Sequence record: NC_101835.1
Origin: a phage
DNA: 64,000 bases
Direction: 5' to 3' (one strand)
This document shows positions 1 to 64,000 of this stretch, one piece after another. A program made the position numbers and the translations under genes. Within the stretch, counting starts at the first letter, position 1; each line of letters opens with the position of its first letter. The notes beneath the pieces are model-generated. The model was not told where the DNA came from. It saw only the letters and a list, made by a program, of their open reading frames with translations, and ran no database searches.

Positions 1-46
1 GGTGGTGCAGTTCTGATGTATAACTATCTTGAAAAAGGAGACAGCA

Positions 47-232
47 ATGGTAAAAAATAAATCTTTAGAGCAGGCTGAAAACCTTCTCCACGAGCTGGTA
101 AAGGAGTGGAAAGTTGAATACTCAGATTTTAATGCACGAGAGGGTGAAGATTATTGGCCTACGGAGCGCTCAGAGGGCGAATGGTATCAAGATTTTATAG
201 AGTGGTTATATCAGACGTGCGATGAGGGGTGA
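47..232 (+). CDS. hypothetical small protein
   Basis: ORF with ATG 7 nt after AAGGAG; track TTG start at 29 less likely. Confidence 0.5.
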   Translation: MVKNKSLEQAENLLHELVKEWKVEYSDFNAREGEDYWPTERSEGEWYQDFIEWLYQTCDEG

Positions 233-234
233 CG

Positions 235-699
235 ATGTTTGTTAAATATGTAAAAACGTGCCTCAACAGTCTTGGCAGAGAGCATTGGTACACCTTGCTT
301 GAAAAAGGGGAAATTTTAACAAAATCTGGAAAGATAACTTTGATACCTCTTGATAGTAAAGGTAAAGACCCGTCACGACTTGTTATAGATGATTACGTTA
401 CAGGTGTGACGTTCGAGGTCTCTGTGGAGAGGTTAATACGCAGAGCTGGCGGCCCTTATGACCGAAGAGAGTATGTTTTCGATTCCGTTACAGAGATGGG
501 GGAGCATCCGTCTTTAATGTTCAGGATGGTAATCAGAGATATGAGGTCATCTATAGATAGGATCGTAAAGGACATTAAGGAACCTTTTAGAGTAAAAGTT
601 AAGAAGTTTTTCGATTCTAAGATTAACATACTCGCCGTTGCACTAGGTGTAGTTCAACTTCTGTTAATTTTGCACTATTTTGAACTGCTATTTAAGTAG
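235..699 (+). CDS. hypothetical protein with C-terminal hydrophobic segment
   Basis: ORF overlapping previous stop; GAGGGG upstream of ATG; C-terminal ILAVALGVVQLLLILHYF membrane-anchor-like. Confidence 0.5.
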   Translation: MFVKYVKTCLNSLGREHWYTLLEKGEILTKSGKITLIPLDSKGKDPSRLVIDDYVTGVTFEVSVERLIRRAGGPYDRREYVFDSVTEMGEHPSLMFRMVIRDMRSSIDRIVKDIKEPFRVKVKKFFDSKINILAVALGVVQLLLILHYFELLFK

Positions 700-761
700 T
701 AGTTGAGATATGGCACAAAGGATGTGCCATAGTGAAATAAACTAAGAAAGAGGTAGAGAGA

Positions 762-1109
762 ATGCCAAAGATTAAAACGTTATTACTGTGGGTAGCTGTT
801 TTAGCTTTTATAGGGTACTGGACTTGGGAAACTGAATTAAAAGATATCGGATATACCAGTCTTGAGAGCAAGGCGTGCATTGGCATAACCGATGCGTTCA
901 GGCAAAATGCTATGGATCACGAATGTGTTGATGCAGATATAGATGAGAAACTGTCTAAGGACAAAGATTTTTACCATGGGCATGCTTTACTTGATAGTGG
1001 TGACACTGTAGAGTTCTGGTCGTGGTTTCGTGAAGATGGAACAATAAAAACAGCAGTAAAGATCTCTAACAAAGAGTTAATGCTGTTGCAGCAAAAGGAG
1101 GCTCAATGA
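762..1109 (+). CDS. hypothetical protein, N-terminal signal/TM segment
   Basis: AGAGGTAGAGAGA RBS before ATG; N-terminal LLLWVAVLAFIGYWTW hydrophobic. Confidence 0.55.
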   Translation: MPKIKTLLLWVAVLAFIGYWTWETELKDIGYTSLESKACIGITDAFRQNAMDHECVDADIDEKLSKDKDFYHGHALLDSGDTVEFWSWFREDGTIKTAVKISNKELMLLQQKEAQ

Positions 1110-1393
1110 TCTGGATATCCTATGCTGATGGCACCATGCTGTATACTGCAGGTACCAGATATGAAGTTCAGGAGAACGATAAAAAATTTATCGTAAAAAC
1201 ATTTGACAAGGACGACAACCTTTTGCTAGAATTGACTTACAAAGTTGGAGAGGTATCCAATATCCAGTTGGATTGTGGTCATAAAGATAATCCACTCAAA
1301 AAACCTGGAGTAGGTAAGGCTTCAGAAGAACGTCTGTCTCGTATTGCAGAAAGCGTTTCTCCCCAAAAATCTAAGAAGAGGACTAGAAAATGA
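1106..1393 (+). CDS. hypothetical protein
   Basis: AAGGAGG RBS; start overlaps upstream stop (ATGA). Confidence 0.5.
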   Translation: MIWISYADGTMLYTAGTRYEVQENDKKFIVKTFDKDDNLLLELTYKVGEVSNIQLDCGHKDNPLKKPGVGKASEERLSRIAESVSPQKSKKRTRK

Positions 1394-1584
1394 AAAACTT
1401 ACGTTTTAACACTTATTACTACAACACATTGAATGATTTGTATTATATTGTTCGAAGTAAAAGTCCTGAAACAGTCCTATTCTGCCGCGAACCTTTCAAA
1501 GGGGAGGAAGTAGAGTCTGAGATGAATGTTAGCCAGATCACCTCTTTGTTGCTCTCAGGCGCAATGGAAGAAGCAATATTCTAA
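1390..1584 (+). CDS. hypothetical protein
   Basis: ATGA-coupled ORF, AGAGGA upstream. Confidence 0.45.
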   Translation: MKNLRFNTYYYNTLNDLYYIVRSKSPETVLFCREPFKGEEVESEMNVSQITSLLLSGAMEEAIF

Positions 1585-1602
1585 ACCAGGCAGGAGGGTT
1601 TT

Positions 1603-1791
1603 ATGAAGCACTATTGCCTGTCTGGTAGAATGGGTGCAGATTGTGATTGGGTTTTCTTAAAACTTGTCAGCATTCGAGAGTTCATCCCAGAGGAAGAGCA
1701 AGAAAGCGAGCTGATGTCATGGATCAACCATTACGGTAACACTTTTCGGCATGTTAAGGTAGAAGAGTTGCCAAGCGAGGCTGAATTATGA
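1603..1791 (+). CDS. hypothetical protein
   Basis: GGAGGG RBS before ATG. Confidence 0.45.
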   Translation: MKHYCLSGRMGADCDWVFLKLVSIREFIPEEEQESELMSWINHYGNTFRHVKVEELPSEAEL

Positions 1792-2084
1792 AACTTTTTG
1801 AGTGGTTTAAAAAGTTTAAATATAAAGCTGTAGCCATCGTGCCGTGGTCCATTCAGTGGGTTGATGAAGGTGGTCTACCGATACCTGGTGACAAAGATAC
1901 TGGGTACTGGATTATGATGGAGAACGGGTTTGGAAAGCGAAAGTATACGTGCACAAACTCTACTCGATCTGCACTTAATAGAGTGCCTGGTTACAAACTT
2001 ATGGTTGTGTGGAAAATGTCAGGCGTGCCTCCAGCCAATGCTCAATTTCTTACTGACAATCCGACCACGGTAGAGGGAGATTGA
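1788..2084 (+). CDS. hypothetical protein
   Basis: ATGA overlap with upstream stop. Confidence 0.5.
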   Translation: MKLFEWFKKFKYKAVAIVPWSIQWVDEGGLPIPGDKDTGYWIMMENGFGKRKYTCTNSTRSALNRVPGYKLMVVWKMSGVPPANAQFLTDNPTTVEGD

Positions 2085-2086
2085 TA

Positions 2087-2368
2087 ATGAAAAAGATTAA
2101 CAGTAGTGAAGTAGAGTTTAAACTTGTCGGAAAAGGCACTTACTGGGAAGTTCGTCAAAAGGTATATTTGTTCGGTCTTATTCCCTACTGGTCTAAATTC
2201 TACTGGGGAGCTAACGAGTTGGGAAGATACGCCACCAAATCAATGGCACTTATTGGTATAGCAGAGTACATTGCAGCCCGAGACAGGGTTGGAACCACTT
2301 ATTACTACACTGCTGACGATATTCGTAACAGTGTTTACGTCCCACAACCACCTGATGGAGACCGTTGA
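2087..2368 (+). CDS. hypothetical protein
   Basis: ATG after GAGGGAGA; track TTG start 2081 less likely. Confidence 0.5.
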   Translation: MKKINSSEVEFKLVGKGTYWEVRQKVYLFGLIPYWSKFYWGANELGRYATKSMALIGIAEYIAARDRVGTTYYYTADDIRNSVYVPQPPDGDR

Positions 2369-2592
2369 TGAAAGTTAAAGTTTTAGATTCAAGCTTCTAT
2401 ATTGGTCAGGAGCCTTTAGTAGGAAAAGTGTTTACTGCTGTCCCTAACGAAGATTACCCTGACCTTTTAAAAATAAAAGGAGCAGATCTTATTGCCGCTG
2501 GTGCATCTCAAGAATGCTTTGACAGTCAGTGGACCTATAACTTTGCCCTAGGTGAGGATGTAGAGGTAGTGGAGGACGATCATGAAGGTTAA
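2368..2592 (+). CDS. small acidic protein, paralog family 1 (copy A)
   Basis: MKVKVLDSSFYIGQ..GKVFTAV..ADLIAAGAS..GEDVEVVE; clear paralog of 2582-2836. Confidence 0.55.
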   Translation: MKVKVLDSSFYIGQEPLVGKVFTAVPNEDYPDLLKIKGADLIAAGASQECFDSQWTYNFALGEDVEVVEDDHEG

Positions 2593-2836
2593 AATTCTTG
2601 ATTCTAACGTCTACTTGGGACAATCCTTCCTGAATGGAAAGGTCGTTCCTGCGGTATACTTTGAAGGGTTGCCGTGGGATGATCCTGTGCGGCAACATCA
2701 CAGTTATGTAGGCCACAACGTGGTGTTTATCTTGGGATCAGACCTGATCACCGCTGGTGCACCTGAATATTATTTCGGGGAAGAGTCCTACTATGCCTTT
2801 GGGGTAGGGTCAGATGCAGATATTGTAGAGCTGTGA
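2582..2836 (+). CDS. small acidic protein, paralog family 1 (copy B)
   Basis: MKVKILDSNVYLGQ..GKVVPAV..SDLITAGAP..GSDADIVE; GGAGGA RBS. Confidence 0.55.
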   Translation: MKVKILDSNVYLGQSFLNGKVVPAVYFEGLPWDDPVRQHHSYVGHNVVFILGSDLITAGAPEYYFGEESYYAFGVGSDADIVEL

Positions 2837-2848
2837 TGGGTAACCGTT

Positions 2849-3247
2849 GTGAAAAATAAACTGTTTAAAGTTACAATGAAAATTCGCGGGGCTTGGAGCG
2901 TAAAGCAAGGGCGTATTCCAGAATTTGAGAAAGACTTCTACGTAGTCTCCACCTCGGAGGAGGCTGCATGCTGGCAGGCTGGCTATGCCTATGCAAGAAC
3001 CTGGTACGAAGGATACCAGACTGGGGGCTATGACGGAGAAATTATCAGCAAGGGTGTAGAAGAAATTAATGTGTTGACAAGTGAAAAAGTTTTTGTTATA
3101 GTGCATCCAGATTCCAGAGTGAAGCATTACTGGAATGCCAGAACAAAAACTTGGACACCGTTTGCAGATTCTGCTACGCCACTTTTAAACCAGAAAGCTC
3201 TTGACTCTGCCCCAAGTTATGGGGTTGTTGAAGAAAAGCTAAACTGA
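2849..3247 (+). CDS. hypothetical protein, paralog family 2 (copy A)
   Basis: GTG start inferred; C-terminal HPDSRVKHYWNARTKTWTP matches HPHSNIAYYWDVLNNEWTP of 5059-5454. Confidence 0.5.
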   Translation: MKNKLFKVTMKIRGAWSVKQGRIPEFEKDFYVVSTSEEAACWQAGYAYARTWYEGYQTGGYDGEIISKGVEEINVLTSEKVFVIVHPDSRVKHYWNARTKTWTPFADSATPLLNQKALDSAPSYGVVEEKLN

Positions 3248-3264
3248 AACAGTGAGGTGTCACC

Positions 3265-3555
3265 ATGATGGATTTAATTCTAAATATTGATAACGCAGGA
3301 GAGTTTAAAGACGATGGTGTAACAAGCATGGACAAACCCTGCTCTGCTAAGGTTGACTCAAAATGGACCTACAAGTTTGACGGAGAGATCTTCGCAAATG
3401 ATGAGAAGGTTGTAGATGCTGCAGCCATTTTAAACGCTCTAGGGTACGACCCTGTGAATTCTTTGATCAAGGATCCTGTTGAGTTTGCAGAGTATGTTCG
3501 AAAAATGGCAGATCTTGCTGTGGATATTTTAAAAACTATCGACAACAAGCTGTAA
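3265..3555 (+). CDS. hypothetical protein
   Basis: GTGAGGTG RBS before ATG. Confidence 0.5.
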   Translation: MMDLILNIDNAGEFKDDGVTSMDKPCSAKVDSKWTYKFDGEIFANDEKVVDAAAILNALGYDPVNSLIKDPVEFAEYVRKMADLAVDILKTIDNKL

Positions 3556-3561
3556 AAACTG

Positions 3562-3590
3562 TTGACACAACGCTTCAGATTTAGTATCAT
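3562..3590 (+). promoter_or_regulatory. sigma70-like promoter (TTGACA-N17-TATCAT)
   Basis: TTGACA at 3562-3567, 17-nt spacer, TATCAT at 3585-3590, about 50 nt upstream of hpf-like ATG. Confidence 0.45.
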
Positions 3591-3639
3591 TGTTTTCAAA
3601 GAGAGATAGTTATTCCCTCTTCCTTAAAAGGAACACGTT

Positions 3640-3960
3640 ATGCAAATTGAAATCACTGGCAACAATGTAGAAATCACAGAAGGTATGGTATCTTTTATTT
3701 CCCGCAAAATGTCCAAGCTGGAGCGTTTACATCCCTCTGTTAACTATGCACGTGTGAGTGTAAAAGTTGAAAATGATCACCAGGAAGTTATGGCGTTCAT
3801 TTTTGACAATTCTGGAAAAGAAGTTATTGCCAAGGCTAAAGGCAGTGATGCTTACGAGGCAACTGACCGTATGGTAGATGTTGCAGCACGTCAGCTGGCT
3901 AAATGCGGTGGAAAGAAAGGTAAGGGGAAAGGCAAAGTAAAGATTGACTTTGGAGAATGA
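3640..3960 (+). CDS. hpf: ribosome hibernation promoting factor / RaiA (S30AE) family homolog
   Basis: N-terminus MQIEITGNNVEITEGM.. recalls bacterial HPF MQLNITGNNVEITEAL..; KLE and ARQLAK segments; lysine-rich tail. Confidence 0.7.
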   Translation: MQIEITGNNVEITEGMVSFISRKMSKLERLHPSVNYARVSVKVENDHQEVMAFIFDNSGKEVIAKAKGSDAYEATDRMVDVAARQLAKCGGKKGKGKGKVKIDFGE

Positions 3961-4097
3961 GGTGCTACAATGGGTGTGATTAAGAAATTAGTCCCAAATG
4001 TAGAGATTGCATGCTTTGAAATTATGTTTGCAATCGCAGTTGTAGTTAATGTGTTAGGTTACGGCTATTAATATCAAATAATTGAGGAGACCTCTAA

Positions 4098-4367
4098 ATG
4101 AAAATTAAATTATTCCAAACTGAGCTGGCAGACAAAAATTGTGGACTGGTTGAAGGCATGATTGTTGAAGCACAACCAGTGGACTATATGAAGGTGGTTC
4201 GTGATGCCCTAGGTGAAGGTTTTGATCTGATGGAGCCAGCTCTGCGAGAAGATGTTATCGAGATGGCTAAAAAGCACACACCTGAAGGTTTGGTGGTGTT
4301 TGTTGCACCGGGTAACGGAGAAGAGTTGATTGTAACTCCTGATGTGTATGAGATTGTAGAGGAATAA
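4098..4367 (+). CDS. small acidic protein, paralog family 3
   Basis: GAGGAG RBS; MKIKLFQ.. ending ..TPDVYEIVEE; shared architecture with 5534-5791 and 6471-6758. Confidence 0.55.
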   Translation: MKIKLFQTELADKNCGLVEGMIVEAQPVDYMKVVRDALGEGFDLMEPALREDVIEMAKKHTPEGLVVFVAPGNGEELIVTPDVYEIVEE

Positions 4368-4458
4368 TCCTGCTTGGATTAGCATACTTCCTCGCTAAGG
4401 AAGATTTGTAATTATTTGTGGGAAAGGAGTCCCAATCTCTTACCAGAGGTGATACTAT

Positions 4459-4722
4459 ATGATTGTTTATTTTAAAACTTCAGGTGGATACCCTGATTCT
4501 CAAAGCTTGATCGGAAAAACGTGCACAGCATACTCACCTCTTGATGAGGAGGTAAGCGATATTTTACGAAATATGTATCGGATTGACCCCCAAGAAGCCT
4601 TTGATCAAAACCTTGTATTTGTCAAGGGCTCAGATATGAAGTCTTTGGGAGCATTCCCTGAAGCAGATGATGATGCCGTTTATTCGTTCATGACTCCTTT
4701 TGAAGCTATGGTTGTTGGGTGA
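4459..4722 (+). CDS. small acidic protein, paralog family 1 (copy C)
   Basis: GAGGTG RBS; GKTCTAY / FVKGSDMKSLGAF resemble family 1. Confidence 0.5.
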   Translation: MIVYFKTSGGYPDSQSLIGKTCTAYSPLDEEVSDILRNMYRIDPQEAFDQNLVFVKGSDMKSLGAFPEADDDAVYSFMTPFEAMVVG

Positions 4723-4726
4723 TAAT

Positions 4727-5059
4727 ATGAAAGTACGCTTTATTGGTGAAACAATTCCTGTGCATCTCCGGTCGCCTGAGGATTCTGCAGATCTTGCATC
4801 TCAAAAGGCGAGAGGTTATGATAAGAAAGTAACCTCAACCGATGTAGTGCTTGAGGCTACTAGTCTACCTGACCCTGCTGCATTCTTTAATCATTATGGG
4901 TACTATTTCAGCAATCTGATGAATATCGGTGAGCTTGTGTTTATTAGTGGTGGAGAAATTGTTAGCAAGCTTGGCGGCGATCCGGATATCTTTCATGAAA
5001 CCTGTCCTTTTGCATTTGTGGTAGGTTCAGATGTGGAAGTTATTGAGGAGGTGCGGTAA
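4727..5059 (+). CDS. small acidic protein, paralog family 1 (copy D)
   Basis: ATG at 4727 (track TTG 4700 less likely); C-terminal FVVGSDVEVIEE matches family 1. Confidence 0.5.
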   Translation: MKVRFIGETIPVHLRSPEDSADLASQKARGYDKKVTSTDVVLEATSLPDPAAFFNHYGYYFSNLMNIGELVFISGGEIVSKLGGDPDIFHETCPFAFVVGSDVEVIEEVR

Positions 5060-5454
5060 TGGTAAGCCTATACCGTGTTGAGTATAGCTCAGATACTGTA
5101 TACAACGTAAGAAGCAAAGATCGCAGCGACAGAGTGCAAGAAATGTATGTTCTTGCCGACAGTCCGTTATCTGCAGCGTTCAAGGCAGGGGCTCTTGCAT
5201 CTCGTTGGAAATTTGAAGGTGGATCTTTCTATGAAGAAACCCTTGAAGATTCTGTTGTTATTTCTTCTGTAGAGGTTTCAGATGACTACGAAGGGAAAAA
5301 GTTCGTAATGCGGCACCCACACAGCAACATTGCGTACTACTGGGATGTTCTGAACAACGAGTGGACCCCAGATCTTCAGAAGGCTACTGTGCTAACACCG
5401 TTTTTGGCAGATAAGTTCCCACCAGAAGGTAATTTATCCGCACTGTTTCAGTAA
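5059..5454 (+). CDS. hypothetical protein, paralog family 2 (copy B)
   Basis: GGAGGTG RBS; paralog of 2849-3247. Confidence 0.55.
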   Translation: MVSLYRVEYSSDTVYNVRSKDRSDRVQEMYVLADSPLSAAFKAGALASRWKFEGGSFYEETLEDSVVISSVEVSDDYEGKKFVMRHPHSNIAYYWDVLNNEWTPDLQKATVLTPFLADKFPPEGNLSALFQ

Positions 5455-5533
5455 TTTTCTTGCACACAGGTGTTGACAACGCCAACCCTGTGTGAAATAA
5501 TACCTTCATCTTAATAAGACAGGGGACCGATTG

Positions 5534-5791
5534 ATGAAGATTAAATTGAAAAACCTTGAAACGGCAGAGATTCAGGACGGTGTTGATTTCCGTTCTAAAG
5601 ATGGTGACATCTTAGAGGTAAATATTCCAACCTACGAGCTGATTAAAGGTTTTGGCAACGTTCCGGAAGAGGATATTACAGAAATTCTTATGATGTTGAT
5701 TCTTGACGGAACTGTGTTTGTAGGTGAAGGTGAGAACGCTATTGCAATCCCAGGCCATTTTTATGAAGTAGTTGACGAAGAGGTGCTGTAA
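5534..5791 (+). CDS. small acidic protein, paralog family 3
   Basis: MKIKLKN..KDGDILEVNIPTYELIKG..HFYEVVDEEVL. Confidence 0.55.
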   Translation: MKIKLKNLETAEIQDGVDFRSKDGDILEVNIPTYELIKGFGNVPEEDITEILMMLILDGTVFVGEGENAIAIPGHFYEVVDEEVL

Positions 5792-6142
5792 ATGAAAGTA
5801 GAAATTACCGGTTTTGATGTGAATGTGGTTCCGGAAGATATTTTAGCTAAACTTCCAGAAGGTTTTGGTAACGGCGTTGTGGTGGATGCTGTTCCTCCTA
5901 CCAAAGACATTCTGCTGCAGTATGGTGTAGCAGAGGAAGATGTCGATAAAGTTCTTACAATGATGGCAATCGATCGTGTTGTCGTTGTTAAAGGTCTCGA
6001 TAATTTTGAGAGTGATCCCTTGATTATTCGTGGAGATGACTACAAAATCATCGATAATGAAGGCCAAGAGTTCTATGAACCTTGTGCAGAAGATATTCTT
6101 AACTTATTACTGGAAGCAGGTACCGAAGAGGAGGACGAATAA
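5792..6142 (+). CDS. small acidic protein
   Basis: ORF directly abutting upstream stop; acidic C-terminus EEEDE. Confidence 0.5.
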   Translation: MKVEITGFDVNVVPEDILAKLPEGFGNGVVVDAVPPTKDILLQYGVAEEDVDKVLTMMAIDRVVVVKGLDNFESDPLIIRGDDYKIIDNEGQEFYEPCAEDILNLLLEAGTEEEDE

Positions 6143-6471
6143 TGAAGATTGACCCGTTACTGAAGGCTCGTGCAGAAAAAGCGTACACCATTAAGCTGAC
6201 CAACCTGGTTCCTACTTGTCATCCAGATGTAGGTTGGCCTGAAGGTCTGGTAGAGGGGACTGTAACAGCTGCATACCTCCCTAACATCAAATACCTCATG
6301 GAAATCTTGGAGCTGGATGAGGAAACGGCAGAAGAGTTCCAGTTGGACATGAAACAAAGTGGGACTCTGGTTATTCACGGGTGGTACAATACTAGAGATG
6401 CAGAAGACCCTCTGGTAACTTCTAATCTGGCATATGAAATCTTAGGGCCTTTGAACCTGGAGGAAGACTAA
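6142..6471 (+). CDS. small acidic protein
   Basis: GAGGAGGA RBS; start overlaps upstream stop. Confidence 0.5.
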   Translation: MKIDPLLKARAEKAYTIKLTNLVPTCHPDVGWPEGLVEGTVTAAYLPNIKYLMEILELDEETAEEFQLDMKQSGTLVIHGWYNTRDAEDPLVTSNLAYEILGPLNLEED

Positions 6472-6758
6472 TGAAAGATCTGGTTAAGATTAAGATTAAA
6501 GATACCAATGGAGAACTCAGTCATTTTGGAATTAATGATGGTGACGAGCTGATCGCACACCTGCCTACCAAGGAGGTTGTAAGCAAAGCAGTTGCCGGAG
6601 AAGAAGCTGCAATGCAGGCTGCAGGTGTGGATGAAAACTATGTAGCTATGTGCATGTGCCGAGATCAGGTTGTTCTGTATAAAGCGTATCGACCAAACGG
6701 AGCCACGGAGTGGCTTGTATTCCGACCCGAAGGATATGAAATCTTAGAGGCACTATGA
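6471..6758 (+). CDS. small acidic protein, paralog family 3
   Basis: GGAGGAAGA RBS; NDGDELIAHLPTKEVV.. ending EGYEILEAL. Confidence 0.55.
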   Translation: MKDLVKIKIKDTNGELSHFGINDGDELIAHLPTKEVVSKAVAGEEAAMQAAGVDENYVAMCMCRDQVVLYKAYRPNGATEWLVFRPEGYEILEAL

Positions 6759-6847
6759 TAAATCTTGCCAAGGTTGCAACGGCACTGTTAGTTATTTGCT
6801 GGTCTGTAACCTTAACACTGTGTCTTGTATTTCAGTGAGGTGCTTGT

Positions 6848-7111
6848 ATGAACATCCTGATGTGGGTTATAGCAGTGGCGTTTGTTGCATGTTTTTGCTG
6901 CTGGGTTGCGGTGAGGATTTCTGTAGCTACCCTTCGGAAGTTGGGGTTCTCAGAATGGGATATTAATATCCTTTCTTTTCGCAATGAAACAATCTCAGCC
7001 GCCCTGCTTTGTAAGAAATTTAAGTGGGAACCTTGTGAGGTCATGAGCTATCTAAGAACAGGCGATATCCCTGAAAGATTTAAAAAAGTTCTTGACGGCA
7101 AGGATAAATGA
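6848..7111 (+). CDS. small membrane protein
   Basis: GTGAGGTG RBS; N-terminal MNILMWVIAVAFVACFCCWVAV hydrophobic. Confidence 0.5.
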   Translation: MNILMWVIAVAFVACFCCWVAVRISVATLRKLGFSEWDINILSFRNETISAALLCKKFKWEPCEVMSYLRTGDIPERFKKVLDGKDK

Positions 7112-7120
7112 CAGTATAGT
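7092..7120 (+). promoter_or_regulatory. sigma70-like promoter (TTGACG-N17-TATAGT)
   Basis: TTGACG 7092-7097, 17-nt spacer, TATAGT 7115-7120. Confidence 0.4.
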
Positions 7121-7139
7121 GACTAACAAGAGGTGAGGA

Positions 7140-7280
7140 ATGACTGATTTTACTGAAGCTTTAATGATGGCCTTGTCTGTTTTAGCGCTATCGGTGTGTT
7201 TTGGGGCGTTATTCACATCTCTGGTTAAAGTTTTACATACAGTATTATTACCCAAGGAGCGCAGTAATGACGAAGATTGA
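7140..7280 (+). CDS. small hydrophobic peptide (46 aa)
   Basis: ATG after AGAGGTGAGGA; below ORF-track size cut-off; hydrophobic core ALSVLALSVCFGALF. Confidence 0.3.
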   Translation: MTDFTEALMMALSVLALSVCFGALFTSLVKVLHTVLLPKERSNDED

Positions 7281-7518
7281 CTTAAATGCTGGAGACCATG
7301 TTGTTGTCAAATGCATCGGAGATTATCTTGGATTCACAATCGGCAATACTTACGAGGCGGTAGTGGCGAAGGTTTACCATGATAAAGTCCTCAGTCTTGT
7401 ATTTGACTGCGATGATGATGGGGATGACCGATACGTCTGTGAGGTGCTGGCACGAGACGATAGTGAAGACCAGAAATTCCTGGTTATTGAACTGAACGGT
7501 ATTTTTGTAGAACGTTAA
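7267..7518 (+). CDS. hypothetical acidic protein
   Basis: ATG after AAGGAGCG; track start 7201 less likely. Confidence 0.5.
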   Translation: MTKIDLNAGDHVVVKCIGDYLGFTIGNTYEAVVAKVYHDKVLSLVFDCDDDGDDRYVCEVLARDDSEDQKFLVIELNGIFVER

Positions 7519-7546
7519 TTTAAAACAACATAAGGAGACTCTTACT

Positions 7547-7852
7547 ATGGCTAAATCTAAAGTTGAACTGTTCACCTCTCTTCCTTCTGACACTGCAGAG
7601 CGTGATCGCCTTCGCAAAACAATCGAAGAACTGGTAGAACTCCAACTTCAGATTAAAGATCTGAAAGATGCCATTAAGGATATCATTCTCGTTGAGAAGC
7701 AGGATCACCTGTATTCTCCTAAATTCATCAAATCTCTGGTGGCTACCGAGTTCGATATTCGCTATGAGGCTGAAAAACGTCGCGCTAAAATCGAAGAAGA
7801 GGTTGAGCACATGTCTGAGGCAGACATTCTGTTCAAACGCTCTGTAGAATAA
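7547..7852 (+). CDS. hypothetical coiled-coil protein
   Basis: TAAGGAGA RBS; followed by strong intrinsic terminator. Confidence 0.6.
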   Translation: MAKSKVELFTSLPSDTAERDRLRKTIEELVELQLQIKDLKDAIKDIILVEKQDHLYSPKFIKSLVATEFDIRYEAEKRRAKIEEEVEHMSEADILFKRSVE

Positions 7853-7859
7853 TGACAAA

Positions 7860-7884
7860 GAGGGGGGCTTGGGCCCCTCTTTTT
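7860..7884 (+). terminator. rho-independent terminator
   Basis: GAGGGG/CCCCTC stem, 8-nt loop, then TTTTT. Confidence 0.65.
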
Positions 7885-7907
7885 ACTATCTATGAAGGAG
7901 ATTTGAG

Positions 7908-8234
7908 ATGGGTATACCGATTACTGTAAAAGAGCTAAATGAACGTGATGCAGGTGGTCTATGGCCTGCACGAAAAATCCGCTGCGTCTATATGAAAGAG
8001 AATCTTGAACATCTTGATCAACAGATAAAGGTCGGCGATATTTTCGAGGTCTTCTATTCCAATCGGCGCAACTGGGAAACCATTCAGCCTTCTGGTTTTG
8101 TTCTTGCCAAACTTGACACTGGAGAAGTGATTATCCCTGGGTTGGATATTGTCTTCGAAATTATCCAAGAGTGGGATCCGGATAAGATTAGATACGAAGA
8201 ATTATTCGGTAAAGGTATTATCAAACCTGTGTGA
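7908..8234 (+). CDS. hypothetical protein
   Basis: GAAGGAGA RBS. Confidence 0.55.
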   Translation: MGIPITVKELNERDAGGLWPARKIRCVYMKENLEHLDQQIKVGDIFEVFYSNRRNWETIQPSGFVLAKLDTGEVIIPGLDIVFEIIQEWDPDKIRYEELFGKGIIKPV

Positions 8235-8242
8235 GGTGGATT

Positions 8243-8542
8243 ATGTCTACAAAGGCGGCTAAATACTCCTATATGCCATCAACCTCTGCAGAGGTAGACT
8301 TTAGTTTCGATGTGTTTCCACTGTTTGAGGTGGTTCTGGCATACCCAACAATACTAACTACTCCTGAATCACTTGTGCCTGTTAAGTTGCAGAACGCTAT
8401 GCATTCTATGCACTACAACAATAAATGTAGGCACAGATGGTGTCAGGACGAGGAAAAAGATTTGGATAGTTTGAGAGATTTTGACAGTCACCTTTTGACA
8501 CCTTTTAGCTACTCCAACCTTGATAAGCCCTCATGGGTATAG
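8243..8542 (+). CDS. hypothetical protein
   Basis: ATG after GAGGTGG; track start 8231 less likely. Confidence 0.45.
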   Translation: MSTKAAKYSYMPSTSAEVDFSFDVFPLFEVVLAYPTILTTPESLVPVKLQNAMHSMHYNNKCRHRWCQDEEKDLDSLRDFDSHLLTPFSYSNLDKPSWV

Positions 8543-8566
8543 CAAAATATCAAATTTAAGACACCT

Positions 8567-8593
8567 AGGACGCTCTGTGGCGTCCTTTTCTTT
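8567..8593 (+). terminator. rho-independent terminator
   Basis: AGGACGC/GCGTCCT stem, loop TCTGTG, then TTTCTTT. Confidence 0.55.
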
Positions 8594-8755
8594 GTCTGGT
8601 GCACGATTGCATACCTTGGACAGATAATCTCGTTACAGAGCGTTTAAGAGCTTCCTACAAACAACTCCATATTTCGAGCGTAGCGAGAACGCACGTCCGT
8701 TTTGACCCAAATCACCATACGCTCGGATTTTAACCAAACCCTCGCGGCGTTTCTA

Positions 8756-8784
8756 TTGACACATTACAGCTCCAGTGATAATAT
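8756..8784 (+). promoter_or_regulatory. near-consensus sigma70 promoter (TTGACA-N17-TAATAT)
   Basis: TTGACA 8756-8761, 17-nt spacer, TAATAT 8779-8784. Confidence 0.55.
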
Positions 8785-8804
8785 CCACACATCATTTGGA
8801 GAAT

Positions 8805-8906
8805 ATGGAATACACTATGAGAACATTGTCCGAAGTTTTAGTGGTGATCCTGATGATCATTACGTCCATAGCGGCTGTTGCCGGAATACTCACAGGTGGA
8901 ACATGA
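8805..8906 (+). CDS. small hydrophobic peptide (about 30 aa)
   Basis: Just downstream of promoter; GGAG before ATG; ..LSEVLVVILMIITSIAAVAGIL..; stop overlaps next ATG (ATGA). Confidence 0.35.
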   Translation: MEYTMRTLSEVLVVILMIITSIAAVAGILTGGT

Positions 8907-9115
8907 TCAACACACATGCATCTGAAGAGACATCCGAAGGAGTGACCATATGTCCCTTGGATGAGCCAGTTAAAGAGGAAAACTTAGATTCTGAGGACTC
9001 TTCATCTTCGTCCCAGACAGATCCTGAGGCTGATGACCTGACGTGGGAGGACATCGTAGATATCTGGTTCTCTATTATGCCTGAGCACGAAGAGTTCAGA
9101 GGTGGTAGACTATGA
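8903..9115 (+). CDS. small acidic serine-rich protein
   Basis: ATG after AGGTGG, coupled to upstream peptide; replaces the longer track ORF 8702-9115 which reads through the promoter. Confidence 0.35.
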   Translation: MINTHASEETSEGVTICPLDEPVKEENLDSEDSSSSSQTDPEADDLTWEDIVDIWFSIMPEHEEFRGGRL

Positions 9116-9234
9116 AGCACCGAGCCCACACAGGTTCCTCATGCTAAAGCATGGCCTGAAGAGGCAAACGTGCATAATTCCTGCGCATTTGGACGTATAA
9201 TCCTGTTCACACTCTCATTTCCAGAGGAGATTTT

Positions 9235-9450
9235 ATGAAGATAGAGATATTTGGTGGAGCTGACAACACTCGTGGCCTGATTTACCTTGAATTCGATGAA
9301 TCATACCTGCCAGAGGTGTTAAATATAGACTCTGTTGCTGAGGCTTTGGGAGTAAACCCTAAAGAACTCCACTCTTGTGCTGAGATCGATGGTTGGGAAG
9401 AGACCATGAACATTGATTTCAGTGAAGTAGAGGATGAACCGCTGGACTGA
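9235..9450 (+). CDS. small acidic protein
   Basis: GAGGAG RBS; MKIEIFGG.. acidic; last rightward gene before the non-coding zone. Confidence 0.5.
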   Translation: MKIEIFGGADNTRGLIYLEFDESYLPEVLNIDSVAEALGVNPKELHSCAEIDGWEETMNIDFSEVEDEPLD

Positions 9451-9800
9451 CACACAATTAGCTGCCCGGCTAAAGTGCTGGAAGCACCTATAACACATCT
9501 TTCAACTAAATTTCCTACCACCACAATCACTTACCTCCCACACATGACTGTTTGCTTGTTTAGTGAGCAGTCATGCCTTGACATTCTTGCCTATCCTGAT
9601 AAAATTAAGTTCTTCTCTTTTCTTTTACCGAGTAATTCGGGTTTTCTGTTCTCTTCGGTTTGAAGGGGTATGGAGATACACCTGAGTGAACAGGGTGAAC
9701 AACCGAACCTTTGGCTATGGCATTAGCATGGCGAAGCGGACGGGTGACGAAAGAGGGGCCGGAGGACACCAGTCACTGCCATATGATATATGGGTGATAA

Positions 9801-10342
9801 CCTGAAGAGTCTGAATAAGTGTTTAAGTACCAGTCAGAGGAAAAGGTGAATGGTAGCCGAAGGGGGGAGGGGGGTTTCTTGTATCTTTAATTTGTATATT
9901 ATGTATACACTTGTAAACCAATCTAATCTGAATCTGTTTACCACACAAAGCGGATAGAGACAAATATTGCCTATTAAACTTGAATTATTTATAGAAAATA
10001 CCACAACACTACTTAAGTCTTTGATTTTACACACAAATCCTGCAGATATTCACCCTCCATATTTAACATACTTGTAACATATTCCATACTCTACCTGCCC
10101 GATCAATTCACCCAACTACATCCCCATATTTTCCCTGTCTGTACTACCCCTGCCCCGCCGGGAGTCCCATCATATCTGGCTTTCCAGCAAATATCACACC
10201 CACAAATATCATTGCCTGAAGAGGGTTTCATCCCATAATACCTGCCTTACCTGAAGAGCGCTTCATACACCACGTAAATTTTTTAATTGACCTCCCCCTG
10301 CCCCGCCGGAGAGGTTGGCTTTTCCCACACAGACCTGAAGAG
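9801..10342. repeat. dispersed direct repeats (CCTGAAGAG x4; CCCCTGCCCCGCCGG x2)
   Basis: CCTGAAGAG at 9801, 10215, 10250, 10334; CCCCTGCCCCGCCGG at 10148 and about 10295; GACCTACAGG x2 near 10390-10450. Confidence 0.5.
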
Positions 10343-10918
10343 TCAGCCAGAAATATCTGAATAGGCCCAATTCTACCACGATTTTGACCTGACCTACAGG
10401 GAGGCCCGAAGGGTCTAGCTTTCAGCTAGAGTCCTTGCAGGACCTACAGGAGCGCTGCCAGGCGGACGGAATGGGAATACTTCTCATTCTTATAACAATT
10501 CTCAAATATCGAGGCAGTGAGAGAAATTAATAGGCCAGGCCGTTCACACAGTGGCACAACATTTGCAACCTATTTTGTGTGGATGAATGAGAATACCTAT
10601 CATTATGAGAATAGTTATCATTACTGGCAATTTAACATAATACCCATTATGCGCACCACTGGCGATCCATACAGGGATTGATAACATGAGTTACTGTTTA
10701 CGCATATAACAATTATATTTATTACTATTTGTGTTGGGTATAGTTAGCAGCCGATAGATTAGATATTGACCTGCAGACTTCCAACTGTCTAGACGTCTAA
10801 ACGCCCACACAGCAAGGATTATACATACACAACTGAATGTAAACAGGGCCGCAAAAATGCTACCATACCAGATTGTAAATTTTTCATGCAGCACTTGACA
10901 AAGAGGAGGAAAACTTGT

Positions 10919-10960
10919 CTGACATACTGTGACATAATATGACATAATAGTGACACACTG
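10919..10960. repeat. tandem 10-11 bp iterons (TGACATA-type)
   Basis: tgacatactg / tgacataata / tgacataatag / tgacacactg in direct tandem. Confidence 0.5.
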
Positions 10961-11052
10961 GGCATACTCAACACTGGATACAATAACAATTGTTACTATT
11001 GCATGCCTCACTGTTCACGCATAGATGATAAGCCATGCCATTCGTTTGCATG

Positions 11053-11312
11053 ACAATAATTAACTTGTTTACAATCTTTCACTGGCTATGCCAGGTGACC
11101 TTTGGTCACCCCTTCGGGTGTTTCTATGACATAATATAAAAGCAGGGCAACTATTAGAAGATCTATAGTTGCCTTGCTTGTTATGTCATGATTAACTAAA
11201 TACAAGGCAACTATGATCTGATTAATAGATTGCAGACAAACTATCACGGGGGTGATGGTTACTGCTTTTATATTATGTCGCGACTCCGTCGCGCCATGCC
11301 ATTCGTTTGCAT
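11053..11312. repeat. inverted-repeat element bracketed by 19-bp direct repeats
   Basis: CCATGCCATTCGTTTGCAT at 11053-11071 and 11294-11312; inverted arms 11127-11146 and 11262-11279; palindrome 11147-11174; GGCAACTAT 9-mer x4 in alternating orientation. Confidence 0.5.
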
Positions 11313-11972
11313 AGTTGCCTTATTGTTACAGGTAAAATAATTACATTATTAATTATTTCTTATCTTTCTCTTAGTCATCTAATGATTCCAGTCAGTATAG
11401 TAATGTACAGTAAACATTAGACGACTAAATATTTCTCTGTTTATGATAACTCACCGTGACAATTTCGGACTGTTTACGAAAAATGTTGACACCTAAGCTG
11501 ATTTATGTTATGCAGTTTACACGAATAATTATTTTATGCAGGTATTGACTATTCCGTTATTCTGTGGTTGGAATAAATACTTTGCAGGCTATAGAATGGC
11601 GTGCGTACATGAATTCTGAGATCTGGCGGCTATAGTTATACTCGATTTTTCACGTAGAACACGCTTTTTAGTTTGTGTAAGTGTATGACTTATAAGAATT
11701 TTTACTTGTTGACAAGATATTGAAGATCTGCATCAGGTTAAAATTTGTGCAATAGCTGCATTACGTGCAATTTTGGAAGGGAAAACGGGTAAAAATAGCC
11801 CTGCTACCACACAATGAAAAGTTATGCAATAGTTATTTTACATGTATATTTGTACAGTGTGTGGGGTTGATGGCTCGTCAATTATTCCACTTGCCAGGTA
11901 GGGCCGTTTATGGTAGGAGAAGAGCAGACAAAAAGAAAGGGGCCTAAGCCCCTTGATAATTCAGTTAAAAAA

Positions 11973-12392
11973 TTATAATGATTCGTATATTTCAAAAATC
12001 CGATTTGCCAGGTCGTTACGGTAGCGGAATTTTTCCTCACGTTTGATCATAAGATCTTTATAGCCGTACTCTTTAAGCACTTCATTAACTTTATGGCGGC
12101 ATACTTTCATATTATCCTGCGCGTCACCAATAAATCTGTTGCTATGGTGCATGGCTTTAATTTCTTCTTCCAGGACCAGGGCAACTATGCGGACCGGATC
12201 AAGCTGATAGGCGGTAACATCCATGCGGCATTGTAAACGGCTTTTTACGTCTGCCACCGGATATACTGCAACCTCTTCCCCGTCAACATTGACAATAATT
12301 AGTTTACCATCGATTTCGAATCCTTTCGCCGCCGGACCGTGACAAAAAGCGTTATCAAAGCTATATGCCGGATTATTAGATTTAATGTTCAT
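11973..12392 (-). CDS. hypothetical protein
   Basis: AAGAGG RBS before ATG; last gene of the leftward array. Confidence 0.55.
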   Translation of the reverse strand: MNIKSNNPAYSFDNAFCHGPAAKGFEIDGKLIIVNVDGEEVAVYPVADVKSRLQCRMDVTAYQLDPVRIVALVLEEEIKAMHHSNRFIGDAQDNMKVCRHKVNEVLKEYGYKDLMIKREEKFRYRNDLANRIFEIYESL

Positions 12393-12536
12393 GGTGTTTT
12401 TACCTCTTAGTTAATTTTCTTACAACTTCCCTTCAAAAAAGAATATAGCAAAACTGCCGATCCCTGTCAACCAGGGATAGCATAATTTTTATGTGATCAA
12501 GGGGCTTTATTGCCCCTGACCATGTAACTTGTTGTA

Positions 12537-12800
12537 TTATTTGTTGCTCATCCAGTTTTCCCAAGCTGCCTGATAATCTGCCTCACTACGGCGGATCTCT
12601 TCTTGCTCTTCAAGGCGGATCTCTTCTTCCAGGTACCCCAAGATGTCAGCCTTTTTAGTCTGGCGCAGCATCCAGTCATCTTTTTTGCGAGTGAAGATCT
12701 TATAAGCTTTCTCGCAAACCTCTTTTTTGCTACCTTTCTGGACTTCAAGAACACGATAAGCCATATATTGAACTAATTTGAGCTGATCAAGACGTTTCAT
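12537..12800 (-). CDS. hypothetical protein
   Basis: AAGAGG RBS. Confidence 0.55.
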   Translation of the reverse strand: MKRLDQLKLVQYMAYRVLEVQKGSKKEVCEKAYKIFTRKKDDWMLRQTKKADILGYLEEEIRLEEQEEIRRSEADYQAAWENWMSNK

Positions 12801-12860
12801 GATGTTTACCTCTTTGTGCGGTTCTGATTAGTGGGCCTTTTGGCCCGTGTCATTATCTTA

Positions 12861-13133
12861 TTACTTATGGCGGCAGAATTCAAGCGTTTTTAATTGATAA
12901 TCTTCCTCAGCTTGGAGTACGACCGCCTCGATCATTTCGTTGGCATTGTTAAAGCCATAACCTTTAGCGAACTCATCCGCGCCACCTTCGTGATCATGTT
13001 CTGCGTTCATCGCTTCCACAAAATGGAATTCCAAATTGTTGAGGTAGGGGCTTGATGTTCCGTCCTCTTTTTCGATGAGATCCCAAATAGCATTAAAACG
13101 TGATTCGACTTCTTGATTAATCCAGCTTGACAT
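12861..13133 (-). CDS. hypothetical acidic protein
   Basis: GAGAGGAAAA RBS. Confidence 0.55.
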   Translation of the reverse strand: MSSWINQEVESRFNAIWDLIEKEDGTSSPYLNNLEFHFVEAMNAEHDHEGGADEFAKGYGFNNANEMIEAVVLQAEEDYQLKTLEFCRHK

Positions 13134-13344
13134 AGTGTTTTCCTCTCTCCTGGTTGTTGTGTGGGCACTTTTGCCCCTTCAAGATAAATGTTACCCCACC
13201 CCATGGCAGATGTCAACGGTTTTTATAGTTCTTATATGACAGGCAGGCCCGGTGATTGTCTCCCCCCGTCGCCAGGTGCCTGCCGTGAAACAAGTATAAC
13301 AAAAAACAGGACCATTGCAAGCCCTGTTTTGTAGTTTATAAATA

Positions 13345-13536
13345 TTATATTTTTTCGCCTATGTAGTCCGGTCGGTTTTTCTCTGTCATGCGCTTTAGCA
13401 ATTCTTGCATGTTGCTTATGGCTTGTAGTGTATCCCCTTCCAGGCTTGAATCGACATAATCAGGATCGTCTATGACCTTTCTATGATTATGATAACGCAG
13501 TACCGCCAATACCTTTCTGACTTGTTCGATATTCAT
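13345..13536 (-). CDS. hypothetical protein
   Basis: AAGAGCGG RBS. Confidence 0.5.
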   Translation of the reverse strand: MNIEQVRKVLAVLRYHNHRKVIDDPDYVDSSLEGDTLQAISNMQELLKRMTEKNRPDYIGEKI

Positions 13537-13685
13537 TTTTACCGCTCTTTAAAACAAGGTGCCAACCGTTTCCAATAGATCACTGACTGCCAGGACAATA
13601 CCGATCAGCACATATCTAACCATAAGGGGAAAGAGCGCCAATATTGCCACCACAATCCCCAAGGTGATAATTATCTTTCTCATGG

Positions 13686-13970
13686 TTAACGGTTCACGTA
13701 AGTTTTCCCGTTCACGGTTATGGGCAGATCCTCCAGGTCTGGATCTTCCTTAAGGTCGCGAGCAAGCTCACCGCACCGGATACCCTCGAATCCGTAGTAC
13801 TCTGTTGTGCCGTCCTTAAAAGTTTTAGCGGCAAGGCATAAGCGATAAGTAACCCCGATTTGATTGACGGCATGAATATCCGTTAGATTAACCTCTTTTG
13901 CCAGCTCTTTAGCCATTACAGGCGCATTAAGTCCAACAACCAGGGCAACCACTGCGATCATCTTTTTCAT
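13686..13970 (-). CDS. small secreted protein (signal peptide)
   Basis: MKKMIAVVALVVGLNAPVMA signal-like N-terminus; GAGGATGG upstream. Confidence 0.5.
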   Translation of the reverse strand: MKKMIAVVALVVGLNAPVMAKELAKEVNLTDIHAVNQIGVTYRLCLAAKTFKDGTTEYYGFEGIRCGELARDLKEDPDLEDLPITVNGKTYVNR

Positions 13971-14061
13971 TGTGTCCATCCTCTTTCTGCTACGTTTAAG
14001 GCGGCGGTAACCGCCTGTTTATGCTTTGTTGGTTAATTTTCGGGTATAGGTATAAATTAAA

Positions 14062-14277
14062 CTATGCTGTACGCTCAACTATAACAACGGCTTGAGGGAT
14101 CTCACCTTCAACCACTATCAAGGCTTTTTTCTGCGTGATAGATATCTTTACCCGCTTCAGCGTGGCGGTAAAATCTTTCATTTCGTCACGTGGTGTTTTA
14201 GTGCAATACCAGATCTCAGGCTTGCCGATCTGTAAGTTGCGTAAAAATTCTGTTTTGCCTGTTTTGTTAGTGATCAT
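14062..14277 (-). CDS. hypothetical protein
   Basis: GTGAGG RBS. Confidence 0.5.
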   Translation of the reverse strand: MITNKTGKTEFLRNLQIGKPEIWYCTKTPRDEMKDFTATLKRVKISITQKKALIVVEGEIPQAVVIVERTA

Positions 14278-14286
14278 TTGGCAACC

Positions 14287-14391
14287 TCACCCGATACCGT
14301 TGGAAGACAAGATCGCATTAGCCATGGTTGCAATCAGGCCAATACCCAGGGCAATAACCAAGATCACTGCATCGATTAATTTCTGTTTCAT
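14287..14391 (-). CDS. small hydrophobic peptide (34 aa)
   Basis: MKQKLIDAVILVIALGIGLIATMANAILSSNGIG; AGAAGAGAA upstream; below track cut-off. Confidence 0.3.
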   Translation of the reverse strand: MKQKLIDAVILVIALGIGLIATMANAILSSNGIG

Positions 14392-14468
14392 GGTGTTTAT
14401 TCTCTTCTGTTAGTAACCTTATTCATGGGGCCGCTACCACAGCCCCAAGGTAAGGCAGCTATGTGCTT

Positions 14469-14714
14469 TTAGTGTTTCATTCCAACCATCGCGGCACGGA
14501 TCGCCGTAGTGCTGTACTTGAAGCCGTCCGGGGTCTTATCTTGTCCGGTTAGCTCCAGAAAAAGCATCATATCCCGCGCCGCATCATTACGATTAGCATT
14601 GGCGTTAATAAAGCCTTGGGCCAACCGGTACAATGACTCATCGTTATTAATCCAAAGGCTTACATTCCAATGAGTTTTGTTTTTGTAACCGTTATAACCT
14701 TTATTGCTTTTCAT
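14469..14714 (-). CDS. hypothetical protein
   Basis: AGAAGAGG RBS. Confidence 0.5.
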   Translation of the reverse strand: MKSNKGYNGYKNKTHWNVSLWINNDESLYRLAQGFINANANRNDAARDMMLFLELTGQDKTPDGFKYSTTAIRAAMVGMKH

Positions 14715-14805
14715 GGTGTTTACCTCTTCTTTGTTCCAGGTGGCGGATCATTCTACCACCTTATGTATTATGCTTTGTTAGATGGTTGTTTGTTGTCAAA
14801 CTATT

Positions 14806-14985
14806 TTACCGATAATCATCATATGCTTTATTTACCTGGCGAATATAACATTCAAAAGCCAAATCAATAGATTTATATTCACGGATATACTCACCATAGG
14901 AAACCACATACATTTCTATAGCTTCCTCATATGCGAGGAGAATAGAATCTAAGCCTACGATCTCAGTCTTTGCAATAATAGCCAT
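14806..14985 (-). CDS. hypothetical small protein (59 aa)
   Basis: MAIIAKTEIVGLDSILLAYEEAIEMY..; AAAGAGGATAAAAAATC before ATG; below track cut-off. Confidence 0.35.
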   Translation of the reverse strand: MAIIAKTEIVGLDSILLAYEEAIEMYVVSYGEYIREYKSIDLAFECYIRQVNKAYDDYR

Positions 14986-15060
14986 GATTTTTTATCCTCT
15001 TTGTGGTTGGTGGGGTTCGTTGCCCCTTTGATTTATATATTACAGTCTTATATGGTCATG

Positions 15061-15294
15061 TCAACTATTTTCAAAAAATTTTTCTGCTGTGATATTCTTC
15101 CCGGTAGGGTTCGCTACTTTCAAAATTTTATCATGCACTGGACGCCCAAAAGAATAAGCGCCGTACACAGTAAACCAATAATCGCCGTCAGGTTGTACTA
15201 TTACTGCCGCATATGGTACGCCTTTTTCGTTTTTGCTGACAAAATAGATCACGTTGCCATTAATAGCCTCGGCGCGTTTAATTTGTTCCATCAT
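15061..15294 (-). CDS. hypothetical protein
   Basis: AGAGAGG RBS. Confidence 0.5.
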   Translation of the reverse strand: MMEQIKRAEAINGNVIYFVSKNEKGVPYAAVIVQPDGDYWFTVYGAYSFGRPVHDKILKVANPTGKNITAEKFFENS

Positions 15295-15350
15295 GATGAT
15301 TTGCCTCTCTTTATTTTCATAATTGGGGGGCCTTTTCGGCCCCGCCAGGT

Positions 15351-15635
15351 TTATTTATTGATAGCGTGCAGCGGGAAAGGTACGCCAGGTTGATAGATAA
15401 CCTTTACAACCTCATCAGGACAAAAGAAGTTGCAGAACTCACCGCAATAGGCCTCATCCTCTTTCAACTCTTCATCAACATACTCAAAAAAGTAGTCGAT
15501 GCTTGGATAATCTTGACCAGGGTTATAATCAACCATAGTGAGGACCAGTTCAAGATCATTGCGGATGATATGCATACCAGCTTTTAAATACTTCGCTTCC
15601 ATTTTTACTACATCGCCAGCGGTAACAATAGCCAT
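15351..15635 (-). CDS. hypothetical acidic protein
   Basis: Start moved to MAIVTAG (AGGAG RBS); track start 15701 lies upstream of the RBS. Confidence 0.5.
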   Translation of the reverse strand: MAIVTAGDVVKMEAKYLKAGMHIIRNDLELVLTMVDYNPGQDYPSIDYFFEYVDEELKEDEAYCGEFCNFFCPDEVVKVIYQPGVPFPLHAINK

Positions 15636-15866
15636 GGTTTTAACTCCTGTTTCTGTTAATGATTGGAGGCATAACCCCCCTCGACAACTCTTATTATCCA
15701 TATTGTAGGGCTTGATGCAAGTACTTCTTTAAAAAAAAAAATTTTTTAAGTGCCTTGGAGGCCGCTGTAACGCCAAAATAATAAAGGCCATGCAACCGCA
15801 TAGCCTTTATGTGATTATATCGCTGCAGGCCCTGCTAGGGGCCTTATTTTGCATCATTTGCCGGAA

Positions 15867-16175
15867 CTATACAGAGAAAACATCGTTCACAATAGCGATC
15901 ACAATGCCGCCCACCTTGTCACGGTCAACAATGCACAAATCACCATAGATCATGTGGTAGTCTGGATGATCTTTCACGGAATAGTCAATGAGCGTTTTCT
16001 TGTCGTCCAGCTTTGTAACTTCCATTCTCATAACGATATGAGAATCATCAAAGGCATTATTCCGAAAAGTCATAGCCTGACCACCAGGGCACCCAGTGAT
16101 CTCCACTTCCACACCGTCTACGATCTGACCATCAAAGAAATAAAGATTATTAGCCAGGATAAACATGTTTATCAC
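15867..16175 (-). CDS. hypothetical protein
   Basis: AAGGAGTG RBS. Confidence 0.5.
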   Translation of the reverse strand: MINMFILANNLYFFDGQIVDGVEVEITGCPGGQAMTFRNNAFDDSHIVMRMEVTKLDDKKTLIDYSVKDHPDYHMIYGDLCIVDRDKVGGIVIAIVNDVFSV

Positions 16176-16214
16176 TCCTTGTTAACTGCGTGTTATTTTA
16201 CCACGATTAAAATT

Positions 16215-16258
16215 TACTTTACTGATGGCCCTGGCGTCAAGGCCATCTAAAAATAAAT
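16215..16258. repeat. 44-bp conserved hairpin element, copy 1
   Basis: TTTACTTTACTGATGGCCCTGGCGTCAAGGCCATCTAAAAATAA; hairpin GATGGCC/GGCCATC; directly follows the stop of 16259-16459. Confidence 0.55.
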
Positions 16259-16459
16259 TTACAGGCCTACAATCTCTTTGATTCGTTTAACTGCTGCCTC
16301 AGCGCCTTGGGGGTAGAAATTATGGTAACCGATCACGCGAGTGATACTAATCGCAGTTTGATGATCTTCATAATAGCCCTTGAAGATTTCTTGACCGTCA
16401 ATCAGCACGGCAATTTTTTCTTCTTTTTTGAAGTTAATAACGCGGATATTGTTGCTCAT
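16259..16459 (-). CDS. hypothetical protein
   Basis: AAAGGAGAAA RBS. Confidence 0.5.
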   Translation of the reverse strand: MSNNIRVINFKKEEKIAVLIDGQEIFKGYYEDHQTAISITRVIGYHNFYPQGAEAAVKRIKEIVGL

Positions 16460-16716
16460 TTTGTTTCTCCTTTCTGGTTTTTGTGTTGGTGGGGATTAGC
16501 TCCCCGTTGATTATTATTATCCATATTTCGGACCGGATTGCAACACCCCGGAAGAAAAATTTTTTGAAAAAGTTAGGCCCCCAGGGATCGGGGGCCGTTA
16601 TCAGTTACTTACAGCGATAAAATACATCCCTACGCCTAACAATATTTCAAGGGCGATGATCTCAAGCCATACCATAACCCGGCGCACCTTATCGGTGCGG
16701 GGCTTATCCTTGGTTG

Positions 16717-16964
16717 TCATCGTCTCCCCCTTTCATCCTGGTAGTAGTGACGTGGTTTACAATGGCCCCCAGGAGTACCATCACCACGCACATCACAAGA
16801 AAAATTATCTCTGTCGTTGTTCGATCCATTGTTATAAAATTCCTTAAGATCAGGCCTGAAAATAAAGCGTTCGTTATTGAATCCATCACGCCAGGCGGCT
16901 GGCTTCAAATCTTCATCAAAGGGATTAATTAACGTGGTATTATTTAAACGGCTGGCCCACATAT
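16717..16964 (-). CDS. hypothetical protein
   Basis: ATG after GAGAGGAATAGAAAAT; an alternative overlapping frame (16704-16889) also exists, so the call is uncertain. Confidence 0.3.
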
Positions 16965-17310
16965 TTTCTATTCCTCTCAAATAGGCGATCCGCCTCAGTT
17001 AAACAAATCTCATGGGCGTGATCTCTGGTTTTAGCTTCATCGAAAACCTGTTGTGCAAGGCTGCAGCGTAGGGAGACTGGAAGATCACTATAATAGGCGT
17101 TGACAAATGTTTGCGCGTCATACAGGTCGGAAAATACTTTACCCTTTCTATTATCGCCTTTGTCAACAATTGCAAGGATAACAAGTACAATAGTTGCAAC
17201 CACCCCCAGGAAAATAGATATAATAAACCATAAAAAGGCGGATCTACCCATCTTGCCAGCGATCCAGGCGTTAAACAAGGCAACTAATACGGCCAAAATA
17301 ATAAATTCCA
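16940..17310 (-). CDS. membrane protein (two predicted TM segments)
   Basis: AAAAGAGGTACATAGA before ATG (MEFIIL); hydrophobic ILAVLVALFNAWIAG and FLWFIISIFLGVVATIVLVILAIV. Confidence 0.5.
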
Positions 17311-17375
17311 TTCTATGTACCTCTTTTGCAGTTCTGTTTAACAATAAGGCGGCAAATATGCCGCCTGTTACCTGA

Positions 17376-17755
17376 TTAAAAATTATCGCCGTAAATCTTT
17401 CCGCTTTCTGCCCACACCACCACGCGGGGCATACTATCCCACACGTCTTGTTTTAGATTGAGCGCGTGCAATTCTTCGGTGGTGCCCATACCAGGCACGG
17501 GCTGATTGTATACTGCAAAACGACCACCCGCATAGTCATAGGCCAGAGTTAAATCACACTGGATCATCTTTTTGATCATGGCATTAAGCATGGCGTTAGC
17601 CGCATACTGATCACGTTTTAAAGGCAACTCTTTGATTAGTTTGCGATAGTTTTCAATGTGATCGCACACTGTTTCACGTGGAAGATCTTTCATATCCTCG
17701 CGAAAGGTAACCAGGTTAAACATGACGGTGTCAATAGCTTTAGTAGTGTTTTTCA
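17376..17755 (-). CDS. hypothetical protein
   Basis: AAAGAGGAAAACATC before ATG (MKNTTKAID). Confidence 0.5.
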
Positions 17756-17810
17756 TGATGTTTTCCTCTTTGTTTTGTGTGGGGGGCAAACGTCTTGCCC
17801 CTTGAGTTTT

Positions 17811-17838
17811 AATATAGCAGGTTTTTAGATTATTGCAA
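17811..17838 (-). promoter_or_regulatory. sigma70-like promoter (TTGCAA-N16-TATATT)
   Basis: On minus strand, followed by a GC hairpin (17781-17801) and RBS of 17376-17755. Confidence 0.4.
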
Positions 17839-17846
17839 CACTTTAT

Positions 17847-18470
17847 TTATGAAAAACTCATCTCTCCATATTCATCCACATCAAACCGCCAATCATTGGC
17901 CTCGATAAGGCCGATCAGGTTTTCGGTAGTAAATTGTTCAAGATAAGCTTGCTCCAGGTCTACGTAAACCTTGCGGGATAGTTCCCGTACGTTCTCGGTG
18001 ATCAACTCTTCCAGCTCTTCAACCTTACTTTCTTGCTTGGCTGTCAGGTCTAGCCATGTAGTATCGATGTACCCGCTTACAGTGTTTTCGTGACTATAGC
18101 GGCTATATGGATCACGCTCAACACTTGCGGATAGCTCGCCATCGTGCATTGTGCCGAACAAGTGACGAATTGAGCGGAATTTAGTCAGAGACTTGACTTT
18201 ACGCAAGAATTTTTCTAAATCCACGTTTTCCGCACTGATTGACGCGCCGTCGCCCTGGCACCAAAAGCCGGACCAATGTACCTTGGTATCTTCAAGGCCA
18301 TACTCTGGAAAGATATGTTCTTTATAGTCTTCAATTACACTTTCTGCAAAAAAGTTATCCCCGCTGTGTTCTTCTCTTTCGCGGACCATTTCAATAGCTT
18401 TTTCTTTTTGTTCATCGGTCAGCACGTCGAAAGATAAATTGTAACCTGTGGTAATGTTAACGGTGGTCAT
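17847..18470 (-). CDS. hypothetical acidic protein
   Basis: ATAGGAGAAAATATC before ATG. Confidence 0.55.
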   Translation of the reverse strand: MTTVNITTGYNLSFDVLTDEQKEKAIEMVREREEHSGDNFFAESVIEDYKEHIFPEYGLEDTKVHWSGFWCQGDGASISAENVDLEKFLRKVKSLTKFRSIRHLFGTMHDGELSASVERDPYSRYSHENTVSGYIDTTWLDLTAKQESKVEELEELITENVRELSRKVYVDLEQAYLEQFTTENLIGLIEANDWRFDVDEYGEMSFS

Positions 18471-18527
18471 GATATTTTCTCCTATTTTCTTTGTTAGTGG
18501 CGGGAAGTTTTCCCGCCTGTGTGTTTA

Positions 18528-18555
18528 AGTATACTTATCGAGATTTACTTGTCAA
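18528..18555 (-). promoter_or_regulatory. near-consensus sigma70 promoter (TTGACA-N16-TATACT)
   Basis: Minus strand TTGACA (18550-18555) and TATACT (18528-18533); then 5-prime UTR hairpin GGCGGGAAAACTTCCCGCC and RBS. Confidence 0.5.
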
Positions 18556-18805
18556 CACTATTTTTTAAATTATTGTGGCGCAAAATGCTTAAAATCTCTT
18601 CAACGTCATCAACACGGCGGCAATTTTTAAACGCTACCAATTGCCCCATGATTTTAATCACTGGACGGCCTTGCCAGTGCCCCTGGAGAAAGCGCGCCTT
18701 GACTTTATCGGTGGAACTATCACGCCACCAAATGGCCTTGTTATTGCAGTAGTAAAAATTATTCAGGACAACATCAACTTTATCAAAATTTTTTAATTTA
18801 CGCAT
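18545..18805 (-). CDS. hypothetical protein
   Basis: AAGGAGTAAACGCC before ATG. Confidence 0.5.
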   Translation of the reverse strand: MRKLKNFDKVDVVLNNFYYCNNKAIWWRDSSTDKVKARFLQGHWQGRPVIKIMGQLVAFKNCRRVDDVEEILSILRHNNLKNSVDK

Positions 18806-19051
18806 GGCGTTTACTCCTTCCTTCTTGCTTTGATGTGGTTAGTATATCCGGACTATTCCAAGGTGTCAAGCTTTAAATAAAATCACTGTCAATGATATTT
18901 TTTAACACCATAAAACGGCCCTGGGTGATGTTTTCAGGTTAATAAAGGGGATTGCATAGGTAGGGGCTTTTGTGGCGTTTGTGGGGCCAACCAGGGGCGC
19001 TATTCGTAGGATAGAAATAAAAAACCCCGCACAATGGCGGGGCGTTGGTTG

Positions 19052-19249
19052 CTATTTGTCTTTGTGGCGGTATCGTTCCGCTTGTCGTTCACGTTCCAAA
19101 AGCAGGCTGGGTAATTTGCGATCATAGTGATTTCGCCAGATCTTCCCAAATCTTTTCGGCTTATTCAGTTTATTGTTACGCTGGCGTCGTTCCGGCAGCT
19201 CTTCGGAATCATGAGATCGCTTTACAATCTTCTCAAAATTAATCTTCAT
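19052..19249 (-). CDS. small basic protein
   Basis: AGGGGGGAATAT before ATG (MKINFEKI); K/R-rich. Confidence 0.4.
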   Translation of the reverse strand: MKINFEKIVKRSHDSEELPERRQRNNKLNKPKRFGKIWRNHYDRKLPSLLLERERQAERYRHKDK

Positions 19250-19592
19250 ATATTCCCCCCTTGCTAACTTCAATATTGGCCTGAATAGCCCGGATACGGC
19301 GCTTTATAACCTCCTGATCCTTGCAATCATATCCCCAAAAGTCTACGATTTTTGCGCCTCCAGCCTTTAGGCGGTATAGTGTTTCTTGCATCTTGTAAGC
19401 CGGGATCGGTCGCGGTGTTACCTGGTCGCCCTTCTCATTCTTGTACTTGATAATGTAGTCTTCATTGTCGTTGAATACCCAAAATGGGTATTCTGTGAGC
19501 GCGTTGCTCTCTTTTTCGTTTTTAGATTGGATCTTGTTTACAATTAAAGCCGTAGCAATAGCGCCAATAATAAAACTTGCCCCGCTGATCAT
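19239..19592 (-). CDS. membrane-anchored protein
   Basis: AAAGGAGAAAGTAC before ATG (MISGASFIIGAIATALIV). Confidence 0.5.
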   Translation of the reverse strand: MISGASFIIGAIATALIVNKIQSKNEKESNALTEYPFWVFNDNEDYIIKYKNEKGDQVTPRPIPAYKMQETLYRLKAGGAKIVDFWGYDCKDQEVIKRRIRAIQANIEVSKGGIYED

Positions 19593-19667
19593 GTACTTTC
19601 TCCTTTCATTGTGTTGATAAACTATCTTTATAGATGGCCCTGCTACCAGGACCACCGAAAAAACAGC

Positions 19668-19913
19668 TTATTTGACGATACCGACAAAACAGATCCCGCC
19701 TTCCCCTATATAGGCAATATCGGTAATTTTATAATTTGTCAAGATCCGCGTGTTCAGATCATTAATAAAATCGGTCATCGCGTTGGTGTGGTTGTCTTCC
19801 GTGTCTAAGGCATAATCCCAGGTGTAAACCTTTTTACGTCCGAAGCCTTTTACCATGATACGGGCGCTTTTGGTGTTGGTAGGGGCATAATATTTGGTGA
19901 TTAGTGCTGCCAT
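19668..19913 (-). CDS. hypothetical protein
   Basis: AGAGGAG RBS. Confidence 0.5.
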   Translation of the reverse strand: MAALITKYYAPTNTKSARIMVKGFGRKKVYTWDYALDTEDNHTNAMTDFINDLNTRILTNYKITDIAYIGEGGICFVGIVK

Positions 19914-19956
19914 GGTTTTAACTCCTCTGAATTAGTTCAGTGTTAACAGTATAAAG

Positions 19957-20000
19957 TTTACTTTATTGATGGCCCTGAAGTCAAGGCCATCTAAAAATAA
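19957..20000. repeat. 44-bp conserved hairpin element, copy 2
   Basis: TTTACTTTATTGATGGCCCTGAAGTCAAGGCCATCTAAAAATAA; directly follows the stop of 20003-20344. Confidence 0.55.
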
Positions 20001-20002
20001 TC

Positions 20003-20344
20003 TTACTCGTTTTCTTCCAGCTCCGCAAGCTCTTCTTTTGCTTCTTCTAACTCTGTCTGTAGTTCCTGGTATTCTTCATCGTCCTCAATATCCAGGCTGT
20101 CGATGTAGTCGCTAAATCCGCAGCGGTAAGCGATAGGATCTAGCTCCTTGAGGATACGCGACGGAAGAAAAGAAATGTTTCCGATCATAATTTCGCCGTA
20201 GATCTCGTCTAACCATTCATCATAGTTTTCGTCGTACTTGTCCTCGTCGATTTCAAAGTTATCGATCTTGTTCTCAAGGTCTGCGATCTGTTTTTTCAGC
20301 GCGGCGATCTGCATAGCTTTTTCTGCGGCGGTCATAGTAGTCAT
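20003..20344 (-). CDS. acidic coiled-coil protein
   Basis: AAAGGAGAAAACACC before ATG; E/D-rich. Confidence 0.5.
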   Translation of the reverse strand: MTTMTAAEKAMQIAALKKQIADLENKIDNFEIDEDKYDENYDEWLDEIYGEIMIGNISFLPSRILKELDPIAYRCGFSDYIDSLDIEDDEEYQELQTELEEAKEELAELEENE

Positions 20345-20395
20345 GGTGTTTTCTCCTTTTGTGTGCTCTGGGAAGTTTTCCCGTTTACGTGTTTA

Positions 20396-20423
20396 AGTAT
20401 ATCGATCTAAGTTAGTTTGTCAA
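20396..20423 (-). promoter_or_regulatory. near-consensus sigma70 promoter (TTGACA-N16-TATACT)
   Basis: Same promoter-hairpin-RBS layout as 18528-18555; hairpin GGGAAAACTTCCC. Confidence 0.5.
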
Positions 20424-20577
20424 TTAAAAATTTAAGAAAAATTTTGCAAAACTGTTAGCGCTACTCATTAACATTTGCGCCAGGATGTAACCGACAACGC
20501 AAACGATAATAGTTACCTTTGTGTATTGGCGTGTAGTGCTCATCTTAAAGCCCCCTTTTTTCGCTTAGTTGAGATTA

Positions 20578-20622
20578 GTTTACTTTATTGATGGCCCTGA
20601 AGTCAAGGCCATCTAAAAATAA
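20578..20622. repeat. 44-bp conserved hairpin element, copy 3
   Basis: GTTTACTTTATTGATGGCCCTGAAGTCAAGGCCATCTAAAAATAA; directly follows the stop of 20625-21020. Confidence 0.55.
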
Positions 20623-20624
20623 AC

Positions 20625-21020
20625 TTAGTAAGTTTTCAGTACTTTACCGTCCAACCTGTCAAGCTGGATCTCGATAGCTGCAGAAAACCTATTGTAAACC
20701 ACATCGCCCATAGAATCCAACCAGTCTATGACATTATACACCTGCTCTTTATTCTTGCAAGTCCGGATCCGTTTCATTACGTAAGACGGATCAATATTAG
20801 TGCTCCCGTTGTTGTGGTCATGCGCCTGGCCTGCTGCACTGGTTATAGATTTTACAACCACCTGAAAGGGCTTTAAGGTGCCTTTTGCGTTCATCTCACG
20901 CGCTTTTGCGGCGCGGTTGTTATATGTTACACAACGGCGGCAAATGTTGACTAAATGCATGTCAATAATTTTTTCATCGTTTGCCAGTTCGTTCATGATG
21001 CGGCGTACGTTCTTATTCAT
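20625..21020 (-). CDS. hypothetical protein
   Basis: AAAGGAAAAAAGATC before ATG (MNKNVRR); track start 21119 lies upstream of promoter and RBS. Confidence 0.5.
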   Translation of the reverse strand: MNKNVRRIMNELANDEKIIDMHLVNICRRCVTYNNRAAKAREMNAKGTLKPFQVVVKSITSAAGQAHDHNNGSTNIDPSYVMKRIRTCKNKEQVYNVIDWLDSMGDVVYNRFSAAIEIQLDRLDGKVLKTY

Positions 21021-21069
21021 GATCTTTTTTCCTTTGTGCTGGCGGGAAACATTCCCGCCTTTTGTGTCT

Positions 21070-21097
21070 AGTTTACTTAAATTTTGCAGCGTGTCAA
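21070..21097 (-). promoter_or_regulatory. sigma70-like promoter (TTGACA-N16-TAAACT)
   Basis: Followed by 5-prime UTR hairpin GGCGGGAATGTTTCCCGCC (21043-21061). Confidence 0.45.
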
Positions 21098-21103
21098 TGA
21101 TTT

Positions 21104-21502
21104 TTATTCGTGGGCGCATGTCACAATGTGCTTTTTATAGCCCAGGTGGTCAGCAAGTGCCGACAAAAACTCTTCTTCGTAGATCCAGCCGTCGGCAGTG
21201 ATCCCCATAGCATTTAATGCGCTCTCAAGTGCTGCGTTAGCTTTATCGTAACCGTGACCGCTAGCCTTGCCGCCAGTATAACCGTACTTATTGTTCTTGT
21301 TGTCGTGAATCCAAAACACGCAGTAGTGAGTGTTACCACTGGCGGCGGCATAATACCGGATCTCAGCTACTTCGTGCAAATTATTGTCATCGTCCAGGCC
21401 CACCAGATTATAAGCCTTGTAAAATCCACGATCACGGCGGCAGTTCTTGACATCAGAAAAAGAAAAGTCGGCATTATCAAAATTAAAGGTTGTGGTTTTC
21501 AT
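21104..21502 (-). CDS. hypothetical protein
   Basis: TAAGAGGATAAAATC before ATG. Confidence 0.5.
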   Translation of the reverse strand: MKTTTFNFDNADFSFSDVKNCRRDRGFYKAYNLVGLDDDNNLHEVAEIRYYAAASGNTHYCVFWIHDNKNNKYGYTGGKASGHGYDKANAALESALNAMGITADGWIYEEEFLSALADHLGYKKHIVTCAHE

Positions 21503-21566
21503 GATTTTATCCTCTTAGTGTCTTTTGTGATTTCAGTATATTTTGTGTCAGACTACATGTCAATAT

Positions 21567-21768
21567 TTATTTTTTATTAAACCAGTGGTTGATCTGACCT
21601 TTTGTCAGGGCGCAACGATTAAGCTGTTGCAGGGTATAGCTATGACCGCGACGAAATTTATAAAGGCCTTGCCCGTTGTTGATGGTTACATCCACCCGGC
21701 AAATCACTTGATTGGTGACCACCTGGCGAGTGTTGCGACGTACTTTAATTCCGTAGGCGTTCATGATT
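21567..21768 (-). CDS. hypothetical basic protein
   Basis: AGAGGATAAAAAAATC before ATG (MNAYGIK). Confidence 0.4.
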
Positions 21769-21850
21769 TTTTTATCCTCTCTGTTAATTGGTGTGGTGTT
21801 GTTCACCTTGCGAGGATAAGAATAACAAGAACTGTCCGAGCTGTCAACCA

Positions 21851-22027
21851 TTAGTTAAAATTATTTTTTGGGTAGAATTCTCCAGCCGCCGCCCCTGCCA
21901 GGTTAACCATCATTTTTTCGTACTCTTCTTTATGTTCCAACGCTCCCGCCATAGCCTTTTCAACCAGGGCGATAGCCTCAGCGTCATTAATAGCTACATT
22001 TTCCAGGGGGATCATATTACCTTCCAT
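21851..22027 (-). CDS. hypothetical small protein (58 aa)
   Basis: AGGAGGTACAAAA before ATG (MEGNMIPLENVAIN..); below track cut-off. Confidence 0.4.
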   Translation of the reverse strand: MEGNMIPLENVAINDAEAIALVEKAMAGALEHKEEYEKMMVNLAGAAAGEFYPKNNFN

Positions 22028-22069
22028 TTTTGTACCTCCTCTTCAATTGTTACCTATCCTATAGCATAG

Positions 22070-23040
22070 GCCCACCAGGTTTACAAGCCTTCATTCTCCC
22101 CTACCTGGTCAGTTAGGTCCTGCCAGGCTGGCCCCGCCAGGTTGCAGCGGTTAGCGCATCAGGTTAGAAAAATTTTTTGAAAAGTGTTGACAGCGGCCCC
22201 GCCAGGTGGCACAATATACCTATCGAAAGGACGGCAGGCACTGGTGACGGGGGAGACAACCACCGGGGATGGGCGCTGCATAAAATGAGAACGATTATCA
22301 TTATCATTTAAAAATTTATGCAAAAAATCCTTGCTTTCTTTGTCCTGTGTGATACTATAATAACAAGCCGGGGCAACAGGGGCCGGGAGACAATCACCGG
22401 GCCTGCCCGTTATTCTGCAAACGAGAATGATTATCATTCAAAATTCTAAATGAGAACTCCTCGCATTTAATAAATTTAATTAGCACGCTAATTACCTACC
22501 GTGACAATTATATATAAAATAATACCTCCTAAAATATTTCCATATACAAATTTTAAAAATCCATTTCTGAAAACGAAAAATCGATTTCGTCCCCAAAAAT
22601 TTCAGGTCGAGATCCGGAACGATTTCCAGAAAATCCGATTTAGAAAACGAAAAACAGATCGAGTACTGAGAAATTTATCGAGAAAAATTTTCAGAAAATC
22701 CAAGCCATGAAATGAAAAGTAGATCGAGTACTGGAAAAATTGTACCGCAACCCACTGATAGTGATGGGTTTTCCGTCATAAATCACTAAGAGTGAGTGGA
22801 GAAAGGTATGGTGGAGAGGTGTGTATGTGTGGGAAATCTGTAATGGTGGCCTGAAATATGGTGCAAACGGCTAGATAGATTGGCACAATTTTCCGCGCCT
22901 GTGTTGAAAAAATCCATTTTAGTTTTCGATCCATTTTCTGATTTTCTAAGGATTTTAAAATATCCTGGTAGGTAAAATATCAAAAGGAGGAAATCCATTT
23001 TAGAAATCCCCCTTATACTTGATATGCCAGGAATTTTCAA
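22070..23040. repeat. non-coding repeat island (GC-rich motifs, tandem about 60-nt units, AT-rich iterons)
   Basis: GGCCCCGCCAGGT x2; two units GGGAGACAA(C/T)CACCGGG...GAGAA(C/T)GATTATCATT; 22500-23040 has repeated AAAATCCATTT(T/C) and AGATCGAGTACTG. Confidence 0.5.
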
Positions 23041-23043
23041 GTA

Positions 23044-23373
23044 TCAGTTGTCTTTGTTTTTAGGTTTGTACATGCGCAGAGGTATGGTCTTTGTAACATT
23101 CCATTTCCTCAACCCTTCCCAGCTCCAGTTGTGGGCGTGGTATCCGGTTATGCATGCACTACTGGAGTGATCGTAAGCATAAGAGAACGCTAAGCGCACC
23201 AGGTGGGGCCAGTCCTTCCATGGTTGTGGACCGTAAGCTTTTCTCCAACACCGACACAAACTAAATGTCTCAAGGATAGGAAGGATAACAAACCCATACA
23301 CTGTCACCAAAATAGTCAGTGCAATGATTGTCAGGAACACATACCCTGCAGTTGAAATGATGATCTCTGTCAT
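23044..23373 (-). CDS. membrane protein
   Basis: AAAGGGGA RBS; N-terminal TM YVFLTIIALTILVTVYGFVILPI. Confidence 0.5.
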   Translation of the reverse strand: MTEIIISTAGYVFLTIIALTILVTVYGFVILPILETFSLCRCWRKAYGPQPWKDWPHLVRLAFSYAYDHSSSACITGYHAHNWSWEGLRKWNVTKTIPLRMYKPKNKDN

Positions 23374-23573
23374 TTGTCGTCCCCTTTCTTACGGATATAA
23401 ATGTGAGAACCTGCCTGTATATAAATTTCTCGACCATCTTCTGCGAAGATGTGGAATACACGGTCACCTTCGTACTCAATACGAGATATCTTCATAGTGG
23501 TCTTCCCACCGGGGATACGGATCTCATCACCCACAGCAATGTTCCATGCGGATTTAAGCTTAAACATCAGCAC
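23370..23573 (-). CDS. hypothetical protein
   Basis: AAAGGAGGG RBS. Confidence 0.5.
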   Translation of the reverse strand: MLMFKLKSAWNIAVGDEIRIPGGKTTMKISRIEYEGDRVFHIFAEDGREIYIQAGSHIYIRKKGDDK

Positions 23574-23805
23574 CCTCCTTTGGGAACTTAAACTCTGGCA
23601 TAGCCATGTACGCTACAACAGGGTTGTGATCAAAGTAGAACTGACCGTTAATTATCCCGGTTTTGTCCACATAGTTACCAGATCCTGCAAGAACAACCTC
23701 GCAAGCTCCGAAATCCACATTGCCATCCTCATCAGCCATGGCTACGATATACTTTCCAAGAGGCATGTTTTTAACGCCGTCTACAAATGTCCACTCTGTG
23801 TTCAT
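23560..23805 (-). CDS. hypothetical protein
   Basis: AAGGGTAAAG before ATG. Confidence 0.5.
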   Translation of the reverse strand: MNTEWTFVDGVKNMPLGKYIVAMADEDGNVDFGACEVVLAGSGNYVDKTGIINGQFYFDHNPVVAYMAMPEFKFPKEGADV

Positions 23806-23814
23806 ACTTTACCC

Positions 23815-24147
23815 TTAAGGTAGCCAGTAAACAATCTCGCCTTTCAGCTTCATGTCGTTTCCAACATAAATTTCCCAGCCATCCATCTTAGCCACTGCAG
23901 GAGTGAAGTCCGTAGAACCACTAACCTCTTTCCAAGTCCCGTAGTCAGGTTGCCAGATATAGAATCCACCTTCCTTGTCCCATGCTCCATATACCACATC
24001 GAGCAGGTTGCCCATTGCAACAATAATAGGCCGTGGGAATAATACATCTACAGATGCGCCACAATTTCGGGTATCTTTTAAGTTGCAATCCCAAAAGATG
24101 TCTGCCAGTGTGGCGGCGATAGCTTTACGTCTTTCCAATGTTACCAT
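23815..24147 (-). CDS. hypothetical protein
   Basis: ORF with GTGAG upstream. Confidence 0.45.
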   Translation of the reverse strand: MVTLERRKAIAATLADIFWDCNLKDTRNCGASVDVLFPRPIIVAMGNLLDVVYGAWDKEGGFYIWQPDYGTWKEVSGSTDFTPAVAKMDGWEIYVGNDMKLKGEIVYWLP

Positions 24148-24154
24148 ATCATAC

Positions 24155-24346
24155 TCACTTGTTGTTAAGAAGTTCTAAAACTTTCTGTTTTACTTTATCA
24201 AGATCTGTTGATTCAAAAACTGTGCGATATCCCCAACTTTGCCCGTAGGAGTGACTGCAATCCCCGTAGCACCATTGCTCAATTTGATAGTATTCAAGGA
24301 ACGGGTGCTGTCTAACTATGATACCATCCCGGTTAAAAATTACCAT
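24155..24346 (-). CDS. hypothetical protein
   Basis: AGAGAGTGATG upstream. Confidence 0.45.
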   Translation of the reverse strand: MVIFNRDGIIVRQHPFLEYYQIEQWCYGDCSHSYGQSWGYRTVFESTDLDKVKQKVLELLNNK

Positions 24347-24409
24347 AATACATCACTCTCTGTTAGTTTATGCATATATTATACACTGCAGTTTTCAGAT
24401 GTCAATCTT

Positions 24410-24604
24410 TTACAGGTTACTCCAGTATAATCGGCATTTACATTTTGGGCAATGAGGTTCTTTTATGTAATAACCATCAGTCTTTGGAACACTTTTTGGT
24501 GCAGTTTTAAGATTGTACCTGGTAAAACATCGGAAGCAGGTTACCTCTCCCACCTGTTGATCGTTGATCCACTCACCAGAGTAAAGCTCTTTCTTGTTTC
24601 TCAT
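24410..24604 (-). CDS. zinc-ribbon-like small protein
   Basis: GGGAGAG before ATG (MRNKKELYS); CFRC ... CPKCKC cysteine pairs. Confidence 0.45.
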   Translation of the reverse strand: MRNKKELYSGEWINDQQVGEVTCFRCFTRYNLKTAPKSVPKTDGYYIKEPHCPKCKCRLYWSNL

Positions 24605-24855
24605 AATTCTCTCCCAAATCCTCTGCAATCTTATACCAAAATCTCCAGCCAGAAAGCACACGGGAACACTTTGAGGATTGAATCTTTACTTGGCTCGGAA
24701 GTTCTTTTTCCGTATGGTAGGTAGAAATACCCTCCTGCAGATTCGAATATAGCTCCTTCGGTTGTATCTACCACAGCAAGAATTAAGATTTTAGTCTCCA
24801 CAGTGCTCTCCTCTCTTAGTTGTTGTGGAGACTATATCACCTCAGAAGATGGTCG

Positions 24856-25254
24856 TCAACACTTTTTGTACTCTACTACAACCACATCAATATCTGTGGT
24901 TGCAAGATTAATTACATCTTCTACATGTTCCCACTTTAGACCGCCAATACCGCATCCGATTTTAGGAATGTAGAACGGCAATGACACACCTTTGAATACC
25001 TCGTTGACTCGCTCAAAACCTTTCATGATTGAGAAGTATTCAGCATTGGGCCCTGGGTAGAACTGGGTATACAGGTTGATTCCATATACGACCCTGTTCT
25101 TGGCAAAATGCTCCCAACAAGAAAACATACCCAGCTTGCCTAGATCACCATAAGCAGTCTCTTTGTCGGCTGCCAGTGCTTGAGGGAACTCACGGGCAAT
25201 ATCTTTCGCTATGCCTGCACCCATTGTGTGAAAGCAGTTACAACCGTGGATCAT
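24856..25254 (-). CDS. macro-domain protein (putative ADP-ribose hydrolase)
   Basis: N-terminal HGCNCFHTMGAGIAKDIAREFP and later IPKIGCGIGGL recall the glycine-rich phosphate-binding loops of TARG1/DarG-type macro domains. Confidence 0.55.
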   Translation of the reverse strand: MIHGCNCFHTMGAGIAKDIAREFPQALAADKETAYGDLGKLGMFSCWEHFAKNRVVYGINLYTQFYPGPNAEYFSIMKGFERVNEVFKGVSLPFYIPKIGCGIGGLKWEHVEDVINLATTDIDVVVVEYKKC

Positions 25255-25304
25255 GTGGCCCGACCCTTTCTTGAAAAGAGAGATTAGATCTCCCCCCTAT
25301 AGTA

Positions 25305-25730
25305 TCAATAATCACGGTATGCCAGCTCCTCTTCCGCAATTTCAAAAAACTCAGTCCAGCACTGTGGCATATTGGAGTTACCGAAGTGGCTTTCATAGTA
25401 AAGGTTCTCACCGCTCGGGAGGTAGAAATCTGTTACCTCGTAGAATCCACAATCGTCGCACTCACCTTCTTCAAACTTGGCCTCAACCTTAATACCGAGG
25501 AAGGTGAAAAGTTTATGGATATCTTCAGTTTCGAACTCCCAGCAAATATTGTTTTCCGCATCGGTATAGAACTGGATCAGCAGACCATTGTCCAGTTTAC
25601 CAAAATACTCTGTGAAGTAACTTCCTTCCCAGAAATCTTTATGACAAATAATATCCATGCGTTTGCCCATAATAATGGTGTGAGCGTTTTGGGCATCGTC
25701 ACGAATCAGTTTTGGCATTTCATAGATCAT
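25305..25730 (-). CDS. hypothetical acidic protein
   Basis: GGAGAA RBS. Confidence 0.5.
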   Translation of the reverse strand: MIYEMPKLIRDDAQNAHTIIMGKRMDIICHKDFWEGSYFTEYFGKLDNGLLIQFYTDAENNICWEFETEDIHKLFTFLGIKVEAKFEEGECDDCGFYEVTDFYLPSGENLYYESHFGNSNMPQCWTEFFEIAEEELAYRDY

Positions 25731-25798
25731 CTTAGTTCTCCGGGTTCAACAGGTGGTGGTGCTACAGGAAGATCATAAAACATGGCTATCACAGTCTC

Positions 25799-25996
25799 TT
25801 ACACAGGAATTGCTTCAAATAGACCGTTATCTATACCGTCCTTCAGATAGAGATTATATTCTATGTCGGTATCTGTATAAAGGGCAGCATCCAGCATTCT
25901 ATCTGTGAGTCCATCCATCGGGTGGAGAAACCACCACCCACGCCAGTCAAAGTAACAGCCTGGTGCATCTTCTCTTACACGGATTCGATAAATCAT
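25799..25996 (-). CDS. hypothetical protein
   Basis: AGGAGG RBS. Confidence 0.45.
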   Translation of the reverse strand: MIYRIRVREDAPGCYFDWRGWWFLHPMDGLTDRMLDAALYTDTDIEYNLYLKDGIDNGLFEAIPV

Positions 25997-26092
25997 GGGC
26001 AGTGGCCTCCTGTTAGTTATACATCCCAGTTTTCTTCGTTCATCACGTCCTCCCGTTTTATGAAGTTATAATTGCACACCTTTCAACCTGTG

Positions 26093-26509
26093 TCAACAGA
26101 AAACTTCAACAAATTCTTCCACAGTTTTAATGTCATGGGAAAAAGGTTTACGGCTATAACGGGCAATAGCACTATCAACCACCGCCCGATACTCAAGATC
26201 TTCAGAATATTTCATGAAGCATTGCAGCGTCTCTGGGCAGATAGCTAAATAGCTCCACCACCCTTCTTCAGATTGGTAGTCGAATCCCATACTCTCCAAC
26301 CATGAAGCATATACTCCAGCACCCTCAAGCCAGTGAGTATTTTCATCCAGAAACTTGTTAACAGACATGTGAGCTTCTAAGCACTTGTCCAGCTCTTTTC
26401 CGTTAACCAGCCACGCACTAACTGTGGCGCATCCAAGGTCTACAGATTGAGTTGACAGGTTGTATTGGTCATAGTTCTCAGGTTTAACAATGATATCTTC
26501 TAATGTCAT
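26093..26509 (-). CDS. hypothetical protein
   Basis: AAGGAGA RBS. Confidence 0.5.
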   Translation of the reverse strand: MTLEDIIVKPENYDQYNLSTQSVDLGCATVSAWLVNGKELDKCLEAHMSVNKFLDENTHWLEGAGVYASWLESMGFDYQSEEGWWSYLAICPETLQCFMKYSEDLEYRAVVDSAIARYSRKPFSHDIKTVEEFVEVFC

Positions 26510-26528
26510 TTTTCAGATCTCCTTATAC

Positions 26529-26556
26529 AAAAATGCCCCACCCTTTCGGGCAGGGC
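26529..26556 (-). terminator. rho-independent terminator
   Basis: Minus strand hairpin GCCCTGCCCGAAAGGGTGGGGC then TTTTT; identical copy at 38270-38296. Confidence 0.6.
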
Positions 26557-26571
26557 TATGTCAGTTAGGTG

Positions 26572-27150
26572 CTAAAAGTATTCATAGAGGTATCCATCGG
26601 GAGCTGGAATTTTTTCATGAATGTAGTAACCAACATATATTCCGGTTTCTCTGCTGCAAGAGTTGTGGGATACCCATTCTTTAAGAACGTTGCCATTCAT
26701 GTCCAACCTCCTTACATTTTTGCACCGTCTACCGCTGGTGCTTCTATGTAACAGAATATCCTCTGTCTGCTTGTCTTTATTTTCTCCCCAAGTCGTTAAA
26801 CGGATATTATCAAAAGAGTATCCTTTGAAATCGTCTATCCTGTCACAAGAAGGCTTTTTCCTTTTGTCGTATCCGCTGGCTACCCATTGGTCATACAACT
26901 CTTTGTAACCGTTTAGGTATAGCCACTCTTTAAACTCTTTTTTGGTGTAAGTCGGAGGAGGGTGACCTCTTTGCTTGCTGTTGCACTTTTGAGTCTTGTA
27001 CAACACACGTATTACACCTTTTTCTGAAGAGTCTTTAGCAAATTGGTCAGCCTCCCTGCTGGCCTTCTTACAGCACTCTTTGCACGTTGATTTGTTGCTG
27101 GTGTAGAAGTCGGAGGCCTCCTTGTCCTCCCCACAACGTTTGCATTTCAT
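26572..27150 (-). CDS. zinc-ribbon + HNH-like (DRID variant) endonuclease-like protein
   Basis: N-terminal CKRC..CKEC; C-terminal CDRIDDFKGYSFDNIRLTTWGENKDK resembles HNH_3 motif with R replacing the first His. Confidence 0.45.
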   Translation of the reverse strand: MKCKRCGEDKEASDFYTSNKSTCKECCKKASREADQFAKDSSEKGVIRVLYKTQKCNSKQRGHPPPTYTKKEFKEWLYLNGYKELYDQWVASGYDKRKKPSCDRIDDFKGYSFDNIRLTTWGENKDKQTEDILLHRSTSGRRCKNVRRLDMNGNVLKEWVSHNSCSRETGIYVGYYIHEKIPAPDGYLYEYF

Positions 27151-27158
27151 AACTGACC

Positions 27159-28385
27159 TCAGAAAGGGATCGAGTCATCAAAGGCGTACTGTGCTGGATT
27201 CTGATCCATCGGGTCATCTTCCTCATCATTTACAGGAGGAGCGTCTACAGTGTTTTGCTGTGGAGCTGCTTCCTGTTTGGCAGCCTGAGGTTCTTGATGG
27301 TCAGTTGACCCAGCACCGTTCTTGATCCAATCGTACAACGGCTCAGCCAGATTAGTCAAGACATCTTTTGCTTCTGCAGTAATTGCCACTGCAAAATCAT
27401 CAACTTTCGTTTTCTTGTCAATACGGCGACAAGCGTTCAACACCGCATTACCGACACTGGCACCTACTTCATCTTCAGTTCGGTTGGTGGCTTGAGCATA
27501 CTCTTTCTTAAGCTCAATAGTGACTACGTGTAGTGTTTTAGCCACTCCTAATGGGTCGTCTACCTTAAACCCGCGATCCAGGATGATCTGCAACGCATTG
27601 ATGCTATGCCCCGTTTCCACACCGATAGGGTCGTAAGAGGATTTACGCTTGCCACCGGAGCCTTGAGTGCCGTTCTCTGCCTTAGGAGGATAGGCCTTGA
27701 AACCACTGATAATGTTTCCAGTGTCTTTGTCAACAATGGCTGCAACACGACCACCTACCACCAGGTCTTTAAGCTGCTCATCAGTGACAACCATAGCACC
27801 TTCGCCAATCTTGTGGTCATTAACAGTAACCACGTTGCCAACAATCTGAGTCACATCACCATAGATGCGTAAAACGTCCTGATTGGCATTCTGCTGAGGT
27901 TTCTGCTTCTGGCCTTGTGATTGTGCACCTTGTTGCTGTTTTTGCTGCTGAGTCGCTGCTGGAGCCTCTCCTGCACCCAGCTTGACCATCTTAGCCAGTG
28001 AGCCTTTGTAATAGGTCTTACCGTTATGCTCGTTTGCCTTCAAAGGGATATTTACGATCCATCCTGGCGTTACGGTTTCCCACTTGTCATCAATTTTAAC
28101 AGAGACAGAGTCTTGATGACCCGGTTTAAGCAACTTATCGCCCATACTGATCCAAACTTCTTCACCACCTTGAAGCAGGTTATCAGAGGAATCCAGTTCA
28201 GAAATCAGTAAAGAGATGGTGTGGCTGGATTCAATTTTCTTACCTTGCCACACAGTGGTTTTAATACCTGTTGTAGGATCAGCACCTTTGATAGGCTTGA
28301 TGCTGACACGTTTAATCATGCCGTGAGCCAGTAAAACAGTTTCACGCGGATTCATCGGGTTAGCGAATTGTTGAATAACGCTCAT
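27159..28385 (-). CDS. putative ssDNA-binding protein with SSB-type acidic C-terminal tail
   Basis: C-terminus ..DDPMDQNPAQYAFDDSIPF resembles E. coli SSB tail DDDIPF; Q-rich linker; sits in the replication block. Confidence 0.5.
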   Translation of the reverse strand: MSVIQQFANPMNPRETVLLAHGMIKRVSIKPIKGADPTTGIKTTVWQGKKIESSHTISLLISELDSSDNLLQGGEEVWISMGDKLLKPGHQDSVSVKIDDKWETVTPGWIVNIPLKANEHNGKTYYKGSLAKMVKLGAGEAPAATQQQKQQQGAQSQGQKQKPQQNANQDVLRIYGDVTQIVGNVVTVNDHKIGEGAMVVTDEQLKDLVVGGRVAAIVDKDTGNIISGFKAYPPKAENGTQGSGGKRKSSYDPIGVETGHSINALQIILDRGFKVDDPLGVAKTLHVVTIELKKEYAQATNRTEDEVGASVGNAVLNACRRIDKKTKVDDFAVAITAEAKDVLTNLAEPLYDWIKNGAGSTDHQEPQAAKQEAAPQQNTVDAPPVNDEEDDPMDQNPAQYAFDDSIPF

Positions 28386-28750
28386 TATTTGTCTCCTTGT
28401 TCTTCGTTAGTGTTTGCCGTGTGTGCAAACCCTGCTTGAATTAATTTGTCCTGAACTTGAGCCAACAGGCCCATTGCAAAACTTGTAGTCCCAGAGAGGG
28501 CCATTAGCATATCTCGTTGTTGAGCTACCCAACCTAAGGCATAGTCCAAACGACGATATTTTTCTTCTTCACGCAGAGCCTGAAATAATTGTTCAGCCTC
28601 CGGTTGTTGTGTGAGCTCCTGAAGTCTTCCCATGAAAGAAGAAAGCACTAGCAGAAGAGACACTTGATCTTTACTTAACCCTAAGAAAAATTCTTGAGGT
28701 TGTTCTTGCTCGTTCATCGCAACCGACGCTTGATCGTTCATTTGTTCCAT
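28385..28750 (-). CDS. hypothetical protein
   Basis: GGAG RBS, ATGA coupling to SSB-like gene. Confidence 0.5.
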   Translation of the reverse strand: MEQMNDQASVAMNEQEQPQEFFLGLSKDQVSLLLVLSSFMGRLQELTQQPEAEQLFQALREEEKYRRLDYALGWVAQQRDMLMALSGTTSFAMGLLAQVQDKLIQAGFAHTANTNEEQGDK

Positions 28751-28833
28751 TATGGAATCTCCGATTTTATTTGAACAACATAGAAGGAGACACTATTTTA
28801 GCATCCCCTTCTGTAAATTACAATAGGTATTTG

Positions 28834-29079
28834 TTAGCCAATCACTTCGAAAGTTCCCCAATTCCCGTCCAGCAGGCAGGTGATCGGATCTCCATCGTCG
28901 TCAAAGATTTCAAAGTTTTCAGCATCCAGGATGTGGCCCTCGAACACAATACTCTCGTCGCCACCACCAGAAATAACAGCGTATTCCTTACCTTGAGTCA
29001 AGTTTTGACACCCTTTGCCACCAAAACCTACTTCCACACAACGTACTTTCTGTCCTGCGCGAGCAACTACTTCAGCCAT
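28834..29079 (-). CDS. hypothetical protein
   Basis: AGGAGA RBS. Confidence 0.5.
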   Translation of the reverse strand: MAEVVARAGQKVRCVEVGFGGKGCQNLTQGKEYAVISGGGDESIVFEGHILDAENFEIFDDDGDPITCLLDGNWGTFEVIG

Positions 29080-29096
29080 CTTAAGGTCTCCTGATA

Positions 29097-29398
29097 TTAA
29101 TCGTCAAGTTCAAAATAGATTTTAACAGCTTCATCAAAGATTGGAATCCCGACGTTGTTGATAAGCTGCCAAACTACCATATCTTTACCTGGATCTGGGA
29201 GAATGTCAACCTTTCTCCATGCGCTGTATATCCAGTTCGGACCACCTTCTGCACTAACTGGCAGATTTTCACCAGCTTCCTGTAGATACTTATACAGCAA
29301 AAGATATTCTGGATACTCTAGAACACTGTCCTCTGTAGTATATAGCAGTTCACGGTATACTTTTAAGAACCCTGCTGGGGTAATGTTTTCAGTCTTCA
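29097..29398 (-). CDS. hypothetical protein
   Basis: AGGAGAAGCGGCAA before ATG (MKTENI). Confidence 0.5.
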
Positions 29399-29778
29399 TT
29401 TGCCGCTTCTCCTGCATTCATCAGGTCTGCCATAGCGTCACCCACGAAGAGAACAACCACATCGTTGACAGCGTCAGCATCATCTTTGTTGACGTTGCTG
29501 AATTTAGGACACACAGCAATGATCATATAGACACCGTTACCAACCTGGACTGTCCGTGTGGTGCACATCATGGCGGTATTTGTGCCTTCTTTGAAGGCGA
29601 AGCCTTGAAGACGCTCCTCTAAAGTGTTACCGGTAGACTTCAGAAGCGCCAGCTCGTCCAAGGCATAGATGATATCTCCGGAAGTTAGTGTTGCCTTGCC
29701 ATCAGACACCATAATCACTCCATCAGTACCGTCAAGCTTAGAGGCTTCAAAGATATCAATATCCCAAATATTTTTCAT
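29389..29778 (-). CDS. hypothetical acidic protein
   Basis: GAGGAAGCG RBS. Confidence 0.5.
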   Translation of the reverse strand: MKNIWDIDIFEASKLDGTDGVIMVSDGKATLTSGDIIYALDELALLKSTGNTLEERLQGFAFKEGTNTAMMCTTRTVQVGNGVYMIIAVCPKFSNVNKDDADAVNDVVVLFVGDAMADLMNAGEAANED

Positions 29779-30050
29779 TACGCTTCCTCGTCGTCTAAGT
29801 AATCATCAAGAGAGGCGAAGATTTCACCGAAGTATTCTAAGATTTCTAGCTCACGTGTGGTGCAGCAAACATAATCGCCTTGGTCGTCCTTAATAGTGGC
29901 CTCTTTACCCAGAATATCTACTTCAAGTTCATCGTTCAACAGGACGGCCCCTGTGTAAACTTTGTCAGCTGTGCAGTCCCGAAAAGCAGAGTCCTTCTCC
30001 AGATAGTCTGGCTTAACCTTGGCTTTAATTCGTTGGTATTGTTTGGTCAT
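29778..30050 (-). CDS. hypothetical protein, tandem paralog pair (copy 2)
   Basis: AAAGGGGACCACAGCA before ATG (MTKQYQ); KPDYLEKDSAFRDCT / IKDDQGDYVCCTTRE matches 30114-30368. Confidence 0.5.
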   Translation of the reverse strand: MTKQYQRIKAKVKPDYLEKDSAFRDCTADKVYTGAVLLNDELEVDILGKEATIKDDQGDYVCCTTRELEILEYFGEIFASLDDYLDDEEA

Positions 30051-30071
30051 TGCTGTGGTCCCCTTTCGTTT

Positions 30072-30100
30072 TGATAGGGCCATTATATTAGGCCCTATCA
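30072..30100. repeat. perfect 10-bp-arm palindrome
   Basis: TGATAGGGCC-ATTATATTA-GGCCCTATCA between two paralogous genes; no flanking T-run. Confidence 0.5.
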
Positions 30101-30113
30101 CTGTTGTCAAGTA

Positions 30114-30368
30114 TTAATGTTCAGGTTTTACAAAAACGACTTCATTAACAGTGCACCAGACAGAGTCTCCTTCATCATCTTTAAAGGTAAGGCACTGTGC
30201 TGAGTTTTCCAGCTCATCGATCTCTTCTTGTGATAAAGGGGCCCCTTCTTCCAGAAGGGCTTTTACCAGAGGGTTCTCACAAAACTCTGCTTCATAAATT
30301 GCACCGACTGTGCAATCTTTAAAAGCTCGGTCATTTGCAACGCATTCTGGCTTCAAAGTAATTTTCAT
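30114..30368 (-). CDS. hypothetical protein, tandem paralog pair (copy 1)
   Basis: GAGGAGA RBS; KPECVANDRAFKDCT / FKDDEGDSVWCTVNE. Confidence 0.5.
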   Translation of the reverse strand: MKITLKPECVANDRAFKDCTVGAIYEAEFCENPLVKALLEEGAPLSQEEIDELENSAQCLTFKDDEGDSVWCTVNEVVFVKPEH

Positions 30369-30444
30369 CTTGGCAGTCTCCTCAGTTATTTAAAAATCAA
30401 CGCTCTGTTTGTGTGAAGCATCTTATATCTAATCTTACTTCTTG

Positions 30445-30816
30445 TCAATGGCTATTTTCAATCAGCCACACAGGGTCGAGGTAAATTTGTTGGCGTGTTG
30501 CCCAATGACAAACTTCATTGTACATCTGAATCTCTTTGTCTGTCAATTCACGAATAGGCTCATCTATACCCTCATTTTTGTGGTAATCCCAGTCGGCATC
30601 GATTTCCCACAGCCATGACTTGTTGTCACCACGCTTACGCACACAGAAGTCACCAGGACGGCCTGCCAATGCATTTAAGAACTCGTTCTCCGCTCGCTCT
30701 TGGAGAATACTAAGGAGCAAAACGTTAGAACATGACCGTAGAATATGCTTCAGCTCACAATCATCAATCTCAACTTCAATACGTTGTTTGACTGTGTGGG
30801 TACCTTTTACTAACAT
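30445..30816 (-). CDS. hypothetical protein
   Basis: GAGGAGGTAGG before ATG (MLVKGTH). Confidence 0.5.
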   Translation of the reverse strand: MLVKGTHTVKQRIEVEIDDCELKHILRSCSNVLLLSILQERAENEFLNALAGRPGDFCVRKRGDNKSWLWEIDADWDYHKNEGIDEPIRELTDKEIQMYNEVCHWATRQQIYLDPVWLIENSH

Positions 30817-30826
30817 CCTACCTCCT

Positions 30827-31021
30827 CTAAACGAACTCTGCAAGGGTTGTGTTGTTCACTGCACCGCAGTAAATGGAGTATCCCAGCCCATTAGAGTGCA
30901 GAAACCACGGCGTGCCGAAATTATCTTTCACGTAGACATCGCCGTTGCTTGTAAAGGGCCAATATTCTTCACCAAGGGTGAAATACCTACTCATACCCTC
31001 AGCCAGATACTTTACTTTCAT
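30827..31021 (-). CDS. hypothetical protein, tandem paralog trio
   Basis: GAAGAGGG RBS; shares ..KDNFGTPWFL.. motif with the next two genes. Confidence 0.5.
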   Translation of the reverse strand: MKVKYLAEGMSRYFTLGEEYWPFTSNGDVYVKDNFGTPWFLHSNGLGYSIYCGAVNNTTLAEFV

Positions 31022-31245
31022 AGGCCCTCTTCAACAGCTACAAACTTGGCAAGCAGGGTGGTTCCGTAGATATGATACTCACCGTTTGCCAGATGGGAGA
31101 TAAACCAGGAAATCCCTTCCTCGTCTTTAATCATCTTGTTTGCACGATTTTTATCGTAATAAACCTCGTAGGTCTTTCCTTCTTTAAAGAATGACAGGTC
31201 TGTCATCTTTTCTTCTACAAAAGTAGCTTTAACCAAAGTTGTCAT
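31018..31245 (-). CDS. hypothetical protein, tandem paralog trio
   Basis: AAGGAGA RBS; IKDEEGISWFISHLANGEYHIYGTTLLAKFV. Confidence 0.5.
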   Translation of the reverse strand: MTTLVKATFVEEKMTDLSFFKEGKTYEVYYDKNRANKMIKDEEGISWFISHLANGEYHIYGTTLLAKFVAVEEGL

Positions 31246-31526
31246 TGATCGGTCTCCTTCTTGTTAAGTCTGAATACTGCAATAATAGCATTCCCAAGGT
31301 GCAGTGTCAAATCATTTCCAAGATACCACAACATTCCACGGTCATCTTTAATGAAAGGGTAACAATCTGGTGCCTTCCAGACATTGTACACTTTCCCAAC
31401 CTGAAAGAAATCAGGCCCTGTTGGGATTTTGGTGCCAGGCCACACTTGGGATGCCTGAACACACTCCACCTGCATAATAACAGGGATAGTCATAGATGTA
31501 AATGTTTTTGTTGGTTCTACTACCAT
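31242..31526 (-). CDS. hypothetical protein, tandem paralog trio
   Basis: AGAGGAGAC before ATG (MVVEPTK); IKDDRGMLWYLGNDLTLHLGNAIIAVF. Confidence 0.45.
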   Translation of the reverse strand: MVVEPTKTFTSMTIPVIMQVECVQASQVWPGTKIPTGPDFFQVGKVYNVWKAPDCYPFIKDDRGMLWYLGNDLTLHLGNAIIAVFRLNKKETDQ

Positions 31527-31575
31527 AAAAGTCTCCTCTTTGCTCAACAACACTTCCATGTGTTGATAGTTTACA

Positions 31576-31929
31576 TTAGTGACAATCACCCCAATTACGA
31601 CCACACAAGTATTCACCTGTGATCTGGAACGGGACTCCCATCATTTTAGAAGCTTGCCAGAAGCAATGTACCACCATTTCGCCCACAGGACTCCAGATAA
31701 GTTCAAGCTTTCCGTCATCGTTCAAGATAGGATCGTACACCGTGTTTCCGTTTCTGTCAACCACTTCGTTTCCGTTTTCATCCTTGCGTGCCTTTTTGTA
31801 CTTATGACCGTCGAACACATGAAGTTTGGCCTCCTGCTCTGCCTTAAATGCTTCCAATTCTTCAATTGTGTCGAAGGTGTACACAGTCTTATACTTAGGT
31901 GTGTCAGGGACCTGAAGTTGGTACTCATC
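31576..31929 (-). CDS. DNA polymerase (family A), C-terminal segment / putative exon 2
   Basis: Begins DEYQLQV (completes HDE motif C with the upstream exon) and ends ..CGRNWGDCH, like the C-terminal His of T7 gp5 / Pol I; no SD before it. Confidence 0.6.
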   Translation of the reverse strand, partial: DEYQLQVPDTPKYKTVYTFDTIEELEAFKAEQEAKLHVFDGHKYKKARKDENGNEVVDRNGNTVYDPILNDDGKLELIWSPVGEMVVHCFWQASKMMGVPFQITGEYLCGRNWGDCH

Positions 31930-32205
31930 CAATAGTTCAGGTAGGTCGTTAAGCTACCCCGCACCATTACGTGCATAGCCATACGTTTTCACGTAGGATC
32001 GGACCATCTCATATTCCTATGATAAGCAACCACAGGAATCCTCCCATTTCGACCGCACTTGCTGGTCTACTTCCTTTCGGAATGGCCTCTGAGCGTTCGC
32101 TCTTTTGAGCGCTTCGTTGCGGATTACCTTGCCATAAGGTTTAGGCTTCCCGCAGTTAAAGAGGTTATTCGACATAGATTACTCTATGAAGCCACAATGT
32201 TATTT
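31930..32205 (-). other. putative group I self-splicing intron in DNA polymerase gene
   Basis: 276 nt between ..YYH and DE..; 5-prime exon ends in U, intron ends in G; GUGG near intron start can pair with exon CCAU; P-like AACUGCGGGAAGCC and Q-like AAUCCGCAACG; GAAA-capped hairpins. Confidence 0.5.
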
Positions 32206-34629
32206 ATGGTAATAAATAATACGACGAACACCTTCATCGTACCACCCACGCTTCACCATTTGGTGGTGCATAAGTATCCCAACCAAGTCACACAGCGATG
32301 CACCACCATTCTGTTGATATGCATTAAGTAAAGAGTGTTTAGATCGGGTCCAGATGGCATGACCATCAAAAGAGTAGATAAACTTCTTACCCGTTGCTTC
32401 CCAGAATTTCTCCAGATCCTCTTTACGGCCCTTAAGACCAGGGTTGGCATCCCAAAGCGCATCGATTACCCTTTGTCCCAACTCTGGAGAGATGTCCAGC
32501 ATATCTGCAACTTTATCTTTTTGTGCCCCGTACATAACCCCATACGTGATAGGTTTACCGTCGTTACGGGACACCTCTCTACCTGCTACTTTTGTATATG
32601 CCTCAGCATTGTTTTGGTGTGCGTCCCCGTTACTTACAACATCGTAATACAGGCCGTTGTCGAACTCAAAGGCACCCCAAGCCCCGATAAGCTGCTCTAA
32701 GTTGGACCCGTCAATACCGATCTCAAAGTATCCCGGAGGAACACCCCACAGACTACGCATCTCTTTACCCATAACCACTTTAGGAGATGGTTTAGGCATG
32801 TTTGCACAAATACTGTGTTTCTGTCTGGAAGTGTTTGTTAATCCAGAGCTTTTAGCAGGAAGCTTATGGTCAATCTTCAAACGTGGGTGATTAAGAAGAC
32901 CAGTGTCAACCTTATCCTCCTTGATTGGATCAAGTACCGATCTGCGGTTTCGCAATGATAACCATAAGACGATATCTTTAGCCATCTCTCCGTTCAATTT
33001 TTCAAGATTCGGACACAGGTGTCCAAACGTATCTTTCAGTTGCGGAGAAGTAATAAGTGCCCTAGCTTTTCTACGTATTTTCCCGAATACTTCCTTTTTA
33101 ATCCTTTCGGAGTTAGGAAAGCTTCGGAACTTGTGCACTGTTGTCTGAAACTTAGCATCAGTTTTGTTCCAGAAGTTGATAATTAGGTCACAATACTCTG
33201 ACTCTAAAAGCTCGTCCATGTATGCATATACTCGTGCATCAACATCTGCATCAGGTAGAGCTTTCTTCTTGCTGTCTTTAGTTACATCCTTAGTTCTCCA
33301 CATTGTCGGAAGCCAACCAGCACTGATCAGGTATCGCTTAATGTCGTCCTGATTGCTGATTTTCATAGGTATCTTGCAGTCAGGCATTCGCTTCTGCTGC
33401 AGATCGCTTATTGCCTGATCCATCAGCTCTTTAGGCAAAGGTTGTGGTGTGGAGGTGCCCTTAATATAACCTCTCAAGAAATCAGCCATCTTGTCGGGGT
33501 CTTTGCAGCCCATCTCTTCACACCATTTTATCCCCATCTTACTGACATCTCCTGTGGAGGTAAATGCTCTCTTAGGCGGGGCTTTGAACTCTAGAGCGCT
33601 CATGTCTACAGGATAGCCAAGCTTATCTTTTAACCATTTCCAACCATTATTAGAGATTGTCCCGTCTTGGTTAAACGGCTTTTCAGGGAACTTGGGCCGC
33701 TGAGACATTGACAGCTCTTTTAAAGGCAGTTGTGGTTCAACACGATCAGCGATTTCTTTCATCCACGCATCGCAACGGTCACGTAAAGCAATAGCTCCAT
33801 CTATGTCGAAGTATACACCCTGACGGGCCTGCAGCTCCATCAGGAAGTGCTGCAGCATGCCTCGACGTAATGCGTTCTTCCAGGTGATCTTCTTGAACCC
33901 TTTCGGCTTCTCTTTGGCAGGATCGTACATAAAGTTCTGCATGTCAGATTTGCCGTAGAATACACCTTTTGATTCCGCTACCAGTTCTTTCCAGAGCAGC
34001 TCCTGGATGATAACGTCCTCAAATACACGATCCACATACTTCCACAACGGAAGATCGCGCCAGTCATCAATTTGAACTTTCTGGTTACCAAGGGCATAGC
34101 CCCATGCCATAAGGCCGTGGGGACCAACAGGCTGCATTTTCTTAGTAACCGGGTTGAATACAGCGTCCGGACAACCTTTTGGTAAAGGGCGATCAGGCCA
34201 CAAGATTCGGCTCATCGCCAACGTATCAAACAGGTTAACCTGGTGGTCGTTGATAGTCCCCATGCATTTAGGATCACGGAACATATCAAAATGAATACCG
34301 GATAATCTTTCCATCAGCATAAAGTCATAACTGTAGCAGTTATGGCAGTTCAAAGCTGTTGGTGACCAGTCGGAATTGCCTGTAAGCCAACCTTCCAACT
34401 CCGAAAAATCTGCTATGCGAACTTCAAAACCTTTATAAAGAGTTTTCTTTGCCAGAATGAAGTTCTTAGCCTTTTCTATATCCTCCTCGGAGTAGTGTGT
34501 GCGGTCATTTAGAGGAAGGAACAGCATAAAACGGTTCTTATTCAGCTCTTTAAACAGGCCGCAGTGATAATAAAGATCTGGATCTTCCAAAAGCCCTGAG
34601 GCCTCCAGATCGAAGCACCAATTACTCAT
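32200..34629 (-). CDS. DNA polymerase (family A, T7 gp5-like), N-terminal 808 aa / putative exon 1
   Basis: N-terminal FDLEASGL..HCG exonuclease motif like T7 gp5; motif A region IGIDGSNLEQL; motif B KPITYGVMYGAQ; ORF stops at ..RIIYYHK, i.e. at motif C. Confidence 0.85.
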   Translation of the reverse strand: MSNWCFDLEASGLLEDPDLYYHCGLFKELNKNRFMLFLPLNDRTHYSEEDIEKAKNFILAKKTLYKGFEVRIADFSELEGWLTGNSDWSPTALNCHNCYSYDFMLMERLSGIHFDMFRDPKCMGTINDHQVNLFDTLAMSRILWPDRPLPKGCPDAVFNPVTKKMQPVGPHGLMAWGYALGNQKVQIDDWRDLPLWKYVDRVFEDVIIQELLWKELVAESKGVFYGKSDMQNFMYDPAKEKPKGFKKITWKNALRRGMLQHFLMELQARQGVYFDIDGAIALRDRCDAWMKEIADRVEPQLPLKELSMSQRPKFPEKPFNQDGTISNNGWKWLKDKLGYPVDMSALEFKAPPKRAFTSTGDVSKMGIKWCEEMGCKDPDKMADFLRGYIKGTSTPQPLPKELMDQAISDLQQKRMPDCKIPMKISNQDDIKRYLISAGWLPTMWRTKDVTKDSKKKALPDADVDARVYAYMDELLESEYCDLIINFWNKTDAKFQTTVHKFRSFPNSERIKKEVFGKIRRKARALITSPQLKDTFGHLCPNLEKLNGEMAKDIVLWLSLRNRRSVLDPIKEDKVDTGLLNHPRLKIDHKLPAKSSGLTNTSRQKHSICANMPKPSPKVVMGKEMRSLWGVPPGYFEIGIDGSNLEQLIGAWGAFEFDNGLYYDVVSNGDAHQNNAEAYTKVAGREVSRNDGKPITYGVMYGAQKDKVADMLDISPELGQRVIDALWDANPGLKGRKEDLEKFWEATGKKFIYSFDGHAIWTRSKHSLLNAYQQNGGASLCDLVGILMHHQMVKRGWYDEGVRRIIYYHK

Positions 34630-35360
34630 ACTGTCTCCTCCTGTGTCTTCTCAGCATTCTTTCTTGCAGCTATTGCATCGTCCCTGTTCTTGAAATACCC
34701 AAGGCATTTCCTTTTACCATCTACATAAATTCTGGCTACCCATCTTTCATGGGTTTTATCCCAATTCACCCCTGAGCAACCGCTGGTGTTATTATACTGC
34801 ACGGCTCTTCCACTCTTGTGCGAAAAACCATTATCTTCGAAGAACTTTCTTGCCCACTCTGCCTCTTCAAAAGTTCTGTACTGGCCTAGCCAGACCCTTT
34901 CACCTACAGAGTCTGTGCCTTGAGCTACCCATGCCCCTCTTTCTTCAGAATAGTGCACCCCGACCCTGCCAGATTTGTTGTTGCTACGAGGTATCTTGCA
35001 ACTTTTCTTTTTGTTATCTGTAGGTTCGAGTAGTTGCAAATTTTGAATACTGTTGTCAGCCACACCACCTGTTTCCCTTATCTCCTTGATGTGGTCAACC
35101 TCATACCCTTCCGGTACAGGACCGTTAAACATTTCCCAGATTATAACGTGGGCACCTTTAGTGCAATGCTTTCCTAGACTAACCACAGGCCTGCCATCAG
35201 CATCTTGCCCCTTGTCAGCTCTGGAGCCTGCTGAAGTTTTAACATATCCTACACCGCTGCCTGCCAGAATGTCTATCTTCCAAAAAAGATTTTGACCGTC
35301 ATACTCCAATATTTCTGACCACAAGTGATTAGCTACACAGTGATCTCTGAACTCGTTCAT
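34626..35360 (-). CDS. HNH homing endonuclease with two AP2 domains
   Basis: HNH core GYEVDHIKEIRETGGVADNSIQNLQLL..N; AP2-like repeats SGRVGVHYSEERGAWVAQ and SGCSGVNWDKTHERWVARIYVDGKRKCLGYF; stop overlaps polymerase start. Confidence 0.75.
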   Translation of the reverse strand: MNEFRDHCVANHLWSEILEYDGQNLFWKIDILAGSGVGYVKTSAGSRADKGQDADGRPVVSLGKHCTKGAHVIIWEMFNGPVPEGYEVDHIKEIRETGGVADNSIQNLQLLEPTDNKKKSCKIPRSNNKSGRVGVHYSEERGAWVAQGTDSVGERVWLGQYRTFEEAEWARKFFEDNGFSHKSGRAVQYNNTSGCSGVNWDKTHERWVARIYVDGKRKCLGYFKNRDDAIAARKNAEKTQEETV

Positions 35361-35418
35361 AAAGTGTTCTCCTTAAAGGGGAGGCGGTTGTACTACCCCT
35401 CCCACTCTTTGTTAAACA

Positions 35419-37497
35419 TTAAAAAGGCGTTTCATCATCCTCAAAACCAGGGACCGGGTCAGAGGATGGATCATCGTACTGGAGGTCTTCCTGCGTGTCA
35501 ACAGGCTTAACAGTAGGAGTTACAACCTTATCAGCCACAACCTTGCCCATAGGTGTTTCTACAACTGCATGCTCCTGATCCTCAAACATAGCCTGAGGTC
35601 TCCAAACAACCTCCCCACCTTCTCCGTCTGTAAACATTTGCATTTCTTTGTCCCAGTACCAATTACTGGCATCATGGAACTTACCTGTATGTGGGTCCAT
35701 AACTAAAGTGTCAGCAATACCTAAAGTTTTTGCTGGACGGTTTTTAAGACCTACCAGACGGACACGCCCACGAGAACGATCCACCATTTCTTCGGCCTCG
35801 ACACCTATGACTACCCAACTCAACTGTTCAAGCCCAGCCGATCCTCGCAAATTCTCTTTTCGCACAGGATACCAGAAAGGTAATGGGTTACCATCCTTGT
35901 CCTTAGGGGGCACAATCTCTGTACGTTTGAGGTGAGCGATCACCAAGATAAACACGTTAAACTGCTTACAAAACGCAGCCAGCTGAGTCATAGCCATGTC
36001 CAGTTCTTTTCGCTCATCTTTAACATTAAGCCCTGAAATTACCATAGACAGGTGATCCAGCACAATATAGCGACAATGGTACAGGCAGACCATTTGCTTA
36101 AGCTTGGTAATCAACTCGTCCACTGGAATAGACCCGAAATGTTTGAACACTTTGATTTTTCCAGCTTTTGCCCATGATTGGTGAATCTCTGCATGTTCTT
36201 GATCAGTTAAAAACTGGCTAGGATCTTCAACAAACTCTTTAACATCAAACCCTAACTGGTTTGCATACAAGGAGTTAATTGCTTCCTCTGGGTCCTCCTC
36301 AAGATGAATCATGCATAGACGATCATCCTCTTCGTAGTCATCGGCCTTTGGACATGTCGGGTCCATTAGGTATCTTGCAATACAGTGTTCCAGTTTTTTG
36401 GCTACAGTTGTTTTACCACCTCCTGATGGACCTGTAAGCATTACGAGTGTCCCTTTGTGCAAGCCTTTTAGCATTTTTTGCAGTTTTGGAAACTCTGCGC
36501 TGATATCTACCCCGTTGGAAGTCTTTTTCCGCAAAGATTCGATAGAGAAGTCTTCTAAATCCGACACAGCATCAGGCACATACTTAACAGGATGCCGGAA
36601 CATGTTTACAATATCTTCCAGCTTTTTAGCCTTCAGCATGTCACGGATATCTTTTACACCATCAGGGTCGTTTACCTCGCCAGGATATTCCACGTGGTAA
36701 ACGTTGTCAGCCATCAAAAATGCTGCAATATTATGTGTGGCTTCAACACCTTTGATAACGTGTTTTTGCTTCTCTACCTCGTTAGCCGCATCGTTGTCCA
36801 TTGCAAGGACCACTGTTCCGTAGCTACGGATAAATTTCTCATTGTTTGCAAAAGTATCTACTGCGTTTGCACATCCACAGTTAATTCCAACAAAAGGTAG
36901 GCAGGGTTTTCCTGCCAGATCACCCCCGTTGATAACTGCATCGATCCCGTCCTGGACCTCTTTAGCCCACTGTTTCACCTTTGCCGGGGCTTTAGCGTTG
37001 GTGAGAATCCCTTTTACTTGTATCTGATATGCAGCCTGCCATGCTGCAATAACATCACCTTCCCCCTCACAAACGTTAATCTGCTTACGGTTGTTAGAAG
37101 ATGCACACAGCTTTTGCCCAAACATTTGGGAGTTAGCCTTTACGATCCCAACCGTCGTAAAGTGCCCACGTTGCTCTTTGGGGATCGTCCAGTCACGCTT
37201 TTTGAAACCGGACAGATTCCCGTAGCGGTCGTAATATGGGAAATATGTTGCAGTAACTGTCACACCGTCTTCTTGGGACAATGCTGATCGCACACCAAAA
37301 TATTGTGCAGCCATCAGACCGATATTTTGTTGTGGGACAGGGACGATTTTAGTATTTTCTAAAACAGTCTCTACAGTTTCAACTTCTTTTTCATCACGAT
37401 AGTCTCGTTTCACACTTCCCCCACTTTTATACTTAGTTGCTTTCGGGTTTGGCTCACCGAAACGGTTGTATGCAGATGCCATAAATTTACTTCCCAT
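35419..37497 (-). CDS. bifunctional DNA primase-helicase (T7 gp4-like)
   Basis: TOPRIM residues CEGEGD and VLAMDNDAANE; Walker A LTGPSGGGKTT; Walker B YIVLDHL; acidic C-terminal tail ..FEDDETPF. Confidence 0.85.
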   Translation of the reverse strand: MGSKFMASAYNRFGEPNPKATKYKSGGSVKRDYRDEKEVETVETVLENTKIVPVPQQNIGLMAAQYFGVRSALSQEDGVTVTATYFPYYDRYGNLSGFKKRDWTIPKEQRGHFTTVGIVKANSQMFGQKLCASSNNRKQINVCEGEGDVIAAWQAAYQIQVKGILTNAKAPAKVKQWAKEVQDGIDAVINGGDLAGKPCLPFVGINCGCANAVDTFANNEKFIRSYGTVVLAMDNDAANEVEKQKHVIKGVEATHNIAAFLMADNVYHVEYPGEVNDPDGVKDIRDMLKAKKLEDIVNMFRHPVKYVPDAVSDLEDFSIESLRKKTSNGVDISAEFPKLQKMLKGLHKGTLVMLTGPSGGGKTTVAKKLEHCIARYLMDPTCPKADDYEEDDRLCMIHLEEDPEEAINSLYANQLGFDVKEFVEDPSQFLTDQEHAEIHQSWAKAGKIKVFKHFGSIPVDELITKLKQMVCLYHCRYIVLDHLSMVISGLNVKDERKELDMAMTQLAAFCKQFNVFILVIAHLKRTEIVPPKDKDGNPLPFWYPVRKENLRGSAGLEQLSWVVIGVEAEEMVDRSRGRVRLVGLKNRPAKTLGIADTLVMDPHTGKFHDASNWYWDKEMQMFTDGEGGEVVWRPQAMFEDQEHAVVETPMGKVVADKVVTPTVKPVDTQEDLQYDDPSSDPVPGFEDDETPF

Positions 37498-38250
37498 TAA
37501 TTCTGCTCCTTACTACAGGCTCGTTTGCTAAGAATACGGCTTTTGCCCAGCCACGTGGTGTGAGGCTTCGGATCATCTTCGTTCTTGCACTCTTTCCACC
37601 CAGCTTGGCGTGTTGCATGGAATACCCGCTAACCGCGTCAACTATTTGCGGGACAGGTTTTGTGGCCGGGATTATAAATCCATTACCTATCCAGCCGCAA
37701 GTTATTTTTGGATAGGCATCACGTGGAGCTATAAATTCAGGAAACCAAGGGTTTACATCATCCTCCGGTAAATACCCTCCATAGTCAGAAGGATGAAAAC
37801 GGTAATCAGGTTTGCGCCACAGTGTGGACATAACACCAACAGGATTCTCTACATGCCACGGGCAATCGTAAATCTCTCCCAGCTCTTCCGCAACCCGAGC
37901 ATCCTTTACAGCATTAATTTGGATCATGGGGTCCTTAGCCAGCTTTTTCTTAAAATGTGCAGCACCTGATACCGCTAAATGCGTGCACGGAGGAAATGCA
38001 AGAATAAAGTCTGGGGCTGGGTACATGCAAAAAGTTTCCTGAGGGAACCATGGGTCAATCCAATAATCCACATAGTGGATGTTGGGATGATCGGTTATCA
38101 CCTCTGCATAACTGCCGTGATCAGCACCTTCTGCATTGAAGCATAGGCACAGGTACCCAGCTTTTGCCCAGTCAATGACTGCACCACCAGACCCGTCAAA
38201 TAGACTCCACACAACACCTTTGTGGTAGTGTTCTTTGTAGATAAATTTCA
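37487..38250 (-). CDS. C5-cytosine methyltransferase-like protein
   Basis: FDGSGG (motif I-like), FPPCTHLAVSG (PC motif), WHVENP (ENV-like) in canonical order; start placed at TTG after AGGAGA because the track GTG start sits inside the terminator. Confidence 0.45.
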
Positions 38251-38269
38251 ATTTGCTGTCTCCTAATGC

Positions 38270-38296
38270 AAAAAGCCCCACCCTTTCGGGCAGGGC
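38270..38296 (-). terminator. rho-independent terminator
   Basis: Second exact copy of GCCCTGCCCGAAAGGGTGGGGC + TTTTT (minus strand). Confidence 0.6.
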
Positions 38297-38302
38297 CTAG
38301 TG

Positions 38303-38785
38303 TTAAACCCGGATACCTATTGTATACTCGGTGGATACCAATGTCAAATCTAAATTTAAAATTTCTTGCATCTCATAGTATGCGTCCAGGGTGAGATACA
38401 TTTCCCCATCCTTTTCTACATACTTGTCCAAGTGCTTGAGGCATTTCGGATAACTATCGAGCGCAGCTTTCAGACACTCAAACTCTGTGCTGTTGATGAG
38501 TCCTTCCATCTTGGCTACCCGTTCTGGGGTAACGATAGCACTGTAGTGAGATTTAGCTTCCTGAATGCAATGGGTCCAAGCATCAACTTTCTCTTCGAAA
38601 AGTCCGAAGAATTTCTTTTTGGTGAGCTTCAGATTCTTTAAGTGCTTAAGCACTCGGTTGCCGATCACAGCCACATCACGAAACTTAAGGATCACTTTGT
38701 CGATATCTTCGCGACCTATTTTCACAAAACAGGCCTTACACATTTCAGGGGAGGAATAACCAACTTTCCACATAAAATCTGACAT
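38303..38785 (-). CDS. hypothetical protein
   Basis: AAGGAGAGGGTGGT before ATG. Confidence 0.5.
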   Translation of the reverse strand: MSDFMWKVGYSSPEMCKACFVKIGREDIDKVILKFRDVAVIGNRVLKHLKNLKLTKKKFFGLFEEKVDAWTHCIQEAKSHYSAIVTPERVAKMEGLINSTEFECLKAALDSYPKCLKHLDKYVEKDGEMYLTLDAYYEMQEILNLDLTLVSTEYTIGIRV

Positions 38786-38797
38786 ACCACCCTCTCC

Positions 38798-39193
38798 TTA
38801 TTCCTGAAAAGCAACGATATCATATGAACTTGCAGACGATCCTAGTGAAGAATGACTCCAGTCCAGGTTATCAGAGTAGTCAGCGTACTGTGCACCACTA
38901 CGTAGTTTATATTTTACCCACTTACCTGGTGCAGGGTTTTCACCACCTTCCCATACTTCCCAGTCTTCTGGCAGGCCGTCCTGAGGGTAGTCATCCACCT
39001 CACTAATAATCTTAGGGTTTGGCACCAAGACCCATGCAGGCTCTTCCTTCCGGGTAAGTGTCCACACAGCGTAGGTATCTGAGCAGGCGCATGATAGCAA
39101 AGTATATCCACTATTCAGAACTTCTGCAAGCTCTTTTTCAGCATCTCCCAATTTGGTTAAGTGGTATTGGATAATCTTCACACCTGTAATCAT
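38798..39193 (-). CDS. hypothetical protein
   Basis: GGGAGG RBS. Confidence 0.5.
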   Translation of the reverse strand: MITGVKIIQYHLTKLGDAEKELAEVLNSGYTLLSCACSDTYAVWTLTRKEEPAWVLVPNPKIISEVDDYPQDGLPEDWEVWEGGENPAPGKWVKYKLRSGAQYADYSDNLDWSHSSLGSSASSYDIVAFQE

Positions 39194-39495
39194 CAGAAAC
39201 CTCCCACTTCTTCAGCAAATGCAGCTGCTGTCGTCGCTGCATCCAGATAGGACTCTAGTTCACGGGCTGCACGTTTGTAAATTGAGTGGCGCATATCGTT
39301 TGGCAGTTGGTGGAAGTCCACCTCTTCACCGTTGTGGTAAACACGCACATCGGTAATTTGTCTAAATCCGTAATAGTCAACATCAGAGTCACGGCACTCC
39401 GAGTCTGGCAGCTGGACAACTGCTTGAGCTTCCACAGTAAACATATCGTCAAGTTCGAAATCGATTTCAAAAGTGTATGGTTTATAACGTTTCAT
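39193..39495 (-). CDS. hypothetical protein
   Basis: AAGGAAG RBS. Confidence 0.5.
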   Translation of the reverse strand: MKRYKPYTFEIDFELDDMFTVEAQAVVQLPDSECRDSDVDYYGFRQITDVRVYHNGEEVDFHQLPNDMRHSIYKRAARELESYLDAATTAAAFAEEVGGF

Positions 39496-39555
39496 CGTTT
39501 AGTGCTTCCTTAGTTTTTGTGGGGAGGAGTGCCTCCCCTTTAGACTAACATCTTA

Positions 39556-39897
39556 CTACTGAAGGTCTTCAGAGTCAAGCTCAAAAAGAATCAAACTGTG
39601 CATGCCTGCAGAGAGATCAACGCACCCTGCAATAATAAGGGTCTGATAGTAAGGTTCAGCACCATCAATGTCTTCGTTAAAATCTACAACAAGATAGTCA
39701 CCTTTGTTAAAGGTGTATTTGTCCGATGTAAACGCAAAACCTACCCAGTCCCCTACTGCAGGATCTTTATCAGTCACCTTTGTTAGCAGTAGATCTTTTT
39801 CACGAGATCTTTTAGTAAAATCGTGAATCACAACATCCTTCTCTTCAGGAGTTGGATTGCCGCACACGTAGTTAACTATATTTCTCCACAAACTCAT
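39556..39897 (-). CDS. hypothetical protein
   Basis: AGAGGGGGA RBS; coupled to helicase gene. Confidence 0.5.
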   Translation of the reverse strand: MSLWRNIVNYVCGNPTPEEKDVVIHDFTKRSREKDLLLTKVTDKDPAVGDWVGFAFTSDKYTFNKGDYLVVDFNEDIDGAEPYYQTLIIAGCVDLSAGMHSLILFELDSEDLQ

Positions 39898-41264
39898 ACG
39901 TCCCCCTCTTCGGCTCTGGTTTCAAAATCTTTCCTGACAATTTTGTCTAAGTCAGGGAATGTTGTATTGTAAAACTCTACGACTCGCGGGTCAACAATAA
40001 TGTCAACTTCTCTTAGTGGACGCAACAAGTTTATTCCTTGTATTGTCTTAACTCGACTCAAAGCAACATACGTCATCCCCGGAGAGAAAGCTCCGTTCTT
40101 TCCAAGGTCTAGGTTGTAACAATCTAGCGTAAGTCCTTGACTTTTATGAGATGTTACGGCGTACCCAGATTTCAGAGGAAGTTGCTTGTATGACCCAATC
40201 ACTACCCTCTCTATAAACTTCTCCATCTTCCTTTCTGCAATATTGTATCTCTGAGAGGGCTTATACTCGTTATTCTCCCACAACCTCTGCTCTATGTCAA
40301 CCTGTGTTCCATCTTCAAGCTCTACCACCACCGCCTTGTTCTTAAATTTAACAATTGTGGCACGTGTTCCGTTAACATAATAAGGTACTTTGTGCGTCGG
40401 GTCAACATCGTTGGCGGTTATCATAACTTTCATGCCAATTTTCAACTTCATCTCCTGCTCAACTGGCAGGGTGGAGGGAAACTTACCCTTCATTTCACCA
40501 GTGTATACCTTCTCTGGGGCGTTGATGGCATCATAGAACCTTCTGTTTACTTCCTCTGCTTGTTTGTTGGTGGCGCAAATTGTGAGAGCATCTGTTGGTA
40601 CACCACCTTTGTAACAGCGAGCATTAAGTTCTGCTACAACCTCTTTTATGCGACGACCCTCACGAACACAGTTGAGCATTGTGGCAAATCGAATAGACTC
40701 CTGTCGGAACTGATCTATTAGGGCTATGTTGTGGAGGTCAAGCTCTTTCCAAGATTCGGTATAGCAACACAGGTCCGTATGGTAGAAGTTGAAGTAGGCT
40801 TCCTTCTCCATAGAAGAGACAACAGGAGGTGCCTGGTAAAAATCGCCAAACAATATGACCTGTATGCCCCCGAAAGGTTTGTCATTTTTTCGAAGGAAGC
40901 GGAGTTTCCTATCCATCTCTATAAACTTATCAGCACGAATCATAGAGATTTCATCGATAATTAGGATGGTAAATGCCTTGCTTTTCAAAGGCTTTGCTGT
41001 TTTTGCCCTTATTGCGGTCCAGTCCGACTCCATGCTCACACCTGCTGCAAGATCGAAGGTTCGGTGTGCTGTTGCTCCATTAACGTTTAAAGCGGCTACC
41101 CCTGTCGGGGCAACCGTTATGCAAGAGTCTCCATACATTGACTGGATCATGTTGATGAGGTACGTCTTCCCACAACCTGCGGGTCCTGAAACGAAGACAT
41201 TCTCACCGCTCATGATTGCAACGAGGGCAGCATCTGTGCCTACATCATACTGCCCTTTTTCCAT
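39894..41264 (-). CDS. SF1B DNA helicase (Dda/Pif1/RecD-like)
   Basis: Walker A SGPAGCGKTY; Walker B LIIDEISM; C-terminal YAVTSHKSQGLTLD motif. Confidence 0.8.
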   Translation of the reverse strand: MEKGQYDVGTDAALVAIMSGENVFVSGPAGCGKTYLINMIQSMYGDSCITVAPTGVAALNVNGATAHRTFDLAAGVSMESDWTAIRAKTAKPLKSKAFTILIIDEISMIRADKFIEMDRKLRFLRKNDKPFGGIQVILFGDFYQAPPVVSSMEKEAYFNFYHTDLCCYTESWKELDLHNIALIDQFRQESIRFATMLNCVREGRRIKEVVAELNARCYKGGVPTDALTICATNKQAEEVNRRFYDAINAPEKVYTGEMKGKFPSTLPVEQEMKLKIGMKVMITANDVDPTHKVPYYVNGTRATIVKFKNKAVVVELEDGTQVDIEQRLWENNEYKPSQRYNIAERKMEKFIERVVIGSYKQLPLKSGYAVTSHKSQGLTLDCYNLDLGKNGAFSPGMTYVALSRVKTIQGINLLRPLREVDIIVDPRVVEFYNTTFPDLDKIVRKDFETRAEEGDV

Positions 41265-42469
41265 TACGCCTCCTCGTAAAGAATGTCGATAGTATTACCG
41301 TCACGATCAACTACATATTCAATAGGGTCTCCATCTTTGCGTGCTTCCGGAGCTACCACAATCTCATAGCGGCATGCACGGCACTTAGCGCTATTGTGTT
41401 GGTATGGCACACTAACCACATCTGCAGGATCAACCATAACAGTCATTACAGTGCCGTAGCTCTTTGCATACTCTTTGCTGGCGCAGTGTAAGCCATAGGA
41501 GCACGCAGCTTCCGGATCATCCTCTACAAAGTTACGAGGCATGGATACAAAAGCACCCTGGTATTGTGGAACTTTACCACTGTGCCAATCCACCCACTTG
41601 CTGCCGTTAAACTGAACCCCTTTGTAGCAAATGATTCGACCATCTTCTGCAATCTGGATATCGTTGGCCTGCATAAAATCGTAGAGCATGTTTACAGATT
41701 TTGCAGAAGGATTGCGTAGCAGGCGAACGAGGAATTTCACATAGCGGTCATCCAGCGTTCCGTCTGCATAATCTTTCTCAATTTTCTTTGCAATGGTGGA
41801 TCGCATCTCTACACCGTAGTAGTAGAGCTTACCATCTTTCATGATCAGGTTGTCTGCAAGTGTGGTGAACTCATTCTTGCGTTCCAGCCAGACAAGGATT
41901 TCACCAATTGCCTCATCATATTCCTGAACAGAGATATGGTCGAAGACTTTCTGGTAAACTTCCTCACTTTCGCTGCGGCGAATTTCAAAAATGCCTTCGT
42001 TGCAGGTGATCTGGAGGAGTTCACCACAAATAACTACCAAAGGCTCGATGCTTCGAGTCTGTTGCTGAGACACACTGCTCACCACCTCCAGCACCGGGTC
42101 TTTGACTTCTACTAAAGGTTCTTCTGACTTGATTGCCACCCCAGTGAACCCCACACCGTGAACAACACACAGTGGGTATACCACGCCCCAACGTTTAACG
42201 GAACCTTCGCCTAAGTCTAAGATCATGGCGTACTTACCATTATCTTCCAGCCCATATCGAAATAGACGGGCCTCTTCACGGGTTTCAAAATCCTCACGGG
42301 TGTAGCAGACGCTGTCACGGTCAGGATCGAACAATTCTGGGGCACCCACTGCCAGTGTCCAGGTTGTGTCACCTTTCTCAATGGCACATGTGAAACCCTT
42401 CTTCTCAAGTTCTGCACGGCGGTCGCGTGCTTCTTTACGAGTTTTGAAATGTTCGTAGATGAAAATCAT
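41264..42469 (-). CDS. rIIB: rIIB-like protein
   Basis: C-terminal AACSYGLHCASK..VMVDPADVVSVP..KCRACRYE resembles T4 rIIB (TCSYGLHVCSK..VHPRDVVSIP..KMRTCQYE); directly downstream of rIIA-like gene. Confidence 0.7.
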   Translation of the reverse strand: MIFIYEHFKTRKEARDRRAELEKKGFTCAIEKGDTTWTLAVGAPELFDPDRDSVCYTREDFETREEARLFRYGLEDNGKYAMILDLGEGSVKRWGVVYPLCVVHGVGFTGVAIKSEEPLVEVKDPVLEVVSSVSQQQTRSIEPLVVICGELLQITCNEGIFEIRRSESEEVYQKVFDHISVQEYDEAIGEILVWLERKNEFTTLADNLIMKDGKLYYYGVEMRSTIAKKIEKDYADGTLDDRYVKFLVRLLRNPSAKSVNMLYDFMQANDIQIAEDGRIICYKGVQFNGSKWVDWHSGKVPQYQGAFVSMPRNFVEDDPEAACSYGLHCASKEYAKSYGTVMTVMVDPADVVSVPYQHNSAKCRACRYEIVVAPEARKDGDPIEYVVDRDGNTIDILYEEA

Positions 42470-42479
42470 CTTGGTCTCC

Positions 42480-44462
42480 TTATTTGATGTTATTCTTTGT
42501 ATCGATCAGTTCACGGTATTCAATCATAGCAGGAGTGTCCCAATATTTCAAGCCTACATGCTTCAAAAGTGGGTATTTCTTTTCCAATCTTGCAATATAG
42601 GCCTTCCCGCATTTAACTCGGTTGGCGATTAAGATTTTGGCACGATGATTTAGCTCACTGTGCTTCCACGTGGTGTTACCTTCCCACTTGTGGAAATGTG
42701 GCCGATAATTTCCAAAATCTTGCATGGGAATAATTTTCCCTAATTGTCTATACAGGCTGTCATAAGAAGTCTCATTTGCTGCACGGGTCAGTAAGAATTT
42801 CCAAGCATCCTCTTTCAACAGGTGCTCCACATTCTTCTCTGTAACATACTGGCAATCAGGATCAGTCCAAAGCAGACGAGATTCAGATACCAGATACAGA
42901 TCTTCACCTTCAGGAATCTGAAGTGCCGCACGTACACGGTCATAATCTTGCTGGTAGATGTTACTCATCTGCCCCAGCCAACAACTTCCACGTTGGATAT
43001 CACCCTCATAAGGGATGCAGTGTTTAATCTTCCGGAACTCTGCCTTAGTAATACGCTCACGGCGGAAGTAACCATCCTTCTCAAGTTTTTTAACCCAATA
43101 GCCTGGCTCATAACGAGTTTTTGTTTCACCTTTCTTGGCAGGTCGGCGAGGGAGCTCCGATAACAATTTGACCGTATCTGCAAAGAACGGGTGGTGTGCC
43201 GCTTCTTTAAACTCTTCCACCAGATCCGTGGTACGGCAATAGAAAACGTTGCGTCCGGTGATCTCGCTTAAGTAGTTACACTTATTTCGGTTATATTTGC
43301 CGTCTCCGTCGTTAAATACTAAATAGACTCCCCGTAAGAACTCTGACTTTCCATAACGAGCATAGCCTATGCGGCCTTTATTTAAGCCGCCAGCGAAAAT
43401 TTCACAATCGCCTAAGTCTCCAAGTCCTGTTTCTTCCCAACGGTTCCACATAAAGTTTTTGCCGAAGATGTGTCCGAACACCCCACTATTCTTCATCATT
43501 TCACGTGCTTCTGAGGATGTTTTTGCTGTTTCCAATTCCGCAACAACTTCTGCCCCACGAAGACGGATACCTTCTTTGACAAAGGCCTCCAGGCGATCCT
43601 GGAATCCACCGTCGTCATGGCCCTCTATGGTCCATTCACGCCCAGGGTTAATATTGCAATCCCCAATAGGAATTTCCACGCAGATTGCAGGGTAATCGGT
43701 CAATGTCTCCAGGAACTTGGAGCGGTAAGGTTGGTGACCCATCACAACACGGCTCTCATCAGAACTGGTATAACCTTTCAGGATGGTCATTTTCCAGCCA
43801 TCCTTCTCGTAATGATACTGTGCCTCAACCTTGTCACCTTCTAACATCTTACTGGTCATAGGATCGGTGACGATGAACGGAAACTTCGCATAGCGTAAGC
43901 ACGATGCAATAGCAGTGCGATATTTCAGGACATGCTCTTTCTTAACATGGAACTGAACTTTTACCCCGTTGTGCTCTTCAGTCTTCCGCTCACGGATCTT
44001 GGTAACGTTTGGGATACCCTGATCCAAGAACAATAGATATGTGCTTTCAACACCATTGTGCACACTGATAACATCGAAAGTGTCCACCATACTGAACGGA
44101 GCCTTTGAACCAACACCTTTATTACCTACCAGAGCGTTGCTGTTGCGCTTGGTTGACTCCCCGAGATTCATGAAAGTGTTGCGGACCATCTCTTCTGACA
44201 TGCCCAATCCAACGTCCTGCACAAAGAAGTATGGTTCAAGGTCTGTAGGGGAGTGAATGATGATCGGTACATCACCCCGTCCAGACTCAACATGGGAGTC
44301 CACAGCATTGAAGATTGGTTCACGGCAGCTTGCCAGCACCTTATCTTCGTAAATCCCTTTAATGATTAGCCCAAAAGTCTCTTTGTTCAGAGAAATTGAG
44401 CCCCTGGTGACCTCCATATTTCCGGTTAGTACTGCTTTAGTTTCATTACTGTTTACAATCAT
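42480..44462 (-). CDS. rIIA: rIIA-like protein (GHKL ATPase fold)
   Basis: N-terminal FNAVDSH, FFVQDVGLGMSEE and GNKGVGSKAPFSMVDTF match the T4 rIIA N-terminal ATPase-like motifs. Confidence 0.75.
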   Translation of the reverse strand: MIVNSNETKAVLTGNMEVTRGSISLNKETFGLIIKGIYEDKVLASCREPIFNAVDSHVESGRGDVPIIIHSPTDLEPYFFVQDVGLGMSEEMVRNTFMNLGESTKRNSNALVGNKGVGSKAPFSMVDTFDVISVHNGVESTYLLFLDQGIPNVTKIRERKTEEHNGVKVQFHVKKEHVLKYRTAIASCLRYAKFPFIVTDPMTSKMLEGDKVEAQYHYEKDGWKMTILKGYTSSDESRVVMGHQPYRSKFLETLTDYPAICVEIPIGDCNINPGREWTIEGHDDGGFQDRLEAFVKEGIRLRGAEVVAELETAKTSSEAREMMKNSGVFGHIFGKNFMWNRWEETGLGDLGDCEIFAGGLNKGRIGYARYGKSEFLRGVYLVFNDGDGKYNRNKCNYLSEITGRNVFYCRTTDLVEEFKEAAHHPFFADTVKLLSELPRRPAKKGETKTRYEPGYWVKKLEKDGYFRRERITKAEFRKIKHCIPYEGDIQRGSCWLGQMSNIYQQDYDRVRAALQIPEGEDLYLVSESRLLWTDPDCQYVTEKNVEHLLKEDAWKFLLTRAANETSYDSLYRQLGKIIPMQDFGNYRPHFHKWEGNTTWKHSELNHRAKILIANRVKCGKAYIARLEKKYPLLKHVGLKYWDTPAMIEYRELIDTKNNIK

Positions 44463-44959
44463 TTATTGCGCTCCTTGTAGTAGATATGACTCCCGAATTG
44501 AGCTGTCCTCTGCATCTTTTTTGCCCATTTCGGTCGTACTTTGGTTGTATGGTAGTGTGTTGCTCCACCTGTTATATCCATAGCCATGTATGCAACATGG
44601 TTGTTATTATAGACCTTTAGAAGCATCTTTGCAAGACTTTTAGCGTGATCCCATGAATCTTTTTCTGTCACCTTAAAAGTTTTGCCGTGGTTTGTCCACG
44701 AAAACTGGTTGGGTTGGTAGACAATCTTTCTTATAGTGTCTGGGTATTTAGGGTGAGATTTCCTGTTTAATGTGGCAAACCCAGATGCCAGCATACCCAT
44801 CGTGCCATCCCCTCTAGCTTCCCTGTAGATATTACATGCCAAAATGTTTTCCTTAGTATCTGAGGGCTTGCAAGTATGATATACTTTTTGTTTTGGTGCT
44901 GCAACAACAGGCAGCGATAAAAATGCGCTCAAAATAATAGCAAAGATCTTAATTTTCAC
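44459..44959 (-). CDS. secreted cell-wall hydrolase (SleB/Hydrolase_2-like)
   Basis: GTG start after GGAG; signal peptide MKIKIFAIILSAFLSLPVVAA; NIYREARGDGTMG..LNR..YPDTIRKIVYQPNQFSW. Confidence 0.6.
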   Translation of the reverse strand: MKIKIFAIILSAFLSLPVVAAPKQKVYHTCKPSDTKENILACNIYREARGDGTMGMLASGFATLNRKSHPKYPDTIRKIVYQPNQFSWTNHGKTFKVTEKDSWDHAKSLAKMLLKVYNNNHVAYMAMDITGGATHYHTTKVRPKWAKKMQRTAQFGSHIYYKERNK

Positions 44960-45007
44960 AATAACTCCAAATAGAAAATCCCCGCCGAAGCGGGGTGGTA
45001 TTAGAAA

Positions 45008-45388
45008 TTAATCGTAGTGTGCCAAAATCTCTCCATCGTTGCAAGTTCCCTCTACAAAGTTATGAAGATTCATGCACTCATCTTGATAGAAGAATTTACC
45101 GCTTTTCAGCCGTAAGCCAAACAACTCCGCATCTCCACGATGGCAAGCCTCTACAAGTTCATAGATTTCATACGGCAACTCTCCGTCGTCATGGAAGAAC
45201 CCAGCCTTATCGTTGACATAGATGAAGAAATAATCACTGCTATCGCAAGCGTCCAATATTTTAAACCAGATTTCATCTACATCTTTTTCTCGGATATCGA
45301 TCACGCAAGTGGAGCTGCATTCGTACTCCTTCTCCGGCTCCTCGGTCAATACCACCAGGTAGTTTCCCCGCTTACCTACTTTAGCCAT
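45008..45388 (-). CDS. hypothetical acidic protein
   Basis: AAGGAGG RBS. Confidence 0.5.
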   Translation of the reverse strand: MAKVGKRGNYLVVLTEEPEKEYECSSTCVIDIREKDVDEIWFKILDACDSSDYFFIYVNDKAGFFHDDGELPYEIYELVEACHRGDAELFGLRLKSGKFFYQDECMNLHNFVEGTCNDGEILAHYD

Positions 45389-45397
45389 ACAACCTCC

Positions 45398-46582
45398 TTA
45401 AGCTTTAGCCAAAATGGCGCTAAACTCTTCACCAAACTCTTTTACAATCTTCATCAGGTTTGGGTATGCTTTGATCAGCTGAGCAACAATCTTGTCACGA
45501 CCTTTACCGATAAGCAAGGCATTTCCTAAGGCATTAGGTTTCATCATCGCCATAAAGACTGAGAATACAAAATCTCGGTTCTCGTCCTTGAAGTTTTCCC
45601 AAAGGAAATCGAGGAAGTTTGCCACACAGCTAACAAGATCTTCGTCGGAGATACTTGCATTTTCCATCATATTACGAATAGCGATACAACCTTCAGATCC
45701 AAGAATCCACAAGATGTCTGGCTGTTTAGGGCCTACGTATTCTTTGCAACCTCCTGCCATAATCCGACCTATTTCCGGTAAGTTGCGTTTCTTGGTGTGG
45801 TAAGTCCAGATCTCTACCGCTGCAGTGTGACCAATAGCACCTTGTAGAAGAACACGGGCCATAGCGTCAGAAATAATACCGCTGTCAAAATCGTGCAAGA
45901 TATCAGATGCAGCAACCCAAGATCGCGGTGTGGCAAAAGATGGACAATTAATCTCAGCCATGGCCTCATAATTATCAATAGCTGATGGAACTCTTTTCAG
46001 ATATCCAATTACAGAGGAGTGCACCCCATTAAGGAATGCGTAGTCCTCAATAAACACCTCTGCGTTGCTTGTAACTTCTACAATGATAAAGCGGTTAGCC
46101 AGAGGGGCTTCGAGCGCCGAAAGAACAGCACCATCTGTAGAACGGTTACCTGCAGCTACAAAAACAGAGCCCTTAGGGAATGCATAGGTGCCACACTTGT
46201 GGTCGAGCATAATCTGCATTGCAACCTTTTGCAGGTAGTTATCTGCATGAGTGAGCTCATCCAGAAAGACAATTCCGCTCCAGTCAGGATCCGCAGGCCA
46301 AAATTCTGGGATTGCAAACACTGTACGTGTAGTCCCATCCGCTTCTACAGGGATAGGTAGCCCAGATAAGTCGGCAGGATCTTTATCTGACAGCCGCACG
46401 TCAACCAGGTTGTCATCTCTCTCACCGAACATATTATCAGCGATCTGCTTCATCACCTGACTCTTTCCCACACCCATTGGTCCTAAAATCAGGACAGATC
46501 GGTTATGACGCTGGGCAAACTGAATGATAGCTGGCAACTCACGGACAGTGATTTGACCACTTTCAAATACGTTTCTTGACAT
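45398..46582 (-). CDS. AAA+ ATPase (MoxR/CobS-like, AAA_5-type)
   Basis: Walker A LILGPMGVGKSQV; Walker B IVFLDELTHA. Confidence 0.7.
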   Translation of the reverse strand: MSRNVFESGQITVRELPAIIQFAQRHNRSVLILGPMGVGKSQVMKQIADNMFGERDDNLVDVRLSDKDPADLSGLPIPVEADGTTRTVFAIPEFWPADPDWSGIVFLDELTHADNYLQKVAMQIMLDHKCGTYAFPKGSVFVAAGNRSTDGAVLSALEAPLANRFIIVEVTSNAEVFIEDYAFLNGVHSSVIGYLKRVPSAIDNYEAMAEINCPSFATPRSWVAASDILHDFDSGIISDAMARVLLQGAIGHTAAVEIWTYHTKKRNLPEIGRIMAGGCKEYVGPKQPDILWILGSEGCIAIRNMMENASISDEDLVSCVANFLDFLWENFKDENRDFVFSVFMAMMKPNALGNALLIGKGRDKIVAQLIKAYPNLMKIVKEFGEEFSAILAKA

Positions 46583-46884
46583 TAGTAAAAGTCCTCTACT
46601 TGTGTGTAAGTGTTTTCAAAGTTTTCCAAAACAGATATCACATCGGATCTGTCAATATCGTACACAACTTCCCAGTTGTATGCAACCCTTTCTGCTGTTG
46701 CCTCTTCTGGCGCTAGTCGTCTGCTGGCATAAAAGAGTGTTGGAGTACACTTTCTTGCTTGCCCTCTAACTTTCCCATAATAATATCTGTGAATATCTTT
46801 GTCAAAATTTAACTCTTTTTCTGCACGAAGTTCATATTGCTGGTATAACATGTTTATTACTCTTTTAAGTGGCATCCTTGCCAC
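46582..46884 (-). CDS. hypothetical protein
   Basis: ORF coupled to AAA+ gene; true start ambiguous (GTG/ATG candidates). Confidence 0.4.
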   Translation of the reverse strand: MARMPLKRVINMLYQQYELRAEKELNFDKDIHRYYYGKVRGQARKCTPTLFYASRRLAPEEATAERVAYNWEVVYDIDRSDVISVLENFENTYTQVEDFY

Positions 46885-46890
46885 TACCTG

Positions 46891-47271
46891 CTAGAATACG
46901 GTCCGAATCCAGACAAGGTTCTTATCTGCCCAATCATAGAGGCAAGTCATTGCACTGTTGAATTGCTCACACGGAGGATAATCTTCTTCCATCTGGCGCA
47001 TAGCAGAGCCTTGTGGGTAAAGCTCCTGTGCTGCAAACCACGCGTCGTAGTCATCAACGGTGTCGAAGTAGTATACAACATCCTCCAACTCAGGATCGAA
47101 CTTTGAACTATCAGGATCCAGTTGTTCAGGGAACTTGGAGCGTAACTTGCCAGCCACAATACTTGCCAACTCGCTAACATGCTTATTGTCCCACTCCACT
47201 AGCTTCCCGCCTTCAGTGATGCGTCCTAACCACTGATCATGAAGGTCAACTGTTGTCTTCCACTGGGCCAT
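46891..47271 (-). CDS. hypothetical protein
   Basis: AAGAGGTGG RBS. Confidence 0.5.
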   Translation of the reverse strand: MAQWKTTVDLHDQWLGRITEGGKLVEWDNKHVSELASIVAGKLRSKFPEQLDPDSSKFDPELEDVVYYFDTVDDYDAWFAAQELYPQGSAMRQMEEDYPPCEQFNSAMTCLYDWADKNLVWIRTVF

Positions 47272-47273
47272 TA

Positions 47274-47531
47274 TCAGTCCACCTCTTCTTCTCGTTGTAG
47301 TTCAAGATACCCGTAGGTCTGGACATCTTCAAGGGTGTGGAACTCCTCATCTGCCGCTAATGCACGAACAACTTGGCACAAAACCTTATGAGGAACTTCA
47401 TCCAGACCAAGATTCAGTGCAGGGAACACCTTATCTAAGTCAACAAAATAAATGAACTGTAGCTCACCAGCTTCAAAAGGTGTATCTTCAATAAACATCT
47501 TCTCGGCATTAGTCAAGATCTGCACTTTCAT
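47274..47531 (-). CDS. hypothetical protein
   Basis: GAGGAGG RBS. Confidence 0.5.
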   Translation of the reverse strand: MKVQILTNAEKMFIEDTPFEAGELQFIYFVDLDKVFPALNLGLDEVPHKVLCQVVRALAADEEFHTLEDVQTYGYLELQREEEVD

Positions 47532-47887
47532 TATTCTACCTCCTCTTCTTTTTCTTCGGCATTAGTTTCATGGCTACCCCACTCTGGAGTTTCCACCTCG
47601 ATAGTAAACTCACGCACTACACGGTAATTACCCATGAAGCGCTCCACTTCGTCAAGGCTTACGGAGAAGCCATTGGCAACCAGGTCTGCAGCACCCTCTT
47701 CTACCAGGTAGTCCAGATTGGCTTCCAGAGCTTCAGGCTCAAACCCTGTCAATGCAATCAGATAACCTTCCCCTTCATCAGGTAGGACAATACAGCCCAA
47801 CTGATTTTCTTTAAAAAGGCAGTGACCATCATTATTGATCGGGTGTTCATTGCAGTAAATAGCTGCACGATAAGTAACTTTAGACAT
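47531..47887 (-). CDS. hypothetical acidic protein
   Basis: AAGGAGACC before ATG (MSKVTYRA). Confidence 0.5.
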   Translation of the reverse strand: MSKVTYRAAIYCNEHPINNDGHCLFKENQLGCIVLPDEGEGYLIALTGFEPEALEANLDYLVEEGAADLVANGFSVSLDEVERFMGNYRVVREFTIEVETPEWGSHETNAEEKEEEVE

Positions 47888-47900
47888 AGGTAAGGTCTCC

Positions 47901-48173
47901 TTAGGCAATTGTCATTTTACATTCTTGAAATTTTAACACAAGACGGTGATTGTGCCTAGTGTCTAAAAAGATTTTCTCAACCATCAGGCACACGGTATAA
48001 CCGTCCATCTTGTTGATAACAAAATCTCCAGGGTGAGGGAGGATGTCTCCCGGATTGGGGAAACATAGTCCACTCAGAAAGGCATCGTCAGTGGTGGACT
48101 TAATAGATTTCCACACACTGTCTGCCTGAACATGTTCACCGACGTAATATACATTACCACATGCCTTCATCAT
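47901..48173 (-). CDS. hypothetical protein
   Basis: GAGGG upstream of ATG (MMKACG). Confidence 0.45.
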   Translation of the reverse strand: MMKACGNVYYVGEHVQADSVWKSIKSTTDDAFLSGLCFPNPGDILPHPGDFVINKMDGYTVCLMVEKIFLDTRHNHRLVLKFQECKMTIA

Positions 48174-48175
48174 AG

Positions 48176-49075
48176 TCAAACCCTCGCATAAATTAAACTT
48201 GTATCAGTATACTTCTTTAATGGGTAAATATCCTGTCCATAGATGCAATCATTAAACACCTCATCTACCCAAAGGCTACACTTATATCCCATCATTTCTA
48301 AAACACCCATCTCTTCTTCGGTAAACTTATCACCGCTCTTGCAAGATGTCAATACCTCATTCTGAACTCTTGCTACCTCGAAGCGGTTATTGGCAATATC
48401 GCTATTGGCGATCAAATACTCACCTAGAGGGTGTGCGGCATTAAAGATGCACAGTGGACGGCTGACGTAATAGTCTCCGGGTGTATAAAAATTGTTGAGG
48501 TCTTTCACTAGAACATTCTTATCAGTCACTTCATTTATAACATCATGCATATCGCACATCTTTATATGTTTGAGGATTCCATCCCCCATCACAAAATAAA
48601 AACTTGCTGAGACACTTTCGGCATAGATCTTACTAGATCCGTTGTAGTTGTATTTTACTCGGATGCTAACGGGGGTTTTTCCTGTCGCGTTAGCCATCAT
48701 CCAAAGAAATGGCAGCTCATACTTCTCCTCTGAGGAAACAAAAGGTGAGGTAGCCAGAGATCGAAAACCTCCAGAGAAGTTGAAAGTTACAGAACCGCTC
48801 CGGCGGTATGATACCGCGTATTCTACTTTTATATCGACATACCCATTGGAATAGGTGTGTCCTTCATTATCTAAATATGTCCACTTATCAGACCCAGATA
48901 CCAATCTACGCTCAATAACCTTCATCACTATAGGAATTAATGGGTTGGTACAAACCGCTTTTGAAGTAGCTTTATCATCTAAAGCCTCGTAAATTGCAGA
49001 AAGGATGTCTCCAGCTGAAAGATTGGTTGTTATATCCTGTTGCCACCGCGTACTAAAACTGTTAAGATTTGCCAT
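48176..49075 (-). CDS. hypothetical protein (299 aa)
   Basis: AGGAGC RBS; first gene of leftward operon from the divergent promoter. Confidence 0.55.
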   Translation of the reverse strand: MANLNSFSTRWQQDITTNLSAGDILSAIYEALDDKATSKAVCTNPLIPIVMKVIERRLVSGSDKWTYLDNEGHTYSNGYVDIKVEYAVSYRRSGSVTFNFSGGFRSLATSPFVSSEEKYELPFLWMMANATGKTPVSIRVKYNYNGSSKIYAESVSASFYFVMGDGILKHIKMCDMHDVINEVTDKNVLVKDLNNFYTPGDYYVSRPLCIFNAAHPLGEYLIANSDIANNRFEVARVQNEVLTSCKSGDKFTEEEMGVLEMMGYKCSLWVDEVFNDCIYGQDIYPLKKYTDTSLIYARV

Positions 49076-49115
49076 GAGTGAGTGCTCCTATGTTAGTTTT
49101 CTTTCGAATGGGTGC

Positions 49116-49144
49116 ACTATATCGGAGATTTAGAGTAAAGTCAA
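49116..49144 (-). promoter_or_regulatory. sigma70-like promoter (TTGACT-N17-TATAGT), leftward
   Basis: Minus strand TTGACT (49139-49144) and TATAGT (49116-49121). Confidence 0.5.
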
Positions 49145-49157
49145 CACGTTTTTGATG

Positions 49158-49186
49158 TTGACATCTGTTGAGACAATTGATAAGAT
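49158..49186 (+). promoter_or_regulatory. sigma70-like promoter (TTGACA-N17-TAAGAT), rightward
   Basis: TTGACA 49158-49163, TAAGAT 49181-49186; back-to-back with the leftward promoter. Confidence 0.5.
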
Positions 49187-49217
49187 TTCTTCACTTACAG
49201 AGCACGAGAGACAACTC

Positions 49218-50195
49218 ATGAATCTTGAAAAATATTATACACCAGAAGAGTTAGAGCGCCTGCTCAAAAAATATAGACGCAAACAGAATAATGCACGGAA
49301 ACGAGATATAGAGTTCGACCTGTCGTGGGAAGAATACCTACTATTTGGTAAAAAACTTTTAGGGGAAGGGGTATGCGACTACACCCTTATACCTTTCGAC
49401 ATGCACACAGATGAAAACGGACTGGGAAATCCTTTCTATCCATCTCTGGAGCGGATAGATGATGAAGGTCCTTACGCAATTGATAATTGTTGTGTGGTAG
49501 GGTTGAGGTGCAACGCTCTGAAGGACTGTCTGGTAGATAAAAAGACTGCAATATTGATAAAAGACAAAACTGATCGAAAAATTGTCCAGCAGATGATGCT
49601 CCACCTGAGCGAAGAGCGTATGGAGAAATTGAAAGGTGATTATACTTTCGAAGATTTCATCTTGCAATACGGGACAGAAGAAGATAAACTAGCACTTTTT
49701 GACGAAGAGGAAGAAGATATGTCACCAATGCAGGACTTTAAAAATTTCATGGCTGATCGTGCAGCCAACAAACACATTTCAGATATCGTAAACGAAACTG
49801 TGACAGAAGAAATTGAAGAACAGAACTCTGAAGAGGAAAAAGAGCCTCAGGAGGTCGAAGAGGAGATTGCAGAAGAGGTTCCTGCACTGCCTGATGATGT
49901 TGAGGTTGCTAAGGCTTACACTTTCTATTGTCAAACGTTCTACGATGCAGGTATGAAAGTTGATCTGTCGTTCAGCCAATTTAAGAGTTCATATATTCGC
50001 AAATGCTGTGCTTTAACTGGTGAACGTCTCGGAGCTGGACTTAAACCGCTGTTGGTGACCGACTGGAATAAAGGTTTCACTAAAGGAAACTTTATGGTAG
50101 TATCTCCAATTATGGAAAAAGCCATGACAGATCTTATGAAGACCACTCGCATGACAATGACTGAGTTGGCAGGTATTTTCAAACACGTTAAATAA
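49218..50195 (+). CDS. hypothetical protein with HNH-like DRID-type segment and acidic linker
   Basis: ATG after GAGAGA, downstream of promoter (track start 49152 would overlap it); PSLERIDDEGPYAIDNCCVVGLRCNALK; E-rich linker. Confidence 0.45.
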   Translation: MNLEKYYTPEELERLLKKYRRKQNNARKRDIEFDLSWEEYLLFGKKLLGEGVCDYTLIPFDMHTDENGLGNPFYPSLERIDDEGPYAIDNCCVVGLRCNALKDCLVDKKTAILIKDKTDRKIVQQMMLHLSEERMEKLKGDYTFEDFILQYGTEEDKLALFDEEEEDMSPMQDFKNFMADRAANKHISDIVNETVTEEIEEQNSEEEKEPQEVEEEIAEEVPALPDDVEVAKAYTFYCQTFYDAGMKVDLSFSQFKSSYIRKCCALTGERLGAGLKPLLVTDWNKGFTKGNFMVVSPIMEKAMTDLMKTTRMTMTELAGIFKHVK

Positions 50196-50207
50196 TGACA
50201 GGGGCCA

Positions 50208-51689
50208 ATGGCCCCTTCTGGAGTTTTAATGGATAGCAGAAGTTCAGAAATCGTTGCCTCACAGAAAGATGATGCCCTGAGAATGTTGCAGGCTGCACGT
50301 ATGTATCTCCTTGAAAAGCTGCCGTTTTATGGCACACTGCTGTCAGGGTTGCAGTTCGTAGAAAACCACACATGGTGCTCCACCATGGCAACCGACCATA
50401 AACGCATCTATTACAGCCCTGAGTTCATTATGGGATTGGCTGATGAACGCAAGGCTATTCTTAAGGCCTCTCTAACTGACAAGCAGTTTGAGATGGCTGA
50501 GGTTTTCTATTCCCCCAAATCTGTGAAAGAGGTGGCCTTTCTTCTGTCGCATGAGGTGGGGCATATTATCTGTGATCACCTGGTCCGTGGTAAAAGCTTT
50601 GAGCCGGAACTGTTCAATATTGCTTGTGATCACGTTATCAACACAGGCCTTGTGGTTGACTTTAGCAAACCTCCTTGTGTTTTCTTCTCGAAGGGGAAAA
50701 GCACTACGTTCGTGAAAGGTAAGCCTTTTGGCTTCTTAGCCAGCTGCTACTGCGACATGAAGTTTCATGGATGGATTGCTGAGAACGTTTATGCAGTTCT
50801 TGATAAGCAAAGAGATCAGAATAACGGTAAAAGTAAGAGCGGTAAAGGTGAGAACTCTCAAGAAGATAAGCGACAAACCGATGATCACATGAGTGGTAAC
50901 GGTGGCACCAGTGATGATCTTGGAAAGGCTATGGGGTATGATCAGCCACAACCTGTAATCAGTCAATCTGATAAAGATCAGGCCATGCAGGACTCTGGTG
51001 ACATGCTGGAGGCAGCAATGCAAGCTTCCGGAGGTCGTTGCCCTGAGGCGGTTCGTGAGTTTGTCAAGAATAGAGGTAAGCCTGTAATTAATTATATAGA
51101 CATCATCAAGCAACGCATGTTGTCTAAACGAAAGGCTGAACTGACCTACAGAAAACCTGGTCGCCGATCTGGGTCTTTGACCAGCACAATGCGAAAAGTT
51201 GGGGCTATAAACAAGAACCAGCACGTTATTGTTCCTGGTCGTAATCCGGAAAACACCATAGATATTGTGGTAGCTTTAGACGTTTCTGGCTCGATCTCTC
51301 AAAGAACTTTAAAGAAAATGTTCAATGAAATCACCGGATTGTGCAATCTGTATAAAGAGTTTAAGGTTACAATGTTCTGTTGGTCAACTGAAGTCGGAGA
51401 GGTTAAAGTATACACTCGCGGCAACATAGACGAGATGATCAACTATGAGGTACACTCAACATGGGGCACAACAGCTGCTTGCGTGTTCGAGTATCTGGAT
51501 GCCAACATACCGAATGCAAAAGATGTCATCGTCCTGACCGACCTATACTTTGAGCATAACTTTGAACAAAAGGCTGTTGACAACAAGTGGAAAAAGTACG
51601 ATACTTTATGGGTTCTCACCGAAGGGTATAATAAAAATTATATCCCTAGCTTTGGGAAAACTGTGGAATTAATCGAGTACGCTAAGTAA
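50208..51689 (+). CDS. VWA-domain protein with N-terminal HExxH metallopeptidase-like motif
   Basis: LSHEVGHIICDH zinc-peptidase motif; VWA MIDAS motif IVVALDVSGSIS; typical partner of MoxR-like AAA+. Confidence 0.65.
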   Translation: MAPSGVLMDSRSSEIVASQKDDALRMLQAARMYLLEKLPFYGTLLSGLQFVENHTWCSTMATDHKRIYYSPEFIMGLADERKAILKASLTDKQFEMAEVFYSPKSVKEVAFLLSHEVGHIICDHLVRGKSFEPELFNIACDHVINTGLVVDFSKPPCVFFSKGKSTTFVKGKPFGFLASCYCDMKFHGWIAENVYAVLDKQRDQNNGKSKSGKGENSQEDKRQTDDHMSGNGGTSDDLGKAMGYDQPQPVISQSDKDQAMQDSGDMLEAAMQASGGRCPEAVREFVKNRGKPVINYIDIIKQRMLSKRKAELTYRKPGRRSGSLTSTMRKVGAINKNQHVIVPGRNPENTIDIVVALDVSGSISQRTLKKMFNEITGLCNLYKEFKVTMFCWSTEVGEVKVYTRGNIDEMINYEVHSTWGTTAACVFEYLDANIPNAKDVIVLTDLYFEHNFEQKAVDNKWKKYDTLWVLTEGYNKNYIPSFGKTVELIEYAK

Positions 51690-51695
51690 GAGAGG

Positions 51696-51962
51696 ATGTT
51701 ATTTATGGCAACAGAGGTAGTAATTAAAGCTGAACGCCCAGTTAAAAAAGCTATCAACACGTTCCCTGTGGGAACCATTGTGAGCATGATCACAGAGTCA
51801 GGTCGTGTATCTACGCTGCTGATTGTGAAATCTGCATGTTCTTCTTGTGTGTGGGCTTACGATCTGGACAAGAAAGAACTAAAATATTTTGTTGGGGAGC
51901 TGAAAGCAACCGAGCTCGATGCTCGTATCGAAGTATTTGGTGAAACTATGGAGGAAGAGTAA
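51696..51962 (+). CDS. hypothetical protein
   Basis: ORF in rightward array. Confidence 0.5.
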   Translation: MLFMATEVVIKAERPVKKAINTFPVGTIVSMITESGRVSTLLIVKSACSSCVWAYDLDKKELKYFVGELKATELDARIEVFGETMEEE

Positions 51963-52225
51963 TGACCACGAAAATCACTATTGCAGAACCGAAAGCTAAC
52001 ACGCAACCTATCGAAAAATTTAAATGTGGTGAGGTGGTAACATTTACACCAGATAATGAAGATGCTAAGATTTTCGCCATGGTCACAGCTGAGTGGATGT
52101 GCGACAATACCACACAGGTTCTGCGTTTTGACACCTATCTTACCGATGAAATCAGGAACGACAAGATCGTGACTGGTGTTGATACTGAAATTATTTTCTA
52201 CAAGAGCTTTTTAGAGGGTTTCTGA
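51962..52225 (+). CDS. hypothetical protein
   Basis: ATGA-coupled ORF. Confidence 0.5.
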   Translation: MTTKITIAEPKANTQPIEKFKCGEVVTFTPDNEDAKIFAMVTAEWMCDNTTQVLRFDTYLTDEIRNDKIVTGVDTEIIFYKSFLEGF

Positions 52226-52226
52226 T

Positions 52227-52460
52227 ATGGAAAAAATTCGTAAATTATCCAGCAATCAGGTTGTGAAAGACTTTGAATCTGGAGAGATTCTGTATGTTCG
52301 TGATGCAGATGACGAAGGTGAAGATCTTGTTATGTTGGTGGGGCACGCTGAGGACGGATGCATCCAAGCTGTTTTTCTTGAAACAGCTATGGTGCACTGG
52401 ATAGAGCTGGACTTGAAAGCACGAAAACCTAAAGCAGAAATCCTGATTTACGAAGATTAA
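52227..52460 (+). CDS. hypothetical acidic protein
   Basis: Tightly packed ORF. Confidence 0.5.
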   Translation: MEKIRKLSSNQVVKDFESGEILYVRDADDEGEDLVMLVGHAEDGCIQAVFLETAMVHWIELDLKARKPKAEILIYED

Positions 52461-52476
52461 CAAAAAGGAGATAGCC

Positions 52477-52926
52477 GTGTTGAGCAAGCGTGAATGCGAC
52501 AGCATTAGCCTGAATTCTTATAAGAAACAATGGTTTGGGGTAGAAGTTTGCCGACTGCGGCTAGGCTCCTACCTGAACTTCGTTTATTATGAGAGCGATA
52601 GTCGTATCGTTTCTTATGAAGTGTTCTACACTAAGAACACCTTCGAACTGCGCCGTAAAGTGGATGGTGGGAGAACTACCACCCAGAATAATTGGGAAAC
52701 TATCCTACCTACAGATGTTATAGGAAGTCCCCTGAATGTATCTGAAGATGAAAATCTTATGGTTCATGCTATGATGGGACTTGACAGCTTAGAGCTGGCG
52801 ATCTATGATATGTCCATCGAAGCAGTTAAGCTGGACTACATCGAAAACACTTTAGAGGAAGGTATCAAGAAGTTTCTCAGTGAGAAATTAAAAGACCACT
52901 TTCATAAGGAGCTATATCTGTTATGA
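52477..52926 (+). CDS. hypothetical protein
   Basis: AAAGGAGA upstream. Confidence 0.5.
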   Translation: MLSKRECDSISLNSYKKQWFGVEVCRLRLGSYLNFVYYESDSRIVSYEVFYTKNTFELRRKVDGGRTTTQNNWETILPTDVIGSPLNVSEDENLMVHAMMGLDSLELAIYDMSIEAVKLDYIENTLEEGIKKFLSEKLKDHFHKELYLL

Positions 52927-53168
52927 AGACCCGTAAAGAACGTAACAAAATTTTACCTGGAGCTCTCGAACACCTGATGAAGTGCAGATCTATTTGGCAC
53001 TCTGCCAAGGAAGGGCAGAAGGTGGTTGTGGTTAGTGACAATACCAACCCGTTTGGAGATTATACCACCATGATGGCCCCATATGTCCGTGATGGCGTTG
53101 TAGAAGTGGTCCCTTACAACGGTTTGCATGAACGGCACTTTGAAAGCACTTTGCTAGTGGAGCTATAG
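52923..53168 (+). CDS. hypothetical protein
   Basis: ATGA-coupled ORF. Confidence 0.5.
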   Translation: MKTRKERNKILPGALEHLMKCRSIWHSAKEGQKVVVVSDNTNPFGDYTTMMAPYVRDGVVEVVPYNGLHERHFESTLLVEL

Positions 53169-53170
53169 TC

Positions 53171-53737
53171 ATGGCGGTCAATGTGGCTTACAACACAGGA
53201 AAGCTTGACAGAGACATTGGGTGTCTTGTCCTTTCAGATACAGAAGAGTATTGGGGCTATGGGTTGCTGTCAGACCCACACCCGAGCAACCTTGTATCAA
53301 CGGTGCTATACCGCTACGACCCCGTGCCAACTGTACACGACAAAGACATTCACGACCTTCGGATCAAGTGTCTGGAAGATCTGCTGAACAATGGTTGCAA
53401 TGATCTGCGGGTAGCCAAAGAGAAGCTTACAAACATTCACAAAGAGGAAGTGATGAGCACCCTCAGTAAGAGATCAGTGCACAAAAAGATGATGCTGAAC
53501 TTTGCAATGGGTATCTACATGGATGGGTATAAGGGCGGGGACCCGATTCTCAAGCTTCGCTGCCCAACACTGTGGGAAAGGGTGGTTGACAGTAAGGACG
53601 GCACTGCCCTGCTTGAGCTTCACACTGCAGGTTGGATATGGCGGTATGTTGATGGATACCCTCTATGGGCATGTGGGCCTGGGGAATTTGTTGACAGGCC
53701 TAGTGCGGTGGTGGACTTGCTATTGCAGTTTGAATAA
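53171..53737 (+). CDS. hypothetical protein (188 aa)
   Basis: Tightly packed ORF. Confidence 0.5.
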   Translation: MAVNVAYNTGKLDRDIGCLVLSDTEEYWGYGLLSDPHPSNLVSTVLYRYDPVPTVHDKDIHDLRIKCLEDLLNNGCNDLRVAKEKLTNIHKEEVMSTLSKRSVHKKMMLNFAMGIYMDGYKGGDPILKLRCPTLWERVVDSKDGTALLELHTAGWIWRYVDGYPLWACGPGEFVDRPSAVVDLLLQFE

Positions 53738-53792
53738 AAGTGAGATATAAGGTGTTCATGCACCTACCAACAATACAACAAGAGAGACTGAG

Positions 53793-54068
53793 ATGACGAA
53801 AGAAGAAGCTGACGTATTAGACTTTGCACTGGAGGCTACGCAAGAGGCTCTGGTGTTAGCTTGGAAAATGAACCAGCGTGCTGCAGAATGCAACCGCCGA
53901 ATCAATGAGATTCTGGGCATGTCTATGTATGATTTCACTATGCATGCCGGAGAGATTCCTGAATTAACTGCAGAGATGAATGATCTTGACAATAAGATTA
54001 ATATCATTCTGAAGACAGCAGAAACAACTCACCAAACCGCCCGTAAATTTATCAACGAGAAGGTGTGA
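53793..54068 (+). CDS. hypothetical protein
   Basis: ORF in rightward array. Confidence 0.5.
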   Translation: MTKEEADVLDFALEATQEALVLAWKMNQRAAECNRRINEILGMSMYDFTMHAGEIPELTAEMNDLDNKINIILKTAETTHQTARKFINEKV

Positions 54069-54544
54069 ATATGGACTACAGCTACTGCGGGGAAGAAGTT
54101 CCTTTTAACTACAGCAATCTTACCACAAGCAATCCATATGAGACTCGCCACGGCACGCACATCATTGCCATTGACTTTGATGGAACGTTTAATGCGAGCC
54201 CTTTCATCTTCTCCCGCCTGATCAGGGATCTGAAGAAGGAGGGGTGGACAGTCTACCTTGTGACTTTCCGATTCATTACTCAAGACAATGTAGACATTGA
54301 GTATTGGCGCAAGGAGCTTGATGTTGGTGTGTTTTATACTGGAGGTGTTCAGAAGGCAGCCTATCTGGCTCAGTTTGATATCTACCCAGATATCTGGATT
54401 GATGATTCTCCGGCATGTATTCCGGCTAAGAATCAATTAGAGTTTGCAATGAAGGAGATTAAGTATAAGTCTGAAGCAAAGCGTAATGGATGGCCTTTTA
54501 TTATTGAAGATTACCCAGATCCTGAACCGGAGAAAGAGCCATGA
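54065..54544 (+). CDS. HAD-superfamily phosphatase-like protein
   Basis: HIIAIDFDGTF matches HAD motif I (DxDGT); later WIDDSP acidic motif. Confidence 0.45.
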   Translation: MNMDYSYCGEEVPFNYSNLTTSNPYETRHGTHIIAIDFDGTFNASPFIFSRLIRDLKKEGWTVYLVTFRFITQDNVDIEYWRKELDVGVFYTGGVQKAAYLAQFDIYPDIWIDDSPACIPAKNQLEFAMKEIKYKSEAKRNGWPFIIEDYPDPEPEKEP

Positions 54545-54741
54545 GGCTAAGATATCATTACCTGATGTGGAAGTTATATCATGGTGCTGCTAAAGCTTAC
54601 CGCACCGTGTTTGGTAATGACAATCACTGCATTATGTTACACCTTACCGCCATTGAACATCACAATGAGTGGATTCGTGCAATCGTAATAGGTGACAAAG
54701 ATTTTAAGTAAAGTATTGCTTTCTAGATGGAGACTGATTAA

Positions 54742-55122
54742 ATGTGCAAGTGTAAATCCTATAATTGGAAAGTGAAAGGTGCCAAGCATCAAAATGTTAT
54801 CGTTGATGTGCCTAAAAAGCTCCGTGACGGCAAAAAACGTGTGTGCCTTGATAAGTGCATGGCTAAGCCTATCATGAGTCTATGGGCGGCAGGATTGAAA
54901 ACGCTAAACTGCTGCTGTGGTCATAACAAAGATGTTCCAAGCATCATTATCCCAGAAGATGCAGATCCTAAAGCTTATGCCAAAATACTGACCCGCTATC
55001 CCAGCACCTTCCTGATTGGAAAATGGTGTCACGATGAACTTCAATGGTGGATAGCCTATGGTAGTATAGGCACTACTTTTGGCTTCCCAGCTTTGTCAGA
55101 GCGCTATGTCAAAGTGTCATAA
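54742..55122 (+). CDS. cysteine-rich hypothetical protein
   Basis: MCKCKS..CLDKC..NCCCGH; possible metal-binding. Confidence 0.45.
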   Translation: MCKCKSYNWKVKGAKHQNVIVDVPKKLRDGKKRVCLDKCMAKPIMSLWAAGLKTLNCCCGHNKDVPSIIIPEDADPKAYAKILTRYPSTFLIGKWCHDELQWWIAYGSIGTTFGFPALSERYVKVS

Positions 55123-55285
55123 TAGAATTTAAGGCCTCAAACGAGGCCTGTGCCTTCATAAATTGCCCCACCCTGTGCGATTGCCTTCCTGAATAAAATA
55201 CCCTCTCAGATCTCTTAAAATTAATCTTGACACCAACAACAGATTTGTATAGGATTATCTCACCAACCAAACAGAGGAGACTGCC

Positions 55286-55693
55286 ATGGAGAATCTTGCA
55301 AGTGTGAATGTCGAAATTGTTAAACTAAAGTTCTTGGGCTTTCGAGACCCTTATTCTTTAACAGCTATACTAATGGATACCCACTTCACACCGGGTAAAG
55401 AGTACACAGCCTTCCGTTATATTTGTGGAGATCACGAATCAGCTTATAGTGTGAATACAAACCTAGGCGAGGGATATTTCATCAGAGATATCACAGATCA
55501 CTTATGGGGAATGTGGGAGTTGGTGGAAGAAGAGAATAAATCCCTTCCTAAAGAGATTTGGGTGCACACCTTCCACACAGGTAAGTTTGGAGGTACGGAA
55601 CATAAGTCTATTCACTATGATGAAGAAAGTGCCATCAAACAACAAGCTGTGCTTGGTGGATCTGTAGAAAAATTTGTTAAATGCGAGGACTGA
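55286..55693 (+). CDS. hypothetical protein
   Basis: AGAGGAGA RBS. Confidence 0.5.
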   Translation: MENLASVNVEIVKLKFLGFRDPYSLTAILMDTHFTPGKEYTAFRYICGDHESAYSVNTNLGEGYFIRDITDHLWGMWELVEEENKSLPKEIWVHTFHTGKFGGTEHKSIHYDEESAIKQQAVLGGSVEKFVKCED

Positions 55694-55696
55694 GAA

Positions 55697-55897
55697 ATGG
55701 CTGATTTTTGTAAAGATTGCTCTGAAGAGTTGTTTGGCTTTGACTGCAAAGATTTGGAAGGTCTGATCACTGAGGATCAGTGGAAGGAAGGCTATGCAGC
55801 ACCTGTTATTTGTGAAGGTTGTGGCTATACCTATGTTGACCATAAAGGTAAGCGCGTCAAGCCGTCTGAAGATGGTGCATGTTGGGAGTATTACTAA
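55697..55897 (+). CDS. zinc-ribbon small protein
   Basis: CKDC ... CEGC cysteine pairs. Confidence 0.5.
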   Translation: MADFCKDCSEELFGFDCKDLEGLITEDQWKEGYAAPVICEGCGYTYVDHKGKRVKPSEDGACWEYY

Positions 55898-55902
55898 CTA
55901 TA

Positions 55903-55934
55903 AAAAGAAAGGGGCCGTTTGGCCCCTTTTTATT
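55903..55934. terminator. bidirectional rho-independent terminator
   Basis: AAAAAGAAA-GGGGCC-GTTT-GGCCCC-TTTTT between convergent genes ending at 55897 (+) and 55947 (-). Confidence 0.7.
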
Positions 55935-55946
55935 TACCCCCTCTTG

Positions 55947-58900
55947 TTAACGAGAAAAGGTTGCGTAGGCTTCTAGACGATACTGCTGGTCACCAGGGAA
56001 CATAACACCTATAGAGGCTGTCCCTAGAATCCTGCCTTCCTTTCCAGGCTCCATTCTGAACCCTACCCATCCTGAACTCCTTGCAGCCTCGATGTTGTCG
56101 CTATACCCGAAAGTGGCAAGATCGTCAACACCAGCCCCAAACAGCAACTGAAGCTGACTTCTCGGAAGCCCTATAATTTCAGGAATATACGCACCAAAGT
56201 ACACCATCTGCCCTACCTTAGGACCGCTGCCGTACTCCATCGGTTTGCTTGTAGAGAAAGTCTTCATACCAGAAGTACCTGCCGGATTAGGGTATGCCCC
56301 GTTTGTTGCTGTACCTATCCACATTCTCCACTGTGGTGCCATCTGTTTGACAGTAAAAGATGTTGAAGACGTTTTGCGCCCTGCATCATCAGTAACTACA
56401 AACTTTATGGTGACATTCCCAGTAGCTTTAAATGTTACCAGCCCTGTGGCAGCATCCACTGTTGCAATGTTGGTATTACTACTTTCCCAAGTCTTTCTAA
56501 TACCGGATACGTTGGAAGGGGTAATAGAAGGTTCCTGCATCTGCAGTTTACCACCCACAATCCCTATGCCGTTACCTGGATTATACAGCACACCAACCTC
56601 GTCTACAATGTTCCCTGCTTTGAGACTATACTTCCTTGAGAAGTTGTAGGTTCCGTTATAAGTGTGTGTCCCTGAGAAGGTGACATCTGCCTTCCCGTAA
56701 GAGATGCAAACCAAAGCATACTTCCTGTCAGGCAACGTTTCTCCAGTCTCTGGGTGAGTTTTACCCACCTGGAACACGCTCGGGTCAGTAGAGTCGTGAC
56801 TATCGCTAATGGAGCTTGGACCGCCCATCAACTGTGACAAACAATTCCTTACCCATGTCCAGTTATTATCACTGGAGAAGTCCACAGTCAAATCAAACAC
56901 AACCCACTCATTCGGCTTCCACACAGGTGTTGCAATGGACTTGCCTGCACCGCCTCCTTGGAGTGTTGCCGACTGTTCGGTGATCAGGGCCGCATAGGCC
57001 AGAGTCCCTAAACTCAGAGTCTGGCTTGCTGTCCTTACTACCTTAGAATCAGCATCTGTGAAGTTGTTGATGATTTGGAATGTGCCATAAGTGTTTTTAC
57101 AGGTAATTCTGGCGTTCAGTGTGTCAATCTTCCTCACATCTGCCATAGCAGTGTTAGACACAGAGAAGTCAGAAGCTTTAGCTGAGTTTGCCGCAACAGC
57201 AGGATCAACGTTAAGAGTTGCGTTGAACTGACAGGCAGGGGTAACCAGCAGCTTGTTATCACCTATTTGCTTCCATGAAACACTTTGAACAGGGAGATTC
57301 CATTTAATACCTGAGAAAACCTTAGCAACCCTTGGCCCCAAAGCTCCAGTCCTGTTGTCTTTACAGCACATAGACATGGTGATCGTTGACGGAGTGGCCT
57401 GACCAAATAATTGCTGTGCTTTTGCAGAGGACATGGTGTAGAAATTGTCCTTAACAAACTCATCAGCGGCTAAAGATCCATCAGCCCTCCACCACTGGAC
57501 CTGATACCCTGTTTTATCCCAGCCTCCAACCTGCTTCAAGTCCTCCCAAGAGATTTCCAGATCCCCCGTGGTAGGGTTGATTGCAGCAGTTCCTGGTGTA
57601 CCGGATGACCACAATGGGATATCAAACCACGCAGGTTTAACAGATTGCACTGCATTAGGACCTATTGCAGCAGCAAGTTGTTGACCCATCAGCACGCGAG
57701 CATCTTTCACCAGGCCCCATTCTATCATAGACCCAGAGTAACCTTCTTTCTTGTAGGCAGAGGATCCGTTCAAATGGATGAGCCTGCTGCAGTCGAAGCC
57801 ATACGCTCCACCACCGTTAGGATCTGCAAAGTTGGTTATGATTCTATCCCTAATATTTTTCCATGCCCTACCTCCAATCTCGTAGTCATGGTCATAACAT
57901 CTTTGCAACGTTGTCCAGCAAATGATTGCCATTCTTCTGCCGCCTGTGAACCCGAAAGCGCCGTCATTCAGCTCTTTCCACAGGTAACAGTTGGTTGTCC
58001 ACATAGCCCTGTGGATATTGAACCAGTTTATAGATTTGGCTGAGTTGTTCCACTGAGTCCCAGGTAATTCAGGCCACACTGCATTGACTAGCATGTCCTC
58101 TGTACCGGCATCCATTAAGAAGCCTCTTACCTTCTTGCCCATACCTACCCTGTCTTTAGCAATCCAATTGCCAAACAGTCTCAGTTTTGGACCATAAACA
58201 ACATCCTCTGGGTGCTCAAAAGAGACATACTTTAAGTAGATTGTTGGGTCACCGTAGGTGCCATCACAAACACTTTTGTGCATGTTTTCGCCAAGGTCTA
58301 GACGAAGCCCCGTCACTACTTTAGACGTGTCGGTGAATTTGTCTGTTAAGTCAAATTCATACCACCACCACCCACCACCTAGCATAAATTTCTTGCATCG
58401 CACAGCGTCTGTGTCAGATATTCTCTTATCCCCTGCAAAAGGTGAATCAGCAAACTGATAGTGCAGAGCAGTCTCAAATAGGTGGGTGGAAGTTCCGTTC
58501 TCTGCAAGAACTTGCTTACCTATCAGATCGCACTTAATGATCATCACAACACGCTTGTATCCGTTTGTTACCGGAACTTGCATAGATATGGATGTTCCAT
58601 CCATGTTCGATCTTAGATCACTCATGATGATATAGGGGTCGACAGCGTTGCCTAAAGTTTCAGGCCCTGGAATTATCTTGTATTTCTTGACCTGGCCCAT
58701 AAATCTGTCACTGGCGTAAGTTGCAGCCTCAAAACAAGAGCCACCACCAGGTAATTCTCCAGGTCCCCAGAAAAATGCCCCATAGCAGTTATAGAACCAC
58801 TTATTAGGGTCGTATTTGTTCTTGAAGGTCTGGACCTCGTTGGCCTGTTTTGTCAAGAAAACCTGCGTATCTGTAAAGATTGCAGGATTTACCCTTGCCT

Positions 58901-61583
58901 GACGCGGAGGGTAACCTGTAGTTTGGTTAAACCACAAATTACAAGAGTAATCCCTCATATAGTCATAATCAGAGTATTTGTTTACATCTTCGTTCCAACA
59001 CATGTTTAGGTTGGTACCGCCCATGCATACAATATATTCTGCGACATACTTATCACTTCTGGTAGGAATACCTATGAACCATCTGTTAACAGGCTCATCC
59101 CAAGCTGTGCGCTCATCTTTAACGCAGATAGCAATCCAGTCATGTGTTCCTGTTTTCTTGCACACATCTCGCTTCATACCGTAGTAGAACTCTTTAGTAT
59201 TCGGCTCAGGTGCATTTATCAGATAACTCCATGCCTGATTTGCATAAGTCCCATTGGTGCGCGGATCATGATCAAAGGCATACATGATGATCCTTTCCCC
59301 ACCAAGATGTTCGCCAAGAGTAACTTTGACATTCACATCGCCGTAACCGTTGCGAACAACATCTATGTTGTCAATAGAGATGCCCCTAGGGGTGTAGGCA
59401 ATTTTCAGGGAGTTATCCTCACTAGTGCCACCAAGGGTGATCCCTATGTTGTTTGTTGTCCCGTCGGCATATCTTACTGTGGCTTCCCAGCGTATTCCGA
59501 AATATCCTGCATCATGGCTAACAATTTTCAGTGTACGAGCACCAGAGTTAGGTTTTCCAGGATCAGGCCAAGGATCTGGATGTTCATGGACAGTCAACGA
59601 TGTCCCGTTTTGCTCGTTGACCTGCAACATTTTACCGCCTCTGCCGTTAGGGTTGAACTCCCACAAGGCTTGTGTTTTCACAACATTGTCATACGTGGTA
59701 CGTCTCTGATCGTAGATCTCCTGAGTCACATCGTAGGTTACAGACCCGGCATCCATTCTATGGAGTCGTACTATATACGATGTATCGCCTTCTACAGCAG
59801 GTTGAGCTGCGTTAAGCCCGAAGTATACAGTATCGTTGACATGGAACTGTTTGTTTCTACCGACAGTATGCCACTTGCCGTTGGACGGATACGCAGGAAC
59901 TATGGTGTTCCAGTTCAAAGTCCTTGTCGTATGGGTTCTGCCTGTGCCATGCTTGTCATGATAGGTTATTTTTACAGAGTACAGGCCACGTCTGTTAACA
60001 TTTCTGTTATACTGGGTAACAACAACTTCGTTGGCCCCGCCGTGGTTCCAGTTGGTGGAGAATTGGTAATTTGCATCTGTAACAACCGTACCTGCAGCAT
60101 TTACCAGTTCAATCTTGTCAATAATGAACGTAGCCCCCTCTGGCTGAGGCTTCAACTTCATCTTGACCGTGTCACCAATGTAAATATTGCTAACGCTGCT
60201 AACACCGTTAACGTCGAAAATATCCTCAACACCCCAGCTGTCTACCGGGACATTTTTATACCAATTCTCAGGAACCTCTGTGAACCCCTGGCTATTAAGT
60301 CTGCCTCCAAACAGGTTGTTAGAGCCTGCAAAACTTCCCCTTGGGATGCCTGACCACCAAAGTTTACCATTAACAACAGTAAAGGTCCCTAAGAAACCTT
60401 CTCTATGGATGCCTTGGAAATAAACACTCTCTGTCCAGCTAACTGGCAGGCGTTGCTCAACATATTTAGCTGTAGCAAGAGCTTGATAGTGGATAAAATC
60501 AGACCTAGGACTATTGTTTGCAGATTGTGCACCAATATCATTACACAAGTTGCGAGAGAATCCACGATACTGCTTGGTGCCATTATTGAAGAAAATGCCA
60601 CTTGTGCCGTACCCACGAGCCATTATTACCTCATGGGTGTAGGTGATATTCAGTTCCCGCCATGTATCATCTCCCCAAATGTTTTGACCATAAAATACGT
60701 TAACAAGCTGCTGGTCATCGGGTCTATGCATCCTCTGTGTGGCAATTATTGCCCCGTTAGGACCGCACATAAACCCTTTCCACTCCTCATCTGCAGGAAT
60801 GCCCCTCAAATCGTTACGAGTAATCTGCACAGGAGGCCAAACAAGGTCGTTTCTACTGTTATTTCTCAGAAAGTCGTATCCAGCAATCCAGAAACCTCTA
60901 GGACCACCGAAAATAACAGAGTTGTCATGCACCTCGCAGTTGATGCTTGGGTTTTTCCAAGGACCTGTTTCAGGATTTTCCGATGTCTCACCAATCTTTA
61001 CAGGGGTTGCATGCTGATTTTTGTCAACATGAAGAGAGCCGTAAGTATTATTGCCAGAGCCGTACAGGTGAAGCATACCATCAGCCTCTGGTGCAGCAAT
61101 TACCCACACTGTATTGTTTACGCCACCCATTACTTCAACAAGTCTCTCAGGATGGGTGTCCAAATGCAACCCTGTTACGATCTGTTCCGGCAAAGGTGTC
61201 CACTCTCTGACACAAACATCGTTTCCACCTGCTGCCTCCGATCCGATAAGACCAGCTGTGCAACCAATATAGAAAAATTTATTATCGAATGTGCGGATTA
61301 CAAATGCACGGTCAGCTCTCCAAACATGGTCTACGTTCCAAGCTGCCTCATTAGGATAGTTTATTGTATCAAGATCTCCAGTCCGACACTCTCCGAACCT
61401 ATTATAGCCAGTAATATTAAGCTGACCATCATCAAAAAGTATAGCTAAGCTATTTACATAGGATACTGTGTTGCTTGTACCATCACTGTTGTCTATTGGG
61501 TATGACAGAACAGCAAGTTCCTTAATTCCACCCCTCTTATCGAGGAAATGACGACCAAGTTTTAGCAAAGGGATTGGAAGCAT
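55947..61583 (-). CDS. large tail fiber/tail protein (1878 aa) with Ig-like (Big_2-type) domain
   Basis: Single ORF with GGAGAA RBS; Gly/Asn/Thr-rich; ..ITPSNVSGIRKTWESSNTNIATVDAATGLVTFKATGNVTIKFVVTDDAGRK.. Confidence 0.7.
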   Translation of the reverse strand: MLPIPLLKLGRHFLDKRGGIKELAVLSYPIDNSDGTSNTVSYVNSLAILFDDGQLNITGYNRFGECRTGDLDTINYPNEAAWNVDHVWRADRAFVIRTFDNKFFYIGCTAGLIGSEAAGGNDVCVREWTPLPEQIVTGLHLDTHPERLVEVMGGVNNTVWVIAAPEADGMLHLYGSGNNTYGSLHVDKNQHATPVKIGETSENPETGPWKNPSINCEVHDNSVIFGGPRGFWIAGYDFLRNNSRNDLVWPPVQITRNDLRGIPADEEWKGFMCGPNGAIIATQRMHRPDDQQLVNVFYGQNIWGDDTWRELNITYTHEVIMARGYGTSGIFFNNGTKQYRGFSRNLCNDIGAQSANNSPRSDFIHYQALATAKYVEQRLPVSWTESVYFQGIHREGFLGTFTVVNGKLWWSGIPRGSFAGSNNLFGGRLNSQGFTEVPENWYKNVPVDSWGVEDIFDVNGVSSVSNIYIGDTVKMKLKPQPEGATFIIDKIELVNAAGTVVTDANYQFSTNWNHGGANEVVVTQYNRNVNRRGLYSVKITYHDKHGTGRTHTTRTLNWNTIVPAYPSNGKWHTVGRNKQFHVNDTVYFGLNAAQPAVEGDTSYIVRLHRMDAGSVTYDVTQEIYDQRRTTYDNVVKTQALWEFNPNGRGGKMLQVNEQNGTSLTVHEHPDPWPDPGKPNSGARTLKIVSHDAGYFGIRWEATVRYADGTTNNIGITLGGTSEDNSLKIAYTPRGISIDNIDVVRNGYGDVNVKVTLGEHLGGERIIMYAFDHDPRTNGTYANQAWSYLINAPEPNTKEFYYGMKRDVCKKTGTHDWIAICVKDERTAWDEPVNRWFIGIPTRSDKYVAEYIVCMGGTNLNMCWNEDVNKYSDYDYMRDYSCNLWFNQTTGYPPRQARVNPAIFTDTQVFLTKQANEVQTFKNKYDPNKWFYNCYGAFFWGPGELPGGGSCFEAATYASDRFMGQVKKYKIIPGPETLGNAVDPYIIMSDLRSNMDGTSISMQVPVTNGYKRVVMIIKCDLIGKQVLAENGTSTHLFETALHYQFADSPFAGDKRISDTDAVRCKKFMLGGGWWWYEFDLTDKFTDTSKVVTGLRLDLGENMHKSVCDGTYGDPTIYLKYVSFEHPEDVVYGPKLRLFGNWIAKDRVGMGKKVRGFLMDAGTEDMLVNAVWPELPGTQWNNSAKSINWFNIHRAMWTTNCYLWKELNDGAFGFTGGRRMAIICWTTLQRCYDHDYEIGGRAWKNIRDRIITNFADPNGGGAYGFDCSRLIHLNGSSAYKKEGYSGSMIEWGLVKDARVLMGQQLAAAIGPNAVQSVKPAWFDIPLWSSGTPGTAAINPTTGDLEISWEDLKQVGGWDKTGYQVQWWRADGSLAADEFVKDNFYTMSSAKAQQLFGQATPSTITMSMCCKDNRTGALGPRVAKVFSGIKWNLPVQSVSWKQIGDNKLLVTPACQFNATLNVDPAVAANSAKASDFSVSNTAMADVRKIDTLNARITCKNTYGTFQIINNFTDADSKVVRTASQTLSLGTLAYAALITEQSATLQGGGAGKSIATPVWKPNEWVVFDLTVDFSSDNNWTWVRNCLSQLMGGPSSISDSHDSTDPSVFQVGKTHPETGETLPDRKYALVCISYGKADVTFSGTHTYNGTYNFSRKYSLKAGNIVDEVGVLYNPGNGIGIVGGKLQMQEPSITPSNVSGIRKTWESSNTNIATVDAATGLVTFKATGNVTIKFVVTDDAGRKTSSTSFTVKQMAPQWRMWIGTATNGAYPNPAGTSGMKTFSTSKPMEYGSGPKVGQMVYFGAYIPEIIGLPRSQLQLLFGAGVDDLATFGYSDNIEAARSSGWVGFRMEPGKEGRILGTASIGVMFPGDQQYRLEAYATFSR

Positions 61584-61596
61584 TGTGTTCTCCAGA

Positions 61597-61624
61597 TAAG
61601 AAAACCGCCCCGTCAGGAGCGGTT
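61597..61624 (-). terminator. rho-independent terminator
   Basis: Minus strand hairpin AACCGC-loop-GCGGTT then TTTTCTT, after stop of 61634-63379. Confidence 0.5.
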
Positions 61625-61633
61625 AGATATATA

Positions 61634-63379
61634 TTAACGTTGTGCAATTACTACGTCTACGATATCACCAACACCACAATATGTTAATTGCAGCAAGGTA
61701 ACACTATTAGCCTTGTTATTAATAACAGGCGTTGCCGACAGGATAGCATACTTATCGTGCAAAGTCACGTTGTGACCTACAGCATCCTGAATGACATAGA
61801 TAACCGCAGTGAATGGATAAGGTTTATCTTCCGCTGATGTACCAGGCCATTGTCCTATTGTAAAATCCCCTTTCGCGTGGACAACATACATACTGGCCTG
61901 CCCGTTAGGTGTCCATGTCCCACTGGACGCGTCAACCTCCTCTAAATCAAAATCTACCTTTCCTGCGTGGAAAGTAGGGGCAGTAATGGTTTTACCCGCC
62001 TCAATTTCTTGAGAGGTGGTTATCTTGCCACTGGAGTTAATGCCATTACAAACAAAGTTGACATTAGAGAAGTCTGGCAGCCACCCAGTCACTGTGCCGG
62101 ATATTTCAAGGTTGTGAAGGTAGGTGGTGCCCGTCCCTGCTGCGTTTAAACTAACATCTCCATTTACCTGCAAGTTTCTGGTAACGTTGCAGTTTTCAGA
62201 GTTTGCAGTTGTTGCAGTTAAAGTAGTGGTTGTCAGCTCGGTAATTACACCTTTGTTGGCTGTAAGCCCTTCCCCTTCAAAAGTTGCACGCTCATTGACT
62301 CTTAGGGTATTCAGAGCTATGTTTTGGATAGAGGCTGTACCTCGAATAACTACAGATCCGCCAACTTCTAAATCACCATTTATTAATGCGTCCCCCGTGC
62401 TTTCAATATAGCTAGGGTAAATCATGGTGCCATCGACAGAGTAGGTTATCCCTGTAACAGTGCCTGTCACCTCAAGGTTCTTAACCCTGGTGGTTCCATC
62501 TACCTGCAATGTCGGTTCGGTTGCTGCCTTCATGGCATTACCACGAATGTACACGTAGTCAAAAAAGTTATTACCTAGACCATCAAAATGCACATCGTTA
62601 TTATTAGCCACTGGTTTCCCAGAAGTTATAGTGTCAGCTATAACCCTGTGGGTGGACACTTCATGAGGTTGCAGCTCTGTGCTTCTCCAGTCTGCATGCT
62701 TAGGATCACTCCACGCAAAAGTAAGTGTAGAAGTATTTGCCGTGAGGATTAGGTTCCTGAAGCGTGCAGTAGAATCTGCTCCATTAACAGGCCCATGTAA
62801 GGTGAGTGTGCCACCAACTATAGTGTTAGCAAGTTCTGTAAGACCTTTTACCACCAAAGACCCTACAGTAACTTTCATTCCCTCCATGGCTTCAAATATG
62901 CTATCCACATAGTCAACAACAAACTCTGTGTTTGCTATAGACTCGGATTTGTCGTCCATTGGAGGCGTAGGTACTCGCGGGTCACCTTCGAACCTCGGAC
63001 TGTTAAGTTTTGCGTAGTATTTTGCCATTACTGCAGAATCGGTATATAATCTCCAGTTTGGAGATTGTGAAGGATCTGCTGGCATTCTAACCGGGTTAGA
63101 TTTTGATGCTGCGGGAGCGTACCACCACTGAGGGCCTGTGTCCCCTTTAAACTCGTACAGCTGGTTAAAAACTGTTGTGGATGCACCATACGCCCAAGGG
63201 ATTGGTGGCGTTTTAAAATAAAGGGTGTCAAGCATGGCTTTTCGTACCGTAGGGATGGTGGTCCCATCCTCTACGACAACTTCATCCACAGCGTTACCGT
63301 TGACAATCAGGTGCAAACGTTCAGAATCAACAATTACTTGATCTACCGCCTGCTCAAAGCTTGTCATGTCTTGCGCCAT
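61634..63379 (-). CDS. tail fiber/tail spike-like protein (581 aa)
   Basis: AAGGAGAAATC RBS; repetitive G/T/N/V-rich beta-rich sequence next to the giant tail gene. Confidence 0.6.
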   Translation of the reverse strand: MAQDMTSFEQAVDQVIVDSERLHLIVNGNAVDEVVVEDGTTIPTVRKAMLDTLYFKTPPIPWAYGASTTVFNQLYEFKGDTGPQWWYAPAASKSNPVRMPADPSQSPNWRLYTDSAVMAKYYAKLNSPRFEGDPRVPTPPMDDKSESIANTEFVVDYVDSIFEAMEGMKVTVGSLVVKGLTELANTIVGGTLTLHGPVNGADSTARFRNLILTANTSTLTFAWSDPKHADWRSTELQPHEVSTHRVIADTITSGKPVANNNDVHFDGLGNNFFDYVYIRGNAMKAATEPTLQVDGTTRVKNLEVTGTVTGITYSVDGTMIYPSYIESTGDALINGDLEVGGSVVIRGTASIQNIALNTLRVNERATFEGEGLTANKGVITELTTTTLTATTANSENCNVTRNLQVNGDVSLNAAGTGTTYLHNLEISGTVTGWLPDFSNVNFVCNGINSSGKITTSQEIEAGKTITAPTFHAGKVDFDLEEVDASSGTWTPNGQASMYVVHAKGDFTIGQWPGTSAEDKPYPFTAVIYVIQDAVGHNVTLHDKYAILSATPVINNKANSVTLLQLTYCGVGDIVDVVIAQR

Positions 63380-63388
63380 GATTTCTCC

Positions 63389-63655
63389 TTAAGCTTTTTG
63401 CTCTTCGTTTTTAACGTGGTCAGGGTGCTGGCAACCCCACCGGAGCGAGATGAATTTGCTAATAAGCTGGGGGCAAGCTACTGAAGGCGCGTATATCCAC
63501 GCATACCATTCAGGAAGCGTATCATTATACCCCATATGAATAAACACCCCAGTCATCACCGCCATGCCTATGTTCGACCATAGCTTAGATTGGGACACTT
63601 TCGTAGGGTCATCAGATGCCGCAACCAGTCCCCATAAAAACTGAGTTAGTTTCAT
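63389..63655 (-). CDS. small membrane-associated protein
   Basis: AAAGAGGGTAA RBS; one hydrophobic segment IGMAVMTGVFIHMGY. Confidence 0.45.
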   Translation of the reverse strand: MKLTQFLWGLVAASDDPTKVSQSKLWSNIGMAVMTGVFIHMGYNDTLPEWYAWIYAPSVACPQLISKFISLRWGCQHPDHVKNEEQKA

Positions 63656-63666
63656 TTACCCTCTTT

Positions 63667-64000
63667 TTAAGCATAAGATATGGTGATCCATTGACCATTT
63701 ACAAGTTTTTGGATAGCACCTGTCCAGTAATCACCTTGATAAGGGTGTTTATAAGCGTAGTTACCAGAGCACATCACATGTCCGGGGTAGACCCTTGACT
63801 CTCTGTAGGTGGTTTTGAAACGGTTTGCTATCCTTACATCATCAACCCCTCTGCTGGGCATAGGGATAGTAAGGTTACCACTACCGTCTGCGCTGTTACC
63901 ATTTACCCTACGGACCACGTTTCTTCCACCAACTGTTGCATATTGGCCCCTGACGGTTTCATCGTTACAATCAACTCTTCCACCTATTTGAGCGCTTCCA
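63667..64000 (-). CDS. structural protein, partial (5-prime end beyond window)
   Basis: Reading frame stays open to the window edge on the minus strand; track Met at 63918 is internal. Confidence 0.45.
   Translation of the reverse strand, partial: GSAQIGGRVDCNDETVRGQYATVGGRNVVRRVNGNSADGSGNLTIPMPSRGVDDVRIANRFKTTYRESRVYPGHVMCSGNYAYKHPYQGDYWTGAIQKLVNGQWITISYA

What the first reader, a model, noticed from the sequence alone, without database searches (positions are those of the whole stretch)
34626..35360. Free-standing HNH-AP2 homing endonuclease between primase-helicase and the intron-bearing polymerase
An HNH core followed by two AP2 DNA-binding repeats is the classic phage homing-endonuclease architecture. 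Its stop overlaps the polymerase start, and it lies within 2.5 kb of the putative intron. This suggests a homing-endonuclease/intron pair targeting a conserved polymerase site.
Basis: partly seen in the sequence, partly recalled or inferred. Interest (0 to 1): 0.55.

Follow-up and report, generated by a model that had tools for sequence, protein, structure and literature searches.

The report
Free-standing HNH-AP2 homing endonuclease gene
This is an ordinary selfish homing-endonuclease gene parked just in front of the DNA polymerase gene of an rV5-like coliphage; it most likely targets the start of that gene and spreads independently of the intron 2.4 kb downstream.

Summary
Window 34626..35360 (-) encodes a 244-aa protein with an HNH_3 nuclease core and two AP2 repeats. 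Its TGA overlaps the polymerase ATG (ATGA). A real 276-nt ORF-less group I intron (31930..32205) splits polymerase motif C 2.4 kb downstream.

The window is a Vequintavirus (rV5-like) phage. Only 9 of 117 related GenBank records carry the gene; 108 have the same uninterrupted empty site. It always sits as a 731-nt insert between the polymerase RBS and ATG. Homologues of 64-84% identity occupy the same junction in more distant phages, sometimes more conserved than their flanks (82% against 55%). The first ~40 nt of the polymerase gene travel with it. These are signs of an active homing element whose target is probably the polymerase 5' end.

The proposed endonuclease/intron pair is not supported. 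The gene occurs with intron-less, ORF-less-intron and endonuclease-bearing-intron alleles without association. Three carrier phages have an intact intron insertion site identical to that of non-carriers. In 31 records the intron holds its own 168-aa HNH endonuclease.

An identical protein is already annotated as "putative homing endonuclease" (phage WalterGehring). This is a known kind of element and of low interest.

The parts
34626..35360 (-). HNH-AP2 homing endonuclease ORF (244 aa). The mobile insert relative to empty sites is 731 nt, about 34632..35362 as aligned; the position is ambiguous by 4-5 nt because ATGA occurs at both ends.
35013..35159 (-). HNH_3 (His-Me finger) nuclease core, aa 68-116. 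D89-H90, N103, N107 and N116 are invariant.
34848..34973 (-). AP2 repeat 1 (about aa 130-171)
34650..34784 (-). AP2 repeat 2 (about aa 193-237). Its 3' end also carries the new RBS (AGGAGG) for the polymerase.
35361..35418 (-). Primase-to-HEG spacer with a conserved G/C hairpin and the AAGGAG RBS. In empty-site genomes this RBS serves the polymerase; here the HEG has taken it over.
34585..34629 (-). First ~45 nt of the polymerase gene (codons 1-15, Exo I motif FDxExSG). This hyper-divergent patch is linked to the HEG and is the inferred co-conversion tract and target/immunity region.
32206..34629 (-). DNA polymerase exon 1 (808 codons, ends ...IIYYH)
31930..32205 (-). ORF-less group I intron, 276 nt. 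U precedes the 5' splice site and the terminal base is G. It lies between the H and D codons of motif C.
31576..31929 (-). DNA polymerase exon 2 (DEYQLQV..., 117 codons plus stop). The spliced product is 925 aa, the same as the uninterrupted JES2013 polymerase.
35419..37497 (-). Primase-helicase, the upstream neighbour

Best explanation
The ORF is an active, or recently active, free-standing homing endonuclease gene of the HNH(N)-AP2 class. It resides in the replication operon of an rV5-like phage.

Inferred mechanism: during co-infection with a relative that lacks it, the protein binds DNA through its two AP2 repeats. The HNH domain then nicks or cuts at or near the RBS/ATG/first ~15 codons of the polymerase gene of the HEG-less genome. 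Recombinational repair from the HEG-carrying genome copies in the 731-nt gene together with about 40 nt of the polymerase 5' coding sequence. In carriers the site is split by the insert and carries substitutions (codon 3 ATG to AAT, codon 5 TCG/TCT to TGC) that probably protect it from cutting.

The insert takes over the old polymerase RBS. It supplies a new RBS and an ATGA overlap, so polymerase expression is preserved.

The intron 2.4 kb downstream is a separate mobile element, and in some relatives it carries its own HNH endonuclease.

Shown here: domain content, exact insertion site, sporadic distribution, horizontal transfer, linked flank patch, purifying selection, and independence from the intron. 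Inferred: cleavage activity, cut position, nick versus double-strand break, and the protective role of the substitutions.
For: - Domains and catalytic residues.
- Distribution: 9 records carry the gene and 108 have the contiguous empty site.
- Every empty site has the same boundaries, q35357/q34630.
- Among 8 carriers the HEG has 0.5% pairwise diversity, against 2.5% in the primase and polymerase flanks.
- The 50-nt window spanning the insertion has the highest carrier/non-carrier divergence of 166 windows: 0.24 against a median of 0.039.
- The carrier-type polymerase 5' 60-mer at >=95% identity is found only in the 9 carrier records. Most non-carriers are 77-80% identical there, although the genomes are about 96-97% identical over this region.
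- Homologues of 84, 82, 68 and 64% aa identity all sit at the same primase|polymerase junction with a 4-nt overlap onto the next gene (ATGA read). Their backbones have polymerases 74, 55, 74 and 75% identical to the window's.
- L024 (carrier) against L008 (non-carrier): 1 mismatch in 400 nt upstream, 19 of 42 in polymerase nt 1-42, and 0 in nt 43-390. L024 nt 1-42 differ from the window at only 5 of 42, against 218 of 858 further on.
- dN/dS is 0.07-0.25 between homologues.
- Experimental precedent: T4 MobE, a free-standing HNH between nrdA and nrdB, nicks the 5' part of nrdB, and carriers have polymorphisms at that site (PMC2790892).
Against: - No biochemical data exist for this protein or any close homologue, so the cut site is inferred only from population patterns.
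- Only 3 positions are strictly fixed between the 8 carriers and 9 non-carriers in the panel.
- HMD-6, a non-carrier, differs from the carrier allele at only 4 nt of 60. Most of the patch may therefore be hitch-hiking variation rather than immunity.
- Some HNH-AP2 genes in other phages appear to move without site specificity (PMC2248197).
- The AlphaFold model is poor for the HNH half (pLDDT below 50).
- The HdK5 copy is split into two ORFs, so some copies are decaying.
Confidence: 0.8

Rival explanations
1. Collaborative homing pair. The free-standing endonuclease cuts intron-less polymerase alleles at the motif-C intron insertion site. The ORF-less intron both spreads with it and protects the carrier genome.
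For: An ORF-less intron and a free-standing HEG do lie in or next to the same gene in the window, C2 and C5. The mechanism has precedent, as described in PMC2790892.
Against: - There is no co-occurrence. Carriers split 3 intron-less, 2 HEG-intron and 3 ORF-less-intron, against 59, 28 and 21 non-carrier records (p=0.45).
- JES2013, typing phage 4 and HdK5 carry the endonuclease with an intact insertion site. That site is 100% identical over 50 nt to non-carriers nimi, CarlMeissner and YN3, and the same over about +/-85 nt apart from one shared polymorphism.
- The flank sequence linked to the gene lies next to it, not at the intron.
- The inferred target and the insertion site share no sequence similarity.
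- The intron has its own HNH endonuclease in 31 records.
Confidence: 0.04
2. MobE-like trans homing. The endonuclease cuts at the polymerase 5' end, and occasional long repair tracts drag the endonuclease-less intron 2.4 kb downstream along with it.
For: This is shown experimentally for T4 mobE and the defunct I-TevIII/nrdB intron (PMC2790892). The geometry here is similar.
Against: - The distance (about 2.4 kb) exceeds the ~2 kb maximum co-conversion reported for T4.
- The tracts seen here are about 40-110 nt.
- Polymerase exon 1 beyond nt 45 is as diverse among carriers as the primase, 2.5%.
- There is no statistical linkage with the intron.
Confidence: 0.08
3. Domesticated or non-homing function, for example a nuclease used against competing phages or host DNA, or an AP2-type DNA-binding regulator of the replication operon.
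For: Purifying selection (dN/dS 0.07-0.25), tight translational coupling to the polymerase, and persistence at the same site in diverged lineages.
Against: - The gene is absent from 108 of 117 close relatives, which grow without it.
- The horizontal-transfer and co-conversion signatures are those of homing.
- Purifying selection is also expected for an active homing endonuclease.
Confidence: 0.07

Closest known systems
T4 MobE, a free-standing HNH homing endonuclease between nrdA and nrdB (Wilson & Edgell 2009, PMC2790892)
   Same: Both are promoterless HNH genes wedged between two essential genes of one operon. The target lies in the conserved 5' part of the downstream gene. Carriers have polymorphisms at that site, and a group I intron lies further down the same gene.
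   Different: MobE has a zinc-finger-type DNA-binding region, not AP2 repeats, and there is no detectable sequence relationship beyond the HNH motif. MobE's nick was mapped experimentally; here the target is only inferred. The T4 intron lies within co-conversion range and is mobilised in trans, whereas here there is no linkage.
HNH(N)-AP2 homing endonuclease family (Magnani et al. 2004, PMC520932, cited through; IPA-HNH genes of ICP1, PMC10448857; Xanthomonas phage HNN-AP2 genes, PMC2248197)
   Same: N-terminal HNH_3/HNN nuclease plus a C-terminal AP2 DNA-binding domain. The genes are free-standing and sporadic in phage genomes.
   Different: This protein has two AP2 repeats and a strictly conserved insertion site. 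The Xanthomonas phage genes were reported at varied sites.
CB7_54 of Pectobacterium phage CB7 (Certrevirus, Vequintavirinae; PMC7344957)
   Same: It is published as a free-standing HNH at the 5' end of a polymerase gene that also carries HNH-containing group I introns. It has HNH_3 plus an AP2-like C-terminus and overlaps the polymerase start.
   Different: It has only 188 aa and one AP2-like repeat. Identity is 36% over that repeat and about 24% elsewhere. Its upstream neighbour is a structural-protein gene, not the primase.
F-CphI and the psbA intron of cyanophage S-PM2 (collaborative homing; PMC6083498, and as described in PMC2790892)
   Same: A free-standing endonuclease lies next to a gene with an ORF-less group I intron.
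   Different: F-CphI uses an Endo VII motif and cuts at the intron insertion site. Here the indirect tests argue against cutting at that site.
Identical or near-identical annotated genes in GenBank: WalterGehring bas51_0076 'putative homing endonuclease', O157 typing phage 4 'AP2 domain protein', JES2013 ORF211 and FFH2 ORF207 'HNH endonuclease'
   Same: 99.2-100% amino-acid identity at the same position.
   Different: None, except that these are annotations only. No target or activity has been reported for them in the papers I could search.

Membership tests
HNH-AP2 free-standing homing endonuclease | His-Me finger (HNH_3/HNN) nuclease motif with a catalytic His and metal-binding Asn residues | tested here: met
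   Pfam HNH_3 45.7 bits against a cut-off of 24.8. D89-H90, N103, N107 and N116 are invariant in 8 homologues.
HNH-AP2 free-standing homing endonuclease | C-terminal AP2 DNA-binding domain(s) | tested here: met
   Pfam AP2 matches in two stretches with 32.5 bits, 0.8 below the cut-off. Precomputed PF00847 is recorded for homologues. The model shows two beta3-alpha units, and Foldseek matches WRINKLED1 double AP2 (E 8.7e-4) and TEM1 AP2 (rmsd 1.5 A).
HNH-AP2 free-standing homing endonuclease | Presence/absence polymorphism at a fixed site among close relatives; not inside an intron or intein | tested here: met
   9 carrier records against 108 empty-site records, with identical boundaries. The gene lies between two genes with its own start and stop.
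HNH-AP2 free-standing homing endonuclease | Horizontal spread with co-conversion of flanking sequence | tested here: met
   The HEG is 82-84% identical where the flanks are 55-74%. The L024/L008 pair shows a clean insert plus a foreign patch of about 40 nt. HEG diversity is 0.5% against 2.5% in the flanks.
HNH-AP2 free-standing homing endonuclease | Site-specific nicking or cleavage of the HEG-less allele | not testable with these tools
   This needs protein and DNA substrates or phage crosses.
Collaborative homing pair (free-standing endonuclease + ORF-less intron) | The endonuclease cleaves intron-less alleles at the intron insertion site, so carrier genomes need the intron or a variant site | tested here: not met
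   Three carriers lack the intron and have an insertion site identical to that of non-carriers. This is an indirect test; cleavage itself was not assayed.
Collaborative homing pair (free-standing endonuclease + ORF-less intron) | Co-distribution of endonuclease gene and intron | tested here: not met
   Contingency tables give p=0.45-0.83 (from the counts).
Group I intron (the neighbouring element) | Matches the group I covariance model; exact absence in other alleles restores the reading frame; U before the 5' splice site and a terminal G | tested here: met
   Rfam RF00028 64.7 bits against 50. The 276 nt are precisely absent in 63 records, restoring ...YYH|DEY.... The sequence reads CCAT|AAAT...ATTG|GATG. 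Splicing itself was not tested.

The most novel reading that the evidence does not exclude
The most novel reading not excluded has two parts. First, the HNH-AP2 enzyme, by breaking the polymerase 5' end, acts as a recombination initiator. It would occasionally drag the whole polymerase gene between co-infecting Vequintavirinae, including its endonuclease-less intron, the intein site and a downstream HNH gene, so keeping otherwise immobile elements alive (MobE-style trans homing over more than 2 kb). Second, the cassette rewrites the first ~13 polymerase codons around the Exo I motif (MSMWSFDFESSG to MSNWCFDLEASG). It would thereby transfer a functionally distinct polymerase N-terminus across lineages.
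Probability: 0.1. Interest if true: 0.4.

Novelty: already known. Interest (0 to 1): 0.2.

Why it matters
It matters little beyond annotation quality. The result shows that this phage's polymerase gene hosts at least two independent selfish elements and that they should not be read as one system. The comparative data give a concrete, testable prediction of the endonuclease's target: the RBS/ATG/Exo I-motif region of HEG-less Vequintavirus polymerase genes, with codons 3 and 5 as candidate immunity positions. That could be useful to anyone characterising the still poorly studied HNH-AP2 nucleases. It also bears on engineering rV5-like therapeutic phages, where such elements bias the outcome of crosses.

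Tried and rejected
- The pair hypothesis was tested by cross-tabulating endonuclease and intron states and by comparing insertion-site sequences. It was rejected.
- I looked for sequence similarity between the inferred target and the intron insertion site. There was none: score 7 against a shuffle mean of 8.2.
- I looked for paralogues of the gene elsewhere in the window and found none.
- A scan of IMG/VR with the polymerase returned only 6 loci. They served as HEG-less comparators but were too few for statistics, so the survey rests on GenBank phage records, which include duplicate RefSeq/GenBank entries and several near-clonal isolates.
- A sequence search of the PDB gave nothing significant, with a best E of 0.42 to an ERF AP2 domain.
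- The AlphaFold model built on an 8-sequence alignment was poor for residues 1-132 (pLDDT below 50). The HNH fold is therefore supported by sequence profiles only, and I did not run further fold searches.
- A promoter/terminator scan found nothing above shuffled expectation, so there is no evidence for an own promoter. The spacer hairpin (z=-2.8) is present in carriers and non-carriers alike and is not specific to the element.
- A first attempt to anchor loci with a 300-nt primase segment failed for rV5 and the IMG loci because that part of the primase is variable. I redid it with whole-region BLAST.
Full report
**What is at the coordinates**

Window 34626..35360 on the minus strand is a 244-aa ORF. 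It has an ATG start and an AAGGAG ribosome-binding site 8-13 nt upstream.
- Pfam finds an HNH_3 nuclease core at aa 68-116 (E 5.1e-12, 45.7 bits against a cut-off of 24.8). It also finds two AP2 stretches whose summed score, 32.5 bits, is just under the 33.3 cut-off.
- PHROGs places the protein in phrog_99 'HNH endonuclease' at 5.6e-52.
- An alignment with seven homologues shows D89-H90, N103, N107 and N116 invariant. It also shows two typical AP2 repeats, SGxxGV...W.A.I....K..LG.F...(E/D)A..AR.
- An AlphaFold model on that shallow alignment is poor for residues 1-132. It resolves two beta-beta-beta-alpha units in the C-terminal half. Its best PDB match is the double-AP2 factor WRINKLED1 on DNA (E 8.7e-4), followed by the TEM1 and Plasmodium AP2 domains.
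- The TGA of the ORF overlaps the ATG of the next gene, reading ATGA.
- The upstream neighbour is a DnaB-type primase-helicase at 35419..37497. The downstream neighbour is a family-A DNA polymerase.

**The intron**

Rfam finds one family in the whole window above its gathering score: a group I intron at 31980..32215 (-), 64.7 bits against 50. Alignment with an intron-less allele (phage JES2013) gives the exact limits as 31930..32205, 276 nt. The intron lies between the His and Asp codons of polymerase motif C (...IIYYH|DEYQLQV...). A U precedes the 5' splice site and the last intron base is G. Exon 1 (808 codons) plus exon 2 (117 codons, 31576..31929) gives 925 aa, the length of the uninterrupted JES2013 polymerase. 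The intron has no credible ORF. It starts 2,421 nt from the 3' end of the endonuclease ORF.

**What genome this is**

The region is 95-98% identical to Escherichia phage rV5 and its relatives (genus Vequintavirus). The best match is at 97.7%. That record is one of several GenBank entries labelled 'UNVERIFIED Campylobacter phage' that are plainly Vequintavirus.

**Distribution of the endonuclease gene**

A tblastn search of 50,697 phage records finds the protein at 99% identity or more in only 9 records. These are seven phages: C2, C5, FFH2, WalterGehring, JES2013, O157 typing phage 4 and HdK5. The next best hits are about 44% identical, in unrelated siphophages.

An 84-nt probe spanning the uninterrupted primase-polymerase junction finds 117 records. 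In 108 of them the junction is contiguous. Nine match only partially, the same number as the carrier records; FFH2, the one shown, matches over 48% of the probe.

In all nine non-carriers that I fetched, the similarity breaks at the same two positions, window 35357 and 34630. The element is a 731-nt insert placed exactly between the polymerase RBS and the polymerase ATG. ATGA occurs at both ends. The insert uses the old RBS for itself. It carries a new one (AGGAGG) in its last codons for the polymerase.

The HdK5 copy is split into two ORFs, through decay or a sequencing error.

**Signs of mobility**

1. Among the eight carriers (seven phages plus the window), the insert has 0.5% mean pairwise diversity. 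The flanking primase and polymerase have 2.5%.
2. The highest carrier/non-carrier divergence of 166 sliding windows is the one spanning the insertion point, at 0.24 against a median of 0.039. The signal comes from the first ~45 nt of the polymerase gene.
3. All carriers read ATGAGTAATTGGTGCTTCGATCTGGAGGCCTC(A/C)GGGCT(T/C)TTGGAAGA(T/C), differing only at the three bracketed positions. Most non-carriers read ATGAGCATGTGGTCGTTCGA(C/T)TTTGAGTCATCCGGTTTGCTGGAAGA(C/T).
4. In the database, the carrier-type 60-mer at 95% identity or more occurs only in the nine carrier records. Most non-carriers are 77-80% identical there, although this 7.3-kb region is about 96-97% identical.
5. A search of 5.8 billion proteins finds only nine relatives. 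The four that I traced (84, 82, 68 and 64% identical) all lie at the same primase|polymerase junction with the same 4-nt overlap onto the next gene (the junction reads ATGA in all four). They sit in metagenomic phage contigs whose polymerases are only 74, 55, 74 and 75% identical to the window's. In two of them the selfish gene is much better conserved than the essential genes around it.
6. The cleanest case is contig L024 (carrier) against L008 (non-carrier). There is 1 mismatch in the 400 nt upstream, 19 of 42 in polymerase nt 1-42, and none in nt 43-390. L024's first 42 nt differ from the window's at only 5 positions, against 218 of 858 further on. The mobile unit is therefore the gene plus the first ~13 polymerase codons, which is what a homing event with a short co-conversion tract leaves behind.
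7. dN/dS between the homologues is 0.07-0.25, so the protein is maintained.

**Where it probably cuts**

The linked patch covers the polymerase start and the Exo I motif (MSxWxFDxExSGLL), a conserved and functionally critical sequence of the kind homing endonucleases usually exploit.

Within Vequintavirus, the differences that always separate carriers from non-carriers shrink to codon 3 (AAT against ATG) and one base just before the ATG. Codon 5 also separates them, TGC in carriers against TCG, TCT or AGC. The non-carrier HMD-6 differs from the carrier allele at only four bases, all in codons 3 and 5. TGG TGC TTC at codons 4-6 is also shared by the diverged carriers L021 and L024.

My inference is that the recognition or cleavage site spans the RBS-ATG-codon ~6 region of empty alleles. 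It would be destroyed in carriers by the insertion itself and by these substitutions. This step is inferred, not shown.

The closest experimental precedent is T4 MobE. It is a promoterless free-standing HNH between nrdA and nrdB that nicks the 5' part of nrdB, and carriers have polymorphisms at the nick site (PMC2790892). As with mobE, no promoter of its own is detectable. The G/C hairpin in the spacer is present with and without the insert.

**Is it paired with the intron?**

The evidence says no.
- Three allele classes exist at the motif-C site in the phage database: intron-less (63 records), an intron carrying its own 168-aa HNH endonuclease (31 records; phrog_59 at 1.5e-36), and the ORF-less intron of the window (23 records).
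- The HNH-AP2 gene is found with all three. JES2013, typing phage 4 and HdK5 are intron-less. FFH2 and WalterGehring have the endonuclease-bearing intron. C2, C5 and the window have the ORF-less intron.
- The tables give p=0.83 for records and p=0.45 for distinct phages. These counts include near-clonal isolates and are not phylogenetically corrected. There is not even a trend to correct.
- The three intron-less carriers have an insertion site identical over 50 nt to that of non-carriers nimi, CarlMeissner and YN3. It is also the same over about +/-85 nt, apart from one polymorphism shared with non-carriers. An enzyme aimed at that site would cut its own genome.
- The ORF-less intron is 100% identical over 131 nt in carriers and non-carriers.
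- The inferred target and the insertion site share no similarity.

A weaker link is occasional trans-mobilisation of the intron by long repair tracts, as with MobE and the T4 nrdB intron. This cannot be excluded. However, the distance of 2.4 kb is beyond the ~2 kb limit reported for T4. The tracts seen here are about 40-110 nt. Polymerase exon 1 beyond nt 45 is as diverse among carriers as the primase.

**Comparison with what is known**

HNH (or HNN) nucleases fused to AP2 domains are a recognised family of phage homing endonucleases. This is described by Magnani et al. 2004 as cited in PMC10448857 and PMC2248197, and by the 'IPA-HNH' genes of ICP1.

A related subfamily member, Pectobacterium phage CB7, was published with two HNH-bearing introns in its polymerase gene, which splice. 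It also has a free-standing HNH, CB7_54, at the 5' end of that gene (PMC7344957). CB7_54 has HNH_3 plus an AP2-like tail but is only distantly related to the window protein.

The very protein of the window is annotated at 100% identity in phage WalterGehring as 'putative homing endonuclease', next to a polymerase annotated as a two-piece join. Other records call it 'AP2 domain protein' or 'HNH endonuclease'.

I found no paper reporting its target or activity. The original rV5 paper described terminase introns but did not describe the polymerase intron; rV5 itself lacks the HNH-AP2 gene.

**Verdict**

The 'homing endonuclease' reading is confirmed as far as sequence data can go. The 'endonuclease/intron pair' reading is not supported. 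The element is a known kind and is already annotated. What this analysis adds is a specific prediction of the target site and clean filled/empty allele pairs. Interest is low.

Noticed in passing
window ~32617 (polymerase aa ~671); L019:2768-3765, L027, L007, L008: In 241Ecol014PP and JEP1 the polymerase ORF is 1132 aa, with a 969-nt in-frame insert at this point and a weak Hint_2 match (E 8e-4). This is probably an intein. Two IMG/VR relatives have a ~1-kb insert at the same place. L009 has a ~400-nt insert near window 32814. The polymerase gene is a hot spot for several different selfish elements.
   Followed up: partly
window ~31580 (just after the polymerase stop); L020:1087-1734, L019:1087-1734: phita32 and 241Ecol014PP carry a 215-aa NUMOD4 + HNH_3 + HTH endonuclease gene in a ~670-nt insert directly downstream of the polymerase gene. 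It is absent from the window.
   Followed up: partly
L002:2126-2632 (FFH2); same in WalterGehring L014:1627-2133: In 31 records the motif-C intron contains its own 168-aa HNH endonuclease (phrog_59), and the intron core around it also differs from the ORF-less version. Exon bases next to the intron differ between intron-plus and intron-less alleles: GAT GAG TAC CAA against GAC GAA TAT CAG.
   Followed up: partly
window 26572..27150 (-): A 192-aa ORF with CxxC pairs matches phrog_1035 'endonuclease VII' (6.4e-33) but no Pfam family. It may be another free-standing homing endonuclease of the Endo VII-motif type. Its distribution in relatives was not checked.
   Followed up: no
L017:3851-4584 (HdK5): The HdK5 copy of the HNH-AP2 gene is annotated as two ORFs, and tblastn matches it in two pieces at 99.2%. 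This is either a frameshifted, decaying copy or a sequencing error.
   Followed up: no
L025:1200-1871: A metagenomic relative carries a second HNH_3 + AP2 gene (223 aa) between the methyltransferase-like gene and the primase, in addition to the one in front of the polymerase.
   Followed up: no
window 32017..32175 (-): A 52-aa ORF lies wholly inside the 276-nt intron and is annotated in rV5 as hypothetical ORF 227. It is most likely not a gene.
   Followed up: no
GenBank MG0656xx records (L015, L016): Many records named 'Campylobacter phage' (C2, C5, A14x, and others; UNVERIFIED and unannotated) are rV5-like coliphage genomes. They inflate the record counts with near-identical sequences.
   Followed up: no
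window 35361..35418 (-): A G/C-rich hairpin (GGGAGGGG...CCGCCTCCCC, -23.4 kcal/mol, z -2.8) between the primase and the next gene is conserved across lineages, with or without the insert. Its G and C runs are the kind of sequence AP2 domains are said to prefer (PMC10448857), so it might be part of the binding site. This is speculative.
   Followed up: partly

Follow-up and report, generated by a model that had tools for sequence, protein, structure and literature searches.

Gene organization at the locus

The analyzed window, a 64,000-nucleotide stretch of phage DNA (sequence record NC_101835.1), is 98.9% identical at the nucleotide level to Vequintavirus genomes, including those of phages Pr121LW and LL12, indicating that it derives from an rV5-like E. 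coli phage. A minus-strand open frame (38296..37487) contains a gene at 37487-38251 that is orthologous to rV5 gp226, LL12_214, and Murica205, and the matching Vequintavirus genomes label this CDS "DNA (cytosine) methyltransferase". The label "hypothetical protein" persists for the orthologue in some public records. The gene and its surroundings comprise the following features:

35419..37497, minus strand: downstream DnaB-like primase/helicase gene, with its ATG at 37497-37495
37487..38251, minus strand: short cytosine-C5 methyltransferase CDS (765 nt; 254 aa plus TAA stop)
38249..38251, minus strand: TTG start codon, the same start as annotated in public records
38259..38264, minus strand: Shine-Dalgarno sequence AGGAGA, separated from the TTG by 7 nt; annotated as an RBS in LL12 and Murica
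38273..38298, minus strand: intrinsic-terminator-like hairpin (11 pairs and a GAAA loop, followed by a U tract)
38319..38347, minus strand: putative sigma-70-like promoter TTGACA-17-TACAAT (11/12 matches), corresponding to rV5 "P231"
26535..26556, minus strand: exact repeat of the 22-nt hairpin core, here too with AAGGAGA and then an ATG downstream

The methyltransferase gene is located in the replication module of the phage, with DNA polymerase A, an HNH-AP2 endonuclease, the DnaB-like primase/helicase, and a PIF1-like helicase encoded between 32.2 and 41.3 kb; four small proteins in the same interval have no Pfam match. The start codon of the primase/helicase gene overlaps the 3′ end of the methyltransferase gene by 11 nt, which suggests that the two genes are translationally coupled.

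Translation start and upstream elements

The preliminary description had considered a TTG preceded by AGGAGA more likely than the annotated start at 38296. Position 38296 begins a GCC codon that follows an in-frame TAG and is no start codon. The TTG is the start used in rV5, LL12, and Murica, although its coordinates are 38251-38249 rather than 38248-38250, and AGGAGA is found at the expected place, at 38264-38259. In a homologue with 80% identity (L008), the homologous codon is GTG, preceded by AGGAGG and opening the N-terminal sequence MDFIYKD, while in another homologue (L007) the counterpart is an ATG located slightly further downstream. Two other in-frame codons were considered and discarded. 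The earliest possible start codon, GTG 38281, sits within the 3′ arm of the hairpin and lacks a Shine-Dalgarno sequence; the ten extra residues that it would add are missing from homologues, and it is used by no public annotation examined. Initiation at GTG 38212 would delete the first part of strand beta-1, a conserved feature of all homologues.

The hairpin follows the TAA stop (38305-38303) of an upstream 160-aa gene, has a folding energy of -22.8 kcal/mol (calculated for a 71-nt stretch), and carries a terminator annotation in the genomes of Murica, EdH4, and Alma. The window contains two exact copies of its 22-nt core, GCCCTGCCCGAAAGGGTGGGGC (38275-38296 and 26535-26556), against a chance expectation of 0. 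The earlier claim of an exact copy of the hairpin at 26529-26556 thus holds for the stem-loop itself, whereas the 28-mer that includes its flanks differs between the copies at two positions. The hairpin is kept in L007, with one G-U pair replaced by G-C, and is absent upstream of the GTG start in L008. The promoter-like site falls within the upstream gene, at its 3′ end, and is represented in L007 by TTGACA-17-TATGAT. Translation would be expected to begin at the TTG, with AGGAGA upstream, directly after the terminator-like hairpin.

Family membership

The encoded protein belongs to a family of phage methyltransferases, as established by a match to phrog_757 ("DNA methyltransferase"; E 5e-87) in which residues 2-251 align with positions 5-226 of the 247-position profile, and by 54% identity over 235 residues (E 2e-86) to the Dcm protein of phage KarlJaspers (Bas06). 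The C5-methyltransferase relationship originally proposed from three short motifs is therefore borne out. Homologues form 3,555 clusters at 90% identity and 2,063 clusters at 50% identity; the latter consist of full-length profile matches, mostly of 200-260 aa. Since this is the usual size in the family, the length of 254 aa, correctly stated in the preliminary description, is not an oddity of this gene. As a separate observation, related domains are fused inside proteins of 1,100-1,400 aa from uncultured phages, one of which is named a helicase.

Similarity to canonical enzymes is limited at the sequence level to motifs I-IV. A scan of the query against Pfam and NCBIfam gave no useful match (only a chance SCO4226-like match at E 0.11), and the profile search suggested earlier, against the DNA_methylase family (PF00145; gathering score, 22 bits), gave no match for the query at all. 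That search succeeded with its relatives: 20 of 28 homologues match PF00145 at E<=1, and three of the six that were rescanned (P0055, P0071, and P0072) pass the gathering score, at 24.7-28.5 bits over profile positions 4-94. In searches of PDB, phmmer with the query returned sub-threshold matches only, and family profiles aligned only through motifs I-IV (E 0.02-0.3), while hhalign comparisons of family alignments with E. coli Dcm were not significant (probability <1%). The protein has the class-I SAM-methyltransferase fold with a seven-stranded sheet.

Conserved motifs and catalytic residues

Four conserved segments were mapped within the coding sequence:

38183..38200, minus strand: motif I, FDGSGG (residues 18-23), the predicted SAM-binding loop after strand beta-1
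37964..37996, minus strand: motif IV, FPPCTHLAVSG (residues 86-96), with the predicted catalytic Cys89 at 37987-37985
37841..37858, minus strand: motif VI, WHVENP (residues 132-137), with Glu135 at 37849-37847
37550..37570, minus strand: C-terminal motif RSLTPRG (residues 228-234), which precedes the last helix and resembles motif IX of Dcm (RRLTPRE)

Motifs I, IV, and VI are present in the C5-methyltransferase order and spacing that had been claimed for them, and the spacing matches that of E. coli Dcm: the distances F18 to C89 and C89 to E135 are 71 and 46 residues, compared to 84 and 47 residues in E. coli Dcm (F93, C177, and E224). In HMMER alignments, FDGSGG is paired with the part of DNMT3B and HaeIII that holds motif I, and the glycine-rich motif is well conserved among closer homologues. 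The PPC segment (residues 87-89) aligns with the PC dipeptide of HaeIII, DNMT3B, Dnmt2, CmoX, and Dcm. Across 71 homologues with 32-80% identity to the query, P87, C89, E135, N136, and P137 are invariant. The threonine that replaces the usual glutamine after the PC dipeptide, also pointed out in the preliminary description, is real but not peculiar to this gene, being conserved across at least 90% of the family.

The C-terminal half departs further from the canonical plan. The query has no R-x-R as in motif VIII; a motif-VIII-like residue, Lys182 within YPK[K/I]T, is shared by at least 90% of sequences and lies 47 residues after Glu135, where Dcm has QHRER at +50. The C-terminal motif takes the family form RS[LA]TPRG[FW]AxAV, only one of the two motifs IX and X can be recognized, and no separate GN motif X follows RSLTPRG in the sequence. 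The gap between K182 and R228 is ~45 residues, compared to 126 in Dcm. Neither a sizeable domain for target recognition between motifs VIII and IX nor the full pair of motifs IX and X was found in the sequence.

This truncated architecture without a clear motif X, along with the lack of a Pfam match, might suggest a catalytically dead methyltransferase fold that serves the replication module in DNA binding or regulation. Such a role is very unlikely, given that the nucleophilic cysteine, the glutamate of ENP, and their adjoining residues do not vary among 71 diverse homologues, that the closer homologues conserve motif I well, and that a homologue with 54% identity is active and dependent on these residues. 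A preprint reports such activity for phage K42, which shares 95.4% genome identity with Bas06: the K42 Dcm raised 5mC in the msDNA of retron Ec86, as measured by LC-MS, and its C82A/E128A/K175A/K176A mutant, in which K175 and K176 were treated as substrate-binding residues, produced no such rise (bioRxiv 10.1101/2023.08.16.553469).

Proposed function and target specificity

Taken together, the sequence evidence makes it probable that the gene encodes an active SAM-dependent DNA cytosine-C5 methyltransferase, a compact enzyme belonging to the "short Dcm-like" family (phrog_757), which is widespread in phages. If the canonical C5-methyltransferase mechanism applies, SAM would be held by the FDGSGG loop and by a residue, acidic or polar, that follows strand beta-2, the target cytosine would flip out, Cys89 of the PPC loop would attack C6, and Glu135 of ENP would touch N3/N4; the methyl group would then be moved onto C5, and the enzyme would be freed by beta-elimination. 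The substrate would most likely be replicating phage DNA and, incidentally, host DNA, methylated at a short motif. Methylation of RNA, namely tRNA cytosine-C5 as by Dnmt2, is an extremely improbable alternative in light of the higher scores obtained for DNA methyltransferases, the gene context in a replication module, and the finding that the characterized homologue methylated the DNA portion of msDNA.

The candidate target of the enzyme, by analogy, is CCWGG. For K42 Dcm, this specificity was assumed from E. coli Dcm and not measured; mutation of CCTGG in the msDNA abolished Ec86 defense against K42, and in the dcm+ host MG1655 without the phage enzyme the msDNA was methylated only at a low level (bioRxiv 10.1101/2023.08.16.553469). 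It is possible, though on balance unlikely, that the enzyme is an active C5-methyltransferase with a specificity other than CCWGG, acting at another or relaxed site or preferring single-stranded, hairpin, or replication-fork DNA. This alternative follows from the minimal target-recognition region, ~80 residues shorter than that of Dcm, and from the coupling to the primase/helicase, whose start the gene overlaps. The fusion of related domains into very large uncultured-phage proteins, one of them named a helicase, points in the same direction, as does the K42 system, in which the substrate is an msDNA hairpin that the dcm+ host alone methylated little and CCWGG was an assumption. Against it stands the loss of defense upon mutation of CCTGG. 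The window also lacks strong avoidance of CCWGG (125 sites observed versus 155 expected; ratio, 0.81), a count that is compatible with protection of these sites and does not discriminate between specificities.

A broader and still more tentative proposal is that the rV5-type enzyme and the whole 200- to 260-aa family are minimal C5-methyltransferases, stripped of the canonical target-recognition domain and of either motif IX or motif X, that recognize a site other than CCWGG in an unorthodox manner, which may involve, for instance, a DNMT3-like oligomer or replication-fork or hairpin DNA supplied by the adjacent primase/helicase. If true, this could explain why retron msDNA is highly methylated by the phage enzyme and not by the host Dcm. 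Being unusually small, the family is also a candidate minimal scaffold for studies of C5-methyltransferase target recognition.

It is highly improbable that the protein transfers a group other than methyl, such as carboxymethyl from Cx-SAM, as CmoX does, as the start of cytosine hypermodification. E. coli makes Cx-SAM via CmoA, and CmoX likewise has a PPC motif, with an arginine replacing Asn304 of HhaI; the family-conserved Arg228 and Arg233 near the C-terminal helix are placed near that position by a very weak HMMER alignment with the CmoX C terminus, which is not significant (score -2.5). In contrast, the query motif is FPPC rather than SPPC, no CmoA, CmoY ligase, or ParB-like partner is encoded among the neighbors at 32.2-41.3 kb, and the K42 homologue gave 5mC in cells by LC-MS. 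Moreover, Vequintavirinae are highly restriction-sensitive (PMC8594841), which argues against hypermodified DNA. The variant nucleotide-modifying enzyme offered as an option in the preliminary description found no support.

For the preferred reading, a DNA cytosine-C5 methyltransferase, a putative anti-restriction role is plausible. Phage cytosine methyltransferases can guard phage DNA from restriction, and methylation of the phage genome would shield it against restriction enzymes that share the recognition site. The same methylation could expose the phage to methylation-sensing defenses, such as retron Ec86/Eco1, for which Dcm of the K42/KarlJaspers type is reported as the trigger (bioRxiv 10.1101/2023.08.16.553469). 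Counting against the proposed role, Vequintavirinae were reported to be exceptionally susceptible to the restriction-modification systems tested (PMC8594841). The literature searched contained no Vequintavirus cytosine methylome or methylation data for rV5-like phages and nothing on "short C5" phage methyltransferases; in the Bas51 study, mapping was confined to adenine methylation. Knowledge of the activity and specificity of rV5-like copies would help to predict sensitivity to given restriction systems and retrons.

Comparison with known systems

The phage enzyme differs from canonical C5-methyltransferases (HhaI, HaeIII, and Dcm; PF00145) in that Q is replaced by T behind the PC dipeptide, ENV by ENP, and, apparently, the motif VIII RxR by a lysine. 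An N-terminal extension present in E. coli Dcm (M.EcoKDcm; 472 aa, CCWGG) is also lacking in the query. The catalytic domains of DNMT3A and DNMT3B (~285 aa) are only 12-14% identical to the query, and they belong to eukaryotic, oligomeric proteins with regulatory domains. CmoX from Synechococcus phage S-B43 (PDB 8yf3) is a C5-carboxymethyltransferase of 372 aa with a full motif set, defined by SPPC plus Arg350 and encoded alongside CmoA and CmoY; the query has FPPC, its Arg228 and Arg233 are linked to Arg350 by the non-significant alignment mentioned above, and neither gene was found among the neighbors at 32.2-41.3 kb.

The K42/KarlJaspers Dcm shares the family, the architecture, and the C-terminal RSLTPRG with the query. 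Residues C89, E135, and K182 of the query correspond to C82, E128, and K175 of the K42-type Dcm, while K176 is replaced by Ile183, and the N terminus is 7 residues longer than that of the K42/KarlJaspers protein (236 aa). The latter originates from a Drexlerviridae siphovirus, in contrast to the Vequintavirus myovirus studied here.

The Vequintavirus orthologues (rV5 gp226, LL12_214, and those in Pr121LW and in BASEL Vequintavirus phages, where the product is named "Dcm-like C5 cytosine methyltransferase") are 97-99.6% identical to the window gene. The 765-nt CDS boundaries are identical in rV5, LL12, and Murica, the RBS and terminator are alike, and there is essentially no difference between these genes and the one described here. 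The methyltransferase gene, its start, its RBS, and its terminator were all previously present in public annotation, and the finding is thus real but ordinary.

Gene boundaries and upstream elements

Nucleotide identity over the 2 kb around the gene is 98.9% with Escherichia phages vB_EcoM-Pr121LW, MiataMamis, and LL12, and 97.4% with rV5. In total, 116 phage records match this stretch, identifying the window as an rV5-like Vequintavirus genome. About 16 records titled 'Campylobacter phage' (host Campylobacter jejuni; including MG065644, MG065690, MG065662, MG065672, and MG065682) match this E. coli rV5-like sequence at 97-100% identity and are probably mislabelled or contaminant assemblies.

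The minus-strand open frame extends from 38296 to a TAA at 37489-37487. Position 38296 belongs to a GCC codon immediately after an in-frame TAG (38299-38297) and is no start codon; the in-frame candidates are GTG 38281, TTG 38251, and GTG 38212. The 5′ region contains the following elements:

38319-38347, minus strand: sigma-70 promoter-like site TTGACA-17-TACAAT (rV5 'P231'), 11/12 consensus matches
38298-38273, minus strand: hairpin (11 pairs, GAAA loop, U tract), from sequence and folding
38264-38259, minus strand: AGGAGA (Shine-Dalgarno), 7 nt 5′ of the TTG
38251-38249, minus strand: TTG start codon, from sequence

Moving the start from 38296 to the TTG downstream of AGGAGA, as the preliminary description had proposed, is right, with the codon placed one base off (38248-38250). 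This start is already the public annotation: the 765-nt CDS with the homologous TTG is recorded in rV5 (gp226), LL12 (CPT_LL12_214), and Murica (CPT_Murica205), the ribosome-binding site is annotated in LL12 and Murica, and the terminator in Murica, EdH4, and Alma. The product from TTG is 254 aa. In L008, a metagenomic contig with an 80%-identical homolog, the homologous start codon is GTG, 8 nt after AGGAGG, the N-terminus MDFIYKD matches MKFIYKE of the window protein, and no hairpin lies upstream of the gene in that contig. In L007, a 137.5-kb contig with a 79%-identical homolog, the promoter-like site, the hairpin (a G-U pair replaced by G-C), and a GGAGGG are all kept, and the ATG start is still nearer the first conserved strand. 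GTG 38281 was rejected as a start, as it lies within the 3′ arm of the hairpin, lacks a Shine-Dalgarno sequence, and would add ten residues unmatched in any homolog.

The hairpin overlapping the 38296 track start had been described as an exact repeat. This holds for the 22-nt core, of which the window contains exactly two exact copies (38275-38296 and 26535-26556; 0 expected by chance), and fails for the 28 nt with flanks, which differ at two positions. The second copy likewise precedes AAGGAGA and then ATG. The hairpin at 38298-38273 may act as a leaky terminator or as a stem-loop that stabilizes the 5′ end. The near-consensus promoter-like site lies just 5′ of this terminator-like structure, with a predicted transcript start ~14 nt before it, and the order of promoter, hairpin, and Shine-Dalgarno is maintained in L007 (promoter-like site at 2901-2929, hairpin at 2953-2976).

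Family assignment, conservation, and structure

The proposed motifs I, IV, and VI were located at residues 18-23 (FDGSGG), 86-96 (FPPCTHLAVSG), and 132-137 (WHVENP), in C5-methyltransferase order and spacing: F18, C89, and E135 are separated by 71 and 46 residues, versus 84 and 47 for F93, C177, and E224 of E. coli Dcm (sequence from the MG1655 genome). Pfam and NCBIfam scans of the query alone returned no match; the family profile phrog_757 ('DNA methyltransferase') matched over the whole query length (E 5e-87). Homologs were detected by tblastn in 1,505 phage records, including Escherichia, Klebsiella, Salmonella, Shigella, and Vibrio phages, many annotated with a DNA cytosine methyltransferase, and in 3,555 90%-identity clusters of a large protein collection. 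An exhaustive profile search yielded 2,063 clusters at 50% identity; among the best 150, nearly all are 200-260 aa and match end to end, so that shortness is the norm of the phrog_757-type family rather than an oddity. The Pfam C5-methyltransferase profile PF00145 was matched by 20 of 28 homologs, and three of six rescanned scored above its gathering threshold, in each case over positions 4-94 of the profile (motifs I-IV). Family profiles matched DNMT3B, HaeIII, Dnmt2, and CmoX among PDB sequences over the same region, with weak E-values.

Among 71 homologs (32-80% identical to the query), P87, C89, G96, K103, E135, N136, P137, P154, Y180, W187, and P195 are invariant, and T90, R146, K182, R228, S229, P232, and G234 are ≥90% conserved. 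The T in place of the usual Q after the PC dipeptide is therefore real but not peculiar to this gene, being what the family typically has, with D, E, N, or V in occasional members. The alignment points to strict selection on the nucleophile and the ENV-type glutamate, arguing against a catalytically dead methyltransferase fold.

In an AlphaFold model computed from the family alignment (pLDDT 88, pTM 0.88), seven strands alternate with helices in the order of a class-I methyltransferase. The top Foldseek hits of this model among PDB structures are nearly all DNMT3A/3B/3C, with one prophage C5-methyltransferase alongside them (E down to 1.5e-6), and the nearest viral models are phage 'DNA-cytosine methylases'. 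Profile and fold searches thus both place the protein inside the SAM-dependent C5-methyltransferase group. The short fold also occurs as a domain (23-26% identity) within very large uncultured Caudovirales proteins, BFVD A0A6J5SE15 (1,397 aa) and A0A6J5NPY6 (1,126 aa), one of which is named 'Helicase/UvrB, N-terminal', echoing the methyltransferase-helicase adjacency in the window.

Activity and target specificity

Experimental precedent comes from phage K42, which shares 95.4% genome identity with KarlJaspers (Bas06), and its escapers of retron Ec86, all four of which carry lesions within or directly upstream of a 711-bp 'Dcm' gene (bioRxiv 10.1101/2023.08.16.553469). K42 Dcm was toxic only in retron-carrying cells, and LC-MS found high msDNA 5mC with the wild-type enzyme and low 5mC with a C82A/E128A/K175A/K176A mutant or empty vector (bioRxiv 10.1101/2023.08.16.553469). 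Subsequent papers refer to this finding as established. The KarlJaspers (MZ501090) 711-bp 'Dcm-like C5 cytosine methyltransferase' shares 54% identity with the window protein over 235 residues (E 2e-86), with C82, E128, and K175 aligned to C89, E135, and K182 and K176 to Ile183; the ortholog is likewise named in the BASEL Vequintavirus genomes JeffSchatz, CarlMeissner, and MaxTheCat. The gene is therefore annotated already and belongs to a known family, one member of which has experimental support. This identity, the phrog_757 match, and the DNMT3 matches support the C5-methyltransferase-like interpretation, the underlying observation being correct save for small coordinate slips.

The activity of the homolog, together with the conservation, also makes a dead fold and an RNA methyltransferase unlikely. 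A carboxymethyl-transferring enzyme resembling CmoX, the DNA cytosine C5-carboxymethyltransferase, is unlikely as well: the K42 homolog made 5mC, no CmoA (Cx-SAM synthase) or CmoY (ligase) partner occurs among nearby genes (32.2-41.3 kb), the phage motif is FPPC where CmoX has SPPC, and Vequintavirinae are restriction-sensitive.

For the C5-methyltransferase, CCWGG is a candidate target as an annotation-derived guess. Even for K42 Dcm this site was an assumption based on E. coli Dcm, its sole support being the loss of defence upon mutation of msDNA CCTGG (bioRxiv 10.1101/2023.08.16.553469). However, the dcm+ host MG1655 alone gave low msDNA methylation, though CCTGG is the host Dcm motif (bioRxiv 10.1101/2023.08.16.553469). 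Either host Dcm cannot reach the msDNA, or plain CCWGG duplex specificity does not apply to the short phage enzymes; they may have another or a relaxed specificity, or prefer non-duplex DNA. The window has 125 CCWGG sites versus 155 expected, a count uninformative on specificity.

Relative to maximal-order Markov expectation (whole 64-kb window, both strands), strongly avoided 6-bp palindromes are GGCGCC (0 versus 12.8), TGGCCA (0 versus 19.8), CGATCG (2 versus 17.5), and GGGCCC (6 versus 18.3). The observed/expected ratio of CTAG is 0.44; GATC (1.01) and CCWGG (0.81) are not avoided.

Since the BASEL study (PMC8594841) reported Vequintavirinae to be exceptionally susceptible to the RM systems it tested, any methylation-based protection must be narrow. 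The literature searched yielded no cytosine methylome for any rV5-like phage; the Bas51 study mapped adenine methylation and nothing else.

Genome context

The gene is part of the replication module, and its neighbors include:

39894-41264, minus strand: PIF1-like helicase, upstream (Pfam E 1e-32)
35419-37497, minus strand: DnaB-like primase/helicase, downstream
34626-35360, minus strand: HNH_3 + AP2 homing-endonuclease-like ORF (244 aa), between the primase/helicase and polymerase ORFs
32200-34629: DNA polymerase A ORF

Four small upstream ORFs lack a Pfam match; the HNH-AP2 endonuclease and polymerase are also downstream. The methyltransferase stop and the primase/helicase ATG overlap by 11 nt, suggesting translational coupling and co-expression with replication. 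In the LL12 record, polymerase A is an intron-interrupted, two-piece gene. The rV5 RefSeq 'methyltransferase' (ORF 235, like an Azoarcus adenine methylase amino terminus) maps to ~39512-40837, overlapping the 39894-41264 ORF, which the LL12 annotation also calls a PIF1-like helicase; the old label looks wrong.

Comparison with canonical enzymes

By analogy with the canonical mechanism, the FDGSGG loop would bind SAM, the target cytosine would be flipped out and attacked at C6 by Cys89, Glu135 would contact N3/N4, and methyl transfer to C5 would precede beta-elimination. E. coli Dcm has an N-terminal extension that the short phage enzyme lacks, and hhalign of the family alignments versus Dcm gave no significant alignment. 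Lys182 occupies the place of Dcm motif VIII (QHRER), from which the C-terminal motif is separated by ~45 residues, in contrast to 126 in Dcm. This motif, RS[LA]TPRG[FW]AxAV, is similar to motif IX of Dcm (RRLTPRECARLMGF); it runs into the final long helix, at the place of motif X in canonical enzymes, and falls on motif X in a non-significant HMMER alignment to CmoX.

Follow-up and report, generated by a model that had tools for sequence, protein, structure and literature searches.

In phage T4, rIIA and rIIB are required only on hosts expressing the RexAB system of phage lambda. The same dependence has been observed more widely: when RIIA or RIIB was knocked down in T4, MM02, EdH4, SUSP1 and N4, plating was found to fall only on RexAB-expressing E. 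coli (PMC11879866). RIIB alone can also be the trigger of a host response, as a CARD/gasdermin defence system is activated by it (PMC10312443), and T4-type RIIB has been proposed to be a transcription factor (Iyer et al. 2021, PMC7824862). The T4 genes are located between the topoisomerase genes and denB, with a gap of about 10-11 nt separating rIIA from the rIIB gene that follows it. N4-like (Schitoviridae) and Felix O1-like (Ounavirinae) phages also keep rIIA directly ahead of rIIB, and there too the pair lies among nucleotide- or DNA-metabolism genes (thymidylate synthase and dCTP deaminase in an N4-like phage, polynucleotide kinase in a Felix O1-like phage). For rV5, the 2006 record lists ORF1 as rIIA and ORF238 ('rIIB protector') as rIIB, such that the record starts at the first gene of the pair and ends at the second. 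Two replication genes are named there as well, ORF228 being entered as 'similar to T7 DNA polymerase' and ORF230 as a 'replicative helicase/primase'.

The stretch of DNA analyzed here (hereafter the window) comprises 64,000 nucleotides of sequence record NC_101835.1. On nucleotide identity, it is assigned to a Vequintavirus, an rV5-like myovirus of E. coli. At 95-98% identity, the window as a whole matches Vequintavirus genomes of 131-140 kb, and for the 6.7 kb around the rII locus the identity to many Escherichia phages in this genus is 97-98%. The rII locus matches 120 deposited Vequintavirus genomes at 90-98% nucleotide identity, with rIIA and rIIB labels present on most of the annotated records among them. 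rV5 and about 120 other Vequintavirus genomes carry the same rIIA/rIIB genes as the window (bas56_0064 and bas56_0065 in AlexBoehm, for example), and the rV5 ORF238 product is 100% identical to the window RIIB protein. The neighbors of the pair are also shared with rV5, namely genes for a MoxR ATPase, SleB, the helicase, the primase-helicase and the polymerase (Table 1). Differences from rV5 nearby are confined to accessory content: the window has an additional HNH gene before the polymerase, lacks the adenine methyltransferase (ORF235 in rV5), and has no endonuclease ORF in its polymerase intron. Other features noted in the window are an HNH gene inserted as a free-standing unit and 2.8 kb of non-coding sequence. 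The original prediction had treated the combination of rII and T7-like replication genes as a mosaic that could help place the phage. Given the 2006 rV5 record, the combination is not new; the rII pair and the adjacent replication genes were already known, and what was rediscovered is existing annotation. Published notes agree with that record, as do many annotations made after it.

Table 1. Features at and around the rII locus, in window coordinates.
Feature	Coordinates	Strand	Identification
Family A DNA polymerase gene, two exons (34629-32206 and 31929-31576)	31576-34629	-	PHROG 17
T7 gp4-like bifunctional primase-helicase	35419-37497	-	PHROG 239, E 8e-160; Pfam DnaB_C
Predicted promoter and terminator-like hairpin	38273-38347	-	Separates rII-helicase from methylase-primase-polymerase block
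PIF1-family SF1B helicase	39894-41264	-	Pfam PIF1, E 1e-32; PHROG 325 'Dda-like', E 6e-112
rIIB	41264-42469	-	401 aa; PHROG 609 'RIIB', E 1.3e-61
rIIA	42480-44462	-	660 aa; PHROG 612 'RIIA', full length, E 2e-124
SleB-like cell-wall hydrolase	44459-44959	-	Pfam Hydrolase_2, E 2e-19
Terminator-like GC hairpin (CCCCGCTTCGGCGGGG, then T-rich tail)	44980-44995	-	Just upstream of the SleB gene
MoxR-type AAA ATPase	45398-46582	-	PHROG 1297, E 2e-110; two genes upstream of rIIA

The interval 41264-44462 was found to contain exactly two adjacent minus-strand ORFs, and their assignment as rIIA and rIIB was borne out both by the profile matches in Table 1 and by direct comparison with T4. For RIIA, similarity to the T4 protein extends over window residues 1-190 (28% identity, E 3e-21), corresponding to a GHKL N-terminus that is common to both, whereas the C-terminal two-thirds of window RIIA cannot be aligned with T4. 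The GHKL-type motifs claimed originally for this protein also held up. Pfam HATPase_c_3 was matched at 34.9 bits, above its gathering score of 25, and the Bergerat-fold residues are invariant in 26 RIIA homologues, down to 18% identity (E48, N52 and D55 in the N-box; D83, G85 and G87 in G1; G113, G116, G118 and K120 in G2). On the strength of this intact N-terminal motif set, RIIA is classified as a GHL-class (GyrB/Hsp90/MutL/MORC-like) ATPase, a class that acts as ATP-operated dimerising switches. Residues 1 to about 290 make up a GHL-type ATPase with a transducer-like module, and the C-terminal region beyond them is lineage-specific. For the last ~340 residues, no solved relative and no alignment to T4 rIIA were found. 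Sequence searches of solved structures with either RIIA or RIIB returned nothing significant, and NCBIfam yielded no model for either protein. Neither protein has a predicted signal peptide or a convincing transmembrane segment; the best 19-residue Kyte-Doolittle score was 0.83 for RIIA and 1.69, in a poorly conserved stretch, for RIIB. Any membrane association of the two proteins would therefore have to be peripheral.

RIIB contains the conserved RIIB C-terminal domain (about residues 170-372), over which T4 rIIB aligns with window residues 172-371 at 37% identity (E 4e-39). Nearly all of its named significant structural matches in BFVD were RIIB proteins. In the structural model of the window protein (pLDDT 74 overall, about 90 in the C-terminal domain), this domain is preceded by two beta-alpha-beta-beta repeats (residues 3-42 and 53-103) and a disordered linker (101-141). 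An F-x-[ST]-R-x-[ED]-A-R signature in the repeats is kept in all Vequintavirinae-type homologues. It is at the N-terminus that the window protein, which is longer by 89 aa, departs from T4 RIIB: where the window has the two repeats, T4 has an HTH-like region (HTH_7, E 5.6e-5, just under threshold), and profile searches found no helix-turn-helix in the window N-terminus. A T4-type N-terminal HTH is not universal in the RIIB family, and because the window RIIB lacks it, part of the mechanism may differ from that of T4. Matches of the N-terminus to a SPOR domain stayed below threshold in three kinds of test. The domain shared with T4 includes C323, H328 and C366, which are conserved from rV5 to T4 and are candidates for a metal or catalytic site.

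We consider it likely that the window pair is an orthodox rIIA/rIIB module whose products act jointly in counter-defence against RexAB-type abortive infection. The present analysis supplies the homology, the domains, the order and tight packing of the genes and the near-identity to annotated phages, while the anti-Rex role and the gasdermin trigger come from the literature. A link between rII proteins and exclusion by abortive-infection systems had been part of the original prediction, and it agrees with the RexAB-specific effect of the knock-downs, which included EdH4 (PMC11879866). This phage is a Vequintavirus murica, and Murica rIIA is 96.4% identical to the window gene at the nucleotide level, so the anti-RexAB role has effectively been tested for the orthologue group to which the window pair belongs. 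In the mechanism we propose, the SleB-like hydrolase, rIIA, rIIB and the PIF1 helicase would be made from a tightly packed unit, such that RIIA and RIIB are produced together. The two proteins would then act as one complex, with RIIA as an ATP-driven dimerising switch and RIIB as its partner. This complex would permit growth on hosts with RexAB-type systems, which would otherwise halt infection by membrane depolarisation. Joint action is suggested by the conserved gene order and the short gap between the genes, by the existence of natural RIIA-RIIB fusions (RB43, 1049 aa) and by the two-part match of the proteins to a single profile, PHROG 609, of which RIIA covers positions 29-186 and RIIB positions 806-1045. 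According to the literature, RexAB acted on just 2 or 3 of the phages in the BASEL collection, so what rV5-like phages counter in their natural hosts may be a different system.

The genes of the proposed unit are closely packed. rIIB is co-oriented with rIIA and follows it directly after 10 nt, with a GGAG ahead of its start. On either side of the pair, the stop of the SleB-like hydrolase gene overlaps the start of rIIA (ATGA), and the start of the helicase gene overlaps the stop of rIIB (TAATG). The terminator-like hairpin at 44995-44980 is probably the upstream boundary of the transcription unit, and the arrangement suggests that the hydrolase, rII and helicase genes belong to one unit. The polymerase, primase-helicase and helicase genes named in the original prediction lie on the same strand as the rII pair. 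The claim that the pair is co-transcribed with the polymerase is doubtful. Between the two blocks, downstream of four small ORFs and ahead of the genes for the methylase, the primase-helicase and the polymerase, lie a terminator-like hairpin at 38298-38273 (11-bp stem, stronger than the hairpin at 44995-44980) and a near-consensus sigma-70 promoter at 38347-38319 (TTGACA-17-TACAAT). A promoter, P231, is annotated at the equivalent place in rV5. These promoter and terminator calls are pattern matches in the sequence, and they suggest that the primase and polymerase are driven by their own promoter.

The position of the hydrolase raises the alternative that the rII pair mainly sets lysis timing, as a 'lysis inhibitor' working with this upstream secreted enzyme, and not counter-defence. 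The hydrolase has a predicted N-terminal signal peptide (hydrophobic N-terminus, KD 2.29), and both its overlap with rIIA and the hairpin just upstream of it are what would be expected of a common unit. Moreover, rII proteins carry the 'lysis inhibitor' label in PHROG and in many records, and the rII name itself derives from the rapid-lysis plaques of T4, which we counted on the side of this reading. We nevertheless judge it unlikely. The five phages subjected to knock-down, one of them a Vequintavirus, had no defect when RexAB was absent (PMC11879866), the RII proteins have no predicted signal peptide or convincing transmembrane segment, and in the relatives of CB7 the SleB-like gene is present although rIIA and rIIB are missing, indicating that there is no obligate link between them.

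A different view of the same neighborhood is that the rII module of the Vequintavirinae may be connected with the cell envelope and not with DNA, forming part of an envelope-directed counter-defence island. This idea draws on the tandem SPOR-like RIIB repeats, which are conserved across the subfamily and take the place of the T4-type HTH, on translational coupling to the secreted SleB-type peptidoglycan hydrolase, and on the MoxR gene two genes away, and we consider it a long shot. The MoxR-type ATPase is annotated likewise in rV5 and AlexBoehm, and by annotation and synteny it corresponds to a reported Vequintavirinae anti-defence gene, bas54_0063, from the HIDEN-SEQ preprint (10.1101/2025.11.20.689424).

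A role for the pair in replication or DNA topology, in which the GHL ATPase and the neighboring helicase would jointly work on DNA, is very improbable. No Toprim, cleavage or recognizable DNA-binding domain was found in RIIA or RIIB, Hsp90, MORC and MutL score nearly equal to topoisomerase (12-17% identity), and the rII genes are dispensable on Rex-free hosts (literature). Least probable of all is that RIIB is a transcription factor through which the module regulates phage gene expression, since the HTH signal that favors this for T4 RIIB has no counterpart in the window protein, where the N-terminus is modelled as repeats and the C-terminal domain is all that the two proteins have in common.

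Joint counter-defence by RIIA and RIIB thus remains our preferred reading, and the adjacent replication genes can be considered separately from it. The description of these genes as a T7-like replication module was upheld in part. The window polymerase is a family A enzyme related to gp5, and primase and helicase are fused in one protein related to gp4. T7 proteins are the sole solved relatives of the polymerase and of the primase-helicase (E 6e-16 over polymerase residues 633-813; E 1.6e-16 for the primase-helicase). The relationship is distant, however, with the polymerase showing 25-31% identity to those of T7-group phages over about 210 of 925 residues. Its closest relatives are the polymerases of other Vequintavirinae; outside the subfamily, Vibrio phage ICP1 has the nearest one (43% identity). 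The phage itself is not T7-like: in contrast to the Autographiviridae, with their ~40-kb genomes and T7-type organisation, it is a myovirus of roughly 137 kb. An N4-like phage was also considered, as rII genes and a family A polymerase occur together in N4, and was excluded by the DNA similarity to Vequintavirus. The polymerase gene is split at motif C by a group I intron of 276 nt without an ORF (32205-31930; Rfam RF00028 match at 31980-32215, 64.7 bits). An 809-aa ORF (32200-34629) was rejected as the complete gene because it stops inside motif C (...IIYYH-K-stop) and represents exon 1. When joined, the exons encode a 925-aa protein that aligns uninterrupted with the product of the intron-less gene of phage HdK5, at 99.8% identity.

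The helicase next to rIIB had been described as Dda-like, and this could not be sustained. Among solved structures, an 'AAA ATPase' chain (8bns) gave the best match (E 1.5e-64); Pif1 proteins of bacteria and eukaryotes came next, the bacterial ones at about E 1e-59 and weaker. T4 Dda was absent from the solved-structure matches at E <= 1e-3. On this evidence, the helicase is a Pif1-family enzyme and not specifically Dda-like.

The rII genes had been described as canonical for T4-like and some other phages. They are not mainly a T4-like trait: among 50,697 phage records, a tblastn search found RIIB in 2877, spread over many genera and including T4-like, Felix O1-like, Vi01-like, N4-like, Streptomyces, Caulobacter and Vibrio phages. 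In the N4-like and Felix O1-like phages, similarity to the window rII proteins is limited to the ATPase and the RIIB C-terminal domain, and the N4-like proteins are larger (RIIA 855 aa, RIIB 686 aa). These two groups, like the window's phage, use family A polymerases, whereas T4 replicates with a family B polymerase. Outside the subfamily, the nearest relatives of RIIB are Felix O1-like and T4-like and those of the polymerase are ICP1-like; this difference points to separate histories for the two genes, as is usual in phages.

An rII pair beside replication genes is therefore a normal arrangement in several large phage lineages, and on its own it carries no taxonomic signal. The genes and their neighbors were annotated before, and the anti-RexAB role has already been tested in a congeneric phage; the window pair has little weight as a discovery and is useful mainly as a calibration. 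The Vequintavirinae-specific N-terminus of RIIB and the predicted intact GHL ATPase site of RIIA are the most obvious features for mutation.

The gene for the family A DNA polymerase (31576-34629, minus strand) is interrupted within motif C (YYH|DE, the bar marking the insertion point) by a group I intron, and its spliced product is 99.8% identical to that of the intron-less polymerase gene in the related phage HdK5. An intron is also found at the same site in AlexBoehm, another relative, but that intron is longer and carries a homing endonuclease, whereas the one in the window is ORF-less. In the record of rV5, the polymerase annotation covers exon 1 only. Immediately upstream, a gene for an HNH homing endonuclease is flanked by the primase-helicase and polymerase genes, with its stop overlapping the start of the latter. 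The segment containing this gene (34590-35365, ~776 bp) gave no alignment to rV5 or to AlexBoehm, and the sole annotation at its position in rV5 is an 81-nt ORF. Conversely, a 1.3-kb insertion in rV5 that includes an adenine methyltransferase (ORF235) is missing from the window, where the matching site lies at 39495-39556.

Features of the window on the minus strand
Feature	Position	Strand	Basis or remark
Free-standing HNH homing-endonuclease gene, 244 aa	34626-35360	-	PHROG 99, E 6e-52
ORF-less group I intron, 276 nt	31930-32205	-	Rfam RF00028, 64.7 bits
RIIB residues 1-103, two conserved beta-alpha-beta-beta repeats	42161-42469	-	predicted structure model
MoxR-type ATPase gene	45398-46582	-	two genes upstream of rIIA

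Blocks of plus-strand and minus-strand genes converge on a region of ~2.8 kb (~9150-11970) in which no convincing ORF was detected. It contains short direct repeats (ATGAGAATAnnTATCATT, present three times), one exact 20-nt repeat, and one 18-nt perfect inverted repeat. One part of it is AT-rich, with a GC fraction of 0.31-0.35, and another is GC-rich with a strong C skew. The region is probably the counterpart of the non-coding region noted in rV5 and Murica and of the insertion-free intergenic region of Bas54, and it may serve as an origin or encode a non-coding RNA. Among public records, 16-17 entries within MG065646-MG065690 share 95-98% identity with the E. coli rV5-like genome described here, although they are titled 'Campylobacter phage' and list Campylobacter jejuni as the host. 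These entries lack annotation and are probably mislabelled or contaminant assemblies.

While RIIB of T4 has a helix-turn-helix at its N-terminus, the RIIB protein encoded here is predicted to begin with two beta-alpha-beta-beta repeats instead. The similarity of this segment to SPOR was sub-threshold, and in one GenBank record, that of YP-6, the RIIB orthologue is named 'SPOR domain-containing protein'. Toward the other end of the protein, Cys323, His328, and Cys366 (window ~41370-41503) are common to the Vequintavirinae and T4 RIIB, while Cys363 is kept within the Vequintavirinae-type set only. A role of these Cys/His residues in metal binding or catalysis is possible. A 498-aa protein from a 3.3-kb ENA contig (P0005) contains TPR repeats, and its C-terminal half shows 99% identity to the RIIB encoded in the window; it is either a real TPR-RIIB fusion or an assembly chimera.

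In Bas54, a phage of the Vequintavirinae, the equivalent of the MoxR gene is bas54_0063, which according to a preprint (10.1101/2025.11.20.689424) is required for overcoming the predicted defence system DS-28. The MoxR ATPase and its surroundings near rIIA may thus constitute an accessory counter-defence region rather than belonging to a purely replicative module.

Follow-up and report, generated by a model that had tools for sequence, protein, structure and literature searches.

A SleB-like cell wall hydrolase with a predicted signal peptide, encoded beside rIIA in an rV5-like coliphage, is likely an accessory periplasmic enzyme and not the host-lysing endolysin

The window, which is the whole stretch of 64,000 nucleotides analysed from sequence record NC_101835.1, belongs to a Vequintavirus (rV5-like coliphage) and carries a gene for a SleB-like cell wall hydrolase on its minus strand. 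The open reading frame has boundaries of exactly 44459..44959, and it sits behind a terminator in a long early unit, together with replication genes. The gene and the features around it are as follows.

41264..42469, minus strand: rIIB homologue, 401 aa
42480..44462, minus strand: rIIA homologue, 660 aa, with an HATPase_c_3 domain, immediately 3' of the hydrolase gene
44459..44462, minus strand: ATGA overlap of the hydrolase TGA stop and the rIIA ATG start, a translational-coupling arrangement also found in Bas54
44459..44959, minus strand: coding sequence for the 166-aa SleB-like cell wall hydrolase, predicted to be exported; begins with GTG and ends with TGA; orthologous to bas54_0065 and rV5 gene 2
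44965..44968, minus strand: GGAG ribosome-binding site, 5 nt 5' of the hydrolase GTG start, kept in Bas54
44969..44995, minus strand: intrinsic terminator hairpin CCCCGC-UUCG-GCGGGG, then AUUUUCUAUUU; equals rV5 terminator t003 and is kept in Bas54
45008..45388, minus strand: acidic 126-aa protein of unassigned function, upstream of the hydrolase, without transmembrane segment
45398..46582, minus strand: MoxR-type AAA ATPase, whose Bas54 orthologue is bas54_0063
49116..49144, minus strand: sigma-70-like promoter (rV5 P010) heading the minus-strand unit
49158..49186, plus strand: divergent promoter paired with P010

The sequence-only reading had placed the hydrolase gene inside the replication operon. 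This holds in so far as the long early unit includes replication genes, whereas the direct, coupled partner of the hydrolase gene is rIIA, followed by rIIB, and accessory genes, MoxR among them, are found upstream. Terminator t003 is placed between the upstream 126-aa gene and the hydrolase gene, and neither a gene with transmembrane segments nor a pinholin-like gene adjoins the hydrolase gene in the window. The MoxR orthologue bas54_0063 has been reported as an anti-defence gene. The upstream 126-aa gene and the gene that precedes the SleB-like gene of T5 show no homology to each other, so that in this way a conserved gene pair shared with T5 is not demonstrable; the rV5 paper nevertheless reports the 126-aa protein as a homologue of T5.083.

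The window hydrolase is the product of rV5 gene 2, annotated 'cell wall hydrolase' (166 aa, 19052 Da, pI 10.0), and is identical to it except for the reading of the GTG start codon. Gene 2 bears this annotation in more than 100 phage records, and many database records name the protein 'endolysin'. Among Vequintavirus alleles, 8-10 synonymous codon differences stand against 0-1 non-synonymous ones, the sole non-synonymous difference being F13L within the signal peptide, and the gene is under purifying selection. The gene is real, and its product is probably a secreted, cell-wall-cutting enzyme. It is already known, having been annotated since the rV5 genome publication, and earlier publications on the phage subfamily had noted both its signal peptide and its location outside the lysis cassette. 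As annotation, signal peptide, position and dispensability are all on record, the locus has little weight as a discovery.

Within the hydrolase, three features are distinguished.

44900..44959, minus strand: predicted Sec signal peptide, residues 1-20 (MKIKIFAIILSAFLSLPVVA), from hydropathy and motif analysis, low pLDDT and homologues
44819..44821, minus strand: codon GAA of Glu47, in the motif N-I-Y-R-E-A-R-G, aligned with the Glu of SleB Y-G-E-S-R-G-E
44477..44809, minus strand: Hydrolase_2 (PF07486) catalytic domain by Pfam, residues 51-161; fold and PDB alignments extend to about residue 38

The N-terminus reads MKIKIFAIILSAFLSLPVVAA, as quoted in the sequence-only reading, which had recognised both a signal sequence and a Hydrolase_2/SleB-like core; hydropathy, domain and fold analyses bear out both. 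Specifically, the n-region contains two Lys residues and is followed by an h-region that is strongly hydrophobic (mean Kyte-Doolittle value 2.6 for residues 5-19), rich in Ile, Leu and Phe, and free of Gly. A Pro at -5/-6 and then V-x-A / A-A directly precede APKQK, and this helix-breaking Pro after the h-region, together with small residues at -3/-1, is the pattern of a cleavable signal. The likely signal peptidase I site lies between VVA and APKQ, and Pro22 adjoins it. A lipobox is absent because the first 29 residues contain no Cys, and across the whole protein hydropathy analysis finds no further hydrophobic segment beyond the N-terminal one. In the AlphaFold model, residues 1-20 have low pLDDT and are disordered. 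Additionally, a hydrophobic N-terminus is present in 132 of the 150 closest cluster representatives, and signal peptides ending in AxA occur in homologues from the Mydovirus, Seunavirus, Certrevirus, phi92-like and T5-like groups. By sequence criteria, the protein thus has a cleavable signal peptide on a murein hydrolase, as is the case for the Lys44 type, and both sequence rules and homologues suggest that it would be exported and cleaved.

The catalytic domain matches Pfam Hydrolase_2 PF07486 almost from end to end (E=2.1e-19; 70.4 bits vs a cut-off of 27; profile positions 2-100 of 100), and PHROG 938, annotated 'endolysin', is matched with E=1.7e-27. The PDB SleB entries 4f55 and 4fet are matched by sequence (E=2.5e-6), and they are also the only significant matches in PDB when the AlphaFold model (pLDDT 88.5) is searched with Foldseek, with target-normalised TM-scores of 0.72-0.79. 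The Pfam, PHROG and PDB sequence matches lie far outside what chance would give. Bacillus SleB and CwlJ have in common with the window hydrolase the Hydrolase_2 fold and the Glu in Y-x-E-[AS]-R-G. In the homologue alignment, Glu47 and the QFSWT motif are invariant, and N-x-aromatic-x-E-[AS] is kept in 127 of the 150 closest cluster representatives. A C-x(8-14)-C pattern preceding the catalytic Glu, to which Cys30 and Cys42 of the hydrolase would correspond, is not used as evidence because it is present in just 32/150 of these representatives. On the other hand, the hydrolase is no SleB equivalog: TIGR02869 scores 48.3 bits vs a cut-off of 236.5 and is covered at model positions 83-201 only. 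Unlike Bacillus SleB, to which its identity is only 21-24%, the hydrolase has no N-terminal PG_binding (peptidoglycan-binding) domain by Pfam. Bacillus SleB requires the muramic-delta-lactam of the spore cortex, whereas the coliphage host E. coli has no spore cortex and its murein contains no muramic-delta-lactam; activity of the hydrolase on the host wall is therefore not guaranteed. Lytic transglycosylase chemistry on E. coli murein is an inference. Our literature search found neither an enzymatic assay for a phage member of this clade nor a biochemical study of any Hydrolase_2 enzyme of phages with Gram-negative hosts, and the endolysin of a uropathogenic E. coli phage described in a 2026 preprint is an unrelated R21-type SAR enzyme.

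The sequence-only reading had also stated that no holin or canonical endolysin lies nearby, and this is correct within the window. A tblastn search of the window with the lambda-R-type endolysin LL12 gp90 and with gp91 returned chance matches only, and the only annotated 'putative holin' is about 27 kb from the hydrolase gene. The two-transmembrane-segment protein 4MG_271 has no homologue near the hydrolase gene, its best match in the window being E=0.038 at 15145..15219. A 156-aa open reading frame at 229..699 was considered as the family endolysin, which has the same length, and rejected, with no Pfam match, an unrelated sequence and a C-terminal transmembrane segment. At other genomic positions, rV5-like phages encode a separate lambda-R-type endolysin (rV5 Gp89, LL12 gp90, LysECP26) together with a pair of spanins, and LysECP26 has been demonstrated to be muralytic. 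The endolysin and spanins of the phage family fall outside the window. Such separate canonical lysis genes are one half of what the sequence-only reading had named as refuting its proposal, the other half being a lack of muralytic activity.

The Bas54 orthologue, bas54_0065, is identical to the window hydrolase at 165/166 residues. In the Bas54 transposon screen, bas54_0065 was disrupted at 32/36 TA sites and classed 'Non-essential', whereas the same screen recorded zero reads in the endolysin bas54_0202 and the spanins bas54_0001/0002. In the available part of the clinical isolate comparison, bas54_0065 was not depleted (log2FC -0.88, adjusted p=1). This non-essentiality covers one laboratory host and one clinical isolate, and it is also compatible with a protein of no use under the conditions tested. 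Judged from these published data, the hydrolase is not required for lysis and plaque formation. A canonical holin-dependent endolysin is cytoplasmic and linked to holin and spanin genes; the hydrolase, with its signal peptide, does not fit this description. As a phage lysis enzyme, the signal-dependent endolysin is thus not sustained, and the other option that the sequence-only reading had offered, action at a stage other than lysis, is supported. The annotated 'putative holin' is itself non-essential in the Bas54 data and is therefore probably not the real holin of rV5-like phages, whose lysis pathway is partly mapped. The T5 SleB-like gene has no entry in the CRISPRi-ART supplements, and rV5-like phages are outside the scope of a second preprint on transposon mutagenesis.

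A word-indexed homologue search returned 10 proteins only, and the size of the family was revealed by an exhaustive HMMER search. The Vequintavirus orthologues (among them bas54_0065, bas56_0063 and LL12 gp2; 166 aa) are 99-100% identical to the window hydrolase and have the same neighbours, terminator t003 and ATGA overlap with rIIA; Bas54 differs by F13L in the signal peptide and otherwise in nothing of substance. The architecture of a signal peptide followed by Hydrolase_2 is common to CB7_83, CR3_087, 4MG_270, KB57_245 and the PVP-SE1/BME3 'second endolysin', as well as to phi92-like homologues and the T5-like 'SleB putative cell wall hydrolase'. The homologues in other Vequintavirinae and related phages are 35-53% identical to the window hydrolase and lie in an early or replication region, away from the main endolysin; their phages carry another endolysin. 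In Seunavirus and Mydovirus, a small gene for a protein with two transmembrane segments, absent in the window, is found between the hydrolase gene and rIIA. Certrevirus, unlike the window, has no rIIA/B; the CB7 paper reports a similar two-transmembrane-segment gene there and states that the Certrevirus homologue has a signal peptide and is toxic on expression in E. coli (data not shown there), which lends indirect support to a peptidoglycan-cleaving activity. CR3_087 has been described as 'implicated in host lysis'.

Taken together, we consider it likely that gene 2 encodes an accessory periplasmic lytic transglycosylase of the SleB/Hydrolase_2 family, Sec-exported and dispensable, and that this is not the enzyme that lyses the host. 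In the mechanism we propose, host RNA polymerase would start at the early sigma-70-type promoter heading the long unit on the minus strand and reach gene 2 by reading through the terminator just before it, and the GTG start codon together with this terminator would keep expression low; 'early, low level' is here read only from the positions of promoter and terminator. The small, basic protein (pI ~10) would then be exported by Sec, cleaved around the VVA and AP junction and released into the periplasm, where Glu47 would catalyse cleavage of glycan strands. The result would be an accessory conditioning of the wall, dispensable for plaques on laboratory E. coli K-12; host lysis itself would be the task of the spanins and of the separate lambda-R-type endolysin in the cytoplasm. 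The enzyme may benefit the phage, and our best reading goes as far as a lytic transglycosylase that acts on peptidoglycan in the periplasm in an accessory role and is maintained by purifying selection. VirB1, P19 and EtgA are likewise small, signal-peptide-bearing, non-essential glycan-strand cleavers, which remodel murein locally for secretion or conjugation machines. They belong to the SLT/PF01464 family, whereas the window hydrolase belongs to Hydrolase_2 and has no associated envelope-spanning machine identified; the analogy is a functional one.

Murein hydrolases that cross the inner membrane by an N-terminal signal and need no holin are exemplified by Lys44 of the Oenococcus phage fOg44, P1 Lyz and R21, which belong to other catalytic families and are the lysis enzymes of their phages. 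That the window hydrolase is a holin-independent endolysin of the Lys44 type, or a backup endolysin, contributing directly to lysis at the end of infection is suggested by its signal peptide and murein hydrolase domain, by the 'endolysin' annotation of PHROG 938 and of many records, by the toxicity of the over-expressed Certrevirus homologue and the description of CR3_087, and by the class II holin-like two-transmembrane-segment protein encoded directly downstream in sister genera. We nevertheless regard it as unlikely. The hydrolase coexists with a canonical endolysin, and its gene is freely disruptable in Bas54, which differs from the service of Lys44, P1 Lyz and R21 as lysis enzymes; the lambda-R-type endolysin of Bas54 tolerates no insertions, so that the SleB-like enzyme, expressed at its native level, is unable to take its place. 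Additionally, a holin-like partner is missing from the window, and the gene directly adjoins rIIA and lies in an early unit behind a terminator. A SAR-type enzyme, in which an uncleaved N-terminal segment would anchor the enzyme in an inactive state to the inner membrane, with release on depolarisation, appears improbable. In its favour, the N-terminal segment is hydrophobic and Pro22 is next to the putative cleavage site; in the Nankokuvirus homologue (PAO1_Ab03 ORF43), the N-terminal segment is longer, Gly/Ala/Ser-rich and without an obvious AxA, and the two-transmembrane-segment gene of neighbouring genera could serve as a pinholin. However, the SAR domains of P1 Lyz and R21 are weakly hydrophobic and Gly/Ala-rich, whereas the strongly hydrophobic, Gly-free h-region of the hydrolase, followed by P-V-V-A-A, favours a cleavable signal; close homologues have canonical AxA sites, and the gene is dispensable.

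We hold as possible, though doubtful, that the hydrolase is an envelope-directed competition or host-range factor forming an accessory module with MoxR and rIIA/rIIB, with roles such as superinfection exclusion, counter-defence or support for the lysis of hosts whose murein is modified or of the stationary-phase type. In line with this, the gene is translationally coupled to rIIA, its MoxR and rIIA/B neighbours are anti-defence or conditional genes, and it is under purifying selection yet laboratory-dispensable. Moreover, phi92-like homologues adjoin VWA-domain or glycosyltransferase accessory genes, and T5-like phages with a holin-endolysin pair of their own carry homologues in their early regions. 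Two observations weigh on the other side: depletion was not seen in the available clinical isolate data, and adjacency to the rII genes is limited to some genera, because Certrevirus has none. A virion-associated lysin that opens the wall during DNA injection would also have a peptidoglycan hydrolase domain, but we consider this reading highly improbable, since a Sec signal peptide directs the protein away from the cytoplasmic site of assembly. The gene is distant from the structural module and non-essential, gene 2 is absent from the proteins listed in the rV5 paper from virion mass spectrometry, and there are separate candidates for a baseplate-associated lysin, namely a gp25-like protein and the central spike 'tail lysozyme'.

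Beyond the accessory periplasmic role preferred here, we tentatively raise an origin for the gene: the hydrolase may be what is left of an ancestral second cassette of lysis type beside rIIA/rIIB, and may since have become a conditionally important envelope-conditioning factor. The ancestral cassette would have comprised the signal-peptide hydrolase and a small pinholin-like protein with two transmembrane segments, an arrangement that would still be whole in Seunavirus and Mydovirus and is reported in Certrevirus. In Vequintavirus, the membrane partner would have been lost and the hydrolase then translationally coupled to rIIA. At present, the hydrolase might help to lyse stationary-phase or wall-modified hosts, or might control the timing of lysis or superinfection. 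If true, this history would explain why such an enzyme is kept under purifying selection in T5-like, rV5-like and phi92-like phages, and possibly in Pseudomonas myoviruses, despite its dispensability in the laboratory. When phage enzymes are mined as antibacterials, the 'endolysin' labels of the hydrolase in databases are probably misleading, and many large virulent phages of Gram-negative hosts keep a second, Sec-exported murein hydrolase of the SleB family in their early regions.

The hydrolase N-terminus is exactly MKIKIFAIILSAFLSLPVVAA, as quoted by the sequence-only reading, and its gene is arranged as follows.

44459..44959, minus strand: hydrolase ORF, 166 codons, GTG start, TGA stop, GGAG ribosome-binding site 5 nt upstream

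The hydropathy profile of the product is of the Sec signal peptide type. Specifically, an n-region with two Lys residues and a strongly hydrophobic h-region, IFAIILSAFLSLPVV (Kyte-Doolittle mean 2.6), are followed by Pro and the small residues V-V-A-A, and then by a hydrophilic, basic mature part with a pI of about 10. Since signal peptidase I is blocked by a +1 Pro, VVA|APKQ is the likely predicted cleavage site. Residues 1-29 contain no Cys, which excludes a lipobox, and the whole protein contains no second hydrophobic segment. A SAR-type, membrane-tethered form is considered unlikely for this protein. The Nankokuvirus homologue has a more SAR-like N-terminal anchor.

The remainder of the protein is, by profile match, a Pfam Hydrolase_2 domain (PF07486, E=2.1e-19, 70.4 bits, cut-off 27), and it also matches PHROG 938 (E=1.7e-27) and the SleB catalytic domains in the PDB (E=2.5e-6). 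In the AlphaFold model (mean pLDDT 88.5), only residues 1-20 are of low confidence, and SleB structures 4f55 and 4fet are its sole significant Foldseek matches in the PDB. Glu47 (N-I-Y-R-E-A-R-G) aligns with the Glu of SleB Y-G-E-S-R-G-E and is invariant across the aligned homologues. Taken together, the signal-like N-terminus, Hydrolase_2 domain, SleB fold and invariant Glu47 confirm the earlier observation of a signal sequence joined to a SleB-like core. Assignment as a SleB equivalog was rejected, as the TIGR02869 score, 48 bits, falls short of the 236.5 required and the protein lacks a peptidoglycan-binding domain.

The hydrolase is rV5 gene 2, for which the rV5 paper gives the entry "cell wall hydrolase, 166 aa, 19052 Da, pI 10.0, PF07486", in agreement with the computed 19053 Da and pI 10.01. 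At 97-99% identity, the region matches over 100 records of coliphages in the genus Vequintavirus (rV5-like), and in over 70 records the protein is identical, translation of the GTG start aside, labelled variously "hypothetical protein", "endolysin", "putative cell wall hydrolase" or "cell wall hydrolase SleB". The CB7 paper states that all Vequintavirinae genera have SleB-like homologues, that these bear a signal peptide, and that expression of the CB7 protein in E. coli is toxic. The finding is real yet already known, with annotation in 2008-2013, discussion in 2020 and a demonstration of dispensability in 2025. Sixteen GenBank MG0656xx "Campylobacter phage" records (C7, C9, A112b and others) share 97-99% identity with window 40000..50000, and their host labels look doubtful.

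The HIDEN-SEQ transposon screen, reported in supplementary tables, included Bas54, whose bas54_0065 product is identical to the hydrolase at 165 of 166 positions.

Bas54 (phage MaxBurger) genes in the HIDEN-SEQ screen
bas54_0065: SleB-like hydrolase; insertions at 32/36 TA sites, about 916 reads on average; "Non-essential"
bas54_0202: lambda-R-type endolysin; zero reads
bas54_0001 / 0002: spanins; zero reads
bas54_0066 / 0067: rIIA, rIIB; non-essential
bas54_0115: "putative holin"; non-essential
bas54_0063: MoxR ATPase; conditional, needed against a defence system in a single clinical isolate

The recognised endolysin of rV5-like phages is a lambda-R-like protein of 156 aa (rV5 Gp89, LL12 gp90, LysECP26), and purified LysECP26 has been shown to be muralytic. 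The spanin pair adjoins the large terminase gene. By collinearity with LL12 and Bas54, endolysin and spanins lie outside the window, the endolysin about 22 kb past its left edge; a tblastn search of the window with the lambda-R-type endolysin gave no match. The statement that no holin or endolysin cassette is evident nearby holds within the window. The window has just one gene annotated as a "putative holin".

16940..17311, minus strand: "putative holin", bas54_0115 orthologue, about 27 kb from the hydrolase; about 123 aa, 2-3 transmembrane segments

Since bas54_0115 is non-essential while endolysin and spanins carry no insertions, the annotated gene is apparently not the true holin of rV5-like phages. 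LL12 gp91 (2222..2428 of the LL12 comparison locus, outside the window), directly downstream of the endolysin, has 68 aa, a hydrophobic N-terminus and a possible lipobox, LFMAACLAC; its positional counterpart bas54_0201 is non-essential. Within the window, 13686..13979 (-) encodes 97 aa with a clear signal peptide, MKKMIAVVALVVGLNAPVMA|KE, and several more small ORFs for membrane proteins are present at 762..1109(+), 6848..7111(+), 13549..13683(-), 19239..19655(-) and 23044..23373(-).

The best-supported reading is that the hydrolase is a predicted accessory, Sec-exported periplasmic lytic transglycosylase of the SleB family, and neither the lysis enzyme nor a virion component. A signal-dependent endolysin, proposed earlier, is disfavoured by zero reads in the lambda-R-type endolysin against hits at 32 of 36 TA sites in bas54_0065, whereas the other proposal, a function other than lysis, fits these data; a backup or holin-independent endolysin has no appreciable probability, the "endolysin" labels notwithstanding. 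The same is true of a virion lysin, and gene 2 is not among the virion mass spectrometry proteins listed in the rV5 paper. Beside the best-supported reading, only a conditional envelope or competition factor keeps appreciable probability, and it is compatible with the accessory-enzyme reading. In the clinical isolate, bas54_0065 showed no significant depletion (log2FC -0.88, adjusted p=1). Within Vequintavirus, 8-10 synonymous codon differences separate the alleles, with 0-1 non-synonymous ones, which indicates purifying selection on the gene.

The hydrolase TGA overlaps the rIIA start codon (ATGA), and after rIIA come rIIB and then the gene of a PIF1-like helicase; on the upstream side are genes for an acidic 126-aa protein and for a MoxR ATPase.

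41264..42469, minus strand: rIIB
45398..46582, minus strand: MoxR-type AAA ATPase, second gene upstream from the hydrolase, bas54_0063 orthologue

Bas54_0063 is reported to be necessary to overcome DS-28, a predicted defence system, in an E. coli clinical isolate, so the genes around the hydrolase are of the accessory and anti-defence kind. The transcription unit is headed by bidirectional sigma-70-like promoters near 49.1 kb (rV5 P010 and P011), which puts the hydrolase in a long, putatively early unit comprising rV5 genes 10-1-238-164. A strong intrinsic terminator (CCCCGC-UUCG-GCGGGG, then AUUUUCUAUUU), already listed for rV5 as t003, separates the 126-aa gene from the hydrolase, with no promoter predicted between t003 and the hydrolase gene. 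Transcription would probably reach the gene by reading through the terminator, and translation would begin at GTG, a weak start codon. Bas54 keeps the terminator, ribosome-binding site, GTG start and ATGA overlap. Residues 8-42 of rIIB give a weak Pfam SPOR-domain match (E=0.0014, 19.3 bits, below the cut-off of 21); two F-x-T-R-x-E-A repeats are visible by eye, and the match may be chance.

An exhaustive HMMER search with the hydrolase recovered 11,334 cluster representatives at E<=1e-3. Among the 150 closest, a hydrophobic N-terminus is seen in 132 and the catalytic motif in 127. AxA-type signal peptides occur on homologues from Mydovirus KB57, Seunavirus 4MG, Certrevirus CR9, phi92-like ALITA and T5-like phages, and in several of these groups another endolysin is known. 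Distinct from Vequintavirus, 4MG and KB57 carry a small two-transmembrane-segment gene after the hydrolase, and the window holds no homologue of it.

4MG comparison locus (L006) 4036..4209: 4MG_271, Seunavirus
KB57 comparison locus (L005) about 4033..4190: unannotated counterpart, Mydovirus

In 4MG, rIIA, rIIB and a helicase follow across the record boundary. CR9 lacks rII. The two-segment protein is conserved in Seunavirus and Mydovirus (51-57 aa, basic C-terminus); its gene separates that of the SleB-like enzyme from rIIA, and the protein is similar to a class II holin or pinholin. Upstream of the SleB-like gene, KB57_244 (L005 3039..3458) and its 4MG equivalent (L006 3048..3458), unrelated to the window's acidic 126-aa protein, are repetitive, rich in G-N-T and V-S-G-D-V, and resemble a bactofilin beta-helix.
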